IMG/VR virus record: IMGVR_UViG_3300012931_000015
Span: 32,001 to 96,000 of that record
Strand: one strand, 5' to 3'
Origin: a virus
Length of the DNA stretch: 64,000 nt
The notes under the pieces were generated by a model. That model had not been told where the DNA came from, made no database searches, and saw nothing but the letters and a program-made list of their open reading frames with translations. Shown in pieces: positions 1 through 64,000 of this stretch (within the stretch, counting starts at the first letter, position 1; each line of letters opens with the position of its first letter). Position numbers and translations under genes: made by a program.

Positions 1-12
1 AGGTAATAAAAA

Positions 13-1749
13 ATGAGTACAAGTATAACAACTGCTGTAAATACAGTTTCGTTCGCGGAGACTGCGTTGACCTATAACATAAATAAATTAAATCGTGAAA
101 CATTATTACCCGGAATAACAAAAGGTGGGTTATTAACTAGAATTGCAGATAATCAAGTATCTATTGCTCCTTTTACAGCTTTGTTTCAAATGGACTATGG
201 TACAAGCCCTGTGCATAAATTATTAGTTAAATCTTATAATGCTTCAAGCGTAAGCGTAAATGTTACGGCTAGTCAACCTTATGTTGTAATGAGCATGAGT
301 TGGGTTAGAGAAGAAGATAATTATCCTATTGCTGATATAAAAAGTTTAGCCGAACTTGCAACATTAGATAGTTCTTACATAATAGTAGGCAAAGTACCTT
401 TTACAGGTAGTATTATAGACAGTCCGGCTACTTTTGATTATACAAACACAACAAGAGGATTCTTATACAATTCAAATCCGAGTAGTAGATCAAAACTTAT
501 AAGCCGAGTAGGTATAGAACCCGGTACTTCAATTACAGAAGAGCAAGATGTTATAAATCTTAAATATCTTAATGATAACACAGATTTAGGTATAAAACCT
601 AGTACACAAATACCTTTTGGACAAGGTACAAATTTTTTTGCGTATTCATCTGATTTTATATGGAATAATTCTACAAAACGATTGACATTAAACGGAAATA
701 TAAATTTAAGTTCTCCTACATCTACCTCTGATGTGGGTAATGTAGCTTATATGGATGCTAGGTATTTTGCCGGGTCAGAGCAGTCAACACCAAATTTATC
801 AGATAAAATGCCTTTATATGATGGGGCATATAAATATATTACATTAGATACAGTTCGTAAACCATATACCCATTCAAGCGTAACTGATGTTACCATTCAA
901 GATACAGATACTTATACTGACTATCTCATACCCCATACGACAGCAAACGGGTTTGTATTAAGAAATCTTCCGACACTTTCCGCTAATATCAACAAGAGAT
1001 ACAAATTCAAAAATACTGGAAACGGTATAACAAAAATCGTATCAGAGGAAGGAAGTAATATAATTTTTCAAAATAATTTTCTTTCCGATGTTTCAATTTT
1101 GATGATGGGTGATTTTGTTGAAATACTTGGGACATCATCAGGTTGGTTTGTTGAACACGCAAATATAAACATGATAACAAATTGGATTAATACAAATGAA
1201 TGGAGAACGAGAAGATTCGGTTCGGCTTTTACCTATGATAATAAGAGTAATTCGGGCGTTTCATGGACGGGTCAGCACATAACCGAGGCAACAAGTAATC
1301 AGAAAACAATAGTATTATACGATGAACAATTAAGCGGGACAACGGGGAAACTTCATGTTTATAATATAACGGACTCTTCAACAGGTCTCGGATTTTGGAC
1401 AAATAACCGAGTAATAACAGCCGGAGCAGATGGTGCTACTATGGATGTAAACGAGACTACTGGAACCTCAAAAATTATAAACAATTACATCCGAGTTGAT
1501 CCGTCAATAGCTGGTTTAATAGAACCTGAAATGACCGTCAATACAACAGCTTCATTTACAAATTCAAATAAAGTAGGATTTTATTCAGCGCAAACCAGCA
1601 ATGATATTTGTTCGGGATTTATAGATTCAAGTAATTTATTTATTGCTTCAGGCAATGGAGGTTTTACGGTAATTGATTATGCTAGTGGTAATAGAGTCTT
1701 TACGACAGGGGACTATTTTTATAATTTGTGCTGGAAAATAAATTTTTAA
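13..1749 (+). CDS. Tail fibre / receptor-binding-type virion protein
   Basis: 578 aa, T/S/N/G-rich and beta-strand-like. DV(I/G)NxxY repeats and an 'LPT..ANINKRYKFKNTGNG' module resemble tail fibre proteins. Followed by a chaperone-like gene and lysis genes. Confidence 0.6.
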   Translation: MSTSITTAVNTVSFAETALTYNINKLNRETLLPGITKGGLLTRIADNQVSIAPFTALFQMDYGTSPVHKLLVKSYNASSVSVNVTASQPYVVMSMSWVREEDNYPIADIKSLAELATLDSSYIIVGKVPFTGSIIDSPATFDYTNTTRGFLYNSNPSSRSKLISRVGIEPGTSITEEQDVINLKYLNDNTDLGIKPSTQIPFGQGTNFFAYSSDFIWNNSTKRLTLNGNINLSSPTSTSDVGNVAYMDARYFAGSEQSTPNLSDKMPLYDGAYKYITLDTVRKPYTHSSVTDVTIQDTDTYTDYLIPHTTANGFVLRNLPTLSANINKRYKFKNTGNGITKIVSEEGSNIIFQNNFLSDVSILMMGDFVEILGTSSGWFVEHANINMITNWINTNEWRTRRFGSAFTYDNKSNSGVSWTGQHITEATSNQKTIVLYDEQLSGTTGKLHVYNITDSSTGLGFWTNNRVITAGADGATMDVNETTGTSKIINNYIRVDPSIAGLIEPEMTVNTTASFTNSNKVGFYSAQTSNDICSGFIDSSNLFIASGNGGFTVIDYASGNRVFTTGDYFYNLCWKINF

Positions 1750-1761
1750 GGGAGTAAAAAA

Positions 1762-2247
1762 ATGGAAGAAAAAATACAAGCCAGCGAAGGCTTGATAAAA
1801 ATTCGTGAAACTGGCGAAATTATGACGGCAAATGAACATAACAGACTAACAGACAAATTGACAAATCCGGAAAGTTACGAACTATGGCAATCTTATAATG
1901 TTGACCCATATTCAAAAAATGATATGAAAATTGAAAATGATGAATTAGTTTTGAAAACTTTTGTTGATCGTATTATTGATATTAGAAAATCAGCTCTTGA
2001 CAAGATTGACGAAATGTCAAAAAAAGTTAAAGAAAAAGAAGATCAAAAAACAAGATTACAAGCAATTCAGTGTTGGGATGATGGGCAAGAAGCGGAATTA
2101 AATGATTTGCGAGTTGATTTAAATTTAGCAATAAATGATTTCAAAAACAGTCAAATAAAATTTATGACTTGTATAAATGAAACTGATTTTGAAAATGTAA
2201 AAACTGAATTATTGCCAATTTTTCAGAAATATAATATTAAAGTTTAA
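1762..2247 (+). CDS. Putative tail fibre assembly chaperone
   Basis: Acidic, helical 161 aa protein directly after the fibre gene; GGAG RBS. Confidence 0.4.
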   Translation: MEEKIQASEGLIKIRETGEIMTANEHNRLTDKLTNPESYELWQSYNVDPYSKNDMKIENDELVLKTFVDRIIDIRKSALDKIDEMSKKVKEKEDQKTRLQAIQCWDDGQEAELNDLRVDLNLAINDFKNSQIKFMTCINETDFENVKTELLPIFQKYNIKV

Positions 2248-2266
2248 AATAATAAGGATTATAAAA

Positions 2267-2587
2267 ATGAGTAATGATAATTTACCTGTAAATGGTTATA
2301 CAATAAAAGAATTATTAAATAAGTACATAGAAGATGATTCTTTATTTAAAGTAGAATTAAAAGAAGACTTAAAAGGCATAAAAGAATTTATTCATAAACA
2401 AGATTTAATAAATTATGATTTGTTTAATTTTAAAAAAACTATAGAAAAAGAAAAAGAAGAAAAAAAAAAAGAAGAAAAAGATGATAAAAATAAAATGAAG
2501 TGGTATAAAAGGGATTATATAAAGATAATTTTAACTAGCTTTTTAACAGGTATTGCCATAAAAATTTTAGGAATTTTTGTAAAGTAG
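2267..2587 (+). CDS. Coiled-coil protein with C-terminal TM helix (holin/XhlA-like accessory)
   Basis: C-terminal IILTSFLTGIAIKILGIFV; located in the lysis-type cluster. Confidence 0.4.
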   Translation: MSNDNLPVNGYTIKELLNKYIEDDSLFKVELKEDLKGIKEFIHKQDLINYDLFNFKKTIEKEKEEKKKEEKDDKNKMKWYKRDYIKIILTSFLTGIAIKILGIFVK

Positions 2588-2612
2588 AATTATAAAGTAT
2601 AAAGGATAAAAT

Positions 2613-3029
2613 ATGAATATAGAAAAAGTTATGCCTTATTTTAGTTTTTTACAAACTGAATTATGGAAAAATATTCAAGGGTTGTTTTTTTTATCTATTA
2701 CTATTGCTTTTATTGTGTGTATAGTAGTTCAAGCAATAAAAAAAGCAGATGACACAATTTTTTTAAAATCTGAATTATCAAAAAATCCTTTATTTGTCAT
2801 AAACGGATTTTTAAATTTTTTAATTACTTTTATAATTATTTTAATTTTTGATGGGTTATCAAAATGGTATCTGACTGGACTTTATATATTACTAATATTT
2901 TTATTTAGCTTTGCTTTATCAATTTTGTGCTATGATTATTTTTTAAAGTATATATTTAAAATTTTAGATATAATAGATTTGTGGTTAGAAAATAAAAAAA
3001 ATAAACTAAAGGAAAATAAAAAAGAGTAA
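2613..3029 (+). CDS. Putative holin
   Basis: Three hydrophobic segments and a highly basic C-terminus. Confidence 0.55.
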   Translation: MNIEKVMPYFSFLQTELWKNIQGLFFLSITIAFIVCIVVQAIKKADDTIFLKSELSKNPLFVINGFLNFLITFIIILIFDGLSKWYLTGLYILLIFLFSFALSILCYDYFLKYIFKILDIIDLWLENKKNKLKENKKE

Positions 3030-3034
3030 TTTTT

Positions 3035-3214
3035 ATGAAAAATAGAAAATTAACAAAAACAGATAAAACTTTTTTAGAAATGATAGATAGAGAAAATTAT
3101 GATATTTTTGAATGTATAAATGATGATCCTTTATATGCTACTAGAAAAGATATTAAAGATAAAACTTGTCCTTATTGTAAAAAGCAAGGCATATTATATG
3201 AGGATAAAAAATGA
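3035..3214 (+). CDS. Small Cys-containing hypothetical protein (59 aa, not in ORF track)
   Basis: MKNRKLTKTDK...[15 protein letters not shown]; stop overlaps the next ATG (ATGA). Confidence 0.55.
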   Translation: MKNRKLTKTDKTFLEMIDRENYDIFECINDDPLYATRKDIKDKTCPYCKKQGILYEDKK

Positions 3215-3399
3215 TAACTGATACCTCACAAAATTTATATAATTATGGTACATCAAATACATTTATAGATGAAGACTTATATTTAATAAAATTTAGAACT
3301 TCAGGAAATGCAAAATATATTACAATTGATTGGAATAAATATTATCAAGAATATTTATTATTAAAATTAAATAAAAAATTTAGAGGAGAAAAAATGTAA
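3211..3399 (+). CDS. Hypothetical protein
   Basis: Translationally coupled on both sides; AGGA RBS. Confidence 0.5.
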
Positions 3400-3596
3400 T
3401 GGATAAATGTTGTCAATGTGGAAATGTATTAAATACCGGAGATGATATTTCAGGAATTTGTAGTTCTTGTAAAGAAAAAAATAAATTTTCATTTGGTTGG
3501 ATATGCCCTATTTGTGGTAGAGGGAATTCACCTTTTACAAGTACCTGCTCATGTAAACCTATGAACTATACTATAACTTGTAATAATAAAGGATAA
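3399..3596 (+). CDS. Small Zn-finger protein
   Basis: CCQC..CSSC..WICPICG..CSC; AGGAG RBS. Confidence 0.6.
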
Positions 3597-3600
3597 AAAA

Positions 3601-4308
3601 ATGATAAAATTACTAAATACTATTAAGGATTTTTTTACAAACTACAAAACTTTAATTAAAACAATTATTACACTTTTTATAATATTATGTTTAATTACTT
3701 TTGGTTTTATTGTTGTAAAAAAAATAAATGATTTCTTTTCTAATAAATATAGCGAAGAGAAAAAAACACTTATTGCTGACAATAAAAAACTATTAGAAGA
3801 AAAAGAAAAAAACTTAATTGAGCTAAATAAACAATTAAGTGAAAGAGATAAACAAATAAAAAAACTTAAAGATCAAATACCGTCTAGTTATACATCAAAT
3901 GAATTAGATAAAATAAACTGTGATATAAAAAATAAAATTATATTAGATCAACAGGGTAATATAGTTGAGCTAAATAAAATTATAGATAGTGATACAAAAC
4001 TACTAGATCAAGCAAAAAAAGATATAGAAGAATTAAATAAAACATTGAAAGAAACAAATGAAAAATATGCTAAATCTCCTGACCCTAAAAAAAATAGTTT
4101 AAAACTTTTTGTGCTTGGTGGTTTATCAGTTGTAAACAATAGCAATGGAAATTTAGAATTTAAACCGGACTTATATTGTGGACTAGCTTATGCTCGAAAT
4201 TTATTTTTAAGTAAATTAATAGATGTTGACATAGAATTTGGCGGTGCAGTAAAAGTGTATAAAGATTTAGGATTTGGGGTTGAATTAGCTTCCGTTTTCG
4301 GATTTTAA
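3601..4308 (+). CDS. Spanin-like protein (N-terminal TM, coiled coil, C-terminal amphipathic beta-strands ending in Phe)
   Basis: TM at about aa 19-40, long heptad region, terminal GFGVELASVFGF; last gene of the lysis cluster. Confidence 0.5.
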   Translation: MIKLLNTIKDFFTNYKTLIKTIITLFIILCLITFGFIVVKKINDFFSNKYSEEKKTLIADNKKLLEEKEKNLIELNKQLSERDKQIKKLKDQIPSSYTSNELDKINCDIKNKIILDQQGNIVELNKIIDSDTKLLDQAKKDIEELNKTLKETNEKYAKSPDPKKNSLKLFVLGGLSVVNNSNGNLEFKPDLYCGLAYARNLFLSKLIDVDIEFGGAVKVYKDLGFGVELASVFGF

Positions 4309-4317
4309 AAATAAGTA

Positions 4318-4929
4318 TTATTGATCTTTGTTACTATTTATCAAGTTCTGTATTGTTTCAAAATTTTCGTCTGTATCTAATAACTCTGTGAATACGAAAT
4401 TGTTCCAAGTCCAGTGAGTGCCATTATTTTTCAATCCATAACCCCTATTTTCGTATAGGTATATTTTTACAAAGTTCAACAAAGTATTCCCACTAAAATT
4501 TATATTTTCGGTTACGTTTCCAAATATAGATTTATATTGTATTCTTTTGAGAGGTAAATCATTTATTTTTGTTACATTAAAACTTGGTATGTAATATTTT
4601 ACTTTTAATTTCCAAGCATTTATGAATTTATCAGAATCTATGCCTAGTTCTACTATTTTAAGTTTCGGCGTAAAGTAAGTATCTATTTGTGATCTAAAAT
4701 CAAACAGTATTCTCATTTTTTGATTTTCAGTAAATTGTTTAAAAGTATAATCATCAATAGAACCACCAGCTTCGGGGTCATTTAATATTTCACCTTTTCC
4801 GGTTTTACACCAGCTAGTAAAAGCATTTTTAACAGCATCGGCATTTTCAGGAATAGTGGGTTCTCCTGTTTCAGAGTCTAAATTGTCATTTACATCATAA
4901 TCCCAAAGTGCTATATTAGTTGTACTCAT
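4318..4929 (-). CDS. Baseplate wedge gp25/GpW-like protein
   Basis: 'NADAVKNAFTSWCKTGKGEILNDPEAGGSIDDYTF' matches the gp25 T..GE...P..G pattern. Confidence 0.65.
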   Translation of the reverse strand: MSTTNIALWDYDVNDNLDSETGEPTIPENADAVKNAFTSWCKTGKGEILNDPEAGGSIDDYTFKQFTENQKMRILFDFRSQIDTYFTPKLKIVELGIDSDKFINAWKLKVKYYIPSFNVTKINDLPLKRIQYKSIFGNVTENINFSGNTLLNFVKIYLYENRGYGLKNNGTHWTWNNFVFTELLDTDENFETIQNLINSNKDQ

Positions 4930-4999
4930 AGTAGTTTTTTTCCATAGATATTTTGATAGTTGTGTGTTTATTAGTAGTTTAAAATTAACTATATATAAT

Positions 5000-5070
5000 T
5001 GTAAAGAAAGTGTAAATTATTAAAATATATTCAAATTTTATTTGACTTATTTGTTTTATTTTGATATATT
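5000..5070 (+). promoter_or_regulatory. Sigma70-type promoter with upstream TGTAAA-N5-TGTAAA box (copy 1)
   Basis: TTGACT (5042-5047), 17 nt, TATATT with extended TG; 27 bp identical to 27758-27784. Confidence 0.7.
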
Positions 5071-5099
5071 GTGAATATAAATAAATAAAGGGAATAATT

Positions 5100-5426
5100 A
5101 TGACAATAGAAAAAATTAAAGAAAGATTTGAAAATACAGGTTATAGGTTTGGTTTTAAAACTGAAGATAATAGCAATGAAATAAAATCAATAGCTTATGG
5201 CAATGGCTGGGGTCAACTTTTTCTTAAAATGATTTTAATTGATATAAAAGAAAATACAATTAGTTATGAGTTTTCTTGTGCTACAAATTGTAGGTTAGAT
5301 CAGAGAATACTATTACCTTTAACAGATGATTTTAGTATACCTAAAGTTGATGATTTTAAAAATTTTATATTCGACAATAAAGAATTAGCTTTGAAAAAAG
5401 ATGATCCAAATGAATATAAAGTTTAA
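5100..5426 (+). CDS. Hypothetical protein (+ strand island 1)
   Basis: ORF with RBS directly behind the promoter. Confidence 0.6.
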   Translation: MTIEKIKERFENTGYRFGFKTEDNSNEIKSIAYGNGWGQLFLKMILIDIKENTISYEFSCATNCRLDQRILLPLTDDFSIPKVDDFKNFIFDNKELALKKDDPNEYKV

Positions 5427-5446
5427 AACAATAGAGGAATAACAAT

Positions 5447-6040
5447 ATGATGAGTAAAGAATTACTATTACAGAAAAAAGAACTTCTTGATATACAGTTG
5501 AAATCTCTTGAAGCTAAAAGAACCAAAATATATAATCAATTAACAAAAATTCAAGAAAACGAAGATCAGAAAATTATAAATAATTGGAAAGGAACTGAAA
5601 AAGATTGGGAATGGGTTCTTGATGCCTCTAGCGAATCGTCTATAAAGTATAAGTTTATGAGAAATAAATTTGAAGAATTGAAACTTTGGAATGGGGGTGT
5701 TTGGAGTCAAACAAAACAACGTTGTATTCAAATTATTAAAGGATATAGTAACCTTGACAGCTTAAAATTTATTATTAATTATTTAAAACCATTCGATGTT
5801 AAAGATTTACTAAACAACGTAAAAGATGTTTCCTTAAAAGGAAATTTTAAAGCAATTACTACATTAACAAATTATTCAGATAATTCAAACTTTGTTTTGT
5901 TAATTAATGAGACTAATGATAAGTTTATTGTGATTGACATTTATGAACGTTATAATAATAATTATAAAGTGTTTAAAACTATTGATGAAGCTTATAATTG
6001 GATATGTAGTAATTTATTTGATGATGAGGAGAAAATATGA
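5447..6040 (+). CDS. Hypothetical protein (+ strand island 1)
   Basis: 197 aa ORF; GAGGA RBS. Confidence 0.65.
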   Translation: MMSKELLLQKKELLDIQLKSLEAKRTKIYNQLTKIQENEDQKIINNWKGTEKDWEWVLDASSESSIKYKFMRNKFEELKLWNGGVWSQTKQRCIQIIKGYSNLDSLKFIINYLKPFDVKDLLNNVKDVSLKGNFKAITTLTNYSDNSNFVLLINETNDKFIVIDIYERYNNNYKVFKTIDEAYNWICSNLFDDEEKI

Positions 6041-6294
6041 AGTCTACTGAATTAAAAGAAAAACTTATGTGTTCAGAAGTATCTTTTTATAAAGGAATAT
6101 TTATAGCAAGAAAAGGATTTTTTTATCGTCTTGGGCAGTCTCAAAAAATTTTTAAAGAAGATATAGAAAATAAATTAAAAAATTTAAAGTTGGATTATGA
6201 AATAGTAGATTCCGGCGAAGTCTATAAAGCTTTTAGAGGTGGATCAGAATTAAAAAATTCATCTCATTGGTTTGTAAAATTTATTATTAAATAA
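6037..6294 (+). CDS. Hypothetical protein (+ strand island 1)
   Basis: ATGA overlap; GAGGAG RBS. Confidence 0.6.
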   Translation: MKSTELKEKLMCSEVSFYKGIFIARKGFFYRLGQSQKIFKEDIENKLKNLKLDYEIVDSGEVYKAFRGGSELKNSSHWFVKFIIK

Positions 6295-6317
6295 CAATTT
6301 AGAAGGAGATCAAAAAT

Positions 6318-6683
6318 ATGGAATTTATTATATCACGAGCTTCAGATTACCATGGTATTGAAGAAGATGTAAAACCTTGTGATGAAGCATACAAAATAAA
6401 AAAAGAAAACTGGGAAACAAGAACTTGTTCGGAAGAAGAATTTAATAAAAAGTTTTCTGATAGGCAAGGATTATGGAGAAGTAAAGGAAAAAATCATTGT
6501 ATCACATCAAAAGGTTATATTCAACGTCAAATGGAAGATGAAGATTGCTGGGTAGTTAAAATTTCTTCATTGGAAGAATTACATAATTTTATTAAGCATC
6601 ATGGAGAGCTTATAGTTTCTAGTTGTGTAGTTGGAAGAGAAAGAGAAATGTGTATTGAAATTTATGATGATTATGTAGAATAA
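6318..6683 (+). CDS. Hypothetical phage protein
   Basis: AAGGAG RBS; C-terminal IEIYDDYVE resembles a recurring small phage protein family. Confidence 0.6.
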   Translation: MEFIISRASDYHGIEEDVKPCDEAYKIKKENWETRTCSEEEFNKKFSDRQGLWRSKGKNHCITSKGYIQRQMEDEDCWVVKISSLEELHNFIKHHGELIVSSCVVGREREMCIEIYDDYVE

Positions 6684-6702
6684 CACAATAAAGGAATACT
6701 GC

Positions 6703-7323
6703 ATGAATAGAGATTATGATAACGAAAAAACTTTAAAAGAAAATATTAAGATAGTTGAATATAAGAATTGGAACACAAAAAAAGTTATGAATGAAAATTA
6801 TAATATGAGGATATATAGAAAAGTTCCGAAGACATTAAAGTTTAAAAATATAATGATAAATGATATGAATCAAAACTTTTGTGGCGGTTGGGGCTTAAAC
6901 AATTTTCCATTATTATCCGATGATAATTATCTTTTAGAAAGAGTTTTAAAAGGATTTAAGCCAATGGGTGTTTTTATTTTTGATAAAGAAAATAAATACA
7001 AAATTGATACTTTATTGGAAAAAGTAAATACTGAAAAGTTTTTTACAAAGATAATTAAATATAAAGGGCATAACAAAAAATATATAGAAGTAATAGTTGC
7101 TGTAAAAGGAAAGTTAAAAGATTTATTTGATTTAAAATTATTACAAGAAGATTATAGAAATAACAATATTGAAATAAATCTTGAAGATGTTGGCGAAAGA
7201 GAATTAAGCTATTATTTTAATGAATGGGATCATCAAGACGAAAATAGTAAAATAAAATTATGGGAAACCGGACTGATCTTAGGCTACCCTATAGAGAATA
7301 CAATTTCTATTTTTAGACAGTAA
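6703..7323 (+). CDS. Hypothetical protein
   Basis: 206 aa; AAGGA RBS; C-terminal GLILGYP. Confidence 0.6.
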   Translation: MNRDYDNEKTLKENIKIVEYKNWNTKKVMNENYNMRIYRKVPKTLKFKNIMINDMNQNFCGGWGLNNFPLLSDDNYLLERVLKGFKPMGVFIFDKENKYKIDTLLEKVNTEKFFTKIIKYKGHNKKYIEVIVAVKGKLKDLFDLKLLQEDYRNNNIEINLEDVGERELSYYFNEWDHQDENSKIKLWETGLILGYPIENTISIFRQ

Positions 7324-8851
7324 TTTTAACATTATCTAAAATACTTCCATCTTCATATACTATGCTTTGTTTACTCTCCGAATCGGCACAAACTGATATT
7401 GTTGAATAATAATCATCTATTGACTTAACCCTATACACATAAGTTTGACCAGAAATTAATGAGGTTGTATCAATATGATACTGAACTGTTGCCCCTGTAT
7501 CTGGATCAACAGAAGTTTCATCTATTGTTGCTATAAGATAATCCTCTGTCCAGTCTGAATTATCTAAAACTAAACTTGCGTTTTTTCTATATACTTTATA
7601 TTTATTTGAGTGATAATTACTTATCCATCTAACATAAATATTATTATTTATATTTTTAAATACTGCTTTTACTGAAGGAGTTGGAATCCAGTTTGAAGAA
7701 TTTATTCCAAAAATTGTAAGCTTGTGTTCCTCTTTTAAAATTTTAGCTTCTAAAGCTGTTGAAGAACTATTTATTGTATTATACTGAATTATTTTACCAT
7801 CTGGAAAACTAACCAAACTAGATATTTGTGCTTCCCTTAAACTATTAACTGTTGTGCTTACTGCTGGGCTTCCAAAAATTGTATTAACCCCTCCGGTACT
7901 ATAAATAGCTGTTTTTCTATTTGAGGCAGTAGTTTTGTAACTATTTAGATCAGCTACCATATTTGTTAATGCGGTGTTTATATTAGACCTGTTAGTAGGG
8001 AGGTCATCGTCCCAAATTTGAAAGTTAGTTTTATAACTATTTATTGCTGTTATTTGAGTTTCAATCGAAGTTTTAAAAGTTGATAGTCCTGAATCTAAAC
8101 CCGTAAAAAAAGATGTATTTACTATATAAGGATTACTATTTATATTCGTATAAAAATCAGTCATAGTTGCTAAATAAGCTAATTCATTATTTAAGTAGTT
8201 TAGTAAAGTTGTAATTTTTGTATATATTGTTGCATCCCAATAATCAGGGGTATCAGCAGAACCATCACCGAAATTATATCTCCACAAAAAAGGACTAGAA
8301 GCATCTTGTTCAGTAGTTGCTGGATCATTATCTATAGTTCTAGTATTTCTAAATCCTGTACCGCTTCGTAAATCTTGAGCAATAATCATAGCATCCGAAG
8401 CTTCATCAGAAGTACCATAAATATAACCACTTGTTTGGTTTCCCACACTTGATGCAGGTGTGCCTAAAAAATCTATTAAATCTTGATAAATAGAAGTTGC
8501 ACCAATAGATAAACTATTATCAGTTATGTAAGTAGATAGTGGTGATTTTAGTATACCATCACTTTCGTAAATATTGTTATCAAAAACCCATGCGTCCATC
8601 GTTGTAGAAGTTAAATTATTGACTATACTACCAGTTGTGTATAACCCAATTAAATGATTCCAATAAATATCAATTATAGCATCAATACCTAAATAATCTC
8701 CTGTTTTAAAAAGAGTGTCTTTTATAAAATTTATTTCTGCGAGTAAATTAGCCAACGCTGTAGCTTTTGCAGTAACTAAAGGGGGCGAGTATGTATCAAT
8801 TGTAGTGCTTCTATTTTTTTTACTATTATCAATATATTCAGTTGTAGTCAT
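7313..8851 (-). CDS. Virion structural protein with C-terminal FN3-like domain
   Basis: Acidic and T/S-rich; 'VRW...YKVYRK...GQTYVYRVKS' FN3-like pattern; in the baseplate operon. Confidence 0.5.
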   Translation of the reverse strand: MTTTEYIDNSKKNRSTTIDTYSPPLVTAKATALANLLAEINFIKDTLFKTGDYLGIDAIIDIYWNHLIGLYTTGSIVNNLTSTTMDAWVFDNNIYESDGILKSPLSTYITDNSLSIGATSIYQDLIDFLGTPASSVGNQTSGYIYGTSDEASDAMIIAQDLRSGTGFRNTRTIDNDPATTEQDASSPFLWRYNFGDGSADTPDYWDATIYTKITTLLNYLNNELAYLATMTDFYTNINSNPYIVNTSFFTGLDSGLSTFKTSIETQITAINSYKTNFQIWDDDLPTNRSNINTALTNMVADLNSYKTTASNRKTAIYSTGGVNTIFGSPAVSTTVNSLREAQISSLVSFPDGKIIQYNTINSSSTALEAKILKEEHKLTIFGINSSNWIPTPSVKAVFKNINNNIYVRWISNYHSNKYKVYRKNASLVLDNSDWTEDYLIATIDETSVDPDTGATVQYHIDTTSLISGQTYVYRVKSIDDYYSTISVCADSESKQSIVYEDGSILDNVKITV

Positions 8852-8860
8852 AATCTTTTA

Positions 8861-9244
8861 TCATACTCCTTTTGTTTTTACTTGTCCGGCAACCTTAAAC
8901 TCTGCTTTACAATTACAAGAAATTGTAGAACCATCTATTGAGCTTACAAATGTGCCATTACATTGCCCGTTGTCATTTTCAAGGAAAATAGGAAAATTTT
9001 CTGCTAAACACTTTTTTGAAGAAGCTGCTATTGTTCCCACTCCGCCTAAATGAACATAATTTGGGTTTTGGTTTTGGCAATTATTTTGTATATCAAGCCA
9101 AACGTTGATAAGAACTTGTTTATTTTTTGTTAAAACTTTTGTACTTTTTTGCTCTATTGCTACATAATTATTTTGATTTGGAATTCCAGATGAGGAAGGT
9201 GTAAACAAAATAGAATATGCTTCATTACAAATAGCATTAGCCAT
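8861..9244 (-). CDS. PAAR-like baseplate spike-tip candidate
   Basis: Small Cys/His protein with repeated 'STKV/SSKK/QVKT' segments, downstream of the spike gene. Confidence 0.45.
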   Translation of the reverse strand: MANAICNEAYSILFTPSSSGIPNQNNYVAIEQKSTKVLTKNKQVLINVWLDIQNNCQNQNPNYVHLGGVGTIAASSKKCLAENFPIFLENDNGQCNGTFVSSIDGSTISCNCKAEFKVAGQVKTKGV

Positions 9245-9314
9245 ATAGATATTAGTATTTAAAATTTGACAAAATTAGTATTTATGTTATACTAATAATT
9301 TAAAGGTATTTTTT

Positions 9315-10874
9315 ATGGAAAAGAATTTAATAATAAAAGAATTTATACAAAAAGCAAAAGAAATACATGGTGATAAGTATGACTATTCTAAAGTTGAATA
9401 TGTAAATTCTAAAAGAAAAGTTTGTATAATTTGTTCAGAACACAGTGAGTTTTGGAAAACACCTTCTCATCATATTAATGGAAAACAAGGGTGCTTTGAA
9501 TGTAGCAAAGTAATAAGAGGAAAGAAAAAAAGATTAAAAATAGAAAAAGTACAGGAAATTGGATTAAAAAAAGATTTAATTTTGTTATCCAAAGAATATA
9601 AAAATTCTGATTATAAATTAAAATGGAAATGTAAAAATTGTGATTATGAGTTCATAATGTCTTTAAGAAGTATTAAAAAGAAACAAAAGTGCTGTAAATG
9701 TTCATTAATTAACATAATAAATACATTCATAATGAATATAAATAAAAATAATAATAATAATATTACTGTTTTAATAATAAATAAATATTCTAATAATTTT
9801 GAGAATTTAAATTGTAAATGTAATATTTGTAATTATGAATTTAAAAGAACTTTTAGAGATTTAAAGAAAAATAAGAAATGTCCTGTTTGTTCAAGAGGTG
9901 TTAGTGAAGAAATTTGCAGATACTACTTTGAACAAATATTTAATAAAAAATTTATTAAAGTTAGACCTGATTGGTTGAAAAATTCCAGAAATAAACAAAT
10001 GGAACTTGATGGACTTTGTAATAATGTTGCTTTTGAACATCAAGGGGTTCAGCATTATGAACATATAAAATATTTTCAGAGGAATAAAGAAAATTTTGAA
10101 CAAAGAATAAAAGATGATATGTTAAAAAAAGAACTGTGTGAGAAAAATAATATAAAATTAATAGTTATTCCAGATATTAATTCAAAATTAAAATTAGAAA
10201 ATTTAAAAAATTTCATAATCGAAGAATGTAAAAAACAAAATATCGAGTTACCAGAAAATATTGAAAAAATTGAAATTGATATGAATAATTTTAAACATTC
10301 AAGATGTAAAAAAGAATTAGAAAAAATACAGGAAATAGCAGAATCTAAAAATGGAAAGTGTTTATCAGAAGTTTATTATGGTAGCAATAATAAACTTTTA
10401 TTTGAGTGTAAGAACGACCATCAATGGAAAGCTACTCCTACACACATTAAGAGGGGAGTGTGGTGCCCAGTATGTGCAAACAATAAAAGTGGGGAAAGTC
10501 AAAGACTTACGATAGAAGATATGCAAAAATTAGCAGAAGAAAAAGGCGGAAAATGTTTATCAGAAAAATATATTAATACTACAACAAAATTAAGATGGCA
10601 ATGTTCAAAAGGACATATTTGGAATGCCCAACCCAATAATGTTAAAACAGGTAATTGGTGTCCTTATTGTGCTGGAAAATATAAAACAATTACAGATATG
10701 CAAAAACTTGCAAGCACAAAAGGAGGAAACTGTTTGAGTGAACATTACATTACTGCTAAAACAAAACTTTTGTGGGAATGTGAAAAAGGTCATCAATGGA
10801 TGGCTTTTCCTGATTCAATTACTAGAGGAACATGGTGTTTTAAATGTTCTAATAAATCTAAAAATAATTTGTGA
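9315..10874 (+). mobile_element. Free-standing homing endonuclease: PD-(D/E)xK-like core with repeated Zn-ribbon domains
   Basis: HGDKYDYSKVEY N-terminus, ELDG..AFEHQGVQHY core and three GKCLSE..W.C..GH.W..WCP.C repeats; inserted antisense in the tail operon. Confidence 0.7.
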
Positions 10875-10892
10875 ATTAGTTTAAATAATAAT

Positions 10893-11741
10893 TTACAATA
10901 AAATTTGTAAATTTCCCCCATTTATATCTACCATTCCAGCTTTCATTTCTACCTCATTACTATTAAGACAAGTATGTTTAATTCCAGAAGATGTGTATTC
11001 TGATTTATTTCCATTCTTATCTTCTAACACCATACCTTGATCGTCAGTTGTTATTTTATTAGCATTTTTATCTTCAAAAGCTGTTCCGGTGTCTGTCCAA
11101 TCTGTTTTATTCCCGTTGCCATCCTCAAGGTGTATATTTTTATCTTCTGTATAAAAATTTAAACCATCTTTTTTAGTAATATAGATGTTCTTTTCCGCAT
11201 GAGCTTCTAAATTATCAACTGAATATGCTCCAATTCCACCATTTTTATCTATTATACAGTAACTTCCCGTAGGAGAATATATTGAATATATAGGTTTATC
11301 ACTGTTTGTACTATATGAAACACAGATACCACTTTCATAAAAAAAACTTACACATTCTGGATAAGATAAGTCTGGCTTTTCTATATTTTCTAATTCTCCC
11401 AGTTTGTCCTGCACATCAGAAAAGTATTTATTCGCTAAATTTGCTGTATTTTGTTCAGCGTTGAAAACATAATAATATCTGTTCATTATCCAAGTTATCC
11501 ATACAAAACTATCTACTAGAGGTACACTATTATTTCCGCTATTTTCTGCTGAGCCGAAGAATTGATTTAAAGGGTATGCAAAAGGCAAATGATCGGAAGT
11601 CCAACTGTCCATCAGGGGTGATATTTTAAATTGAATAGCGTTTGCTTTCTCGCTTTCATCTTTGTCTGTTTTAATTACTTTGGCATAGTAAAATTTTATT
11701 GTTTGACCAAAATCTGGATTTATAAAATTATTTTCTAACAA
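10893..11741 (-). CDS. Baseplate spike (gp5/GpV-like: OB fold plus beta-helix)
   Basis: N-terminal YYAKV...LPFAYP...VPLVDSFVWI and C-terminal EDKNGNK repeats. Confidence 0.7.
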   Translation of the reverse strand: MLENNFINPDFGQTIKFYYAKVIKTDKDESEKANAIQFKISPLMDSWTSDHLPFAYPLNQFFGSAENSGNNSVPLVDSFVWITWIMNRYYYVFNAEQNTANLANKYFSDVQDKLGELENIEKPDLSYPECVSFFYESGICVSYSTNSDKPIYSIYSPTGSYCIIDKNGGIGAYSVDNLEAHAEKNIYITKKDGLNFYTEDKNIHLEDGNGNKTDWTDTGTAFEDKNANKITTDDQGMVLEDKNGNKSEYTSSGIKHTCLNSNEVEMKAGMVDINGGNLQILL

Positions 11742-11742
11742 T

Positions 11743-12594
11743 TTAATTCTCCAATTTTATATGTTTCCATGTTTTTCCCCAACTAATACAATTAATTGTT
11801 GCTTTGGAAACATTAAATTTATTTGCTATTTTTTGTCTTGATGTGGGTATAGATAATAATTTTTTTATTTCTATAACTTCTTGTGTTGTTAATTTTGAAA
11901 AATTATTTTTTTCACCAATATTCATTTTATTAAATTCACTTAATTTATTGTTTTTAAAATTCTTAGCTTTTAAATTATTACTTATTTTTAATTTTTGTTG
12001 TTCTGTTTTTGGTTTATTTTTTAAATAAAAAGTTGCTGTTCTAATTTTAATATTATTATGATTTAAAATATATTTTATTGTTTTTCTTGACACATTTAAT
12101 ATTTTTTTTATTTTATCTAAGGACATTTTATTTTCATACAACTCTATTACTTTTGGTGTTTGAAAAAAAATTTTTTTGCTATATTTTTCTTGTAAAGTTT
12201 TTTTTATTTTTTCTCGTATGATAGGATTTTTTAAAGTTCCCTTTATTTTAGCTTTTTTACTTATTATTTTTTTTTGTTCTTCCGTTAATTCAGGTCTACG
12301 TGCATCAAAAGACACATTATATAATTTTTTTCTATTATTTTTATATTTATCCAAATAAAATTGTTCAATTATTAGTAAATTTTCTTCTTTACAAGTTTTT
12401 ATAATTTCAAATTTAAAATTTTCTTTTCCATATTTTTTCCAAGCATTTTGTAAATAACTATTTTTATGAACTTTATTATTTAATTCAGTTTTGTGATTAT
12501 TCCATCTTTGACTTATATTTTTAGAACTTCCAATATATTTTATATGCGTTATAATATTTTGTATTTGGTATATTCCACATAATTTTTTTTTCAC
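11743..12594 (-). mobile_element. GIY-YIG homing endonuclease
   Basis: GIYQIQN...KYIGSS...R...H...LQNAWKKYG...EQFY...YN, with a C-terminal HTH. Confidence 0.85.
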
Positions 12595-12616
12595 TATCCA
12601 TCACCTTTTTATATTT

Positions 12617-12952
12617 TTAAGCTTGAGTTTTTTTATTTAAAGTTATGAAGTTTTTTAAAGTATCAACATTTGGTATTTTTATTTTTGTTAGGGTTTCAGT
12701 ATTTAGAATATCACCTATGTTATTTATTAAAAACAAAATGTCTTGATAAATTACTGTACCATATATTTTATAACTTAGTAAATCAGGTCTTTTTATATCT
12801 TCATCACTTAATGAATATTCTAGTTCATGTCCTGTAAAATTAAACTTAGACCAATCGATAGAAAGTGGGTCATATAAATCAAACATGTTTAAATCGGTTG
12901 GTATATTTTCTTTTATAACTTTATTCATTAAAGAATATCGTATATCGCTCAT
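12617..12952 (-). CDS. Baseplate wedge gp53/LysM-like protein
   Basis: RPDLLSYKIYG...ILFLINNI...IKIP motif. Confidence 0.7.
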   Translation of the reverse strand: MSDIRYSLMNKVIKENIPTDLNMFDLYDPLSIDWSKFNFTGHELEYSLSDEDIKRPDLLSYKIYGTVIYQDILFLINNIGDILNTETLTKIKIPNVDTLKNFITLNKKTQA

Positions 12953-12967
12953 AACTTTAATCCTTTT

Positions 12968-13762
12968 TTATTGTATTGTGTTTGTTGCTTGAGAATTAGC
13001 TATTGCTTGACTTTGAGCATCATCAGCGAGCCCTGTTAAATGGTCAACTGTGCAAGTGCGAAGTGCCTTGAACTCACAGGTAAGTTCTGACCACAAAGGA
13101 TAACCAGATTCAGTTAAGTCTTTACTAAATGTAGGTTCTGCTTTAACTAAAACAACTTGAGTTAAATATAACCAACCACCTATTAGTATTGATACAAGTC
13201 TGTCCTCAGAACTTGAACTTACAGTCGTTCCGGCTAAATTTACTTTATCTGTATTCATACTATTAGATTTTGAAAGTAATGCCAAAATATTTGGGCCGGG
13301 AGTTTTTAATATTTTATTTCTATTTTCTTCAGGAACTGTATATGCGAATAAAGCAATAGTTGGTAAAAATACATCATTTCTAGGATTCATATCTGTATCA
13401 AAATGTAATGTTAAGCCAAACGACAAAGGATCAGTGCTTTTCCATGTTTCCATTTGCATATATTTTGCAACACCACCTAAAGCCTGACCAAAAACAGCAC
13501 TTGTAGCACCACTAAGGGTCTCTAGTGCGCTTCCGATAGGAGACATTTCTATTAAAGATTGAAATGTTGTGTTAGCCAGTAAATTAACATTTTCTCTTAA
13601 ATGAGTTTGAATTAAATTACTTCCAGTTGTATTACTTACAGTTCTTCCCCCAGCTAATTCTGTTGAACTTGCTTTATTCCACCAGTAATCAGAAGCTAGA
13701 AACTTTATCATAACTCTATTTCTCCAAGCATAAGGAGAAGGTGTAAATTGTCTTATTGCCAC
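12968..13762 (-). CDS. Tail tube initiator / baseplate hub-like protein
   Basis: 'WKSTDPLSFGLTLHF...IGGWLYL..V...PTFS...SGYPLW' pattern; lies between tape measure and wedge genes. Confidence 0.5.
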   Translation of the reverse strand: MAIRQFTPSPYAWRNRVMIKFLASDYWWNKASSTELAGGRTVSNTTGSNLIQTHLRENVNLLANTTFQSLIEMSPIGSALETLSGATSAVFGQALGGVAKYMQMETWKSTDPLSFGLTLHFDTDMNPRNDVFLPTIALFAYTVPEENRNKILKTPGPNILALLSKSNSMNTDKVNLAGTTVSSSSEDRLVSILIGGWLYLTQVVLVKAEPTFSKDLTESGYPLWSELTCEFKALRTCTVDHLTGLADDAQSQAIANSQATNTIQ

Positions 13763-13776
13763 TTTTTTATTTTCCT

Positions 13777-15747
13777 TTAAAAATCAAAAGCTGTTTTACC
13801 ACTGTAAATATCTTCTTGAACTTTTCCTAATTTATCTTGTTGTATTCTTTGCTGTATTCCTAATTGTTTTACAATATCTAAAACTTCTTCAGGAGTTACT
13901 TTATTATCTTTATTTGCAATTTTTATTTTTTCATCAAATTGTTTTTGATCTTCTTTTGATATTTGATTTTTTACAGAACTTATTTCTTTTGAAGTTAATG
14001 CTTTATCCGATTCCATTTTTGCTATATTTGATAAATCTATTTTTTCACCATAAGATATTTGGGCTGTTTGTGCTGATATTTGTTGTCCTACTTTTCCGGT
14101 TGCAACATCAGTTAAGACTCCAGAAAATCCTCTATTCTTTACATAACTAAAAAATCCACCGATAGTGTACATTAAATTAAAAAATCCATATTTTAACATA
14201 TCAAAGAAATCAAAAATTATTTTAACAACCCCACCCGATTTAAACCAAGTTATAAGTTTTTTAAATGTAGTAGAGATAGCATTAAACAATTCTTTTATAT
14301 ATTTATCAGGGTGTTCCCCTATATCTAATAATTTATTTCCAATACCTGTTACAGCATTTGATATACTGTCTTTTGCTTTTGTTAGAGCATTAGTTAATCC
14401 TTTAGGCAAAGTTACATTAAACATTTTTAATATACCCTTAATTATTGCGGTATAAATAGGTATAGTTATTTTGCTCAAAAAAAGTTTTGGCAAATCAAGA
14501 AAAATAGTTTTTATTGCTGTAAAAAGATATTTTATATACGAAGAAAGCATACCCTTTAAACTATCTACAATTAATTTTTTATCAAATGTTAAAATACCTT
14601 TTAATAAGCCAAGAGCATTTTTAATATAATCTAAAACAGGTGTTAGAATTTTAAATAAAATATTTATCAATGGCAAAATAACATTTTTTAATAAATATAC
14701 AACCATAGGTAAAAGAATTTTTAGTATTTCACTTACAATTGGTATAATTGCACCTATAATGTTTAATAATGGAGGTATTGCTGTTCTTAATAAATCAACA
14801 ATTACAGGGATTAAATCAACTAAGGTATTTGCTAATAATGTAAAAATATCACCTACAACTTTCATTAAAGGTTCAAATATTTTTATTTCTTTTCCAAATA
14901 TTGTTGAAAGAATAGAGTCCATAGATTTACCAATAGTCAAGAGAATATTTGGTATTTCTTTAATAAGAATATCAACAATAGTTTTTATAGCACTCATTAA
15001 AACAGGTAATAATTCTTTTACAACTCTTGTAAATAATTGTGTAGCAGTTAGTAATATTTGCGGTAATTGTTTTATGAAATTTGTTAACATACCAACAATA
15101 ACAGGTAATAAAGATTTAATACCTTCTATTATTGTGGTTATAAGTGTTCCATTAGGATCAAAAAAAGCTAATAATCCGAAAATTATTAATGTCCATAATG
15201 ACATCATACCAAAAAATTTTAATCCTTCTGCAATATATTTTCCAAAGTTTTTTGATAAATCTTTAAAGAATTTTACACCAAGAGTTTTCATACCAACATT
15301 CCAAACTTCTTTAGCTTTTTTACCCGTGTCATCTGGTATAAGTCCTCTAATACCTGCTCGTAATACATTCCATAATGTTAGTTCTTTCTTTTTTTCACCA
15401 TCATTTTCTTTATTTCTTTCCGCTTCTTCTAACCATAATTCTTTTACTTCTTTCCATTCACTATTTGAAATAGCAGATTCTTTGATTTTATCAACCCATT
15501 CCGAAGCTGTATCTAAAGATATTTTTTGATTATCAACTAAAACTTTAATTTGTTTTGTTACTTCTTTATTATTTTTACCAAGCATTGCATATAATTTTTC
15601 TAGTTGTGCTTCAGTTTTATCATCTTTTGAATTAACTAAAAATCGTTTGTCTTTTTCTTCTTTTTGTCTGCTTTTTATTTCTTTTTCAAGATCGGAAAGA
15701 GTATCCATAAAATTATCTGAATTACCGAGACCTTTAAATGATGCCAT
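13777..15747 (-). CDS. Tape measure protein
   Basis: 656 aa with long amphipathic and hydrophobic helical repeats (LLP.I..L...I) in the tail module. Confidence 0.7.
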   Translation of the reverse strand: MASFKGLGNSDNFMDTLSDLEKEIKSRQKEEKDKRFLVNSKDDKTEAQLEKLYAMLGKNNKEVTKQIKVLVDNQKISLDTASEWVDKIKESAISNSEWKEVKELWLEEAERNKENDGEKKKELTLWNVLRAGIRGLIPDDTGKKAKEVWNVGMKTLGVKFFKDLSKNFGKYIAEGLKFFGMMSLWTLIIFGLLAFFDPNGTLITTIIEGIKSLLPVIVGMLTNFIKQLPQILLTATQLFTRVVKELLPVLMSAIKTIVDILIKEIPNILLTIGKSMDSILSTIFGKEIKIFEPLMKVVGDIFTLLANTLVDLIPVIVDLLRTAIPPLLNIIGAIIPIVSEILKILLPMVVYLLKNVILPLINILFKILTPVLDYIKNALGLLKGILTFDKKLIVDSLKGMLSSYIKYLFTAIKTIFLDLPKLFLSKITIPIYTAIIKGILKMFNVTLPKGLTNALTKAKDSISNAVTGIGNKLLDIGEHPDKYIKELFNAISTTFKKLITWFKSGGVVKIIFDFFDMLKYGFFNLMYTIGGFFSYVKNRGFSGVLTDVATGKVGQQISAQTAQISYGEKIDLSNIAKMESDKALTSKEISSVKNQISKEDQKQFDEKIKIANKDNKVTPEEVLDIVKQLGIQQRIQQDKLGKVQEDIYSGKTAFDF

Positions 15748-15927
15748 AGTTTATGTTAATTATCCCTTTTTAAAAATATTATACTCTTTATTAGTATTTA
15801 AAAACATCAAAAGATATTTATTGAATATTAAAATAAATGTAAATAAAAAGTAAATTTATTGATTTATAAAGAAAATTTTAGTATACTAATAAAAAGAGTC
15901 TAAATTAATTTTTTTAAGGAGGAAAAA

Positions 15928-16569
15928 ATGAAAAAATTATTTTTTATAATTGTTATCATGTTTATATTTGGATGTTCTATTCCAACAGAAACAAAAACTG
16001 AAACAATTATAAAAGAAGGAACTACTTGGTTAAAAGTAAGTGATGAAAAAGTTCAGATATTCCCTGCGAAAACAAGCGTTGCAAAAAATATAACTTTTGG
16101 TAGTAAATTATTTGCTACAAGTCCGGTAACAGTATCAACTGAAAAGCAGCTTTCGGATAGAGCATTAGGCATTGTGTATCTTGAAAATTGTTATTCAAGT
16201 TCAAAGTCTTGTCTTTGCGGTACTATATGTTATATGGATGTTGGAACAATTGTAGGGACAAAACAGAAAATGCTTGTTAATGTACTATTTGAAGTAACAC
16301 AGTATTCAGATAATGCTAATCCCATAACTGTTTATGTTAGAGCAAAAGGAGCTAAAGTTGCTTGGACAGTTTTAAGTCCTACCTTATCAACACCTGATGA
16401 TGCACTAGTATTAACCGATATTGATGGAATACTTGAATACTACATTGATGGAGGGGCTTATTATGATAACATAGACCCTGAATACGCAGAACCCGGAGTT
16501 CATAGATATGGGTATCAGACTATTGCAGGATATGCAGATGGATATAGTGTATTTTTAAGCATTAAGTAA
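15928..16569 (+). CDS. Lipoprotein (possible superinfection exclusion)
   Basis: MKKLFFIIVIMFIFG-C lipobox; AAGGAGG RBS; own promoter (TTGATT..TATACT) and terminator. Confidence 0.6.
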   Translation: MKKLFFIIVIMFIFGCSIPTETKTETIIKEGTTWLKVSDEKVQIFPAKTSVAKNITFGSKLFATSPVTVSTEKQLSDRALGIVYLENCYSSSKSCLCGTICYMDVGTIVGTKQKMLVNVLFEVTQYSDNANPITVYVRAKGAKVAWTVLSPTLSTPDDALVLTDIDGILEYYIDGGAYYDNIDPEYAEPGVHRYGYQTIAGYADGYSVFLSIK

Positions 16570-16593
16570 ATTAAAAATATGTACTAAAAATTT

Positions 16594-16623
16594 AAAGCAC
16601 ACTATATTTGGTGTGCTTTTTTT
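16594..16623 (+). terminator. Intrinsic terminator (probably bidirectional)
   Basis: AAAGCACACTA-TATT-TGGTGTGCTTT followed by a T run, between convergent genes. Confidence 0.8.
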
Positions 16624-16626
16624 GTT

Positions 16627-17166
16627 TTATAAATTGTAAGTTCTTTTATATTCTGCTGTAAAATTTGCTATTTGGTTTCTTATATCTTCATTTAAAATAT
16701 CTCTAATGTTAGAAAGTATAAATATTTTTGCAATTAATTCTCTGTTATTGAACATACCCGTGCTTCTTGCTACTTCAAATACTTGAGGAATGACATTATT
16801 TTTTTCATCAACTAAACAATGTACTAAAATATTATTTTCTTCAACTGTAAACGTTTCTTCTATTGGTACATATAATTCTATAGGTAAAATATCTTCAAGA
16901 AATATTGCGTTGTCTTCAATAAGATTTCCACTTTCATCTCTGTTTCTAAACAAAGTTACTCGGTTACCCGGATATATTATTCTTGCATTTATTGTTTTGG
17001 ATTCTTTTATTTCTGTGTCCTGATCTCCAAGCTTATTTCTTTCTGTTACTTTTAAAACTAGAGCATTTATTTCTACACCTTGTATTTTAATTTGATGGTC
17101 ATTTAATCGTCTAAGAGTAGGAGCAATGGCTTTTGTATAATTATCAATAAAAGAGTTTGAACTCAT
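16627..17166 (-). CDS. Putative neck/head-closure protein
   Basis: Size, beta-rich composition and position in the structural region. Confidence 0.35.
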   Translation of the reverse strand: MSSNSFIDNYTKAIAPTLRRLNDHQIKIQGVEINALVLKVTERNKLGDQDTEIKESKTINARIIYPGNRVTLFRNRDESGNLIEDNAIFLEDILPIELYVPIEETFTVEENNILVHCLVDEKNNVIPQVFEVARSTGMFNNRELIAKIFILSNIRDILNEDIRNQIANFTAEYKRTYNL

Positions 17167-17174
17167 AATTTCCT

Positions 17175-17936
17175 TTATTCTTCTTCTGCTTGAATTGCAG
17201 TTACATTAACATCATCGATTACAGGTAAATCAGTTGCATAGTCTTCTTCACTTTCCCAATTATCATAAGCACTTACAACTTCTAATTCAAAACTATCAAC
17301 CATATTTACATTTGGATCAAGAACTAAGTCCATATATCTAACTGTAAAGGCATGACTAACAGCATTTATTTTATTTGATTCTAGCCAACTAATATCTGAA
17401 TATTTGCTTATATCAGGTTTTTCAAATTCAACAAATATATTTAAGGGAGCTTTTTGTCTATTTATTTTTAAGTAATTATTTAATGATAATTTTATTTTTC
17501 TTTTGCTACGTTCTTTCTGGAATAATTTGCGAATGGTAAAAGTGTCCGAAATCCCCGAAACCCAACTTGTTGATTGAAATACAAGCATAGAAGGAATTAT
17601 CTTAATTTTCATTTGATAAAGCTCATCTATTAGACCTTGATTAAACCCAAAGCTGGAATATTTATCATTGCTATCTTCATCAATATCATACCATCTGAAA
17701 TTTGTAAAAGGTAGAATAGGATAAGATTTTCTGGTTGTTTGTACTCTTTTTCTAAAGGCTATATCATCAGAAGCATTAGGTAAAATTCTATAAAGCCCCG
17801 TTCCTTCTGATTGAGAGTTTATTTCTTTTTGATCTGCATATACAATACTATATAAATAGTTTGTTAGACACTCTACTATTGCATCAACAATCAGAGGATT
17901 ATACTTATAGGTTGTCTTATTAAAATAATCTGGCAT
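17175..17936 (-). CDS. Putative tail terminator/neck protein
   Basis: 'YPILPFTNF' motif and acidic tail; TACTAATA lies 4 nt before the ATG. Confidence 0.35.
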   Translation of the reverse strand: MPDYFNKTTYKYNPLIVDAIVECLTNYLYSIVYADQKEINSQSEGTGLYRILPNASDDIAFRKRVQTTRKSYPILPFTNFRWYDIDEDSNDKYSSFGFNQGLIDELYQMKIKIIPSMLVFQSTSWVSGISDTFTIRKLFQKERSKRKIKLSLNNYLKINRQKAPLNIFVEFEKPDISKYSDISWLESNKINAVSHAFTVRYMDLVLDPNVNMVDSFELEVVSAYDNWESEEDYATDLPVIDDVNVTAIQAEEE

Positions 17937-17971
17937 ACCTTATTAGTATTAAAAATTACCTTTTATACTCT

Positions 17972-18997
17972 TTATAATTTATCAACCCATTCATTTCCGT
18001 AAGTAGAGTTCATAAAAGGATTTATATTTGTCCATTTTTCGTTTATAAGTTCCCAGCATTCAAAATGTAAATGCCTTCCCAAAGCCCATTCACCCGTATT
18101 ACTTATTGAAGCTATGACTTGACCTTTTTTTACTTTATCCCCAACACTAACTTGAATATTATCAACATGTCTATATCTTACAAAAAAATATTTTGTTTCC
18201 CCATTTATTTTCATATTAAATTTTAATTCAACAGTATTTCCACCTTTAACATCAAAATAAGCTTTATGAATCTCTCCCTCATAAACAGCGTATACTTGAG
18301 CTTTTTCTGTATTATTAATATCACATGCAGTGTGTAATCCTTCAAATGGGTGGATACAACCAAATTCAAAATTTTTTGATGTTACATAACCTTTTAAAGC
18401 ATCAATTGGATAAATAGTATTTGGTATCCTTAAAATGTAGTTTTTAAGCCCGTGAGGTTTTATTTTATTCTCATAAAAAAATAAAGACAATAAATCTTCG
18501 GGTAATGAATTAATTTCACTTGGATTATCAAAGGCGTTATCTATTGCTTTTTTATAATTATAATCAATAGAAGGAAAACTATTTTTAATATATTTATATA
18601 ATATGTCTACTTTTTCCTTAACTAATGCAATTTCTACTTTTCTATTTTTAGTTTCATAGACTAATTTTTCTTTTGTATATTTTAATTCATAAAAATTTAC
18701 TATATAGCTTGTAAACATTATAAAATAATGAAAAACAAAAAATATTGTAAAAAAAGCCCAGAATACTATAAAATATCTTGTTGGTTTTTCTATACTTTTT
18801 AAATACTCTATTATATTTGTATTTATCTTTTCATAAGTATCATTGATTATTTCTACTATTTTTTTATACTTTTCTAAAATAAAAGGTTTAGTATTATAAA
18901 AAATAAATTTAGATTTTGTTTTTATCTCTAAAATTATTTTTTTTGTATATTTTTTTACTAAATATTTTGTAATTTCCCATATTATTCTTAATAACAT
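17972..18997 (-). CDS. M23 family peptidase with N-terminal TM
   Basis: HTACD (HxxxD), GGN.V, YRH, V.VGDKVKKGQVI and HLHFE (HxH). Confidence 0.85.
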   Translation of the reverse strand: MLLRIIWEITKYLVKKYTKKIILEIKTKSKFIFYNTKPFILEKYKKIVEIINDTYEKINTNIIEYLKSIEKPTRYFIVFWAFFTIFFVFHYFIMFTSYIVNFYELKYTKEKLVYETKNRKVEIALVKEKVDILYKYIKNSFPSIDYNYKKAIDNAFDNPSEINSLPEDLLSLFFYENKIKPHGLKNYILRIPNTIYPIDALKGYVTSKNFEFGCIHPFEGLHTACDINNTEKAQVYAVYEGEIHKAYFDVKGGNTVELKFNMKINGETKYFFVRYRHVDNIQVSVGDKVKKGQVIASISNTGEWALGRHLHFECWELINEKWTNINPFMNSTYGNEWVDKL

Positions 18998-19006
18998 TAT
19001 TCATCC

Positions 19007-19378
19007 TTAATATATTTTACATAAAATTGTCTGTAGCAATTCATAATTGCTGTTTATCTCACGAATACATTTATTACAATTTTCTTTTGTTGGTTCGAGA
19101 TGATTTTCTCTTACAGTATATACTAAAATTTTTATTGTGTTAAGATAGATTCTTTCTTTTTCAGCATTATTTTCTGTCCAATCATATCCGTCTCTTCCAC
19201 AACAATAGCGATGTATTAATATTTCTTCAGCCTGTATTTTGTTATCTTCTTTAAATAAATCTATATTATTATCTAGGCAATTATTATATCTAAGAAATAT
19301 ATTATATGTTTTATCATCTTCATTCAGAATACAAAACTTATTTTTCATAATAACGTTTCTACTTTTTATTATGTTCAA
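19007..19378 (-). CDS. Hypothetical protein
   Basis: ORF within the operon. Confidence 0.5.
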   Translation of the reverse strand: MNIIKSRNVIMKNKFCILNEDDKTYNIFLRYNNCLDNNIDLFKEDNKIQAEEILIHRYCCGRDGYDWTENNAEKERIYLNTIKILVYTVRENHLEPTKENCNKCIREINSNYELLQTILCKIY

Positions 19379-19386
19379 AATATCAG

Positions 19387-19800
19387 TTATACTTTATCCT
19401 TCATATTTTTTGGTAGTTTGAGTTTTATAATTTCAAGATTTATTTTTTTATAAGAAGAAACCCAAACAGGATATACTAACAAAGCTTGATTTTCTATATC
19501 AATATATACTTTTGCATATATGCTATAATTTCCTTTTTCAATTTTATCTTTAAGTTTTAAGTCATTTACTTCTAAATATATAATTTCTTGAATAGGAAAA
19601 ATATTTTTATATAAAAAAACTGTATTCCATACATAAAGAGATTTTTCTTCAACATAAAAAATATCTATGATGGTAAGTTTTGTTTCAAAAGTTTCTATAC
19701 TTTTTCTTGTATCATTTAGAATCTTATTACCGGAGATACAATTTGTTGAAACAAGTATCATAGAGTATAGCAAGATCAAAGCAATCAAAGATTTTTTCAT
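19387..19800 (-). CDS. Secreted/membrane hypothetical protein
   Basis: Signal-peptide-like N-terminus; AAGGA RBS. Confidence 0.5.
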   Translation of the reverse strand: MKKSLIALILLYSMILVSTNCISGNKILNDTRKSIETFETKLTIIDIFYVEEKSLYVWNTVFLYKNIFPIQEIIYLEVNDLKLKDKIEKGNYSIYAKVYIDIENQALLVYPVWVSSYKKINLEIIKLKLPKNMKDKV

Positions 19801-19856
19801 ATTTTATCCTTATTTTTATAAATTTTTCAAGCTCTCTTAATATTAGTAAAACTAAT

Positions 19857-21923
19857 TTATATATTACAACAATTTAAAATTGAAAACTCTATAAGTTTCT
19901 CATTCCAGTAGTTATATTTGTTAATTTCAAACAAAATATCAAGTATTTTTTTAATTTTTTCAATTTTTGTGTTGATTGCTATGTTTTTTATGAAGGTATT
20001 TTGAGCTTTATTATAATAATTACTGTTTTGTTCCTGATTATTTCTTAAATTATCGATATTTATTTTAAATTTATAAACATCTAAAAACATTGATCTTACT
20101 TCTAGCAATAAACTTTCATTCCATTTCTCATTTAATAAGGTTGTTATATCATTACTTATAATCGCTGTTACAAGCTTTCCTATTGTTTCATTAGAATATA
20201 TTTCAAGTATTTTTGATACTTCCTGTTCTGACCATGCTTCAGCATACACACATTGTTCGAGATAACTTACGGCTTTACGAATACTATGAGTACAGTTTTG
20301 AGCTATTGTAAAAAGTCCTCCGGTTGCGTTTTCAAGATCACAGAATTCAGCGGGGTATCTTACATGTTCTTTTTCAAGAATACTATAAAGGTGTTTAAAG
20401 AGGTCTTCCCATTCAACATCTTTTAGATAGTAAGTCTGTCCTCTGTCTTTTATTGCATCAGGAACTTTTGTTTTATCCATTGAAGTAATAATAAAATAAG
20501 CATTTGGGTTATTATTTTCAAATTGTTCAAGAGCATTTTTAGAAGCTTTATGAGCCATTTCCTGATATTCAGTAATTATATATACTTTGGGTTTTTTAGA
20601 CCAAGTATAAATATTAGCATCATTTTCAAGGTCTCGCATATCATCAACTGTTAGATTGCTTGCATTTTTATTTTTTACTGTATGGCTAAATCTTTCTTCT
20701 AAAACATCTTTACATGAACTACAAGATAAGCAAGGATAACCTGTTATGGTATCTGGTTTATCACAGGTAACAGCCATTGCAATTATACGAGCAATACTAT
20801 CTTTCCCCGAATTTCCAGTTATAAATATTTTATTTTCTCGCCTTAATACAAGCATACCACTATTTACAGTAAAACAATATTCATATCCGTCTGTCGTTTT
20901 ATATTCATTAAATTTAATTTTATTTCTGTTATTACATAATGAGACTAAAATATTTTTACTAATTGATAAATTATAATAGTTTGATTTTCTTATATATATT
21001 TTATTATTAACTTTGTGTTCTTGTCCCTTTCTTTTATCCATAGATATAGTAACACGAAATCCACAAGCAGAAAAAGCAAACTGTATAAAATCTGTGGTTT
21101 CTTTGTCTGTTGTGCAAAAACTACGACTAATTACATTTTTTCTTTGTTGTTCATGCCCGTCCCATTGTAAAATGTTATCACAAATTATTTGTAATTGGTG
21201 CTGATTACAGTCGTACCAGTATTTATCAAATTTTTTTGTTATAATTGAAGCTCTTAAATAAAATCTTGTATATCCGGGCATACTTTTAAATGTTTTTTCT
21301 CTATATTCATAATTCATTTCATTTAGTAGTTTTCTCAAAGCTTCTTTTTTTCTGTCTTTTTTTAAATTAAAATAGCATATATTTGAGTTTTTCGTAAAAG
21401 CAGAATCACAAATAACAGCACACATCAGTTTTATTTCATTATCAGTTAAATTTATACCTTTACCATTATATTTAAAAGTAGTAATAAACCTGCCATGAAA
21501 ACCGCTTGCATTCTTTTCATGTTCTTCTTTTATATCTTTAAGAGTTTTTGAAAGTAATTTATCAGTTGAATTAATATAAAATACATTGTGGCTTTCACTT
21601 AAACACTGATCTAATCTAACATTTTTAAAATGCCATAAATAATCACATTTATTTTTTATATAATTTATTGGTTTAATTAATGTTGTAGACCCATCTTTAT
21701 TATATTGTAATACTAAATCATTTTCATTGTATTCTGAAATTTTTTTCCAACCATAGCCATTAAAGAATTCAGTATCTGCGTCAACACAGCCCGACCCCCC
21801 TAACAATCCTATCGTTTGAGGTATATTTTTTTCTGCAAATCTTTTTTTAAATGTTTTAACAACATGTTGTTGACCAACTATTTCATCGAGAGTTGGGGGG
21901 CGATATTTTTTATACCATTCCAT
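19857..21923 (-). CDS. dnaX: DNA polymerase III gamma/tau-like clamp loader AAA+ ATPase, intein-containing
   Basis: KYRP..L.EIVGQ N-terminus, split Walker A, and C...PC..C..C zinc module. Confidence 0.85.
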   Translation of the reverse strand: MEWYKKYRPPTLDEIVGQQHVVKTFKKRFAEKNIPQTIGLLGGSGCVDADTEFFNGYGWKKISEYNENDLVLQYNKDGSTTLIKPINYIKNKCDYLWHFKNVRLDQCLSESHNVFYINSTDKLLSKTLKDIKEEHEKNASGFHGRFITTFKYNGKGINLTDNEIKLMCAVICDSAFTKNSNICYFNLKKDRKKEALRKLLNEMNYEYREKTFKSMPGYTRFYLRASIITKKFDKYWYDCNQHQLQIICDNILQWDGHEQQRKNVISRSFCTTDKETTDFIQFAFSACGFRVTISMDKRKGQEHKVNNKIYIRKSNYYNLSISKNILVSLCNNRNKIKFNEYKTTDGYEYCFTVNSGMLVLRRENKIFITGNSGKDSIARIIAMAVTCDKPDTITGYPCLSCSSCKDVLEERFSHTVKNKNASNLTVDDMRDLENDANIYTWSKKPKVYIITEYQEMAHKASKNALEQFENNNPNAYFIITSMDKTKVPDAIKDRGQTYYLKDVEWEDLFKHLYSILEKEHVRYPAEFCDLENATGGLFTIAQNCTHSIRKAVSYLEQCVYAEAWSEQEVSKILEIYSNETIGKLVTAIISNDITTLLNEKWNESLLLEVRSMFLDVYKFKINIDNLRNNQEQNSNYYNKAQNTFIKNIAINTKIEKIKKILDILFEINKYNYWNEKLIEFSILNCCNI
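20811..21788 (-). mobile_element. Intein (326 aa) in the Walker A of the clamp loader
   Basis: Starts CVDADTEF, ends YCFTV...FITGN followed by Ser; degenerate LAGLIDADG-like motifs inside. Confidence 0.85.
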
Positions 21924-22074
21924 AATGTTTAATTATCCTTGATATTGTTAATATAGGTAAAAATATCATGCTATTACTTCGATGTCAAGAAGAATTTTTT
22001 ATTTTCTTATTTTTGAATCAATAAATATTATAAAGTAAAAGATGTGAATAATGATATAAATATAGTATCAAATT

Positions 22075-23358
22075 TCATAGACAATTATTCTTGCCTATCT
22101 TATTTGTAAACGCTTCATAGAATATGCCCTTTGGATCATAAATGATTTTCTTTGGTCTTATTTCTTCTCCACGTTTGTACTCGGAATACTCTTCCGATAA
22201 ATTATTTTCAAAAAGAAAATTATTTTTTAGATTAAAACTTGCATTTAAATCTCTATCAATTTCTAATCCGCAATCACACTTATAAATTCTATCAGATAGT
22301 TTTAAGTCTTTTTTAATTTGTCCACATTTTGAGCAAAGTTTTGAAGACGGAAAAAATCTATTAACTTTGTGAATAGTTGTTCCATATTCTTTTGCTTTTT
22401 GTTCAAGCTTCATTAAAAAAGAATACCAATTAGAATTTTGAATTGATTTTGCAAGTTTTTTATTTTTTATCATTCCACTAATATTTAAATTTTCTAAACT
22501 TATAACTTGATTTTCGTTACAAAGTTTATTTGCTAAATGCCAATGGAAATGATTAATAAAATTTGTTCTATATTCAAATAATTTTGCTAATTTTAATCTA
22601 CATTTTTCCTGTCTTTTTGAATTTTCAATTTTATTTTTTTTATTTGTTGAAAATTTTCTTGATAAGTGTTTTTGTTGTTTTTTAATTTTATTTTCTATAA
22701 CTTTTAATTCATTTTTTATTCCTGTAATTTGTTCTTCATTACTACAAGTAACAAATTCTTTTAATCCAAAATCAATTCCTAAAATATTATTTGATTTTCT
22801 TATTTTTATAGAATTTTTTTCCAATTCTACTAAAATTGAAGCAAAAAACTTTCCTGTTTTTGTGTATTCAATAGTTACTGATTTCATTTTTCCTTTAAAA
22901 TTTTTATCTAATCCTTTAAATTTTATCCATCCTAGTTTTAAGAGTTTTAATTTGTTTTTTTCTAAATCTATTTCTATTGATTTTTCTCCTACTTGTGGTT
23001 CTCTGTAACTATTTTTACTTTTCTTTTTAGATTTAAATTTAGGAAAACCAACATTCTTATTTTTCTTTTTCAAATTCTTAAAAAAATTCTGATAAGCAGT
23101 ATCTAAATTTCCTCTTGCTTGTTGTAAAGCTCTTGAAGAGCCTAACTTTAAAAATTCAAATTCTTCTTTATATTCTTTTTCAGTTTTATATTTATATTTT
23201 TTTAATTCTTCTTTATTTTCTTTTAATTTTTTATAAACTTGTATTTTTTCATTTAATATTTGATTATATAAAAATCTACAGTTTCCAATTGTTTGTAAAA
23301 TTGTTTTTTGTTGAGTTTTATTTGGATATAATCTTACTTTAAATGTTTTATTATACAT
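22075..23358 (-). mobile_element. tnpB: TnpB (IS200/IS605/IS607 family) RNA-guided endonuclease, no TnpA
   Basis: HTH start (KVRLYPNKTQ), RuvC GIDFG / LENL / DRDLNA, and Zn finger CSKCG..CDCG. Confidence 0.9.
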
Positions 23359-23455
23359 TTATTTCCTTAAATTAAGTATATAATATACTTATTATTAGTA
23401 TATTATATTTTAATATAATCTATAAATTTAATGTGTTAATATTTTTGTGTGTTTT

Positions 23456-24010
23456 TTATATATAAAGTTCGGGTGTTTTTGTGCAAACTCCATAAAAGTT
23501 TTTAATTTTATCTTTAGGATAAGTTGTATTTTTAAAGCTGTGAAGTTCAGGGGATGCTACTATTATTTTATATTGATCTGATAAATAAACATAGTTTAAA
23601 TGATTAAATTGCTTCCAGTTGAAATAGTCCAACCAAATGTATTTTGCTTTATCAAATAGTTTGTTCTCATATTCTGATAATCTAAATGCTGTAAATTCAG
23701 GGCAAATTTCAAGATAATCGGTTATAAGATCAGGTACAGCCATATCAAAAAAGTAAAACTCTTTTATAGTTTTCATGTAATATCTTTTTAATAATTTGAT
23801 GAGAGGTTTACATAACCCTGATTGCTTAATATTTATTGCAAGTCTATGACCATTACAAGCTTTGAGATAATCTTCAAAATAACAAGTATGAGCATTATGA
23901 TTATGCCCTAAGATGAGTTCGCCCTTGCCCGAAGCTTTTATGTCAATTTCGACTTCTTTATATTTTTTTAAATCTTCTATATCATTACAACGATGTTTAA
24001 AGGTTATCAT
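23456..24010 (-). CDS. PI-PLC/GDPD-like phosphodiesterase-fold protein of sugar-nucleotide clusters
   Basis: HR.N...VEID...LGH...NIK..G...FFFD...R.SEYE...W.D.F...SPELH...VCT. Confidence 0.7.
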   Translation of the reverse strand: MITFKHRCNDIEDLKKYKEVEIDIKASGKGELILGHNHNAHTCYFEDYLKACNGHRLAINIKQSGLCKPLIKLLKRYYMKTIKEFYFFDMAVPDLITDYLEICPEFTAFRLSEYENKLFDKAKYIWLDYFNWKQFNHLNYVYLSDQYKIIVASPELHSFKNTTYPKDKIKNFYGVCTKTPELYI

Positions 24011-24012
24011 TT

Positions 24013-24339
24013 TTATTCCTCAATATACTTATCATTTATACAACTTGGTATTTTTAAAACTACCGTTATAACATTATTAGATAAAGCTTTAAAGTTAGTA
24101 GCTTCATTTCTACCAATAATTATTATATCACCTTTTGTATAAATATTATCATTCATTTGTACTTTACCTTGAGCTATGATTGTATATTCAATAGATTTTT
24201 TGTGGTGGTGCTTTTTATCATAATCATTCTTTTTATAATATTTTATTGCTAATTCAAAATTTTCTGTTTTAATTAATGAAGGGAAAAAGCTCCCACAAAT
24301 CCATCCGAGCTTAAAATTTTTTAATTTATATACTTGCAT
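24013..24339 (-). CDS. Cupin protein
   Basis: GW..G.F.P...HHHK..EYT.I..G...GDI...K.P...DKY. Confidence 0.75.
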   Translation of the reverse strand: MQVYKLKNFKLGWICGSFFPSLIKTENFELAIKYYKKNDYDKKHHHKKSIEYTIIAQGKVQMNDNIYTKGDIIIIGRNEATNFKALSNNVITVVLKIPSCINDKYIEE

Positions 24340-24340
24340 T

Positions 24341-25156
24341 TTATATTAAATCTTCTTTTTTAGCATTACATCCAACATCACATAACCAGTAAGCATAACT
24401 ATCTTTACTTACAGCATTTGGGATAGAATCATAAATAACTTTGTACCATTTTTCACCATATTTTTCTATTAAACCTTTTAGCATATTTTCTCGACTCACA
24501 TCAAATTGATTTGCTAAGGTTTTAAAACTACTATCTTTCCCTGTTTTTGTTGTAGTTCCAGCATCATGTTTTACTCCAACCTCATTACTTACATAAATTT
24601 TTAAATTGTTATCATAAAGTGTTTTTGTAAGACTGTAGTCAATCCCCCATCCATAGTAAAACCTTGAATCCAGTAAATCTAAATCTATTGCCTTTCTTGA
24701 AAGTAAAGGACATACTATTTCACAAAAACTTTCAGCACGAGCTTTTTTTCCATCAAGTTTTTTATGCAAATAAGGGCTAGGTGAATTTTCTATGAAGGGG
24801 TGAATCTCTCCACAATCAGAATTGTTATTCATAAACTTAACCATAGGACTTAGTGTGTCAATATCGTAATGCAGTGTATCATTGACGCAAATCCAAAAAT
24901 TGTTATAATGTATATTAAATATTTTCTCTCGTTGCTTCATGTAAAAAATACCCAAATTAAAACCATTAGTCATACGAATTCCATCAGGAGCTATAAGAGC
25001 AGGATAATCAGTTACTATTTCGTTTGGTTTACTTCCGGTCTCTACAACAAGTAAGTCATACTCTGTTTTAGTATATTTTTGTATTTGATTACAGAGTTTA
25101 GTTGTAATAGCTTTGTTGTTATGGCTAACAATTATTATTGCGGTTTTGTTTATCAT
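24341..25156 (-). CDS. GT-A (GT2-like) glycosyltransferase
   Basis: IIVSHN...VVETGS...GFN...ND...F.YGWG.D; paralogue of 48315-49088. Confidence 0.7.
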   Translation of the reverse strand: MINKTAIIIVSHNNKAITTKLCNQIQKYTKTEYDLLVVETGSKPNEIVTDYPALIAPDGIRMTNGFNLGIFYMKQREKIFNIHYNNFWICVNDTLHYDIDTLSPMVKFMNNNSDCGEIHPFIENSPSPYLHKKLDGKKARAESFCEIVCPLLSRKAIDLDLLDSRFYYGWGIDYSLTKTLYDNNLKIYVSNEVGVKHDAGTTTKTGKDSSFKTLANQFDVSRENMLKGLIEKYGEKWYKVIYDSIPNAVSKDSYAYWLCDVGCNAKKEDLI

Positions 25157-25353
25157 TTTGTTATATAGTTTTTAATTTTTTGTTGTATTTTATAAGTCCA
25201 TTGACTAAATGCTATTTTATTAAATCTAATTTTAATTTTATTAATTTGTTTTTCAATAATTATTTGTAAACCACAAATCATAACCCATTTTTTATTTAGA
25301 CTGTTAATGTAGCAGAAAGGAGATAACATGCTTCCATATACTTGTTTTTTCAT

Positions 25354-26142
25354 TTATTTTTTATCCTTTATTATTCTATTTTTTCTTTTTTCCATTTTTT
25401 CTATAAATATTTTCAGGTCTTCGGGAGTTCCTAACCCGTTAGCACACTGTGTTGGGATAGGGTAGTTTAATACCTTCATACATAATTGATTTATTCCTAT
25501 ATTAAAAACAGGAGCAACATAATATTCTCCATTACTCATAAGACCTTTATTAATAATTTCATCTGCACAAAAAATAAAATCAGAACTTTTTTTAAAATAA
25601 TAAGCACCAATAGTAGCAAATTCACTAATTACTTGTTTTTCTTTTACTTGGTTTATCCATCCTTCTCCATTAACTAATACGTAACTCCATTTTGGGTTTT
25701 GAGAAGCAAAAGTTATAATACAAGCATCAGCATTATTATCTTCTATGGTTTGAATAAAATGTGTTGAATTCCATTCAATATATTGATCGCTATTAATAAT
25801 AAAAATTTCTTTGTCATTAAATTCTTCTATGATCTTTCTTCCCTTCAAGCAAGTACATAATGCACCTGCTGTTAGAGTATCAATTTCAATTATATTACAA
25901 GCAACATTAAATTTATTACAAGTATTAGTTAAATATTGATTTAAACCATATTGTTCATTATGTTCTTTCTGTACTATAAAAACAAAAGTTAGTTTTCTAT
26001 CAGGAATTATCATATTTTCAATAACCCAACCAATCATTGGTTTATCTATTACATCAATTAAAGGTTTAGGCTTTTCATAATTACATTTTTTAAATCTTGA
26101 ACCTGCTCCGGCGCACGGGATTATGACCAACATTTCTTTCAT
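25354..26142 (-). CDS. Sugar-phosphate nucleotidyltransferase
   Basis: IPCAGAGSRF...PKPLI...NSDQ...WSY...EK..IS..AT.G.YYF...NGEYY...LGTPEDL. Confidence 0.85.
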   Translation of the reverse strand: MKEMLVIIPCAGAGSRFKKCNYEKPKPLIDVIDKPMIGWVIENMIIPDRKLTFVFIVQKEHNEQYGLNQYLTNTCNKFNVACNIIEIDTLTAGALCTCLKGRKIIEEFNDKEIFIINSDQYIEWNSTHFIQTIEDNNADACIITFASQNPKWSYVLVNGEGWINQVKEKQVISEFATIGAYYFKKSSDFIFCADEIINKGLMSNGEYYVAPVFNIGINQLCMKVLNYPIPTQCANGLGTPEDLKIFIEKMEKRKNRIIKDKK

Positions 26143-26146
26143 ATTT

Positions 26147-26458
26147 TTATTTTACCTTTTTATTTGCAATTTTTTTAGTTTTCTTTTTTACTGTTTTTTT
26201 CTTAGGGGGAAAGTCATCATAAGGAAATATGTCATAACCTAAAACAACAACCCAAAAACTTTTAAACTTTTTTAAACTAAAAATAGTATAATCTGTTTCT
26301 TCAAGTTTATTGTATAAATGAATATATTCTTTATTGCTCTTGAACTTGACATAACACATTTGAATAAAAGAATCATCGTCAATGAATTGCTCAAAGGCTT
26401 GAACTTCATCAACAATATCTGATACATAATTTAATAAGTTTCCCTGCGACACTATCAT
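26147..26458 (-). CDS. Hypothetical protein
   Basis: Preceded by TTGACA-17-TAAAAT and an AAGGA RBS. Confidence 0.5.
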   Translation of the reverse strand: MIVSQGNLLNYVSDIVDEVQAFEQFIDDDSFIQMCYVKFKSNKEYIHLYNKLEETDYTIFSLKKFKSFWVVVLGYDIFPYDDFPPKKKTVKKKTKKIANKKVK

Positions 26459-26529
26459 AACTAATAAATTTTCCTTTTCAATTATAAAGTATTGATGTTA
26501 TTTTATAATCAAATCGTTTCTATGTCAAG

Positions 26530-27636
26530 CTAATTTTTATAACTTTTGTATTTTTTTAACACTTCAATTATTTTATTTTTATCATAAGTTTCAGCTACAT
26601 CTCTAAATTCATCTATCATATTTTTTAATTCTACATAATTTAAACATTTAAAATTGTGATCGCTTTCTTTTAAATACAAAAGTCTATCAAATTTAGTTTT
26701 TCCAAGATTACTTTTTTTAAGGGTCAATTCTTCTTCAAGTTTTTCACCTTCTGTTATTCCTATAGTATTTACGGGATAAGTATAACTATCATAGCCATAA
26801 AGTTTTAAAAGTTTTTTTATTATGTCAAGTATTTTAATTTGTTTACCCATATCCAGTATAAATATTTCACCTTTATCTAAAGTCAAAGATTTTATGACAA
26901 GTTTACTTGCTTCACTTATAGACATAAAAAATCTTTTCATATCAGGATGAGTAATTGTGATAGGCTCATTATTTTCTATTTGGTGCTTAAACAGAGGTAT
27001 AGCCGATCCCCTGCTTCCGATAACATTTCCAAATCTAACAATAGAAAACTTTGTTATATCTTGATTATTGTTTAATGAAAGCATTATTTTTTCAACAATA
27101 TTTTTTGTAGCCCCCATTATAGATGTTGGATTTACACTTTTATCTGTGCTTATACTTAAAAAATGTTTTACTTTATTTTCGATAGCCACTAATGCACAAT
27201 TGTAAGAACCAATAATATTCGTCTTTAAAGTTTCATCAGGAAATTTCTCGGCGAAGAAAACGTGCTTTAGGGCAGACGCATGAATGCAAATATCCGGTTT
27301 ATATTTATTCACAACATATCTTAATTTTTCTATATCTCGAATATCACCGATTATATAATCAATAATGTGTTTATGATCTACTTTCTGAATAGTATTATAA
27401 CAGCTAAACTCTCCATGAGTGAAAGATACTATTTTTTTAACAGGTAATTGTAAAAGTTGAATGAGAATTTCTGAACCTATCGAACCGGATGCCCCGGTAA
27501 TAAAAATAGTTTTGTCCTTGTAAAAATCAGATATGAGTTCAGGCTCTAGCTTTATTTCAGGTCTACCAAGAAGATCACTTTGATTACATAAAAAAGTTTC
27601 TTGATTTTTGTATTCTTTTGTGGTAATATCAGACAC
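26530..27636 (-). CDS. CapD/PglF-like UDP-sugar 4,6-dehydratase (catalytic domain only)
   Basis: DLLGR, TGASGSIGSE, HASALKHV, STDKSVNPTSIMGATK, VRFGNV.GSRGS, GEKL.EEL. Confidence 0.9.
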   Translation of the reverse strand: MSDITTKEYKNQETFLCNQSDLLGRPEIKLEPELISDFYKDKTIFITGASGSIGSEILIQLLQLPVKKIVSFTHGEFSCYNTIQKVDHKHIIDYIIGDIRDIEKLRYVVNKYKPDICIHASALKHVFFAEKFPDETLKTNIIGSYNCALVAIENKVKHFLSISTDKSVNPTSIMGATKNIVEKIMLSLNNNQDITKFSIVRFGNVIGSRGSAIPLFKHQIENNEPITITHPDMKRFFMSISEASKLVIKSLTLDKGEIFILDMGKQIKILDIIKKLLKLYGYDSYTYPVNTIGITEGEKLEEELTLKKSNLGKTKFDRLLYLKESDHNFKCLNYVELKNMIDEFRDVAETYDKNKIIEVLKKYKSYKN

Positions 27637-27746
27637 AATCTTTTTCCTTTTAGCAATTTTTATTTTTTTGTAAGAAATTTTATCGTAAGTTACTTTTATT
27701 AGTAATTAAAAAAGGAAATTATTAAAATGTTGACTTATTTTGTAAT

Positions 27747-27817
27747 TGTAAATAAATTGTAAATTATTAAAATATATTCAAATTATACTTGACTTATTTA
27801 TTTTATTTTGGTATTAT
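27747..27817 (+). promoter_or_regulatory. Sigma70-type promoter with TGTAAA-N5-TGTAAA box (copy 2)
   Basis: TTGACT (27789-27794), 17 nt, TATTAT; near-identical to 5000-5070. Confidence 0.7.
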
Positions 27818-27833
27818 ACTATAGTAGATTAAA

Positions 27834-27924
27834 AAAGCTAAAGGTAGAGAAACGAACGGCGTGAAATGAGAGCCCGGCAATGTGGGTAGCGCAGAAATTC
27901 TCATTAAGTCCTACTTTTAGTTTT
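27834..27924 (+). ncRNA. Candidate structured leader/sRNA
   Basis: 14-bp closing stem with two G-U pairs, inner AATGAGA/TCTCATT and GCCC/GGGT stems; a GC-rich patch right after the promoter. Confidence 0.55.
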
Positions 27925-27961
27925 GATTTATTATGAATACAACTAATTAAGGATAAAAACT

Positions 27962-30668
27962 GTGAAAAAAATAGTTATATGTAACAACTGCAAAAAAATA
28001 TGGATAATGCCTATTAAGAAATGTGATTGTGGATCAATTGCTTTGACTGAAACTCATTCTAGTAATGAACAATTTGCAGAAAACAAAAAAATAAATTACA
28101 AACTTGAATGTTTAAAAATACACCCTAAACTAAAAGCATCAAAAGTTAATGGAACAGCATTTTATCATATTATTACTGGTAATCAGATGTGTCATACTAC
28201 TTATTCTGGTTTTTGTGATACTATAACTGAAGCTTGGAAAAATTGCTATTTAAAATTAAAAGGATAAAATTATGAACTTTGAAGATTTTAAAAATGATCC
28301 GCAAAAACTACTAAATAATTTTGTGCTGTTTGAACAAGGTATGTCTTATGATTCTAATACTTACAAAGCTATAAAAAAAATTGAAAAAATAACTAAAACA
28401 GGATTTAGAATAAGTAATTATTCTGGTTTATTTGATATACATGATGGATATTTAAAAGGAAGAAGTATAGGAGTTATAACTAATTGTAAACTTTTAACTG
28501 AAGAAGAAGTAATAAAATTAAAAGTTGAATGGACACTGAAAAAAGATATAAAAACTAAAAAGACAGAGATCGAAAATCAAATTAAAAATTTAAATGATAT
28601 TGAGAAAATAAATAAGATATTAGACATATTAAAAGGATAAATTATGAGTGAAGATAAATTTAAAATATCTGTTCCGGTTTCTTTAGGTAGTCATACAAAA
28701 GATACATATATTACTGTTACAATGGGAGCAGTATATAATGATAGGCAAATTGATTTTAAGACAGTATTAAAAGATGAAGTCTATAATACACTTATTGATA
28801 ATGGTTATATACCCGGATATGAAAGTAAAGACGTTGGTGCTTATGGTTCTGGTTTTTCAAAAACTATCAAAGCACCCACTTTGGAATCATTAGTAACTCG
28901 CATAAAAATTATTTACAGTCATTATGAAATAGTTAAAAAAATTAGTGAAACTCCTAAGAATAAAATATTATGTATTTCTTTTAGTTCTAAAAGCGGAGAA
29001 GCTTCTTCTAGCTGGAACGGGGTAAAAAAAGGTTTTATAACAAATATCGAGTTTAAATATTTTGTTGGATATAAAAGTGTTGTTAATTATAAAGATTATC
29101 ATGGAGAAGATAAATCTCAAATAACTTATTATAATGATAACTGTGAAATATTTAATTTAAATTATGATAAGATTGATCGTGAATACAAAATAATAGAATG
29201 GACTCAGGAAAGAGAAAACTTTATTGTCAAATTAGCTGAATCTTTTGAGACATTGGAAAATAATCTTTCAGAGTTTTTAAAAGATATTTCACAGGAAAAA
29301 TTTGATAACATAATAAATCAAATGTCTTCAATTAAATTTTTGGAGGATAATAATGGAAAATAAATTTGATTCAGAAAACACTTATTGGAACGGAAAAGGA
29401 AAATATGAAATTCTGTTAAAAAAATTAAGTCCTTTATTACCTAGAGAAGGTTTTACTGAAAACGCCTATTTAAATTTGCTAATCCTTACAAAAAATATTT
29501 ATTATGATATTTATAATAATGGAGGATGCAACTTAGATAGCAAATATTATAAAGAAAAAATAAATGAATATGTAATGCCCTTTGCAAAAGAAACAGGTTT
29601 TAAAAAATATTTAATAAAAAAGACAAAAGATTATAATTATGAAATGTTAGAAGAATTTGTAGATAAAGTAATTTTATTTGCTTATTCACATAATGTTGAT
29701 TTTTATGGTTTTCCTTTAGGTAAAAACTTAGAGGATTTTTATGCTGTTGTAGAAGGTTTAAAATTTGAAGGACAGGAATCCAGAGCACAGGCTGTCATAT
29801 ATTTAATTGAACGTTGTAAATTAGCTGAAGAAAAAATATTAAAATAAAGGGATAACAAAATGGATAGTGATACAATTAAAAAAGGAACTCTCTTACGCTA
29901 TAGTAATCATAGTGGGTATCATGTTATAGAATATGACCATGAAGAAATTGATGGAAATAGTAGCACGATGTATGGATATTGGGATGGAGGAAATGTTCTT
30001 ATAAAAAAAGAAATGTTCAGGTTTGAAGGTGTTTTACAATCAGGCTGGGAAATAATAAAATAGAGAGGTAAGCATGAATCTTTTTTTAAAAATATGGAGC
30101 ATTATAAGCATAATCATTTCCATACCAGTATGTTTATTTTTTGGTTATATACTCTTAGTTGTAATGGAGGTTATATAATGTTAGATCAGCTTTTAAAAGA
30201 AATAAATGATTTAAAAGAAGCTAAAAATTTGCTGGATAGAATACTAACTTATTATGATATTTATGGACAGCAGATAGACAACGAAAGATTATTTAAAGAT
30301 GATTTATTAAATAAAGATTTAAGGTTATATGAAAAGTTTGATGATAGCGAATGAAACAATAAAAAAGAGGTTATAATATGTCAGAACAATTTTTAAAAGA
30401 CAGAAAAACAATTTGGGAGCAAATCGTTGAGAAGAAAGAAAAATTTATTGGGAAAATTTTAGTTGATACAGATTTTAACGTTATTTGTGAAACCAAAATT
30501 AAAGATATAACTTTAACACCTAATGGGGATAGCTACTTTTTTGCAGTAAAAGGCGAAAACTTTAATTGTGGCTTTGATATAAAAGTAGGGGGAGTTAGCT
30601 CTAGTAAAAAAGAAAACGAGATATTGCGATTCTCTACTCTTTATTCAGGTGATTTTTATATTAAATAA
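27962..30668 (+). CDS. + strand island 2: seven small hypothetical genes (27962-28267, 28272-28640, 28644-29363, 29353-29847, 29860-30063, about 30178-30354, 30378-30668)
   Basis: Tightly packed ORFs with AAGGA/GAGG RBSs behind promoter copy 2; no recognisable motifs. Confidence 0.6.
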
Positions 30669-30677
30669 AAAATAAAT

Positions 30678-30941
30678 TTAGCTGTTGTTGAAATCTTCTA
30701 ATTCGCCGAGATCGCAAATACCATACTCAGTATATCCAATTTCTTCTTCCAGTCTAAAAGCTTCTTTTAGTGCGGATTTTTTTGTTTTGAAAATTTTAGA
30801 ATCTTTGAAATAACTTTTTATTACTTTTTTCCGTGCTTTAGTATTTGGTTTATGATAAAAAATATTGTCAATAGCTTGATCGTGAATTACTCTATAACCA
30901 TCTGAAAACTTTGCTAAATATATGCCGTTGTCGGAACTCAT
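30678..30941 (-). CDS. Hypothetical phage protein
   Basis: MSSDNGIY...YRV...TEYGI pattern. Confidence 0.55.
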   Translation of the reverse strand: MSSDNGIYLAKFSDGYRVIHDQAIDNIFYHKPNTKARKKVIKSYFKDSKIFKTKKSALKEAFRLEEEIGYTEYGICDLGELEDFNNS

Positions 30942-30947
30942 TGGGGG

Positions 30948-31811
30948 TTATGCCTTTTTATATTTGTAAGGATTCCCTAAATCTTTTTTCATTTCTTCTA
31001 TGTGGCACAATAATTCATTAAAGGGCATAGTACAAGTTGCATTCATTATTTCTGAGTTCTTCTTATAAAGAGGGTCTATTCTTATAGCCTCTAAATTTAC
31101 ACGTTCATGAAATAAATGATATATGTTGTGATTTAATCTTGGATTCCAATCCCTCTTCTGAGATTCTAACACCCTGCTAATTCTATAGTAATACTCGTCA
31201 TCTTCACACCCCCAGCCTCTCATTTTTTCATCCATACCACCAATTGATAAATGAAAATTTCTTTTAACAAAGTAACAGCCTCCGACTTTATTAATTTGGC
31301 TTGAAGGTCTACCATACCTGCATACTTGATTAGGAAAATCTAACTGTCCGGTCTTTTTCCAGATTTTAGTTTGTTCTGGGTTAAGATCAATAAAATTTTC
31401 GTAGCACCATAAAACTTCATAAGGAAAATTAAATTTATCTTTTCCTGATATAAGAGTTTGTAAAGATTTTAAAATGGTTTCTTTCTTTAAAATTATATCA
31501 TTATCAGAACACAAGCATATATCCGCATGACTTAAATTAACACCAACATTCATACCCCACGATCTGTTGAATTCTTTATCACTATAACAAAATTGAGTTA
31601 TGAAAGGTATTGAAAGTTTTACTTGCTGTTGAAGTTTATCAATACGAGTGTGAGTATCCTGCTCGATTATCCAAATATCAAACTTTAGATTAGGCTGAAC
31701 TCTCATTATTTCATTAAAAGTTCTGTCATAATATTTTAGTTGATAAAATAGATTTTCTTTTCTTTCTTCTGAATTTTGTCTATGACATATTACAAGACTT
31801 ATGTTTATCAT
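30948..31811 (-). CDS. GT2/GT7-like glycosyltransferase
   Basis: IIEQD...FNRSWGMNVG...DND...GGMDE...GWGCEDD...HLFH. Confidence 0.85.
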   Translation of the reverse strand: MINISLVICHRQNSEERKENLFYQLKYYDRTFNEIMRVQPNLKFDIWIIEQDTHTRIDKLQQQVKLSIPFITQFCYSDKEFNRSWGMNVGVNLSHADICLCSDNDIILKKETILKSLQTLISGKDKFNFPYEVLWCYENFIDLNPEQTKIWKKTGQLDFPNQVCRYGRPSSQINKVGGCYFVKRNFHLSIGGMDEKMRGWGCEDDEYYYRISRVLESQKRDWNPRLNHNIYHLFHERVNLEAIRIDPLYKKNSEIMNATCTMPFNELLCHIEEMKKDLGNPYKYKKA

Positions 31812-32646
31812 AATTTTTTATTTCCCTTATAATTTTTGTTTTTATATTGTATAATATATAATATATTATATATTTTTTTGGTAGTAAGTGGTGTATATTA
31901 TATTTTTTTATTAATTCATAGTTTATTTTATTCTTTTTTTCATTATTTTTTACTGCACATAAAGGTCTTAAATTTTTTAAATTCCAACATTTTTTAAAAT
32001 TTAATGAATTATAATTTTTTATTTTATAACATGATACGGGTATTATGTGGTCAATGTTCCATTTCTTATTTTTATAATCTCTTATTTGTTTACCATAATT
32101 ATTCCAATTCATCCAGTCTTCAAATTGGGATTCTAAATGTTGTTTTAGATCATTAAATGTATATTTTAGTATATGCTCACTTTTTTTATTGTTTTTATTT
32201 TTTTTCAACGATTTATAAATATAAGATGATATATTACTATGTAATTTTAAATAAGGTTTTTCTTCTAATCTTTTTTTTATTCTTTTTACGTGTTTTTCTA
32301 ATTTTTGTTTATGTTTAGAAATATTGTTTTTAGTATTATAGTAATATTTTTTATCATTTATTTTTTGTTTCTCTTTATTTTTAATTTTTTTTCTTCTTTT
32401 TTTATTTTTCTCCATATTATTATATTTATTATAATATTCTAATCTTTTTTTGTGATTTTTAGAATTTGCTGTATAATTTAACCATGATTTTTGTAACTTT
32501 TTATAATTTTCTAGCATACTATAATATTTTTTTCTTTGTATTTTTATACATTCTTTACATTGTGGTCTATATTTTTTAGTATCTTTTTTAAATTCAAAGT
32601 TTTTTATATTTTTTTTCTTATTACATACAACACAAATTTTTTTCAA
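31780..32646 (-). mobile_element. HNH homing endonuclease
   Basis: N-terminal C..C...CK.C; HLESQF...MNWNNYG...WNIDHIIP...NLRPL...N..K. Confidence 0.8.
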
Positions 32647-33491
32647 CTTTTATTCCCCGTAAATTCATCCCAATTATTCATTACAGGATCGCGCTGTAAG
32701 TATATAGGTAAATCAGATTTATTTATCTTAACAAGCGATTTCCAGCATTGTGATGCGCCTTGCGAGGGGTGTAAATTTCTCATTGTTGAAATAGTATTTG
32801 AGTTTATTTTAAAAAATACTTCATTTAACCAATTTTTTGTAGAAGGACACCCGTCGGCTACAGGAATTGCAAGCGATTTACGTCTTATACTATCATCGTT
32901 AGCTCTTACATAGCACATGTGGTGATATTTTACATCTTCAAAATGTTTTCGGTCAGTTACTCTGTTTACTCTAACTCCTGTTATTTCTTTTACTTTTTTT
33001 GGGTTTAAAGCAAATACTGGACTACAAGGTTCTGTTGGTTCAACTCTAAAAAAAACACTTGAAACATAGGTGAACATTTTACAACTATAACTTGTATGAC
33101 TTAAATTATCATCTTTTATATGTTGTATTGCTCTCTGTAAGTTCTCATCATCAAATATTTCATCCGTATCTAAAACTAATATTAAATCTGCTTCTGGATA
33201 ATGTCTTTTAGCAAAATCTACCGCATAGGTATAATGGTCTAATTGATTGTCCCAAGCTCCGGTTATATTAACTATTTTATCAGCGTGGTCATTTACTTTT
33301 TTCCATTCACTCATTATAGGTAAACAGGTATTGCCTATACTATCACTTTGACCTTTCCATGATACCATAGAATGAAAAAATAGCATTTTATAACAAGTAT
33401 TATAAATACTATCTGCCATTGCCTTTACAAAATCTTCACCCTGATATGTTGGCGAAATACTTATTATTTTCAAATCATTATTATTTGTCAT
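32643..33491 (-). CDS. GT-A glycosyltransferase-like protein
   Basis: ILVLDTDE (DxD) and a C-terminal HH..YVR. Confidence 0.65.
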   Translation of the reverse strand: MTNNNDLKIISISPTYQGEDFVKAMADSIYNTCYKMLFFHSMVSWKGQSDSIGNTCLPIMSEWKKVNDHADKIVNITGAWDNQLDHYTYAVDFAKRHYPEADLILVLDTDEIFDDENLQRAIQHIKDDNLSHTSYSCKMFTYVSSVFFRVEPTEPCSPVFALNPKKVKEITGVRVNRVTDRKHFEDVKYHHMCYVRANDDSIRRKSLAIPVADGCPSTKNWLNEVFFKINSNTISTMRNLHPSQGASQCWKSLVKINKSDLPIYLQRDPVMNNWDEFTGNKS

Positions 33492-33615
33492 ACTTTTATT
33501 TAATTCTCCTTAAACTTTTTTATAAAAATAAGAAATGAAACCATAAAATAGATTACACATAATATTAGTAGTGGAGATAATAAAATCAAAATTATTATTT
33601 CAAGAACTTTCTTTA

Positions 33616-34748
33616 TCATTTAAATTTTTCTATTTCTTTTTCTAAATCGAATATTTTATCTTTTAAATCTTCAATATTTTCTTCTAATTCTTCTATTTTG
33701 TTTTCTTTATCTTCAAAACAACTCTCACAATATACTACATCATTAGTTATATCGATAGGTAAATGACAATCATTACAGTTTATATAATCTTCTAAAATTT
33801 GTTTTATTACATTTTCGTTTACAGCTTCAATTTTACAACTGGCTAAACTTACATTGTCTTCAGTATCAATCTCTATTCTGCTAAAGCTAGTATTTGGAAG
33901 ATTAGTTATAGTAAAATCAGATTTTAGTATATCAATTCTAAATTTCATAATATCGTTTTTCCTCTTCTTCCAGATATTTTTTTAAAAAATCATATAATAT
34001 TTTTGTAACAGAAGAGGGCATACTTATTGTGGTTGGATCGCCTAAACTTGTAGCAGTTATTTTTAATTCTTGATTAAGTTTTAATTCAATTGTTCCAAAT
34101 CCTACAACTACAATTGGTTTTATTCCTTCTTCTACTTCTTGTATCATTTTTTCAATTTTTAACATTTTTTTCTCCTTCAAATTTTTGTATATGAGTATTC
34201 AGGTAATAAGCCTAAATAAACTTCTGGTCTTTCATCAATAGTTCTGTTTACAGTTTTAAGCCATACCCAACCCGTATTAGTTTTAACGGGTTTCCATGCA
34301 AACCACTTATCTTTTATTATATAATCCTTATTGTTTTTCATTTTATAACCTTTTTATTATATTAATTTATTTTTACTCAAAAAAGTATCTCTTTCGTATT
34401 TGGTATCAAATTCAAGTTTAAAATTACTCATGTACTTATTATGAGTATCAATGTTTAATTCAATTTTAACAAACTCTGAATTTAATAATTCTGTTATACT
34501 AAAATCTTTTTTTGTAATTTCTGCTGTTATTTTCATAATTTTTCTTTCAACTCTTTTATTAATTTTTCTAATTTTGCATTTCTTTGATAATTTTTAAGTA
34601 AAAGATAGCAATAATAAAAACTCAATATACTCATAAACCCTGCCGGAAAGTTTTTTGCTGAAAAGTAATAAATACTAAATCCTACTAAAAGTGCTAAAGT
34701 AATTATAAATGATGCTACATTAATGTTAAATACAAAGCTTCTTTTCAT
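33616..34748 (-). CDS. Cluster of small hypothetical genes (33616-33948, 33938-34180, 34177-34341 with WFAW.PV motif, 34533-34748 membrane protein)
   Basis: Consecutive short ORFs with RBSs. Confidence 0.5.
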
Positions 34749-34759
34749 TTTTTTTACCT

Positions 34760-35416
34760 CTATACTCTTATGTTGTTAAACTGATAATAATAACTTAAAA
34801 CTTTCTCATCATAAGGTTTTATGTTTTTTACTCTATACATTACAGTTTTGAATTGTTCTATTTCACTTGATGAATTACAATTTTTTAAAATATTATGTCT
34901 TCCGGCATTATAAGCTAAGATTGTTTTTTTAAGATCACCATTAAAATAGGTATTCCACTTATTAACATATTTATACCACATTTTAGCTACATATAAAATA
35001 TCTTTTTCACTACCTTTTTTGTAATTATGCTCATCCTGCGTTACTTCCTGCCATGTCCCCTGCATAAACTGAACTGCTGTTATTTCTCCACTTGATCCAA
35101 TACTGTTATTATCAAAACCAGTTTCTACAAGGGCAGTTGCTATGAAAAGATTTGAGGACAGATGAGGGTATTTTTTTTCTAAATCATAAAGCAAATTAGA
35201 AAGTGTAATTTTTTGTTCGTTGTTTATATTTATGTTATACTTATTTAATATTGCTAAAGTTTTTTTAACATAATTATTTTTTTTAATTTGTTCTATTACT
35301 CTAAAATATTCATTTTTAAATTCATTATCCCTATCTCGATATTGTACGGAAGAACATAAAACAAACAGCAACACTATCGAAATAACTAATACAGTAAAAT
35401 TCTTTTTTTTATTCAT
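34760..35416 (-). CDS. Lytic transglycosylase (SLT) with N-terminal TM/signal
   Basis: VETGF...GE....QFM..T...AYNAG. Confidence 0.8.
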   Translation of the reverse strand: MNKKKNFTVLVISIVLLFVLCSSVQYRDRDNEFKNEYFRVIEQIKKNNYVKKTLAILNKYNININNEQKITLSNLLYDLEKKYPHLSSNLFIATALVETGFDNNSIGSSGEITAVQFMQGTWQEVTQDEHNYKKGSEKDILYVAKMWYKYVNKWNTYFNGDLKKTILAYNAGRHNILKNCNSSSEIEQFKTVMYRVKNIKPYDEKVLSYYYQFNNIRV

Positions 35417-35460
35417 AATCTTTCTCCTATCAAAAAATATTTAAACAAAATAATATAATT

Positions 35461-36405
35461 TTACTGTTTTGTCAAGTTACTTTTTGAAATAATTTCATTT
35501 ATTTTACATTTGAGTTTATCCGAGAATTCAGCTTTGTATTTTTCAATTCTATCTTTATTTTGTTCTAAAATAGTACAATCCGGTTTTACAAAAACACCAA
35601 CCCTTTTAAAAAGTTTTATTCTGGGGGTTACCGGAATATTTTTATAAGTCCATGTAAAACAAACAGGTACATTATTACTAAGGCAAGCTATTGCTGTATG
35701 AACTCTATTTGTAATTACAAAACTAGCATTCTGATATAACTGATATAAACTATACCAATGACTTAAAAATAAATAATGATCTTTAAACTTCGGTATGTTA
35801 TGTTTTGTGGTTGAAGTATTTTCTATTATGTATACATATTTATAATGTTTTTTTAAATCATTTAAAGTATTTTTTATTTTAGGTATATTATCTTGTAAGC
35901 TATCAATATTAATTACTGCGTATCTTTTTTTATTATTCAATTTTTTATGAATATCACTAAGATAAAAAGCACAATCAATTCCTCTAAAGACATTATTATT
36001 TGATCTGTCAAAAGCTTTATATGTCTCATCATCCCTTATAAAAAAATAATTATTTGATACTTTTTCCATTTCTTTGCAGTAACTTATTTCTATTTCATCA
36101 TAATTAAACATACCTAAACCAAGCCATATCTTAATTGGTTTCAGGCTTAATATATTTCTTATTGCTTGTATCGCATATTCAGAAATTAAAGAACCACATG
36201 CTATAAATATTATATCATAGCTATTAAGTTCTTTCTGAAAAGGTTTTATAAAACTTTTATTATCTTGATTAACAGTTTCAAGAGCTTCAAATAAATCTAT
36301 GTGTTCGTTTGGAAATATTTGTTTTATTAGATATTCTGCGCCGATGTTAATAAATTCATTTCCGGCATTTAAAGAAGTCGGACAGGTCAATAAGGCTATT
36401 CTCAT
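35461..36405 (-). CDS. Polysaccharide pyruvyl transferase-like protein
   Basis: NAGN.FI...IRD..T...D.AF...VITNRVH..I.CL...VP. Confidence 0.8.
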   Translation of the reverse strand: MRIALLTCPTSLNAGNEFINIGAEYLIKQIFPNEHIDLFEALETVNQDNKSFIKPFQKELNSYDIIFIACGSLISEYAIQAIRNILSLKPIKIWLGLGMFNYDEIEISYCKEMEKVSNNYFFIRDDETYKAFDRSNNNVFRGIDCAFYLSDIHKKLNNKKRYAVINIDSLQDNIPKIKNTLNDLKKHYKYVYIIENTSTTKHNIPKFKDHYLFLSHWYSLYQLYQNASFVITNRVHTAIACLSNNVPVCFTWTYKNIPVTPRIKLFKRVGVFVKPDCTILEQNKDRIEKYKAEFSDKLKCKINEIISKSNLTKQ

Positions 36406-36794
36406 TATTCATTGCTCTTTAATTTTATTAGTTTAAATACTTTGTTTTCCATTATTCGTATTACACGGTGAACTTCTGTATCTACTTCTCTTTTTGATAT
36501 TTTTTTAGTTGTGTTACTTGAGAAATCTCTTAGTTTAGCTAGTAACAATTCTAGCACTTCGTGAAATGATGCTTTGTATATTTCTTCTTTTGTTGTAGTT
36601 TTATCTTCTATCCAATCCTTACCCCATGAAAAAATAACGTTTTGAGCTCCATTCATTTCATGCCAGCGAGTAGAAGCTATAGTGCCTTTTTCATCATCTT
36701 CTTCAAAATAGATTTCCCATTCGTGTAAGCTGAAGAAGTCAATGTATTTTGTTATGCTATCTTTAAATAATTTTACTTTTACAGCTTTTGTCAT
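36405..36794 (-). CDS. Zincin-like hypothetical protein
   Basis: FHEVLE motif. Confidence 0.4.
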   Translation of the reverse strand: MTKAVKVKLFKDSITKYIDFFSLHEWEIYFEEDDEKGTIASTRWHEMNGAQNVIFSWGKDWIEDKTTTKEEIYKASFHEVLELLLAKLRDFSSNTTKKISKREVDTEVHRVIRIMENKVFKLIKLKSNE

Positions 36795-36801
36795 AAATAT
36801 T

Positions 36802-37593
36802 TTATCTATAATTTCTTTTTATTTCTTCACATAGTTTATTAAAATTTATACTATCCCAATCTTTCTTGCAATCGCTAAAACTGTATCCTACTTCTTTAAC
36901 TGCTTCTTGTACCCAAGCTTCTTTTTCTCTACATGTTTCACTAATAGTTCCGCTATGATCTCTGTAATAAAACATAGCATTAGGATTATTTACAATTTTT
37001 CCGGTTTTACAAATAAAAGCGTACAAAATTCCTTCAAAATAATACGACCAACTATTTTTATATTGATCTAAACCACTATTTAAAATAGCTTTTCTATTTA
37101 ATAAAAATCCACCCATATACATAGGGTGTTGACCAATAAATTGCTTAAAGTTTAAATTGCCATCATTTACTTTTCTTACATTACCATGATTATTATTATA
37201 ATTACTACAAAAACAAGCATTAGCATTAAATGATTTTATAGTTTGTAATTGAAAAGCACAACTTCTTCTATCTATGTAGTCATCATAAGAATTCCATTTC
37301 AAGTATTCACAATCACTTTCTTTCCAGCATTCCCATATTTTTTTCCATATACCGCCCGGTCTAAAATAGCTGTGTTTTGGAAAAGTTACAATTTTATGTG
37401 CATATTGTTTTACTATTTCTAGTCTGTCTGGTTGTAGGTTTTCATCTACAGCACAAGTTATTTTAACAGGAATTGTTTGTTCTTTTAATAAGCTTAGACT
37501 GAATTTTAAATAATCAATGTTTGGATTTTCCCAATTTTTACCGGATACACCGAGAGGCATTACTACTTCTATTTGAAAATTATTGTTGTTCAA
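36802..37593 (-). CDS. GT-A (GT2-like) glycosyltransferase
   Basis: VVMP...EQT...SYDD...YYRDH...IS. Confidence 0.65.
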   Translation of the reverse strand: MNNNNFQIEVVMPLGVSGKNWENPNIDYLKFSLSLLKEQTIPVKITCAVDENLQPDRLEIVKQYAHKIVTFPKHSYFRPGGIWKKIWECWKESDCEYLKWNSYDDYIDRRSCAFQLQTIKSFNANACFCSNYNNNHGNVRKVNDGNLNFKQFIGQHPMYMGGFLLNRKAILNSGLDQYKNSWSYYFEGILYAFICKTGKIVNNPNAMFYYRDHSGTISETCREKEAWVQEAVKEVGYSFSDCKKDWDSINFNKLCEEIKRNYR

Positions 37594-37597
37594 AATA

Positions 37598-37972
37598 TTA
37601 TACTCCTGTTGGTGCTGTAAACACTTTAAAAATATTATTATCAGTTTTTTCCCTACACTTAGTATTTATTGCAAAAATTACTAATTGTATTTTTGCTTTA
37701 GAAACTCTGCTTTGAAATTTTAATACTGATAAATCAATTGTTTTCCATCTTAGCCAGTTAAAAAATCCCTTTTTTAAAATGTGTTCAATATCTTTTAAAT
37801 CTTTAGTGGATAAGTGAGCATAATATATTGGTTTTAAGAAGGGTTGTTTATCTGTAATTATTTTAGTAAAATCATAAACTGTTAATTTTTTATTAGTTTT
37901 TTTATTTAACCAATCATCATAAGGAAAAGCCCATATACATATTTTATCACTAATCCATTTGTTATTTTTCAT
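37598..37972 (-). CDS. Hypothetical protein
   Basis: ORF overlapping the upstream gene. Confidence 0.5.
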   Translation of the reverse strand: MKNNKWISDKICIWAFPYDDWLNKKTNKKLTVYDFTKIITDKQPFLKPIYYAHLSTKDLKDIEHILKKGFFNWLRWKTIDLSVLKFQSRVSKAKIQLVIFAINTKCREKTDNNIFKVFTAPTGV

Positions 37973-38249
37973 TATTACCCCGTTTTAGATAATCAATACT
38001 TTTTGCTTCCATAAATAATATATCATTTTTTGTGAAAACACTACCCGAAGCTTTAATTGAAATAGAAGGTTTTAAATATTTAAGACAAGTATCAGCTAGG
38101 GTATTATAAGTTTTTATTATCATTTCATTGATAGGTTTCTTATTGTATTTTAGATTGTCTGCTTTTATTATAAGATGAGTTTCTTTTTGATCTGGATTTA
38201 TATCATTTTTTACATTTATAATTTTTAATACTTTACCTTTTACTGTCAT
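37962..38249 (-). CDS. SSB-like OB-fold protein
   Basis: 'TYNTLADTCLKYLKP...IKASGS...MEA..IDYL' resembles the SSB core. Confidence 0.5.
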   Translation of the reverse strand: MTVKGKVLKIINVKNDINPDQKETHLIIKADNLKYNKKPINEMIIKTYNTLADTCLKYLKPSISIKASGSVFTKNDILFMEAKSIDYLKRGNNEK

Positions 38250-38275
38250 AACTTTTTTTTACCTTTTTAAAATAA

Positions 38276-38463
38276 GTAAAAGACAGAGTGATTTACATTT
38301 TAGACAAAAAGCTTGAAACAATGTGTACTGGCAACCATGTTTCCTTTATATTTACCCAAATTTAAAATAGTTAGCCACTTCAAGTAAAACTATATCCTTT
38401 TGTAATAAATCTACAAGTTACATATACTATTTATTTTAGCAACTATTTTTCTCTGCCTTCTAC
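38276..38463 (-). ncRNA. Candidate structured ncRNA of about 190 nt
   Basis: 13-bp closing stem plus three internal stems; G-U pairs are consistent only on the minus strand; starts just after promoter copy 3. Confidence 0.55.
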
Positions 38464-38474
38464 AAGTGAATTAT

Positions 38475-38545
38475 AATGTATCAAAATTAAACTTATAAGT
38501 CAAATAAAATTTTTAATTATATAATATTTTTACAATTATATTACA
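38475..38545 (-). promoter_or_regulatory. Sigma70-type promoter with TGTAAT-N5-TGTAAA box (copy 3)
   Basis: TTGACT (38503-38498), 17 nt, TACATT; box lies 25 nt upstream of -35, as in copies 1 and 2. Confidence 0.65.
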
Positions 38546-38789
38546 TAAAGAAGTTTTTTAATTTAGTAATCATAATATTCCCGACTTCTTTTTTTATTTC
38601 ATTCCCATTATCATCTATTTTTAATAATGTAGGAACACTCATAATAGAATATTTTTCAATTAAATTAAAATTAGTTTCATCTGCTATATTTATGTTTTCT
38701 ATATTTTGTGATAAGTCTAATTCATTTAGATGTTTATTAAGCTGTTTACAAGGTATGCAAGTATCAGAATAAAATTTATATATTTTCAT
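38541..38789 (-). CDS. Thioredoxin/glutaredoxin
   Basis: KFYSDTCIPCK...SVPTL; likely start MKIYKF at 38789. Confidence 0.85.
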   Translation of the reverse strand: MKIYKFYSDTCIPCKQLNKHLNELDLSQNIENINIADETNFNLIEKYSIMSVPTLLKIDDNGNEIKKEVGNIMITKLKNFFM

Positions 38790-38817
38790 AATTTTTTTCC
38801 TTTTTATATAATTATAA

Positions 38818-41800
38818 TTAACCACACAAACTATAAAAACAAGTAGGACATTTCATACACGATTCACTAAAAACTAATTTTTCACCACATTCAGGACAAA
38901 TTACTGATGATTTTTCCCCTACTTTGATATATTTTAAAAGAGCTTTTGCAATACTTTTTTCTAGTGATAAAATTGAGCCTTGTGCTTTCTGTAATTGTTC
39001 AACTATAAATTTTAGATCAATCTCATGTCTTAATGCTAACGATATTAATCTAGTCAACCCTTCATTTGTAGGATTATCATAATATTTATTAATATCTTCT
39101 ATTACAATTTTACCATCAATTTCAACTTGATATATTTTTTTACTTTTCTTTATTAAGAAACATTCTTCAACATTGTCTTCAATATGAACTCCATTTTCTT
39201 TTCCAGCAAAAATCTCAAAAGGTTTATTATCAACCAATCCTAAAAATATATTCCAGCGTTCGCCTTTAAAATTAATTTTATAAATTTTAGTTTTAACTTT
39301 AATAGGTCTTTTTTTAGCAATTCTTTTATCTTGATTATTATCTTCTCTTATTAAGATACCTTCTCTGCATCCATCTCTATAAACAGTTACCCCTATAATA
39401 CCTAATTTATGAGCTTGTAAATATACTTCTTCAATATCTTGTACAGTAGCATTAGAAGGTAAATTAATTGTTTTACTAACACTAAGACTTACATTATAGC
39501 TGACTTTACTTAAAAGTTGTAAATGTTCTAATGGTTTAATGTCGCTTGCAACAACAAAAATTTGTTTTTCTTTATCTGTTAGATATTTTGATTTCTGGCA
39601 TGAACCATTATTACTTGATACTTCTTCTAAAATGTTTAATTTTTTATCAGAATAATTATTATCTAAATATTTATCAAATACAGGATCAGTTATAAATATT
39701 TCATCATATTGTTTATTTAACTTTTCAATTTTACGTTTGTAGGCTAGAGCAAAGACAGGTTCAATACCTCCCGATGTTTCTGCTAAAAACGAAATACTGC
39801 CTGTTGGGGCTATTGAACTTATATAACTATTTCTACTCCCATATTTCTTTAAATCTTTTTGTAGTTGTATTAAATCAATACCCGCAAACTCGTATTCAAT
39901 TTCAAAAAATCTTTTATTTGCATTAATAAATAATTCATAATCATAGCTAGGGTAACTGCCATATTCTTTTGCTAATTTTACAGAAGTTTCCATTCCTTTT
40001 AATGTGAGATATTTAATAACTTTATCTGTGAACTGATAAGCTTCTTCAGAATTATAAGATATATTTAACTTATAAAGACAATGTGCTAAACCCATAATTC
40101 CCAATCCAATTGGTCTAATGTTTAATGTAACATTTTTTATTTTTTCTAATGGATAACTATTATTATCTAGCACACTATTGAGAAAAAAAACACCTTTTTT
40201 AATTAGATCAGCATATTTAATCCAGTCAAATTGATTATCTTTATTTACTAAGTTATATAGGTTTATTGAAGCAAGGCAACAACTAGAGTAAGGAGCAGAA
40301 ACGAATTCGTGGCAATTAGAAATATTAAAACCATAACACCAAAAAGTATGAGATAAATTATTAACTGTAATATCATAAACTTCTTGAATACCTAAAGATT
40401 CTATTTTTTTTATTTCAAATGATTCTTTAATTTTGTTTTTGTTTTTTCTTAATTCACATTTTTGTATTAAAATTTCTAATTTTTCCATTTTATATTTTTG
40501 TAAAAATCCTATTGATTCGTAAAATTTTTGTCTATCATTAGATATTGATAAATCATAAGATTGTTTACATTGATATTCGCCATTTCTGAAATTAACTTTT
40601 TTTGGTTTATTTGTTGTATAGTAAGTTCTTATACCTAAAGAAGATAATATGATCTGTAAAGATTTAATCATATTAAAAGAAGCAGATTTATATGTTATTC
40701 TATCTCCAACTATACTACTATTGGCAGAATATAAACCTCGTAAAAAAGAATATAAATCATCTTTGTTCAATTTTAAAAATCTTTCAGGAATTTGTCTATT
40801 ATATGTTTTGCATATTTCGTGAGGTGTAAGTGATGTTTTTATTTCATAACCATTTTTAAAAGCTTTTTGTCTATCTTTAATTATAAGCTTCTCGACTTCT
40901 GAATTAAAATAATCTTGGTCATTTTTTCCTATAATCAAATATATTAAATTATTACTAGCTTTATGTACTGCTCCATCCCCCAAAACTAAGCCATCCATTA
41001 TATAATCTGGGTTAAATTTTTTTAAAGGTTCATAATTTCCTGATAAAATATCTATACTTTTTGCATTTTTTATTTGTGTTTTTACACCGTTTGTTATTAT
41101 TTCGTGGTTATCTGTTGATTCAAAAGTTCCTGCTGTTGTATAATATCTAAAAACTTCTTTTTTACCTGTACAAAACTTATTTATAACTTTAGTCCAACCT
41201 TCCTTAGACCATATAATGTCATTTATCTCAATATCATTTAAATTTTTTATACCCTGTGGTGTTAATATTTTTGCTGTATTAAGTAAACAAGGATTACTCA
41301 ATACATAATCAGTTACATTCTTTATAGGGCATCTATTCCATGCTATTGAATAGTTCATGAGTCCCGGCTCTGCCGAATTCCAAGCATTTTTAACAATTTT
41401 AAGCCATAACTCACTAACAGTAACTTTATTATTATTTTTATCTATCAAATCTATATATTCACCCGATTTTAATTTTACTTGATGAATGCTTTTAGGATTG
41501 TTTTGTAATTTATTATAAAACTCATCAATTATTTTTACTGAAAAATTAAACCTATTAAATTTTGTTAAATCTTTTTTAGCTTCTATGAAATCTAATATAT
41601 CAGGATGTTCTATTGATAAGATACTTGCCCCTGCACCACGTCTTACTCCATTTTGCTGGATACCATCTAATACAGCATTAAATATATTTATAAAAGGAAG
41701 TGGCCCGGAACTATTTCTATTTAAACTTATTATATTTTCTTGTGAACTTCTAAGCTGGGAATGGTCATAACCGACTCCCCCCGATGCTTTTGTAACTATT

Positions 41801-42060
41801 GCACATTCTTTTAAAGCATCAAAAATACCTTCAATACTATCTTCAATTGCCATAGGAAAACAACTACTAAGAGTACCTTTTCTTTCATTATTTGTATTTG
41901 CGTTCATTAGGGTAGGAGATGAAGGAATAAAATTCATATCTCTTATATCTTCATAAATAGGTTCATATAATTTACTAACTCGTTTTGCTATATCATCCCA
42001 TTCTTTTTCATCTTTTAAAAAATATCTATCCTGTAATAGTTTTAGTATATTGTCATTCAT
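38818..42060 (-). CDS. nrdJ: Class II (B12-dependent) ribonucleotide reductase, intein-containing
   Basis: PSSPTLMNA, SSCF, GGVG, RRGA, NP|C.E, C.LASINL, R.IGLG.MG, IAPTGSIS, SKTIN, GVTVYRDG, C-terminal Zn ribbon; no NrdB seen. Confidence 0.9.
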   Translation of the reverse strand: MNDNILKLLQDRYFLKDEKEWDDIAKRVSKLYEPIYEDIRDMNFIPSSPTLMNANTNNERKGTLSSCFPMAIEDSIEGIFDALKECAIVTKASGGVGYDHSQLRSSQENIISLNRNSSGPLPFINIFNAVLDGIQQNGVRRGAGASILSIEHPDILDFIEAKKDLTKFNRFNFSVKIIDEFYNKLQNNPKSIHQVKLKSGEYIDLIDKNNNKVTVSELWLKIVKNAWNSAEPGLMNYSIAWNRCPIKNVTDYVLSNPCLLNTAKILTPQGIKNLNDIEINDIIWSKEGWTKVINKFCTGKKEVFRYYTTAGTFESTDNHEIITNGVKTQIKNAKSIDILSGNYEPLKKFNPDYIMDGLVLGDGAVHKASNNLIYLIIGKNDQDYFNSEVEKLIIKDRQKAFKNGYEIKTSLTPHEICKTYNRQIPERFLKLNKDDLYSFLRGLYSANSSIVGDRITYKSASFNMIKSLQIILSSLGIRTYYTTNKPKKVNFRNGEYQCKQSYDLSISNDRQKFYESIGFLQKYKMEKLEILIQKCELRKNKNKIKESFEIKKIESLGIQEVYDITVNNLSHTFWCYGFNISNCHEFVSAPYSSCCLASINLYNLVNKDNQFDWIKYADLIKKGVFFLNSVLDNNSYPLEKIKNVTLNIRPIGLGIMGLAHCLYKLNISYNSEEAYQFTDKVIKYLTLKGMETSVKLAKEYGSYPSYDYELFINANKRFFEIEYEFAGIDLIQLQKDLKKYGSRNSYISSIAPTGSISFLAETSGGIEPVFALAYKRKIEKLNKQYDEIFITDPVFDKYLDNNYSDKKLNILEEVSSNNGSCQKSKYLTDKEKQIFVVASDIKPLEHLQLLSKVSYNVSLSVSKTINLPSNATVQDIEEVYLQAHKLGIIGVTVYRDGCREGILIREDNNQDKRIAKKRPIKVKTKIYKINFKGERWNIFLGLVDNKPFEIFAGKENGVHIEDNVEECFLIKKSKKIYQVEIDGKIVIEDINKYYDNPTNEGLTRLISLALRHEIDLKFIVEQLQKAQGSILSLEKSIAKALLKYIKVGEKSSVICPECGEKLVFSESCMKCPTCFYSLCG
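40315..41289 (-). mobile_element. Intein (325 aa) with LAGLIDADG domain at the RNR catalytic Cys
   Basis: CLLNTAKILT...T.NH...MDGLVLGDG...FLRGLYSAN...VYDITV...ISN followed by Cys. Confidence 0.9.
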
Positions 42061-42118
42061 ATTATATAATTCCTTAGTTTTACTTTTTTGAGAAATTTAA
42101 TAATTATTAATTTATTTT

Positions 42119-42502
42119 TTAGTATTGTTTTCCATGTAATCTTTCACGAGTTTTGTTATATTGCATCTTTAATTCAATATGTTTTTCTATGTCTATATTT
42201 AGACCCCCACACATATCGAATAGTCTAATGAAAGTATCACAAATTTCATCTTCCCAGCTATCTTTAATTTTATTTTCAAATTCTTTTTTAAAATTTTCTA
42301 ATGATTTTGATTCATCATGAATGGTAGTATTATATTCAAAAGATTCTAAATCTGCTGTTTTATTTTTTCTGTGAGCTTCAAGGCATTCACCTAATTCACT
42401 TGTAACAAGCATTAGCATTTCGCCAAAATTACGTTCTTTATCCCAAAACCCTTTATCTTTAGCAGTTTGATGACATTCTTTAACTAATTCTTTTAATTCC
42501 AT
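42119..42502 (-). CDS. MazG-like NTP pyrophosphohydrolase
   Basis: KGFW...LVTSELGE.LEA.RK...EICD..IR..D...KM.YN..R...HGK.Y. Confidence 0.85.
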   Translation of the reverse strand: MELKELVKECHQTAKDKGFWDKERNFGEMLMLVTSELGECLEAHRKNKTADLESFEYNTTIHDESKSLENFKKEFENKIKDSWEDEICDTFIRLFDMCGGLNIDIEKHIELKMQYNKTRERLHGKQY

Positions 42503-42687
42503 GTTTTTATTTATTCTCCTTATTTTCTTTTTTAAGTTTTTTTATTTCATTTTTTAGTTTTTCAATTTCTTCATTTTTTTCAAGCAGACATAATTCACAA
42601 AAAACATTTTCATTTTCTGAATTGATTTCAGTTAAACAATTATAACATTTTAATTCACGAGGCATAGTTATAAATAGTCCTTTCGTT

Positions 42688-42990
42688 TCAATAATGTGCT
42701 GTTAAATATAATTTATTGTCTTCTCTGTATTTTATATAACTAAATATATCAAAGAATTCGGAATTTGTTTCGGGATAATCTATATTTGGTTTTTTTATTG
42801 TTTTCCAATTATGTTCTGTAAAATATTTATCCTCTATTCTTTCAACAAAAATAGGAGAATTTCTATCAATATCATATTTATAAATATAATCTAATAAATC
42901 TTGAACTGTAAAACACCAAGGTTTTATTTCACTTTCTTTAGTAGTTAATAGTTCTTCTTTTATTTCATCATCTGTAATTATAGTACCCAT
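42688..42990 (-). CDS. Hypothetical protein
   Basis: AAGGA RBS. Confidence 0.55.
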   Translation of the reverse strand: MGTIITDDEIKEELLTTKESEIKPWCFTVQDLLDYIYKYDIDRNSPIFVERIEDKYFTEHNWKTIKKPNIDYPETNSEFFDIFSYIKYREDNKLYLTAHY

Positions 42991-43202
42991 TATATTTTAT
43001 TTCCTTTTACTTTTCATTTCAAGATATTTAAACTTAATGTAAGCAATCGGGTATTGTGTTATAAACCTAAACCATTGTTTAAATGTTACTGGCATAATGA
43101 ATCTTAAACTTTCTTTATAAAACCCTTTCCTCATAATTATTTTTCTCCTTAACTATTTTTTTATTTTAACTTATAATTTTTTAATGTCAAGCAAAAATTA
43201 AA

Positions 43203-43985
43203 TTAATTTTTAAATATTTTTTCTTGTTCTATAATATCAAATTTAGTCTCAATTGGTAAATATATAATACCTGATTCTAATATTTCATCTGACATTTTGG
43301 CATTAGCAATACTCATTTTTGTTTTATTTTTTCTTTCAGTAAAAGAATCATCCATGTGGATATTTTTAATATATTTTTTACTACCTTTAAAATCGTACAA
43401 ATAATTTTCTCTGTTTAAAAAAGTATTAATTCTTTTTTGCACACAAAAATGCTCCAAGCCGTACTTTTCTGGTAACAAAGGAAATCCCCCAACATTTTCT
43501 ATTATATATTTATCTAGCATTATAAAATTACCATAAAATCTTGTAAAACAATCAACATCAATATTATTAAGTTTAATTGAAGTTTGATAATCACTATAAA
43601 CAGTAAAATCATTATGAAGATTTACATTATGAATATTACTTTTAATAAAATTTTCACAATAAAATTTATCCCAATCCCTATGAAATATGTTATCATTATC
43701 AGATAGTATTATTATATCACAATCACTTAATAATTGCAAGCCTTGATTTTTAACTGAAGCAATGCCGGTATTTATTTTATTTCTAACTGTTTTTATTCTG
43801 CTTTCAATAGATTTATAAAAACTGTAAACCGCTTGTAAAGTAGAATAGTCATCAATTATTACTATTTCATCAATTATATTAGCTGTATGAATAAGAGATA
43901 TTACAGATTTTTTAAGTATACTATAAGTAATTTCGTTTGTAACATAACTAGAAATGCAGAGTCCGACTTTTTTATTATCAATCAT
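43203..43985 (-). CDS. GT2 glycosyltransferase
   Basis: IIDDYS...NTGIA..KN.GL...DND...VGGF...YGLEH. Confidence 0.85.
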   Translation of the reverse strand: MIDNKKVGLCISSYVTNEITYSILKKSVISLIHTANIIDEIVIIDDYSTLQAVYSFYKSIESRIKTVRNKINTGIASVKNQGLQLLSDCDIIILSDNDNIFHRDWDKFYCENFIKSNIHNVNLHNDFTVYSDYQTSIKLNNIDVDCFTRFYGNFIMLDKYIIENVGGFPLLPEKYGLEHFCVQKRINTFLNRENYLYDFKGSKKYIKNIHMDDSFTERKNKTKMSIANAKMSDEILESGIIYLPIETKFDIIEQEKIFKN

Positions 43986-43995
43986 TATACGGGTA

Positions 43996-44550
43996 TTAGT
44001 ATATAAAAATATTTTTTTTGTATAATTTGTAAAGTTCGTTTATATTCTTTAACCAACCTACTTTATCTCTCATATAATGGTTATAAGGAGTATTTTTATT
44101 ACTTATCATTGTGGAATAAATACCGTTTTTTCTATAGTCATTAAGGTGTGTTGGACAATCATCGATCCAAAAATCAGCTTTTAGTTTTTTTAACATACTT
44201 AATTTTGACTGATTAGGTTTTACAACAAAACAAGGAACATCAAATAGTTTTTCTACAAACTCTATGGTTTCGTTTGCTATATTTTTACTTCGAGCAGTAA
44301 TTATATAAATAGAAAATCCTTTATTTTTCAAAGATTTAATAAATTTTTTTGCATTATAGAAAGGTTTTAGCTTACACATTACATTACTATCTTTAAACAT
44401 TTCAAGAACTTCATTTTTTATATGAGCAGGATAATTACTTAGTTCCCAATCAAAAGCTGGTTGATATTTTAGTTTATGTTTTTTAAATATTTTTTTAATT
44501 GGTTTTTCTAAATCAACTAGAGTATTATCAAGATCAAAACATATAACCAT
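43996..44550 (-). CDS. HAD 5'(3')-deoxyribonucleotidase-like protein
   Basis: FDLDNTL...ITAR...K...IDD...PYN. Confidence 0.8.
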   Translation of the reverse strand: MVICFDLDNTLVDLEKPIKKIFKKHKLKYQPAFDWELSNYPAHIKNEVLEMFKDSNVMCKLKPFYNAKKFIKSLKNKGFSIYIITARSKNIANETIEFVEKLFDVPCFVVKPNQSKLSMLKKLKADFWIDDCPTHLNDYRKNGIYSTMISNKNTPYNHYMRDKVGWLKNINELYKLYKKNIFIY

Positions 44551-44796
44551 AATCTTTTATCCTTTACTTTTAAAATTAACTATTTTATTTTTTGCAATTC
44601 ATACCTGATAAATTTATTTACCTCTGAATTAAATATAGAAATAATTTCATAATTAAATATTTTTAATATAAAATTCAACATAGTTTTAAATTTTGGTTTA
44701 TGCCAGCTATTAATATATAAAGAACTTGTAAAATATAAATTATTATTCATATAATCTTTCCTTTTTTCAACTATCTGGAAATACCGGATAGTTCAT

Positions 44797-45525
44797 TTAT
44801 TTTTTACATTTATAAAAAATCCATAGTTGGTGATCTGAGCTCCATGCCTGACTTATTTGATAAGTTATATCTTTAAATCCGATTTCTGTCAAGTCTTTTA
44901 TCACTTCATCAGGATTACTTACAATTGTATCACACATAGCATTTGTACCATGAGCATCAATATAATCCTCATAATAATCATGGTATCGTACCCAATTAGT
45001 TATTTTATAGGTATCAGGATCATAACCCATTTGAAAGCTAAATAAACCATCATTTTTCATAACTCGATAAATATCTTTCATTAAAGAGAATCTTATGGTA
45101 TACACACAAATGTGTTCCATTACGATAGTCGACATTACAAAATCAAAAAGATTATCTGGAATATTTTCTAAATTTACACCATTACAAAGATACAATTTTA
45201 AATTATCTATGTTTTCAAATTTTTCAAAATAATTCTTTTCAGTATAATTGAGATTATTTTGTGATATATCTGTTCCAGCACAAATACCCCAATCAACTAA
45301 ATCTTGTGTATTTAATAGATTGCGCCCGCAACCCGCCCCGAAATCCAGAAAATTTTTCCCCTTCCAATATTCAGGATTATTTCTTACATCGCTTATAAGA
45401 ATATTGTAATAATCTGGGTTATTGTTATGCCCGCCGTGGTTACCGATTTGCATTAGATCAGCATTACCTTCATACCATTCCTTCTGCATTTTAGTATACT
45501 TGTTGTTTTCATCTAATATAGTCAT
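44797..45525 (-). CDS. Class I SAM-dependent methyltransferase
   Basis: LDFGAGCGRN...DIS...FDFV.STIV..HI...RV.K..G. Confidence 0.85.
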   Translation of the reverse strand: MTILDENNKYTKMQKEWYEGNADLMQIGNHGGHNNNPDYYNILISDVRNNPEYWKGKNFLDFGAGCGRNLLNTQDLVDWGICAGTDISQNNLNYTEKNYFEKFENIDNLKLYLCNGVNLENIPDNLFDFVMSTIVMEHICVYTIRFSLMKDIYRVMKNDGLFSFQMGYDPDTYKITNWVRYHDYYEDYIDAHGTNAMCDTIVSNPDEVIKDLTEIGFKDITYQISQAWSSDHQLWIFYKCKK

Positions 45526-45571
45526 TTTTTATTTCCTTTTTAAAAAAGATAGATAGCTAAATTTTATATTC

Positions 45572-46000
45572 TTATAATCTTTCTAAAGTTTTACCTTCAT
45601 TATTTAGTAAGTAAATATCCTCATTATTTCTATAACAAGCAACACGAAGATCATTACCATTACTAAAGTTAATATCAATGATTTTTATACCCCAATAAGC
45701 TCTGTCATTTTCTTCATCTAAATGATGTTGCTGTAATACTTCTTCAGGGTCAAGTATCATTTCATCAACTGGCATGATTACATCTAATAATACTCTATGT
45801 TTTCCCTGCAATGTACAGTTTTCACTCAACCCACATATTTGAAGGTATTTATCATTTTCGTTAAATTCAAATCCTTCATCTTCTAGTTTTGATTTTTGAG
45901 TTAATGCAAAATCAGCAGGTATTGATACATCTATTTTATTAATGTTATCAATATAAATCCAGTTATTGCCTTTTTTACTTTTCTTAATTTTTAAAATCAT
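45572..46000 (-). CDS. Hypothetical protein
   Basis: GAGG RBS; C-terminal YLLN..GKTLE. Confidence 0.55.
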   Translation of the reverse strand: MILKIKKSKKGNNWIYIDNINKIDVSIPADFALTQKSKLEDEGFEFNENDKYLQICGLSENCTLQGKHRVLLDVIMPVDEMILDPEEVLQQHHLDEENDRAYWGIKIIDINFSNGNDLRVACYRNNEDIYLLNNEGKTLERL

Positions 46001-46074
46001 ATTCTTTTCTACCTCTTTAATTTTTTGTCTAACTTTCTTTTTATTTGGCTATCTATCTACTTGATATTAGTACG

Positions 46075-46605
46075 TTAATTTATTTTAAAACATTTTCCAT
46101 TTTCAGAAAATATTTCCTCAAATTTTTTATAATTTGTTCCTAAATATATCATACAACAAGCCATAGGCGCACCTTTTTTATTTTCTTTGCCTTTACTCCA
46201 AAACTTTAATCGTGTATCATTTAAAAAACAAATAGCAGTAGCATTTTTAAAAATTAAATTTTTAAAATGTTTTGTATTAGTTGCAACTGGTATTAATAAT
46301 AGTATTTCATTTTTGTACTGTATGAAAGTATTTATACATTTTTCTATCCAATCATAAATTGTTATTTTATTTTATTTATTTCTTCCATAGGGAGGATTTA
46401 CAAAAATTGTTTTATAATTCCATATTTCATTTAGTCCGTTCTTTTCTGGAAATATAAATTTTGTTTTAGCATTTATAAAACTATATTCATTACTACAAGG
46501 GTCAAGTTCAATATTATTATTAAAAAATTTATTAATTATTTGTACATATTTAGGAGGAGTGTTCCAATCCTTTTTATCTGTTATGTGCTTTCGTCCTGCT
46601 ATCAT
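46075..46605 (-). pseudogene. Phage Dam-type N6-adenine DNA methyltransferase with one in-frame TAA
   Basis: DWNTP...LDPCS...NGL...W...FVNPPYGRNK*NKITIYDWIEK...LIPVATNT...CFL..RLKF...GAP; TAA at 46372-46374. Confidence 0.8.
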
Positions 46606-46805
46606 TGATTAGCTCTTGTGTTCCATTCAATAACTGCTTGTTCATCACTGCATTTATCACTAACCCATTTCTCACAACCGCAATTACATGCAAAATATCT
46701 TATTTTAGCCCCACAACATTCTTCTTCACATCTCACTATTTCTATTTCTTTGCTATTGCAAAATGGACAAGGTAGTAGTTGTTTTTTAATTTGTTTATCT
46801 TTCAC
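46602..46805 (-). CDS. Lar-like restriction alleviation Zn-finger protein
   Basis: LLPCPFC...C.C...AVIEWNTRA. Confidence 0.65.
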   Translation of the reverse strand: MKDKQIKKQLLPCPFCNSKEIEIVRCEEECCGAKIRYFACNCGCEKWVSDKCSDEQAVIEWNTRANQ

Positions 46806-46810
46806 TTTAT

Positions 46811-48130
46811 TTATTTTCCTATATGACTAAATCTTAAATCACAATATGTTGCATCTGAAGAATAATAATAATCTCCACCCTGTCTGTCATAAAGTTTTAC
46901 AACTTCATAATATACTTTTTCATTATTTTCAAGTTCTTTCATTACAACTTTTAATCCTAGTTTACAATTAATATAATTGTCATTTTTATCAAAAATAATA
47001 GGATACTTTCTTTCTTTATTCCACACAGTAACATTGTACCAAACATCTTTTATATATTTTGGACTTTTATTTTTTATTCTTTTTAAAAATTCTTTGAACA
47101 TATTAGTTTTTATCCTTTATTTTTTATAAATTTATAGCATTCTTCATAAGCTTTTAATTTACCTTTTGCATAATAGCCTAGTGTATCGTTTCCGTGTTTT
47201 TCAACTTCTTCTCTTTCTATTTGTATTCTCGTTTCTAAATCTGAAATATTTAAAATATCAGACATATCTTAATTCTCCTTTTCTTCCACATTATCAAGTT
47301 CATCCTGACACTCTATAATATCTAATAATAATTGTTTACCTTTATCTGTTAGCCAACTACATCTAATAGTACTTCCATGTTCAAGATAACCTTTGTGAGT
47401 AGCCCAATAAGCAAAAAACATATAAGGTAGATCAGCATAATCTTGATATTTTTTATTATCAAATACCATAAGCATAGCTTTTACATAATCCATTATTTCT
47501 TCTGGATTACCACAACCACAAAAATCTAGTTCATCTATCATTAAAAAATCACTTTTAGAATCCCAATGACACCCTGTTGTATCAATATAACCACTACCAT
47601 AATATTCATCTTTTTTTAATATTTCTAACATTTAGTTTGTCCTTCTAATAATTCATCTATTTCTTTTTTAGTAAAATATGTTTCAAGTTTTATAGGTTTA
47701 AAAATATTAAACATCATTTTATTGTAACTTGGTAATTTATCATACAAGTGTTCTGGATTTTTTCCTTGACAAATTAATTTAATATTTTTTTTACTATCTA
47801 AATCAATCACTTTGTTTCTAAAACGAAAAACTTTATCATTTCTATAAAAAAAGAAGTAAAAATTTAAGAACGAAAGTAATACAGCAACGCTAATAATAAT
47901 TGTAGTAAAAGTAGTAATTGTTGAAATCATGAATAAATCCTCCAATATAACTCTAAAGTATCATAATCTTTTAATTTAAATCTCCAATTTCTCAAATACA
48001 AATCTATAATTTTTCTATGCTCTCTTAGATCACAATATGTTCCATAATGTTTGTATTTTTTATGATATTTTTTGTAAATTTTTAATTCTTTTAATTGTTT
48101 CTTAAAACATTTTTTGTAGTTAAATTTCAT
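46811..48130 (-). CDS. Cluster of hypothetical genes (46811-47101, 47269-47631, 47625-47945, 47927-48130)
   Basis: Consecutive ORFs; 47269-47631 carries FCGCG.PE...EHG...WLT.KG. Confidence 0.55.
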
Positions 48131-48314
48131 ACAATTACTTCCTATTCTTTTTTTAGTTCATCAAAATTTAATATAATTATATTAGCTTCAGGATCAAGAA
48201 ATGCTCCTCTATACTTTCCAGACATTTTGGAATAATACATTTCATTACCTACATTTAATATTATATCAGTATTTTCTTTAATATCTTTTATATAATTTAA
48301 TAAATCTTGTTTTT

Positions 48315-49088
48315 TCATATATTATATTTATAATTACCCTCTGTAAAATATTCTTTGTACCAATCTTTTGTTTTGAAAATTTCTAGCATACCCTTTTGCA
48401 TATCTTCGCCAGCTTTTTTATAATATTCTTGACGATTCTTAAATTCTTTGTCATTACCACTATCATAGGTGATCGAAGTTTGATGTGAAAGCAAAATGGA
48501 GTAATCAACTCCGATGGACAAACCTGCTTTTCTTACAAAATATGAAAAAAAATAATCCGATCCCCAACTTGGGAATCTTGGGTCTAATTTCCAATTAAAA
48601 GAATCCAAAGCGTCCTTAGAAAAAAATGGGGCGATAAAGTCCACCATTGAATGCCCTTTTGTAATCCCGTTAAAATTTTCTTTATTAGGAATTTTCACCA
48701 TATAATCATAACAATAATCCGGCACGGGTTTAATAAGAGAAGGATGCAAAACCCCGATGTCTGGATTTTCTTCTAAATGCTTTATCATATTAGCTAAAGG
48801 GTCAACATTTGGGTATTCAAATTTTATGTCATTTGTTAATAACCACGCTCGGCGTGGATTATATTCTTTAGCAATTTTTAATATTGAATTCATTCCCCCA
48901 GTCAATCTAGTGTTTTGTTCTATACGGTGTGTTGTGCTTTTGGCTATTTTATCTTTTTCACTTCCATTATCAAAGCATATAAGTGTATAAGGTATCTTGA
49001 CAAGTTGTTTAATTTGATTTACAAGAGCATCGGAAAGTGAGGGCATATTATACGACAATACTGCAATAATGTTATCAGAGCTATTCAT
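48315..49088 (-). CDS. GT-A (GT2-like) glycosyltransferase
   Basis: LSYN...FDNGS...LTND...P.F...D.RF..WG.D; paralogue of 24341-25156. Confidence 0.75.
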   Translation of the reverse strand: MNSSDNIIAVLSYNMPSLSDALVNQIKQLVKIPYTLICFDNGSEKDKIAKSTTHRIEQNTRLTGGMNSILKIAKEYNPRRAWLLTNDIKFEYPNVDPLANMIKHLEENPDIGVLHPSLIKPVPDYCYDYMVKIPNKENFNGITKGHSMVDFIAPFFSKDALDSFNWKLDPRFPSWGSDYFFSYFVRKAGLSIGVDYSILLSHQTSITYDSGNDKEFKNRQEYYKKAGEDMQKGMLEIFKTKDWYKEYFTEGNYKYNI

Positions 49089-49773
49089 TAATATTTTTCC
49101 TTAAATTTTTTATAACTTGTATTATTCTGGCTATCTTCTTTACTTTGCCCTATTATTTCTATGGTAACAGCTTCATCTTTATCTATATTTTCTAAAGTTT
49201 TATTTATTTCATTACCTGCTTTATTTAAAGCATCAACTAATTCTTTTTTATGCTTATACAATTTATTTACATACTGCAAAGCACCTAAACCATATATTGA
49301 ATTACATGTAATACACTTAAAATATTTACCATCCTCACTTATATTAAATATATCAGAACCACAACTACAATTTAAATTTTTAAACATAATATTTTATTCC
49401 TTTTCTTTTTCAAGGTTTGTTTTTATATCTATATTTACTAATTTCATTAAATATACAATTTCTTCTTCTCTTTCTATTATATCACATAATAACTCTTCTG
49501 CATCATCCGCTGATTCAGATGTTATTGTTTTCTTTAAATATTTAAGCCAAGCTAAAGTTTTATGTTTTATAAGTTCTTGATCTTTCATAATTAAATTTTT
49601 CTCCTATATTTTATAGCCGGATGAAAAAATGTGCTATTATGAATTTCTTCATATTTTTCAATAGCTTCTTGCTCCGACATAGCATAAATTATTTCTATAT
49701 TCTCATAATGCCCACCTACACAACTATATTCAGATTCAGTATCTATATAAGTTCCTACCCAAAATTTTGTCAT
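49088..49773 (-). CDS. Three small hypothetical genes (49088-49387 Zn ribbon, 49394-49588, 49591-49773)
   Basis: Coupled ORFs. Confidence 0.5.
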
Positions 49774-49776
49774 AAG

Positions 49777-50544
49777 TTATTTCCCTTTCTTTATTTTAAT
49801 AATCTTACTACTAACCATTGTTCCACTTTCTTTAAATGCGCCACTATCTAAGTCAAATATTTCAGCATTGTTTATTTTTAAAAATTCTCTAAACTCATCA
49901 TTTATTTTTCTACTATTACTGAATGCTCCACTACTTAATATTCCAACCAAAATACCATTATCTGTTAAATGATCAAATGCTTTCATTGTATGAATAATAT
50001 CTTGATTTTTAGTAAATGGAGGATTCATTAATATTCTGTCAAACGAAAATAAAATATCGTAGTCTAAAAAATTACCATTTATTATATTAAAGTTAATATT
50101 ATTTGGTTTGTTATTTTCTAATAGTTCACAATTTTCTTTATCTAGCTCAATACAAGTTATATCAAGATTTAAATTAGGTAAATTAAGAATTATGTTTCCA
50201 ATTCCTGCGCTTGGTTCTAACAACCAGCAACCAGTATATAATTCTGCCAATTCTATCATTTCTTCTACAATTTCTATTGGAGTATAGTACTGTTGATATT
50301 CTTTTTTTATATCAATATATTCTCCGGTCTCTATTAAATTATTTATTGATTCTTTCAAATCTGTTTCTGTATTTTCACATACATGATATTTTAGTTTTCT
50401 ACCCCATTTTATGTTTAGGGTTTCTAATACTTTCATTAAATCTAAATATAGTTTTCTATCTAACTGTGTGTTTGGAAGATATAAGTTATTATCTTCAATG
50501 TTACAATTTGATAGTACATTAATTATTTCTTGTTTAATTTTCAT
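49777..50544 (-). CDS. N6-adenine DNA methyltransferase
   Basis: YYTP...LEPSAGIG...FDRILMNPPF...GAFKESGT. Confidence 0.85.
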   Translation of the reverse strand: MKIKQEIINVLSNCNIEDNNLYLPNTQLDRKLYLDLMKVLETLNIKWGRKLKYHVCENTETDLKESINNLIETGEYIDIKKEYQQYYTPIEIVEEMIELAELYTGCWLLEPSAGIGNIILNLPNLNLDITCIELDKENCELLENNKPNNINFNIINGNFLDYDILFSFDRILMNPPFTKNQDIIHTMKAFDHLTDNGILVGILSSGAFSNSRKINDEFREFLKINNAEIFDLDSGAFKESGTMVSSKIIKIKKGK

Positions 50545-50583
50545 AGTTTAATTTCCTCTTATATTTTTTAATAAATAAAAAAA

Positions 50584-50706
50584 GACTCATTCCAACTGTT
50601 CCTGTTGGAGATACCTGTTAATTCAGGTCGACTGGTGCGCTTACGACTTGTAGTCTTTAGAGGCGTTCGAGTCATTTCAAAAAACATTAAATGGAGGGGA
50701 GTCCAT
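50584..50706. ncRNA. GC-rich multi-hairpin element (structured RNA or ssDNA signal)
   Basis: GACTC/GAGTC stem enclosing TCCAAC/GTTGGA, ACCTG/CAGGT and CGC(TT)/(AG)GCG with inner GACT/AGTC; separate ATGGA/TCCAT hairpin. Confidence 0.5.
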
Positions 50707-50714
50707 CTATAATT

Positions 50715-50981
50715 TTATAATATTTCCCTTTTTATAAACTGACTTATTATAAACTCTTCTTTTTTTGTGAAATCATTAAATTTTCTATAACCTTTGATAA
50801 TTACTCTATCACCTTTTCTTAAATCTGCCAAAGTTTCACCTATTTCTTCCCAGCCTATCAAAATTAGTTCTTCATCGTCATTTTTTATTTTTACTTTACT
50901 TAATAATTTACCAGAAGGTACATATTTAGTTTCAGGATCATGTTGTAATATACCATCTGTAAATTCATGTTCATAACTCAT
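50715..50981 (-). CDS. Short SSB-like protein
   Basis: G.L..DPE.KY.PSG...W...GE..A.LRKGDRV.IKG. Confidence 0.7.
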   Translation of the reverse strand: MSYEHEFTDGILQHDPETKYVPSGKLLSKVKIKNDDEELILIGWEEIGETLADLRKGDRVIIKGYRKFNDFTKKEEFIISQFIKREIL

Positions 50982-50996
50982 AATAATTTTTATTCC

Positions 50997-51430
50997 TTAA
51001 TTTTGATTTAAAAATTTTGCATCTTTTTCAGATAAATTACTATAAAAACCGCACTCATTAATTCCATTACTATTTAAACAAAATCCATTATATTCAAAAT
51101 TACATTGTATAGTAATATTTGCTGGTGTGTTTATATTGACAATACTTTCTGATTCATTCTTAGTACACATTTGCATATTTTCAACGTATTTCATATTTCC
51201 TCATCATGATTAAAATCTAAAATATTTGTATCTTCTAGTTTAAATTTTTTATTTTCAAAGTATCTACTTAAATCTTCACAATTAATTGCAATACAATTAT
51301 TATTTTCATCATTTTCTATGCTCTTAACATCCCAATAAGAAAAGCCTACATCAATCACTATACCTATGTTTATATCTTTATCTTGTATTTTATTTTTCTT
51401 AATAAATTTAATTAATTCTTTACCTGTCAT
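50997..51430 (-). CDS. Two small hypothetical genes (50997-51194, 51191-51430)
   Basis: Coupled ORFs. Confidence 0.5.
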
Positions 51431-51440
51431 ATTTTTCCTT

Positions 51441-52184
51441 TCATCTAAAAAGTGGAATTCGTTCTCCGCTAAGTCTTATTATATGTAATTTTAAATCACT
51501 ATATTTCATCTGACAATCAAAATTTTTATTTTCTGATAGAAACATAGTAAAAGGAAATTCGCCTTCTATTACTTTATGTTTTCTAATAGAAACATCAAAG
51601 TATTTATCCATTATTTTTGGAAAATTTTCAATAATTTTTACAAATATATTACGAGAAATAATAATAAAAGAATCATGCCGAAGTGAATAATCTAAGGAAT
51701 GGGGGGATGGGATTATGTAAATTGTATTTGGGTTTTTAAAAACATCTTTTATCTCGTTCATGTTTATTTTAGTATTATAGAATAAATCATATCTAGTTTT
51801 AATAACTATATCAAACTGCATATTATTTTCTTTTTCATATTCAAGCATTAAGTTATAAGCTTGCTCTATTGAATACCACATTCCATGTACAGAATTATAC
51901 CCCCCAACTTCATTATAAAGGGGCTTATCCTTACATACAAAAACTTGTTCCTGTTCTATTAAAAGCTTAGTTGGTTTATAAAAAATAAAATTGTCTTTTG
52001 TAATAATTTTATTAGCCTTTTCTCCGTCTCCAGTTTTATTCCACCACACATGATTTTTATGACTAATTTTATTATAGGAGTGGCAAAATATTTTTGGTTG
52101 AAGATGAGCAAAAGCTTGATGAAATGATTCATAGGTTTGAATAGCTGATCTATAATGACCTGTTAGAAGTATTGCTATGTTCAT
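51441..52184 (-). CDS. Glycosyltransferase-like protein of the 'IA..L.G..RS...YD.VI..R.D' family
   Basis: MNIAILLTGHYRS...F.H...MWYSI...FDIVIKTRYD...D.F...E. Confidence 0.6.
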   Translation of the reverse strand: MNIAILLTGHYRSAIQTYESFHQAFAHLQPKIFCHSYNKISHKNHVWWNKTGDGEKANKIITKDNFIFYKPTKLLIEQEQVFVCKDKPLYNEVGGYNSVHGMWYSIEQAYNLMLEYEKENNMQFDIVIKTRYDLFYNTKINMNEIKDVFKNPNTIYIIPSPHSLDYSLRHDSFIIISRNIFVKIIENFPKIMDKYFDVSIRKHKVIEGEFPFTMFLSENKNFDCQMKYSDLKLHIIRLSGERIPLFR

Positions 52185-53238
52185 TCAAATTTTCCATTCA
52201 ACATTAAAATAGCCACTTTCTTTTTCAAACTTATTTCCGGTTATAATATTTATTCCTTTGAATTTTGTTGTACATAAATAAGCTGTACCTTTCAATCCTT
52301 TGCGTTTAGCACCATGATTTAAAATATCTTGTTCTATAATTTTCATTTTTCTATTTGTTTTGAATCTTGAAGCTGGCATACCTATAAAACTAAATTGTCT
52401 ATAACTTTGATCTTTTTGATACTCTTCTGTAAGTTTTTCATTTATTAAATCAGATATTTGATCGAGTGTTGAATTTATCGGAGCTTTCACATAATAAAAA
52501 CTGCCACAACCTTCTCTATCAACATTTCTTATTTGAAATTTTTTTATTTCTTTACTTAGTTTATTAATATAAGTTATATTTTTTAGAATAGATTTGCAAT
52601 AAGGGCATTCGGTTATTGTTTCTAAACAACCATGACAATCTTCTGATTTTTTAAATGAAGTATAAGTTTTTATATTATAGTTATTAATATTTTGTTTCAT
52701 ATCTTCACAAGGCACAAAAGTTTCTTCATCCCAATGACATTTGTTATCCATATAAGCACTCCTTTTAATACCAGTATTGCAAATAACCATATTTTATTTT
52801 ATAGTTTTCTTTTCCATAGTATTTATCTAAAAATTGAATAATGTTATAATGTTGTTTTTGAAAATTTTGAATAATTTCTGAAATATTTGTATCAGTTAAA
52901 TCAATTATTAAATCATTGTTTCCTATAAAGTTGGTATAATGAGGATATTCTATATTTAAGTAATAATAAATAAAATCAGGAGCATTTCCCATCTGTAATT
53001 TAATTATTTCTTCTTCGAGTTCATCTGTTATTTCATCCCAAAAATCATTTATTATATTTTGTGATTTAGAGATGGTTTTTACTTCTCCTCCACAAAGTTT
53101 ACAATATTTTCCCTCATAATTATATTTATTGTAAGTTTCATGACATTTTATATATTCAGTTTCAGTTATTTCAACATTTCTATATTGTGGTTCACATTTA
53201 AAATAAATGCCTAAATATTGATGTAAATCTAAACTCAT
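52185..53238 (-). CDS. Two hypothetical genes (52185-52790, 52765-53238)
   Basis: ORFs behind TTGACA-17-TATACT (53305-53277). Confidence 0.55.
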
Positions 53239-53341
53239 AATTTTATCCTTTAGAAATAAAGATTTAATTTTTATTGAGTATAAAATATTTTAGCAGATTT
53301 GTCAACAATTATTTTTAATTTTTTTTAAAGAAAATAAAAAT

Positions 53342-53425
53342 TGGGAGCCGTGTGAGTCGAACACACCGAGCCCGAAAGCACCAGATTTACAGTCTGACCT
53401 GCCTCCACTTACAGAATAGACTCCC
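53342..53425 (-). tRNA. tRNA-Tyr(GTA)
   Basis: Cloverleaf with CAGA-CTGTAAA-TCTG arm, long variable arm and GTTCGACTC; no CCA. Confidence 0.9.
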
Positions 53426-53436
53426 ATTTAAAAAAA

Positions 53437-53510
53437 TAGCTTCGGAGGGATTTGAACCCATCACTACACAGAGCTTAAATCTGTTGACTCTTCCGTTGGT
53501 TTACGAAGCC
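53437..53510 (-). tRNA. tRNA-Leu(TAA), short variable arm
   Basis: ACAGA-TTTAAGC-TCTGT; acceptor GGCTTCG/CGAAGCT; A73. Confidence 0.8.
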
Positions 53511-53518
53511 ATACTATA

Positions 53519-54451
53519 TTAATTAATTTTCAGTTTTCTTCCTTTTATAAATCCTAATGATATATAAGAATCAAAAGCATTTTTATTTATTGATAATGAT
53601 TTTTTTTCTTTATCGGAATATACCCAAATTTTTCCATAATTATTATTATTTTCTTTTTGTTGATGCCTTATCTTTTTAAATGTATCGTATACTTTTTTAT
53701 GGGGTCTGTGGATTTTTAAAAGTATTTTTTCGTTATCTTTTTTTATCTTACTATATTTTTTCATAATTTTAATTATCTTATGTATGTTTTCCAATTTTAG
53801 TATTTTATCATTTAATGCTTTTACTTCCGCTATTCTTTTAATATCATATTTTTCGATAAAATTTCTAGCTACTGAAATATATTTTTTTGTATCATTAAAT
53901 AATTGTTTCCAAGAAATTCTTAATATGTGCCATCCATTATTTTGTAAATACTCATCTTTTCTTTTATCTCTAATAATATGTTGAATATACCTGTGATGTT
54001 GAGCACCATCAATTTCTATAGCTAACATTTTATTTACCCATGCAAAATCTATATGATATTTGTGAACATGATAATTATATTCATAATTTTTATCTTCAAA
54101 TTCATTCTCTATCACTTTCATAAAAAATTGTTCAGGATATGAAGGTATTCCTTTCCAATGATTAAAACCAATATTTGAAGCTCGTCCTTCCTTATGAGCT
54201 TTTTTCATGCCATCTGAAACTTTTTTCTTAAAATATTTTGTAAAACATTCAGTATTTCCGCATGTTTTAGTATAATTTATATTATTTTTATTTATACAAT
54301 CTTTACCACAGATAGGACATTTGGGTATTATAAAATTATCATATTTAATTTTATATTCTAATAATTTAATATTATGTTTACTATATAGATGTCTACTAAG
54401 TGATTGCAAGTTATTATATTGTTTTATATTACAAATTTTACATACGCCCAT
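53519..54451 (-). mobile_element. Vsr/DUF559-like homing endonuclease with Zn fingers, inside the tRNA array
   Basis: CKIC..H..H and CPICG; SYPE...IDFA...IEIDG.QH...D..KD.YL...GW.ILRI.W. Confidence 0.8.
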
Positions 54452-54529
54452 ACATAATTTTTCTCCTTATAGTGAATGATAATAAATTAATTTTTATGAA
54501 TCATAGCTTCCTCACTATATAATATCATT

Positions 54530-54615
54530 CGGAAAACAGAGAACTCGAATCTCATACACTTATCATGTACAATCAGTTTAGCAAACTGTTTCTGCTCCTA
54601 GCAGATTTGTTTTCC
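54530..54615 (-). tRNA. tRNA-Ser(GCT)
   Basis: CAGT-TTGCTAA-ACTG; long variable arm; G73. Confidence 0.85.
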
Positions 54616-54617
54616 AT

Positions 54618-54689
54618 AGCCTTCAGTTTGGACTTGAACCAACACAAAATCCTTACAAGGGATTTATACTACCATTATATTATGAAGGC
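54618..54689 (-). tRNA. tRNA-Thr(TGT)
   Basis: AATCC-CTTGTAA-GGATT; acceptor GCCTTCA/TGAAGGC. Confidence 0.85.
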
Positions 54690-54696
54690 GTAAAAT

Positions 54697-54783
54697 CGGA
54701 AGATAGGTCTACTCGAAAGCCATGCTTTTTTCAGCACCTACCGATTTCAAGTCGGCGGTAGTACCCTGACTACTTTATCTTCC
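54697..54783 (-). tRNA. tRNA-Ser(TGA)
   Basis: GCCGA-CTTGAAA-TCGGT; long variable arm; G73. Confidence 0.85.
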
Positions 54784-54789
54784 CAAATG

Positions 54790-54863
54790 GGTGTCTATGG
54801 AGAATTGAACTCCAACTATCAGAGCCACAATCTGACGTGCGAACCTTTAACACTTTAGACACC
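54790..54863 (-). tRNA. tRNA-His(GTG)
   Basis: TCAGA-TTGTGGC-TCTGA; G-1:C73 pair. Confidence 0.9.
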
Positions 54864-54895
54864 ACACATAAAGTCAAAATGATATTTGACTATAT

Positions 54896-54967
54896 CGGAT
54901 TTACGGAGAATTGAACTCACGACTTCAGGTTAGACAGACCTGCATACTACCTTTATATTATAAATCC
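54896..54967 (-). tRNA. tRNA-Asp(GTC)
   Basis: CAGGT-CTGTCTA-ACCTG; G73. Confidence 0.85.
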
Positions 54968-54969
54968 AT

Positions 54970-55042
54970 TAGCGGATAGTAGATTTGCACTACTGACCTT
55001 CAGCTTATGAGGCTGTCGAGCTAACTACTGCTCCAATCCGCT
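54970..55042 (-). tRNA. tRNA-Met(CAT)
   Basis: CAGC-CTCATAA-GCTG; fMet-like D arm; T-loop TGCAAAT. Confidence 0.8.
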
Positions 55043-55047
55043 ATAAT

Positions 55048-55119
55048 AGCAATTAACCAGCAACGATCTGGTAATTTCAGCTTGGAAGGCTGATGTGTTG
55101 CCTATTACACTATACTTGC
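55048..55119 (-). tRNA. tRNA-Gly(TCC)
   Basis: TCAGC-CTTCCAA-GCTGA; U73; T-loop ATCGTTG. Confidence 0.8.
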
Positions 55120-55143
55120 AAAAAATGTTTTCAAAGATCGTAT

Positions 55144-55214
55144 CAGTGGTTGAAGGTACTGCCCCTTCGCTTTGCGTGCCAAAAACGCAGGTACTACTTT
55201 TATACTAAACCACT
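55144..55214 (-). tRNA. tRNA-Gln(TTG)
   Basis: TGCGT-TTTTGGC-ACGCA; A1-U72; G73; T-loop GGCAGTA. Confidence 0.8.
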
Positions 55215-55216
55215 CT

Positions 55217-55287
55217 TGGAGCTACTCAGAATTGAACTGAGATACTGAGCTTGAAAAGCTCATGTCCTGCCATTAGACGATAGCTCC
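55217..55287 (-). tRNA. tRNA-Glu(TTC)
   Basis: TGAGC-TTTTCAA-GCTCA; acceptor GGAGCTA/TAGCTCC. Confidence 0.9.
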
Positions 55288-55294
55288 ATAAAAT

Positions 55295-55337
55295 AAAAAA
55301 GGCTTCAACACAACTTATAATAAATTATGTTAAAGCC
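55295..55337 (-). terminator. Attenuator terminator immediately upstream of the tRNA array
   Basis: GGCTTTAACATAATTT-ATTAT-AAGTTGTGTTGAAGCC-TTTTTT (16 bp including three G-U pairs). Confidence 0.85.
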
Positions 55338-55378
55338 CATATTGAGTTAATATCTCAATAAACTTATTTTAACATAAT
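55324..55378 (-). promoter_or_regulatory. Antiterminator hairpin, mutually exclusive with the terminator
   Basis: ATTATGTTAAA (55378-55368, over the leader stop) pairs with TTTAACATAAT (55334-55324, terminator 5' arm); inner TATTGAG/CTCAATA hairpin. Confidence 0.75.
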
Positions 55379-55506
55379 ATATACCTTTCATAATCTGTTG
55401 ATTGTAATCCAGATAATAAAAAAGCAGACCCCTGATATTGGAGTTCACTATTACTTGGATTATTTTTATAATTGTGTTTTGGCATAGCCTTTAATAAATT
55501 TTTCAT
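55369..55506 (-). CDS. Leader peptide (45 aa) of the tRNA-array attenuator
   Basis: MKNLLKAMPKHNYKNNPSNSELQYQGSAFLLSGLQSTDYERYILC*; below the ORF-track cutoff. Confidence 0.7.
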   Translation of the reverse strand: MKNLLKAMPKHNYKNNPSNSELQYQGSAFLLSGLQSTDYERYILC

Positions 55507-55525
55507 AATCTTTTATTGTGTTTGT

Positions 55526-55554
55526 ATTATACACCTTTTATTTAATATTGTCAA
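55526..55554 (-). promoter_or_regulatory. Consensus sigma70 promoter for the leader and tRNA array
   Basis: TTGACA-17-TATAAT, with TACTAATA and AGTAAA-N5-TGTAAA just upstream. Confidence 0.85.
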
Positions 55555-55786
55555 TAGTATTAGTAAGTATTTTTACAATAAGTTTACTTTGTAATTTTAT
55601 AATTTTGTTACATCATTAAAGCTTACTGCTATCAAAATACCTGATATTAATCCTCCTATACCACCTATAAGCCAATATACCACAGGATGAATATTTGAAC
55701 CTGAAAGATTGAGAGCCAAGCCTATTAGACCACTTGTAATAATTATAAGAATTGCAAATATTAAGTATTTCATTGTTTAACTCCTT

Positions 55787-55984
55787 TTATTTTTTGTTTC
55801 TTTTTCTATAAGCCATAATACCACATAATATTTGAATTAAAAGAAATGTTATTTGTACTATAAAAAATATTAAATGATAATTGCTTGAAATAATGTTTAT
55901 TTTTTCTTCACTTATAAAACTTAACATGCCAAAACCAGCATTAAAAAACATAGCTATTAAACATATTATAAAATATTTTTTCAT
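55787..55984 (-). CDS. Small two-TM membrane protein
   Basis: Two hydrophobic segments and a basic tail. Confidence 0.55.
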   Translation of the reverse strand: MKKYFIICLIAMFFNAGFGMLSFISEEKINIISSNYHLIFFIVQITFLLIQILCGIMAYRKRNKK

Positions 55985-56232
55985 TTTTCATCCTTTAAAT
56001 TTATTAAAATATATTCTTTATCAGTTTTTATAATAATATCATACTTAAAACGATAGTTATCAAAATTTTTTTCAATTTCTTTTTCATTATCATCATCAAT
56101 TGTACTAAAAGGTCTAACTATTTTTATATTTTTTATTTTGCTATTTCCTTGCAATACATTTACACGAACAACATAAGATGAACAAGAAATAAACATAAAT
56201 AAAATTATAATTAAAACTAGTATTTTTTTCAT
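55981..56232 (-). CDS. Small lipoprotein
   Basis: True start probably MKKILVLIIILFMFIS-C after an AAGGAG RBS. Confidence 0.55.
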   Translation of the reverse strand: MKKILVLIIILFMFISCSSYVVRVNVLQGNSKIKNIKIVRPFSTIDDDNEKEIEKNFDNYRFKYDIIIKTDKEYILINLKDEK

Positions 56233-56851
56233 TTTAAATTGCTCTCCTTTTGTTTGTTTCAATATGTTCTTTTTTGTCATGTCTTTCAAACAAATAAAAA
56301 ATAATTGCAGCAATAACACATACTCCAAGAAAAATACAGAATCCCATTATTTTAGCACCTCCGCTTTTATTTTAAATAAACTTCCTCTTATTTTTTCAGT
56401 TTGGGATAGACTATCAACTTTTTCTAAAATGTCTTTGAAATCATAAAGTAGCAGTTCTTTTGCATTCATTACTCGTAACTCTTTCTCTGCTTCTGTTAGT
56501 TCTTGTGTCATAACTTTTACTCCTTATATTAAACTATAATTGAAAACTAATTTAACAAAAACTTGTATTGCTATTATAAATGCTATGCCCCAAATTGCAC
56601 CGAAGATTAAACTTATTCTTATATTTAATTTTTCTTTGTCTGTCATATTTTATTCCTCTAGTCAATATTAGATAGTTTATAAATTTTAATTTTATCTGCC
56701 TTATATAAATTTCTTAATTTTTCAATTAAGGTATTTTTTTCATCCACATTACCTTCAACCTCTGAATAAAAAGTTTTTTCACTAAAAGCAAGATGGTCAT
56801 CTTTATAAACTTCAAATAAACAATTAAATATCATAATATATTACTCTCCTT

Positions 56852-57457
56852 TTATTTATAAAGCTGGTCAATAACATTATCAGGATAATTCATATCTTCC
56901 AATAGCTGTTTAAAATATTCTATCTCATCCGGCGCATATTTTTTAACCAGCATAGTTATTTTTTTAATATCATCAATAGTTTTTAATAAATAAACAATAT
57001 CTTTATGATCCTTACTTCTTCCAGCTAATAATTTATTTATAATTAAATAATAAACATTAAATACTCTTATTGTATTTCCATGATAATTAAACTTTGTTGC
57101 AGATAATATACCCTTTAAAGATATAACATCATCAACAACAGCTATGTCGACATTCTGGTTATCTTTTTTATAAACTAGCCAGTACATATCTTGAAAATAA
57201 TGATTATCTTTTAATTCAAAACCGATTGATTCCAATTCTTTTTTTAAATTATTAACTTCAGCTTTTGATACCATAATATCAATATCGTCAGGTGAAATCT
57301 TGCGAGCATTTTTTGAATAGAAAGAAACAGCAAAGCCCCCGATAAAAGCATAATTATATTTCTGTAAAATTGTTAATAATTGTTTTATGAGTTCCGGTCT
57401 ATTTGTTGATTCAATTATATAGCTTAGTAATTGTTTATTTATTTCTGTAAATTTCAT
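56852..57457 (-). CDS. Pol-beta-superfamily nucleotidyltransferase
   Basis: FIGGFAV...DIDI...VDI...LI.NKL.AGR.KD..D. Confidence 0.75.
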   Translation of the reverse strand: MKFTEINKQLLSYIIESTNRPELIKQLLTILQKYNYAFIGGFAVSFYSKNARKISPDDIDIMVSKAEVNNLKKELESIGFELKDNHYFQDMYWLVYKKDNQNVDIAVVDDVISLKGILSATKFNYHGNTIRVFNVYYLIINKLLAGRSKDHKDIVYLLKTIDDIKKITMLVKKYAPDEIEYFKQLLEDMNYPDNVIDQLYK

Positions 57458-57465
57458 AATTTTAT

Positions 57466-58122
57466 TTATTCCTTAATAAGTTTATTATCGACTTCCCAAT
57501 TTATATCATTTGCCCAATCTGTTAATATTTCATTAAACTCTGTAATTTTACCCTCTATCTCATATAGCTTTTCTGATGTTTGTTGTTTTACTATTTCTGT
57601 TGCTTCGTTTTTTACTTGGTCGGTATATTGCTCATATAATAATTCAAAAAATTCTTTTGGATTACAATCGTATCCATCTATTTTTAATTCAATATTTATT
57701 TGTTTTCTTTGGGTTTTTCTTGTTTTACCAGCAATTTTTTCAGCGTATCCCCCTATACAATTTAAAAATACATGAGATAAAATTTCATTATCATTTAACA
57801 ATATTTCTGATAAACTATATTTCATGTATTTTTGGATAAGTTCTTTAAATATTCCATAACGACACTTTACAACCGAACAAGAACAATCTTCACAAATTAA
57901 CTTTAAAACATTCTGCGACTCATTTATCAACTCTTCCTTCTCGGCTTGCTGTTTATCCGAGTGTTGTTTTATGAGTTCAATTATTTTATCTATTTCAGCA
58001 ACAATAATTGCATTTATAAATTTCTCTGAAATATTTTTAAATTGAACATTTGTACTTGAATTTTTTAACTCTTGTTTATAATCTTCAATCTCTTTTATAA
58101 TTTTCTCCATAATTATCTCCAT
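57466..58122 (-). CDS. Hypothetical protein
   Basis: 218 aa acidic ORF. Confidence 0.55.
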
Positions 58123-58391
58123 GTTATATTTTTTAAAACGGCGTATATTGTGGCTTGCGAAACATTAAACATTTTTGCTAGTTTTCTTGAACTAATTGTA
58201 TCTTTATTTTCTCTTATAAATTTTACTTCTTTATCTTTTAACTTACTGTTAGAATGTTGCTCTCCTTTTTTTCTTAATCCTATATCATAAGCATGTTTTA
58301 AGTTTTCGCCTTGAGTAACCCATTCAAGATTAGAGACATTGTTATTTAAAGGATTACCGTCAATATGATTAACTCCGAGTTTTCCTATTCC
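58113..58391 (-). pseudogene. Truncated HNH homing endonuclease remnant
   Basis: [28 protein letters not shown]...HTH; in-frame TAA immediately upstream and no start codon. Confidence 0.75.
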
Positions 58392-58758
58392 TTAGTCTAT
58401 CTTTTTCATTTTTATCGAGAGCATCCCATTGATTATATTTATCAGCAAAATTGTTCCAAGCTTCTTTTGCCTGCTTTTCTGTTAATTTATTTTTACTCAT
58501 TTTTACCTCAATTTACAATTATTGTATTTTTGTCGGACTAATATGACTCTACTTTATTTTTGTTATCCGGTTTAACAGTTTTTGCATCCTGTTCAAACTC
58601 ATTTAAAAAGTACCCAAACATCAATGTTTTCTCATAAGGTGTCATAGCATTTACTTGATTAAGTGTCAACATAAGCTAACTCCTTAAAAATAAATTTTAC
58701 TTTGATATTATAATATTTTTTAGTAATTGTAAAATAGTTTTACATTTTTATTACACAG

Positions 58759-59793
58759 CTATTCAACGACCAGTCCAGTATCAATAACATAATCTAAAGC
58801 ATTTTTATCAATTTCAATTATAGTAGTAAAATTAGATTGTTCTGATCTAGTATAGCAAATATAATATTTTTCACCTAGTTTAAAATAGCAAGCATAAAAT
58901 TCAGCACTTTCATAAATAGGTTGTGTTTTTATTGTTGTCTTTTCAGTATGCAGTATGATAGAACCTCTAGGTAATACTTGAACAAAATAATTTTCAATTG
59001 GTGATAGTGTTGTCTTGGTTTTAACGGGCGAACTACAAGGTATCGATGCGGTAAATATTGCTAAAGCTAATATCATGAGTATCGCGACAATGCTTAATAT
59101 TAATTTAAATGGTGGCATAATTTACTCCTTTATACTTCTTCTTCTATAGGTTCTTCAGCTATATATTCTCCGACTGCTTTTCTAGTTCCGTCTTTGTAAA
59201 ATCTAATTTCAAGATTTTCAACTTCACCATAACTATCGGCATACCTTTCTGATATATCTGCGAGTTTATCTTGAAGCTCTTGAATATTCTCTTCTGTTAA
59301 AGTTAGAATTACTGGATTTTTTGTTTTGCTCATTTTATTCCTTATTTTAGTTTATCTAAATTACATTTTTTCATAAGTATTAAAATTGCTCTGTTTTCAT
59401 CAGCATAACCTTCAGAACATGAGTCTGCTGTTATATCAGATAATATACATTTAATTATTTTTGTTCTTCCAAAATCTTTTGATTCAGTATTTGAATAAAA
59501 TCTACAGCCTTCGTTACATTTCAATGTTATATCCTTTTTTAATATTTCAACATATAGCTATAAAGCCAGCCATTAACTTCTGTTTCTGGTACTTGCTTAC
59601 AAAGTTTTGCTTCAACCATTGCTTCTTGTCTATTGTAGAATTTATTCTTATCGTCTATAAAACCATAGTTTTTTTCTTTGTCTTCAAACAAATCATATCT
59701 GTCATTGTAATATAACATATTAATAATACTTTGGTGATTGACTCCAGTTCTTATTTCATTATTTTTTAACTTAATTGCAGGGCATTTTATCAT
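58759..59793 (-). CDS. Four hypothetical genes (58759-59118 membrane-anchored, 59130-59333, 59342-59524, 59539-59793)
   Basis: ORFs with AAGGA/GAGG RBSs. Confidence 0.55.
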
Positions 59794-59909
59794 ATTATTA
59801 AACCTCTAATTTAAAAAAGATATTTCAATAAACTGTTTTTACATTGAATCCAATCATTACTATCTCTTGTTTTTCCTTTAAATTCATAAGTTCTCATAGT
59901 ATAAACTCC

Positions 59910-60164
59910 TTAACCATCAATATCTATTTCAGTATTATCAGAAATCATCATGGCAAAATTAGCAACATCGGCGCATTCTCTTTGTATATGAGAAATAGTG
60001 TAGTTATTTTTTATAGCTTCTTTTAATTCTAATATCTCTTGATCTAGCAATAGTAGCAGTTGAGTATTAGACAAAGTTCTCCAGTGAGGCTTCCGTAAGT
60101 TTTCATGTAGTTTTCCATCCATAATTTTTACAAACGTTTTTAATTCTTTTTTATACTTTGCCAT
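59910..60164 (-). CDS. All-alpha NTP pyrophosphohydrolase-like protein
   Basis: E..EL.EA...ECADVANFAMMI. Confidence 0.6.
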   Translation of the reverse strand: MAKYKKELKTFVKIMDGKLHENLRKPHWRTLSNTQLLLLLDQEILELKEAIKNNYTISHIQRECADVANFAMMISDNTEIDIDG

Positions 60165-60174
60165 AATTTAATCC

Positions 60175-61211
60175 TTAATTAAATTTATCTTCATAAGACT
60201 TAATAGCTACATCAGTTCCCCAGATATAATACCCATCATTTTCTAGTTCTTCTCTTTTAGGTGGATTACTTATTGTTTTTGCTTGAGCTGAAAAATCAAA
60301 TTTTAACAAATCTAAATATTTGCCTTTCCATAATTTCCTTAATTCTCCAACATATCCAACCGGAGACATTATAATCTTGATTGTTCTTTCTTCAATTTTC
60401 AAACCACTATCATCACATCCGATGTCTTCTCCATAAATAAGACTAACCGAGTAATGTCCTAGCTGTTTGATTTTTTCTAGTTTGTTTATCATTTTTAACT
60501 CCTTACAATTAAATTTCCTCTTCAATAGGTTCTTCTGCTATCATAATATTTTATTAAATTTTGTAATAATTCTTCATCTTTTTTAAAATAATCACCTTCT
60601 TTTAAATTTTCTTTTATATTACAATATGGGTAAATATTATATCCATTCATTATAAACTCTTTCACCTGTTCATCAGTAGAAGGAGGCATAAAAGATATAG
60701 AAAATATTTTATGATCTTTATCTGTTATTATACACATTTATTTATCCCTTCTATTCACTTTTAGAAATAAATTGTATATTTTTTAATTTTTTAAAGAACA
60801 TTGAAGTTTCACCTATAGAACCAACACTCATAAAATCTAAATTTGTTTTTATTTCTTTTTCTGCATTTTTAAACCATTTTTTATCAAAAGGTTTATCATT
60901 TTCAATTTCATATTCACAACTAATAATTACTTTAGCTTTCATTATTCTCCACCTTGTTCCTTATATTCTTTTTTTGTTATCCTATCACAACTTTCATAAG
61001 TAATATGCCCACCATAAAGATTTCTTTTTGCTTCTTTTAAAGCTTCTTCTTTACTATTTGCTTTTACAACAAAATCTTCTGTGTCTATATATTCAATATA
61101 AACTTGGTAGTATTTTGTTTTATTTTTTATAGTCTTTGCTGGCTTTATCTCTCCTTCGCGAAGTATTCTTCCTTTTGGTGCTTTTGGGGTTTTTGATTTT
61201 TTATTAATCAT
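60175..61211 (-). CDS. Four small hypothetical genes (about 60175-60492, 60522-60737, 60751-60942, 60942-61211)
   Basis: Consecutive ORFs with RBSs. Confidence 0.5.
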
Positions 61212-61727
61212 ATTTTTTCCTTTTATTCTAAAAGCTTATCCTTAATATTATTAAGAGATATATTTTCTTCTTTGATATATTGAAGAATTAAAACATTTTT
61301 CTCATTTTGAATTTCTTTACATAGAAGGGATATAAGAAAATTATTTTTATTTATTTCTTTGTCTATTTGGGTTTTGGTTATCAACATCTTTTGCCCCTTT
61401 ATTTTAGCATAAATTGATTTTCACAAGTACAATTAAAAGTATAACCATTAAATATTCTATAATACCCATAGCCCATACAAATTAACCACTCTACCTCTGA
61501 TAAAACAATTAACTCTTTAATTATAGGCAATCGTTTTCTAACTAAATAATGTGTCATTTGAATTTTTTCTGCTTCAGAAAGCTGTGTATTTATTAATTCA
61601 GTTATAATTTTTTTGGGCTTTTTTGTTGAAGATATTTTATCTAAAAGTTTATTAAATTCTCGTTTGTTTAACAGGGGGTAATCCTTTATCTTTTATCAAG
61701 CTATAATACCAAATTTATAGCAGAATG

Positions 61728-62387
61728 TCAACTATTATTTACATTTATTTTAATAAAATTTACAATATTTTCATAATTAACATCTTCAACTTTATCAACT
61801 TCTAATAACCAACCCCCCGAATTCTTAGCTGATTGAATACCATTAAAGTTATCTTCAAGTATAAGACATTCATCCGGTTTTAAATTAAGTTGTTTCATAG
61901 CTAATTGATAACAGTAAGGATCAGGTTTTGGTTTGCTTTTACCTTCTGTCATAAAATCTTCATTACCCAGAATAAAAGTCATATAATCATAAATACCAAT
62001 CACTTTTAATATTTTTTCTATTGTATCTCGAATGCTGTTACTCACACACGCTAAAATAAAGCCATTAGCAATCAAATTACAACACATAGATATTTTAATA
62101 GGGTCTAGTTGAAAATCATCAATCGCAAGCATTGTGTATTGTTGTTTCAATTCCCATATTTTTTCTTTATCGGATTCTTTAAGTAATCCTCTATTTTCAA
62201 GTATTTGTAGTTTTGTATTTGTAGTTTTTCCATCATAGTATTTCAGGTGGGTATCATAAGGTATTTCATAATCTATTACAGTTTTAAGAGCTTGGTTTAA
62301 ACATCTATAATGTTGATCTTTTAAATCAACAAGTGTACCATCGAGATCGAAAAATATTGCTTTAATTTTATAATTAGAAGATAAAAT
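61728..62387 (-). CDS. HAD-family sugar phosphatase (longer than the ORF-track call; apparent ATT start)
   Basis: Frame continues upstream to IKAIFFDLDGTLVD; SNS, KP.P and EDN..G motifs present. Confidence 0.75.
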   Translation of the reverse strand: MLSSNYKIKAIFFDLDGTLVDLKDQHYRCLNQALKTVIDYEIPYDTHLKYYDGKTTNTKLQILENRGLLKESDKEKIWELKQQYTMLAIDDFQLDPIKISMCCNLIANGFILACVSNSIRDTIEKILKVIGIYDYMTFILGNEDFMTEGKSKPKPDPYCYQLAMKQLNLKPDECLILEDNFNGIQSAKNSGGWLLEVDKVEDVNYENIVNFIKINVNNS

Positions 62388-62479
62388 GATGATAACCTTA
62401 GCATTACTTTTTTAAACTTATCTTTCATCATTTATCTTTCTTTGTTATTAGTATTTATAAAATTAAACTTTTAAATTGT

Positions 62480-62758
62480 TTATTTATCATCCTCTTTGAA
62501 ATAATAGCTTGTCTTATTATTTGAGTATAAACATATATAGTAAAATTCATGCTCTGTATTAAAAGAAGCTCTTATAGTATGAGGTAATCCTGTAATAGAT
62601 AATTTTTTTACAATTTTATCAATAAATATCTTTATTCTTTTTTCAATAGTTTCATCATCAAAATTCATTGGAAATTTAAGCCTAACTTTAAAATCAGGTG
62701 TTATCGTCAATCTTATATTATTTATATCTTTTTTAAAACATTCTAATGTATAATTCAT
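62480..62758 (-). CDS. Hypothetical protein
   Basis: ORF immediately downstream of the ligase. Confidence 0.5.
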   Translation of the reverse strand: MNYTLECFKKDINNIRLTITPDFKVRLKFPMNFDDETIEKRIKIFIDKIVKKLSITGLPHTIRASFNTEHEFYYICLYSNNKTSYYFKEDDK

Positions 62759-62760
62759 AT

Positions 62761-64000
62761 TTATTCCTCAATAGTCTGGTCATCTTCAATATTTGTTATT
62801 CCTGTGTCTAATTCTTTTGTTTCGTGCTCTAAAAATTTTGTGGATTTTAATTTATAAGCTTCGATACCACTTTTTTCAATTCTTAACACAATACCTTCTC
62901 TTGGCACAACACAAGAAATATTCATTAGTTCGTTACCCTCAAGATAATCTTTTTTTAGTTTTTCAAGTAAATTTTCAGAAAATTCTTTACTAGAGTCATA
63001 TTCTTCACTATACCCCTGTTCAATCCAATCAAAAACTTTATAGGCAAACCCATAATATAATAATGGTACTGCCTTTATTCCATTTTCTTTGCACCAGTCC
63101 TGTACCTGTTTCATTGAGTATTCAAATACTTTACCATCAATATTTGTAAAAGTTATCCGATAAACATATATTTCAAATTGCCCCTGATTACAACCATAAT
63201 CATATCCTTTCTGAATATAACTGTTGTCCCCTAGATAACCAACTATTTCATAATAAATTGTCATGTTATTCTGCAATATTGGTAATAACCTGTCGTGAGC
63301 TCTTTTCCAAATATCTTCACTATAAAAGTCTGTAGGTTTCTTTGGGGTTTTATCATTATAAACAAACTGATTTTTTATAACACGGCGGGAAGCATACAAG
63401 TCTCTGTATTCTTTATCAACAATATTAACCCCAACTCTTTTTAGAATTTTCTCAAGAATGTTTAGTTTTTTGTTACATAAAATTTTACTTGATATAGAAC
63501 TTGTCCCGTGCATTTTTAAAGTTAAGGAAATTAAATCTTTTCCATTAGAATCAAGTTTATGTAAATTTCTTCCTAATTGTGAAGTATCTTCATGAAAATG
63601 AAATTGATTTTCAATAAGTAAATTAAATCTATTAAGATATTCTTTTCGTTTCTGCCCTGATCTCGATGTTGAATCATTTCTAACTACAACATATTTTTCA
63701 CATATTTTTATTCCGTTTAATTCATCAAACTCTGTACCTTCTATAAATCTATTATTATCAACATCTTCATATATTGCTGGAGAAGGAATATTTTTAAGAC
63801 TTTCAATAGGTATCCAAAACCCTTCTGATTTATTTTGTCGAAACTTAGCACACCTTATTCTTCCATTTTCTTCAAAGTAGCCTTTCTTTTCTTTATCAAC
63901 ATTTAGTTCCGGTTTTCTATAAAGATTATTATATGATAAAAATTCAGGTGATAGCTTTGTTTCAACAGGAAAAAATAACCCTAAATCACCAATTTTAACA
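62761..64000 (-). CDS. ATP-dependent RNA ligase (DRB0094/Rnl2-like with N-terminal OB domain), 5' end outside the window
   Basis: Open frame to the window edge: GDLGLFFP.E...K.R...SEG...TLKMHGTS...YEIVG...YVYRI...VP...EGIVLR...KLKS..FL. Confidence 0.8.
   Translation of the reverse strand, partial: VKIGDLGLFFPVETKLSPEFLSYNNLYRKPELNVDKEKKGYFEENGRIRCAKFRQNKSEGFWIPIESLKNIPSPAIYEDVDNNRFIEGTEFDELNGIKICEKYVVVRNDSTSRSGQKRKEYLNRFNLLIENQFHFHEDTSQLGRNLHKLDSNGKDLISLTLKMHGTSSISSKILCNKKLNILEKILKRVGVNIVDKEYRDLYASRRVIKNQFVYNDKTPKKPTDFYSEDIWKRAHDRLLPILQNNMTIYYEIVGYLGDNSYIQKGYDYGCNQGQFEIYVYRITFTNIDGKVFEYSMKQVQDWCKENGIKAVPLLYYGFAYKVFDWIEQGYSEEYDSSKEFSENLLEKLKKDYLEGNELMNISCVVPREGIVLRIEKSGIEAYKLKSTKFLEHETKELDTGITNIEDDQTIEE

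Follow-up and report, generated by a model that had tools for sequence, protein, structure and literature searches.

A candidate ribosome-read attenuator ahead of an eleven-tRNA array in an uncultured wetland phage

The tRNA array and the genes around it

The window analyzed here, a stretch of 64,000 nucleotides, covers bases 32001-96000 of a 163.6-kb virus record in IMG/VR (IMGVR_UViG_3300012931_000015) that was assembled from wetland metagenomes and represents an uncultured phage. Unless a genome or contig position is indicated, all coordinates refer to the window. The record is very AT-rich, with a G+C content of 26%, and the phage encodes tail sheath and baseplate genes as well as an intein-bearing ribonucleotide reductase and TnpB. 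No close relative was identified among the INPHARED phages in searches with the DNA, the tail sheath and the helicase, and the same was true for IMG/VR when it was searched with the exact terminator described below, with patterns for tRNA-Gln and tRNA-Glu, with the nucleotidyltransferase and with the sheath.

An array of 11 tRNA genes is located on the minus strand at positions 53341-55288, as identified with ARAGORN, Rfam and cloverleaf folding. The genes are arranged in the order Glu, Gln, Gly, Met, Asp, His, Ser-UGA, Thr, Ser-GCU, an endonuclease ORF, Leu-UAA and Tyr. Seven of the tRNAs were detected by ARAGORN with default settings, to which Rfam adds Asp, while relaxed ARAGORN settings add Ser-GCU (54530-54615), Ser-UGA (54698-54781) and Asp (54895-54968), all on the minus strand. 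The tRNA-Gln gene (55141-55213, minus strand) was missed by both ARAGORN and the Rfam tRNA model; it has a full cloverleaf with the anticodon UUG and an odd T-loop. Several of the tRNAs in the array are non-canonical. A solo tRNA-Gln gene elsewhere in the genome has no leader.

The ORF that splits the array (53519-54451, minus strand) encodes an endonuclease of 310 residues with DUF559/MTES_1575 domains (PF18741/PF04480) and has a strong Shine-Dalgarno sequence of its own. Relatives with 55-60% sequence identity are also located inside the tRNA arrays of two unrelated phages (L011 and L012), and a homing endonuclease with tRNA regions as its target would be expected at such places. The unrelated phages G001 and G002, which contain endonuclease relatives and large arrays, have no comparable leader before their first tRNA. 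In G002, a G+C-rich hairpin followed by a T7 tract is placed a few nucleotides before tRNA-Met, after a 36-codon ORF (L012:1583-1622, plus strand), and terminators immediately ahead of tRNA genes recur in other phage arrays.

Further upstream of the array, at a distance of 6-8 kb, the minus strand contains genes for an RNA ligase (PF09414; 62761-63999) and a HAD-family hydrolase (61728-62150), which may constitute an RNA-repair kit like the sets used by phages against tRNA cleavage. No polynucleotide kinase was identified beside the ligase by Pfam, and the relatives of the ligase on metagenome contigs have no tRNA arrays nearby. On the other side of the array, right after the last tRNA gene (Tyr), a near-consensus promoter that matches at 11 of 12 positions (53277-53305, minus strand) drives the next gene. 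Together with the promoter upstream of the first tRNA, it brackets the array between strong early-type promoters.

Promoter, leader ORF and terminator upstream of the array

The promoter upstream of the array is of the sigma-70 type and is located at 55526-55554 on the minus strand, with TTGACA at 55554-55549 and TATAAT at 55531-55526. It had been described as perfect in an earlier note on this DNA, and it indeed matches the consensus at 12 of 12 positions, with a spacer of 17 nt. It is the top-scoring site in a 6-kb scan, and the 163.6-kb genome contains five sites with a 12/12 match, two of which, the leader promoter included, have the 17-nt spacer. Based on the spacing only, transcription is predicted to start near position 55519.

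Directly upstream of this promoter, at 55558-55565 on the minus strand, there is a copy of the motif TACTAATA, a phage-specific promoter-like element. The genome contains 37 copies of the motif (for example at genome positions 11517, 13795 and 49948, the latter on the minus strand, and in the region of 141424), of which 32 are intergenic. In eight genes that lack a Shine-Dalgarno sequence, the motif sits 4-8 nt ahead of the ATG, and TACTAATA probably acts as a promoter specific to the phage, from which leaderless mRNAs are produced. The copy at 55565-55558 is placed 51 nt from the ATG of the leader ORF.

The leader ORF itself, with no other long ORF beside it in the leader, is present as claimed in the earlier note, with 45 codons at positions 55369-55506 of the minus strand, a stop codon at 55371-55369 and a predicted 5′ UTR of approximately 13 nt. 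When the dinucleotides of the leader are shuffled, the probability of an open frame of this length is 0.02. The leader peptide has no homolog among 5.8 billion proteins, and no locus homologous to the leader region was found in the collections searched (INPHARED, IMG/VR and protein sets). The downstream gene, which encodes 157 residues, has a single relative with 54% identity, located on short contigs without further synteny or tRNAs.

Most genes of the phage carry a strong Shine-Dalgarno sequence, and its other promoters precede AGGAG-type sites. Such a sequence is absent from the leader ORF, for which the pairing energy is +0.1 kcal/mol compared to a gene median of -5.5 kcal/mol. With a predicted 5′ UTR of about 13 nt the ORF is not leaderless either, yet the phage has genes without a Shine-Dalgarno sequence that are probably leaderless, and translation of the leader is plausible. 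The missing Shine-Dalgarno sequence is the main weakness of reading the locus as an attenuator, for which the leader would have to be translated. Within the ORF, at codons 21-29, a small hairpin followed by a U-run (55428-55444, minus strand) appeared terminator-like in the 6-kb scan and may serve as a transcription pause site. The earlier note had also pointed to a long hairpin in the ORF formed by TAATCCA and TGGATTA. These segments do pair in the fold in which the antiterminator was constrained, but in the unconstrained minimum free energy (MFE) structure the 3′ copy pairs elsewhere.

The leader ends with an intrinsic terminator at 55290-55338 on the minus strand (-20.4 kcal/mol), which consists of a hairpin (55338-55300) and a U-tract (55299-55290). 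While both of these parts had been recognized previously, the stem contains 18 pairs (four G-C, four G.U and the rest A-U) rather than the 16 that were claimed, and it is followed by T6-A-T4. A genome-wide scan for U-tailed hairpins with perfect stems resulted in 14 calls, the longest of which is the terminator before tRNA-Glu. The reported gap of 7 nt between the U-tract and the first of the 11 tRNAs is correct when measured from the T6 run, with tRNA-Glu at 55287/55288. There is no space for a separate promoter in this gap, and expression of the array therefore depends on read-through of the terminator.

Situated 7-12 nt from an RNase P cleavage site, the hairpin might mainly serve the processing or stability of the tRNA precursor, for example by protecting its 5′ leader or by admitting an RNase, and not act as a terminator in vivo; a comparable U-tailed hairpin precedes tRNA-Met by a few nucleotides in G002, which is an unrelated phage. 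However, 18 pairs followed by a T6-A-T4 tract correspond to a canonical intrinsic terminator, and a role in processing would call for neither the matching of codons nor a complement that is located upstream and covers a stop codon, both of which are described below. We consider this explanation very improbable.

Another explanation is that the promoter and the terminator delimit a self-contained unit, either a gene for a protein of 45 residues or a small RNA of about 220 nt, while the array is fed by constant leakage through the terminator, and that the complement to the terminator and the codon content of the leader are coincidental. Small RNAs and small genes are typically recognized by a strong promoter with a strong terminator behind it, the gene callers of the source listed the leader ORF as a gene, and the ORF has no Shine-Dalgarno sequence. 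On the other hand, no promoter would be left for the 11 tRNAs, which are located downstream of a terminator hairpin longer than any other found in the genome, and we regard this explanation as unlikely.

Predicted folds and codon content of the leader

A segment of 11 nt at 55368-55378 on the minus strand, which extends across the stop codon of the leader ORF, is perfectly complementary to 55334-55324, a part of the 5′ arm of the terminator. The earlier note had likewise described an 11-bp complement that overlaps the stop codon. The two strands could form an antiterminator helix, and inside this helix there is a 7-bp hairpin at 55340-55360 (minus strand) that the MFE, centroid and constrained folds have in common. 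In random genomic windows, a complement of at least 11 nt to the terminator arm has a probability of about 0.002 per 100 nt, and compared to the 11 nt at the leader terminator, the upstream complement is at most 6 nt at the 13 other hairpin calls, which represent 12 distinct sites. The 5′ strand of the antiterminator also contains a mini-ORF of three codons (Met-Leu-Lys-stop; 55364-55375, minus strand) with GAAAGG 8 nt before its start. This mini-ORF could provide a second route by which ribosomes mask the strand, or it could be due to chance.

In the predicted folds of the nascent RNA, the antiterminator remains the MFE structure as long as fewer than 16 nt of the terminator's 18-nt 3′ arm have emerged. 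At equilibrium, the terminator beats the antiterminator by 13 kcal/mol locally, and read-through therefore rests on a kinetic argument, according to which the two folds would compete while the RNA is being made. The effect of a ribosome was modeled by blocking 30 nt around a ribosome with its A site at a given codon. When the mask was placed at the stop codon or at codon 40, the antiterminator was lost in the predicted folds, whereas it was kept with masks at codons 31-36. The masks thus had the consequences that the earlier note had predicted, and this geometry suits a model in which the leader is read by a ribosome.

No hairpin of the 1:2 pause or anti-antiterminator type was found, as the folds contain no stable upstream partner for 55378-55368. 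Such a pause hairpin is typical of the trp leader, and it is not universal among attenuators. Since the antiterminator strand has no upstream partner, untranslated RNA is predicted to read through. In this respect the leader of the wetland phage, with neither a Shine-Dalgarno sequence nor 1:2 pairing, would differ from the attenuators of enterobacterial amino-acid operons, in that its default without translation is read-through and not super-attenuation.

The leader folds better than shuffled sequences (z = -4.0). Both this result and the advantage of the terminator at equilibrium, by 13 kcal/mol, would also fit a self-contained small RNA or gene, but the complement then falls exactly on the stop codon by coincidence. 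A different possibility is that the antiterminator is real and is switched by something other than a ribosome, such as an RNA-binding protein of the phage or the host, an antitermination factor, a tRNA bound to the leader, or temperature. The terminator/antiterminator pair is well supported, in contrast to translation, and since the untranslated nascent RNA defaults to the antiterminator, a factor that opens this structure could be the regulator. However, the leader did not match any Rfam family, T-box (RF00230) included, in a cmscan search of 52800-56200 with E-values up to 1, which only identified the tRNAs and one chance hit. Moreover, a switch of this kind leaves unexplained why there is a long open frame, why its end is placed on the antiterminator strand, and why it has the codon content that it has. 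We judge it to be quite unlikely.

Turning to the codon content, codons 30-40 (55387-55419, minus strand) are located directly before the complement and encode Leu, Leu, Ser, Gly, Leu, Gln, Ser, Thr, Asp, Tyr and Glu. That all 11 codons are read by tRNAs from the array, as had been stated, holds only if Ser-UGA reads UCU, that is, under extended wobble, in which U34 also reads codons ending with U; under strict wobble, the cognate run has a length of eight codons. Simulated ORFs gave a probability of 0.003 for the run of 11 under extended wobble and of 0.015 for the run of eight under strict wobble, which provides the chance estimate that the earlier note had called for. Among the 194 small ORFs in the genome, the leader alone contains the 11-codon run under extended wobble, while the eight-codon run under strict wobble is present in the leader and one other ORF. 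The codon check also confirmed that none of the 11 tRNAs lacks a cognate codon in the leader (P = 0.036), which is the sole ORF of the 194 with such full coverage.

These numbers should be seen in relation to the codon usage of the phage. Codons that are read by the array represent from 40% (strict wobble) to 46% (extended wobble) of all codons, and with cognate codons for ten amino acids at such frequencies, chance runs are not negligible. In addition, codons 1-29 of the leader contain many Lys, Asn and Pro codons for which the array has no tRNA, and the codon match is thus poorer than in the phages G010 and G015 that are discussed below. The chance statistics were chosen after the pattern had been noticed and some of the tests overlap, but taken together the chance features argue against coincidence. 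If the segment were a self-contained unit, four chance oddities would have to be accepted, with probabilities of 0.002 for the complement, 0.02 for the open frame, 0.036 for the complete set of cognate codons and 0.003-0.015 for the run.

The elements are present in the order of a trp/his-like attenuator, as originally proposed, and they are statistically unusual with respect to the complement, the open frame and the codon content. We find it likely that some conditional switch between a terminator and an antiterminator controls the tRNA array. That the switch is a ribosome-read transcription attenuator, which exerts negative feedback on the supply of the array tRNAs, is a more specific proposal, to which we assign an even chance.

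Codon-matched leaders in two other phages and the proposed model

Because neither the leader nor its neighborhood has homologs in the collections searched, we examined phages that share the RNA ligase. These were chosen by alignment of the ligase, a gene unrelated to the leader, after which their tRNAs were mapped. In two of these phages, G010 (L108) and G015 (L109), the tRNA arrays consist of blocks that are separated by spacers of 190-270 nt. The elements in every spacer resemble those of the wetland phage locus: a promoter-like motif, a short ORF (20-33 codons) enriched in codons for the block that follows, and a U-tailed hairpin placed 7-13 nt before the next tRNA. The 3′ part of the ORF contains a complement to the terminator's 5′ arm, which was measured as 5-8 nt in G010 and was judged by eye from the folded sequences in G015. 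The leader ORFs in G010 are located on the plus strand at L108:2058-2147, 2948-3031 and 3562-3639 (in the region L108:2058-3700), and their three counterparts in G015 are located on the reverse strand within L109 1744-3560.

The blocks differ in the amino acids that they serve, which are Lys, Arg, Gly, Glu, Met, Ile, Val and Ala for block A, Leu, Ser and Tyr for block B, and Pro, Asp, Asn, Thr, Phe, Gln, His and Trp for block C. All six leaders in G010 and G015 contain runs of 9-15 residues taken solely from the amino acids of their own block, compared to at most five for the other blocks. The sequences of the leaders differ between G010 and G015, while the match in amino acids is kept. In seven other AT-rich phages that share the ligase (G004, G008, G011, G012, G021, G007 and G019), the same automated search covered approximately 55 tRNA blocks, in which the runs were at most five and no codon-matched leaders were identified, showing that the search method does not yield matched leaders everywhere. 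That the closest AT-rich phages with the ligase lack these leaders also counts against an attenuator in the wetland phage.

The codon-matched leader design is real in G010 and G015 as judged from their sequences, and the wetland phage locus shares this architecture. In sequence, the leaders of G010 and G015 are not homologous to that of the wetland phage, and they also differ in other respects. While the start codons in G010 and G015 are placed a few nucleotides after a TAnnTTTG-type motif, the leader in the wetland phage is placed behind a sigma-70 consensus with a 5′ UTR of about 13 nt. The runs in G010 and G015 use only three to eight amino acids, whereas the leader in the wetland phage is longer and serves one large block. 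It matches less cleanly because a single leader serves ten amino acids.

The loci in G010 and G015 also bear on the alternatives considered above. They show the same layout with unmistakable block-specific leaders, which argues against a self-contained unit with a leaky terminator in the wetland phage. Furthermore, the match in amino acids is preserved although the sequences of these leaders are variable, which suggests that they are decoded rather than bound by a factor, and thereby speaks against a switch operated by a protein, a tRNA or temperature.

Leader-peptide attenuation is textbook knowledge for amino-acid operons and for pheST. Enterobacterial examples include the leaders of thr (Thr, Ile) and ilvGMEDA (Leu, Val, Ile), as well as trpL, hisL, pheL and leuL. 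The wetland phage locus shares with the attenuators of amino-acid operons a promoter, a short ORF with regulatory codons, a terminator just before the genes, and an alternative pairing that a ribosome at the stop codon blocks or, in the phage, is predicted to block, and it shares with the thr and ilvGMEDA type that more than one kind of codon would be sensed. However, the attenuators of amino-acid operons regulate biosynthetic enzymes, whereas the leader in the wetland phage precedes tRNAs. The former also have leaders of 14-32 codons in which one to three codons are repeated, compared to a leader of 45 codons that covers eleven tRNAs in the phage.

In the pheM leader of pheST, attenuation acts on an aminoacyl-tRNA synthetase. 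Similar to the proposal for the wetland phage, this is leader-peptide attenuation of the decoding machinery and not of amino-acid synthesis, but pheM senses a single amino acid and controls a host protein gene. The product at the wetland phage locus is instead the tRNAs that read the sensing codons, and the feedback would therefore be direct. T-box riboswitches likewise sense the status of tRNAs and choose between a terminator and an antiterminator in a 5′ leader. They bind the uncharged tRNA directly and do not need an ORF, whereas the leader in the wetland phage has no match to the T-box.

In the literature searched, of which the coverage is incomplete, we found no published attenuation of tRNA genes and no published attenuation in phages. 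Attenuation itself is known, and the new part, for which we found no paper, is the application of leader-peptide attenuation to phage tRNA genes. To our knowledge, almost nothing is known about the regulation of these genes.

According to the model that we propose, transcription would be initiated at the consensus promoter, with the TACTAATA element as a possible second start. If the RNA is left alone, synthesis of the terminator's 5′ arm would at once be followed by its pairing with the stretch around the stop codon, and the polymerase would tend to continue through tRNA-Glu and the genes behind it. A fast ribosome would reach the stop codon of the leader and cover this stretch, which would allow the 18-bp terminator to form, and the transcript would end 7 nt short of tRNA-Glu. 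If the ribosome is instead slow on codons 30 to approximately 37, which would be read by the Leu, Ser, Gly, Gln, Thr, Asp, Tyr and Glu tRNAs of the array, the antiterminator would remain free and more tRNA would be produced. The net effect would be a negative feedback on tRNA supply, and the shortage could be caused by codon demand, starvation or cleavage of tRNAs.

In a more general form, unrelated phages would gate blocks of tRNA genes with test ORFs written in the codons of those same tRNAs, such that the output of a block scales with the slowness of decoding. This would constitute a general sensor of tRNA supply, possibly also an inducible response to defenses that cleave tRNAs, of which the wetland phage locus would be an AT-rich version of the sigma-70 type. 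We hold this generalization more tentatively, at slightly below an even chance. The loci in G010 and G015 are cleaner examples for testing than that of the wetland phage.

The purpose of phage tRNA genes has been debated for decades, and they have been proposed to provide codon compensation, to replace a host pool that has been degraded, or to let the phage escape anticodon nucleases (PMC10264068, PMC11464382, PMC11555353). If the model is correct, phages measure the decoding capacity and adjust their tRNA supply accordingly. Classical attenuation, known from amino-acid genes, would then also apply to tRNA genes, and the leader could offer a simple and portable readout of tRNA depletion. It is also possible, as the earlier note had suggested, that the switch senses an attack by anticodon nucleases, for which the sole hint is the RNA ligase gene located about 7 kb upstream of the array. 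Plain negative feedback on decoding speed accounts for the anatomy of the locus equally well.
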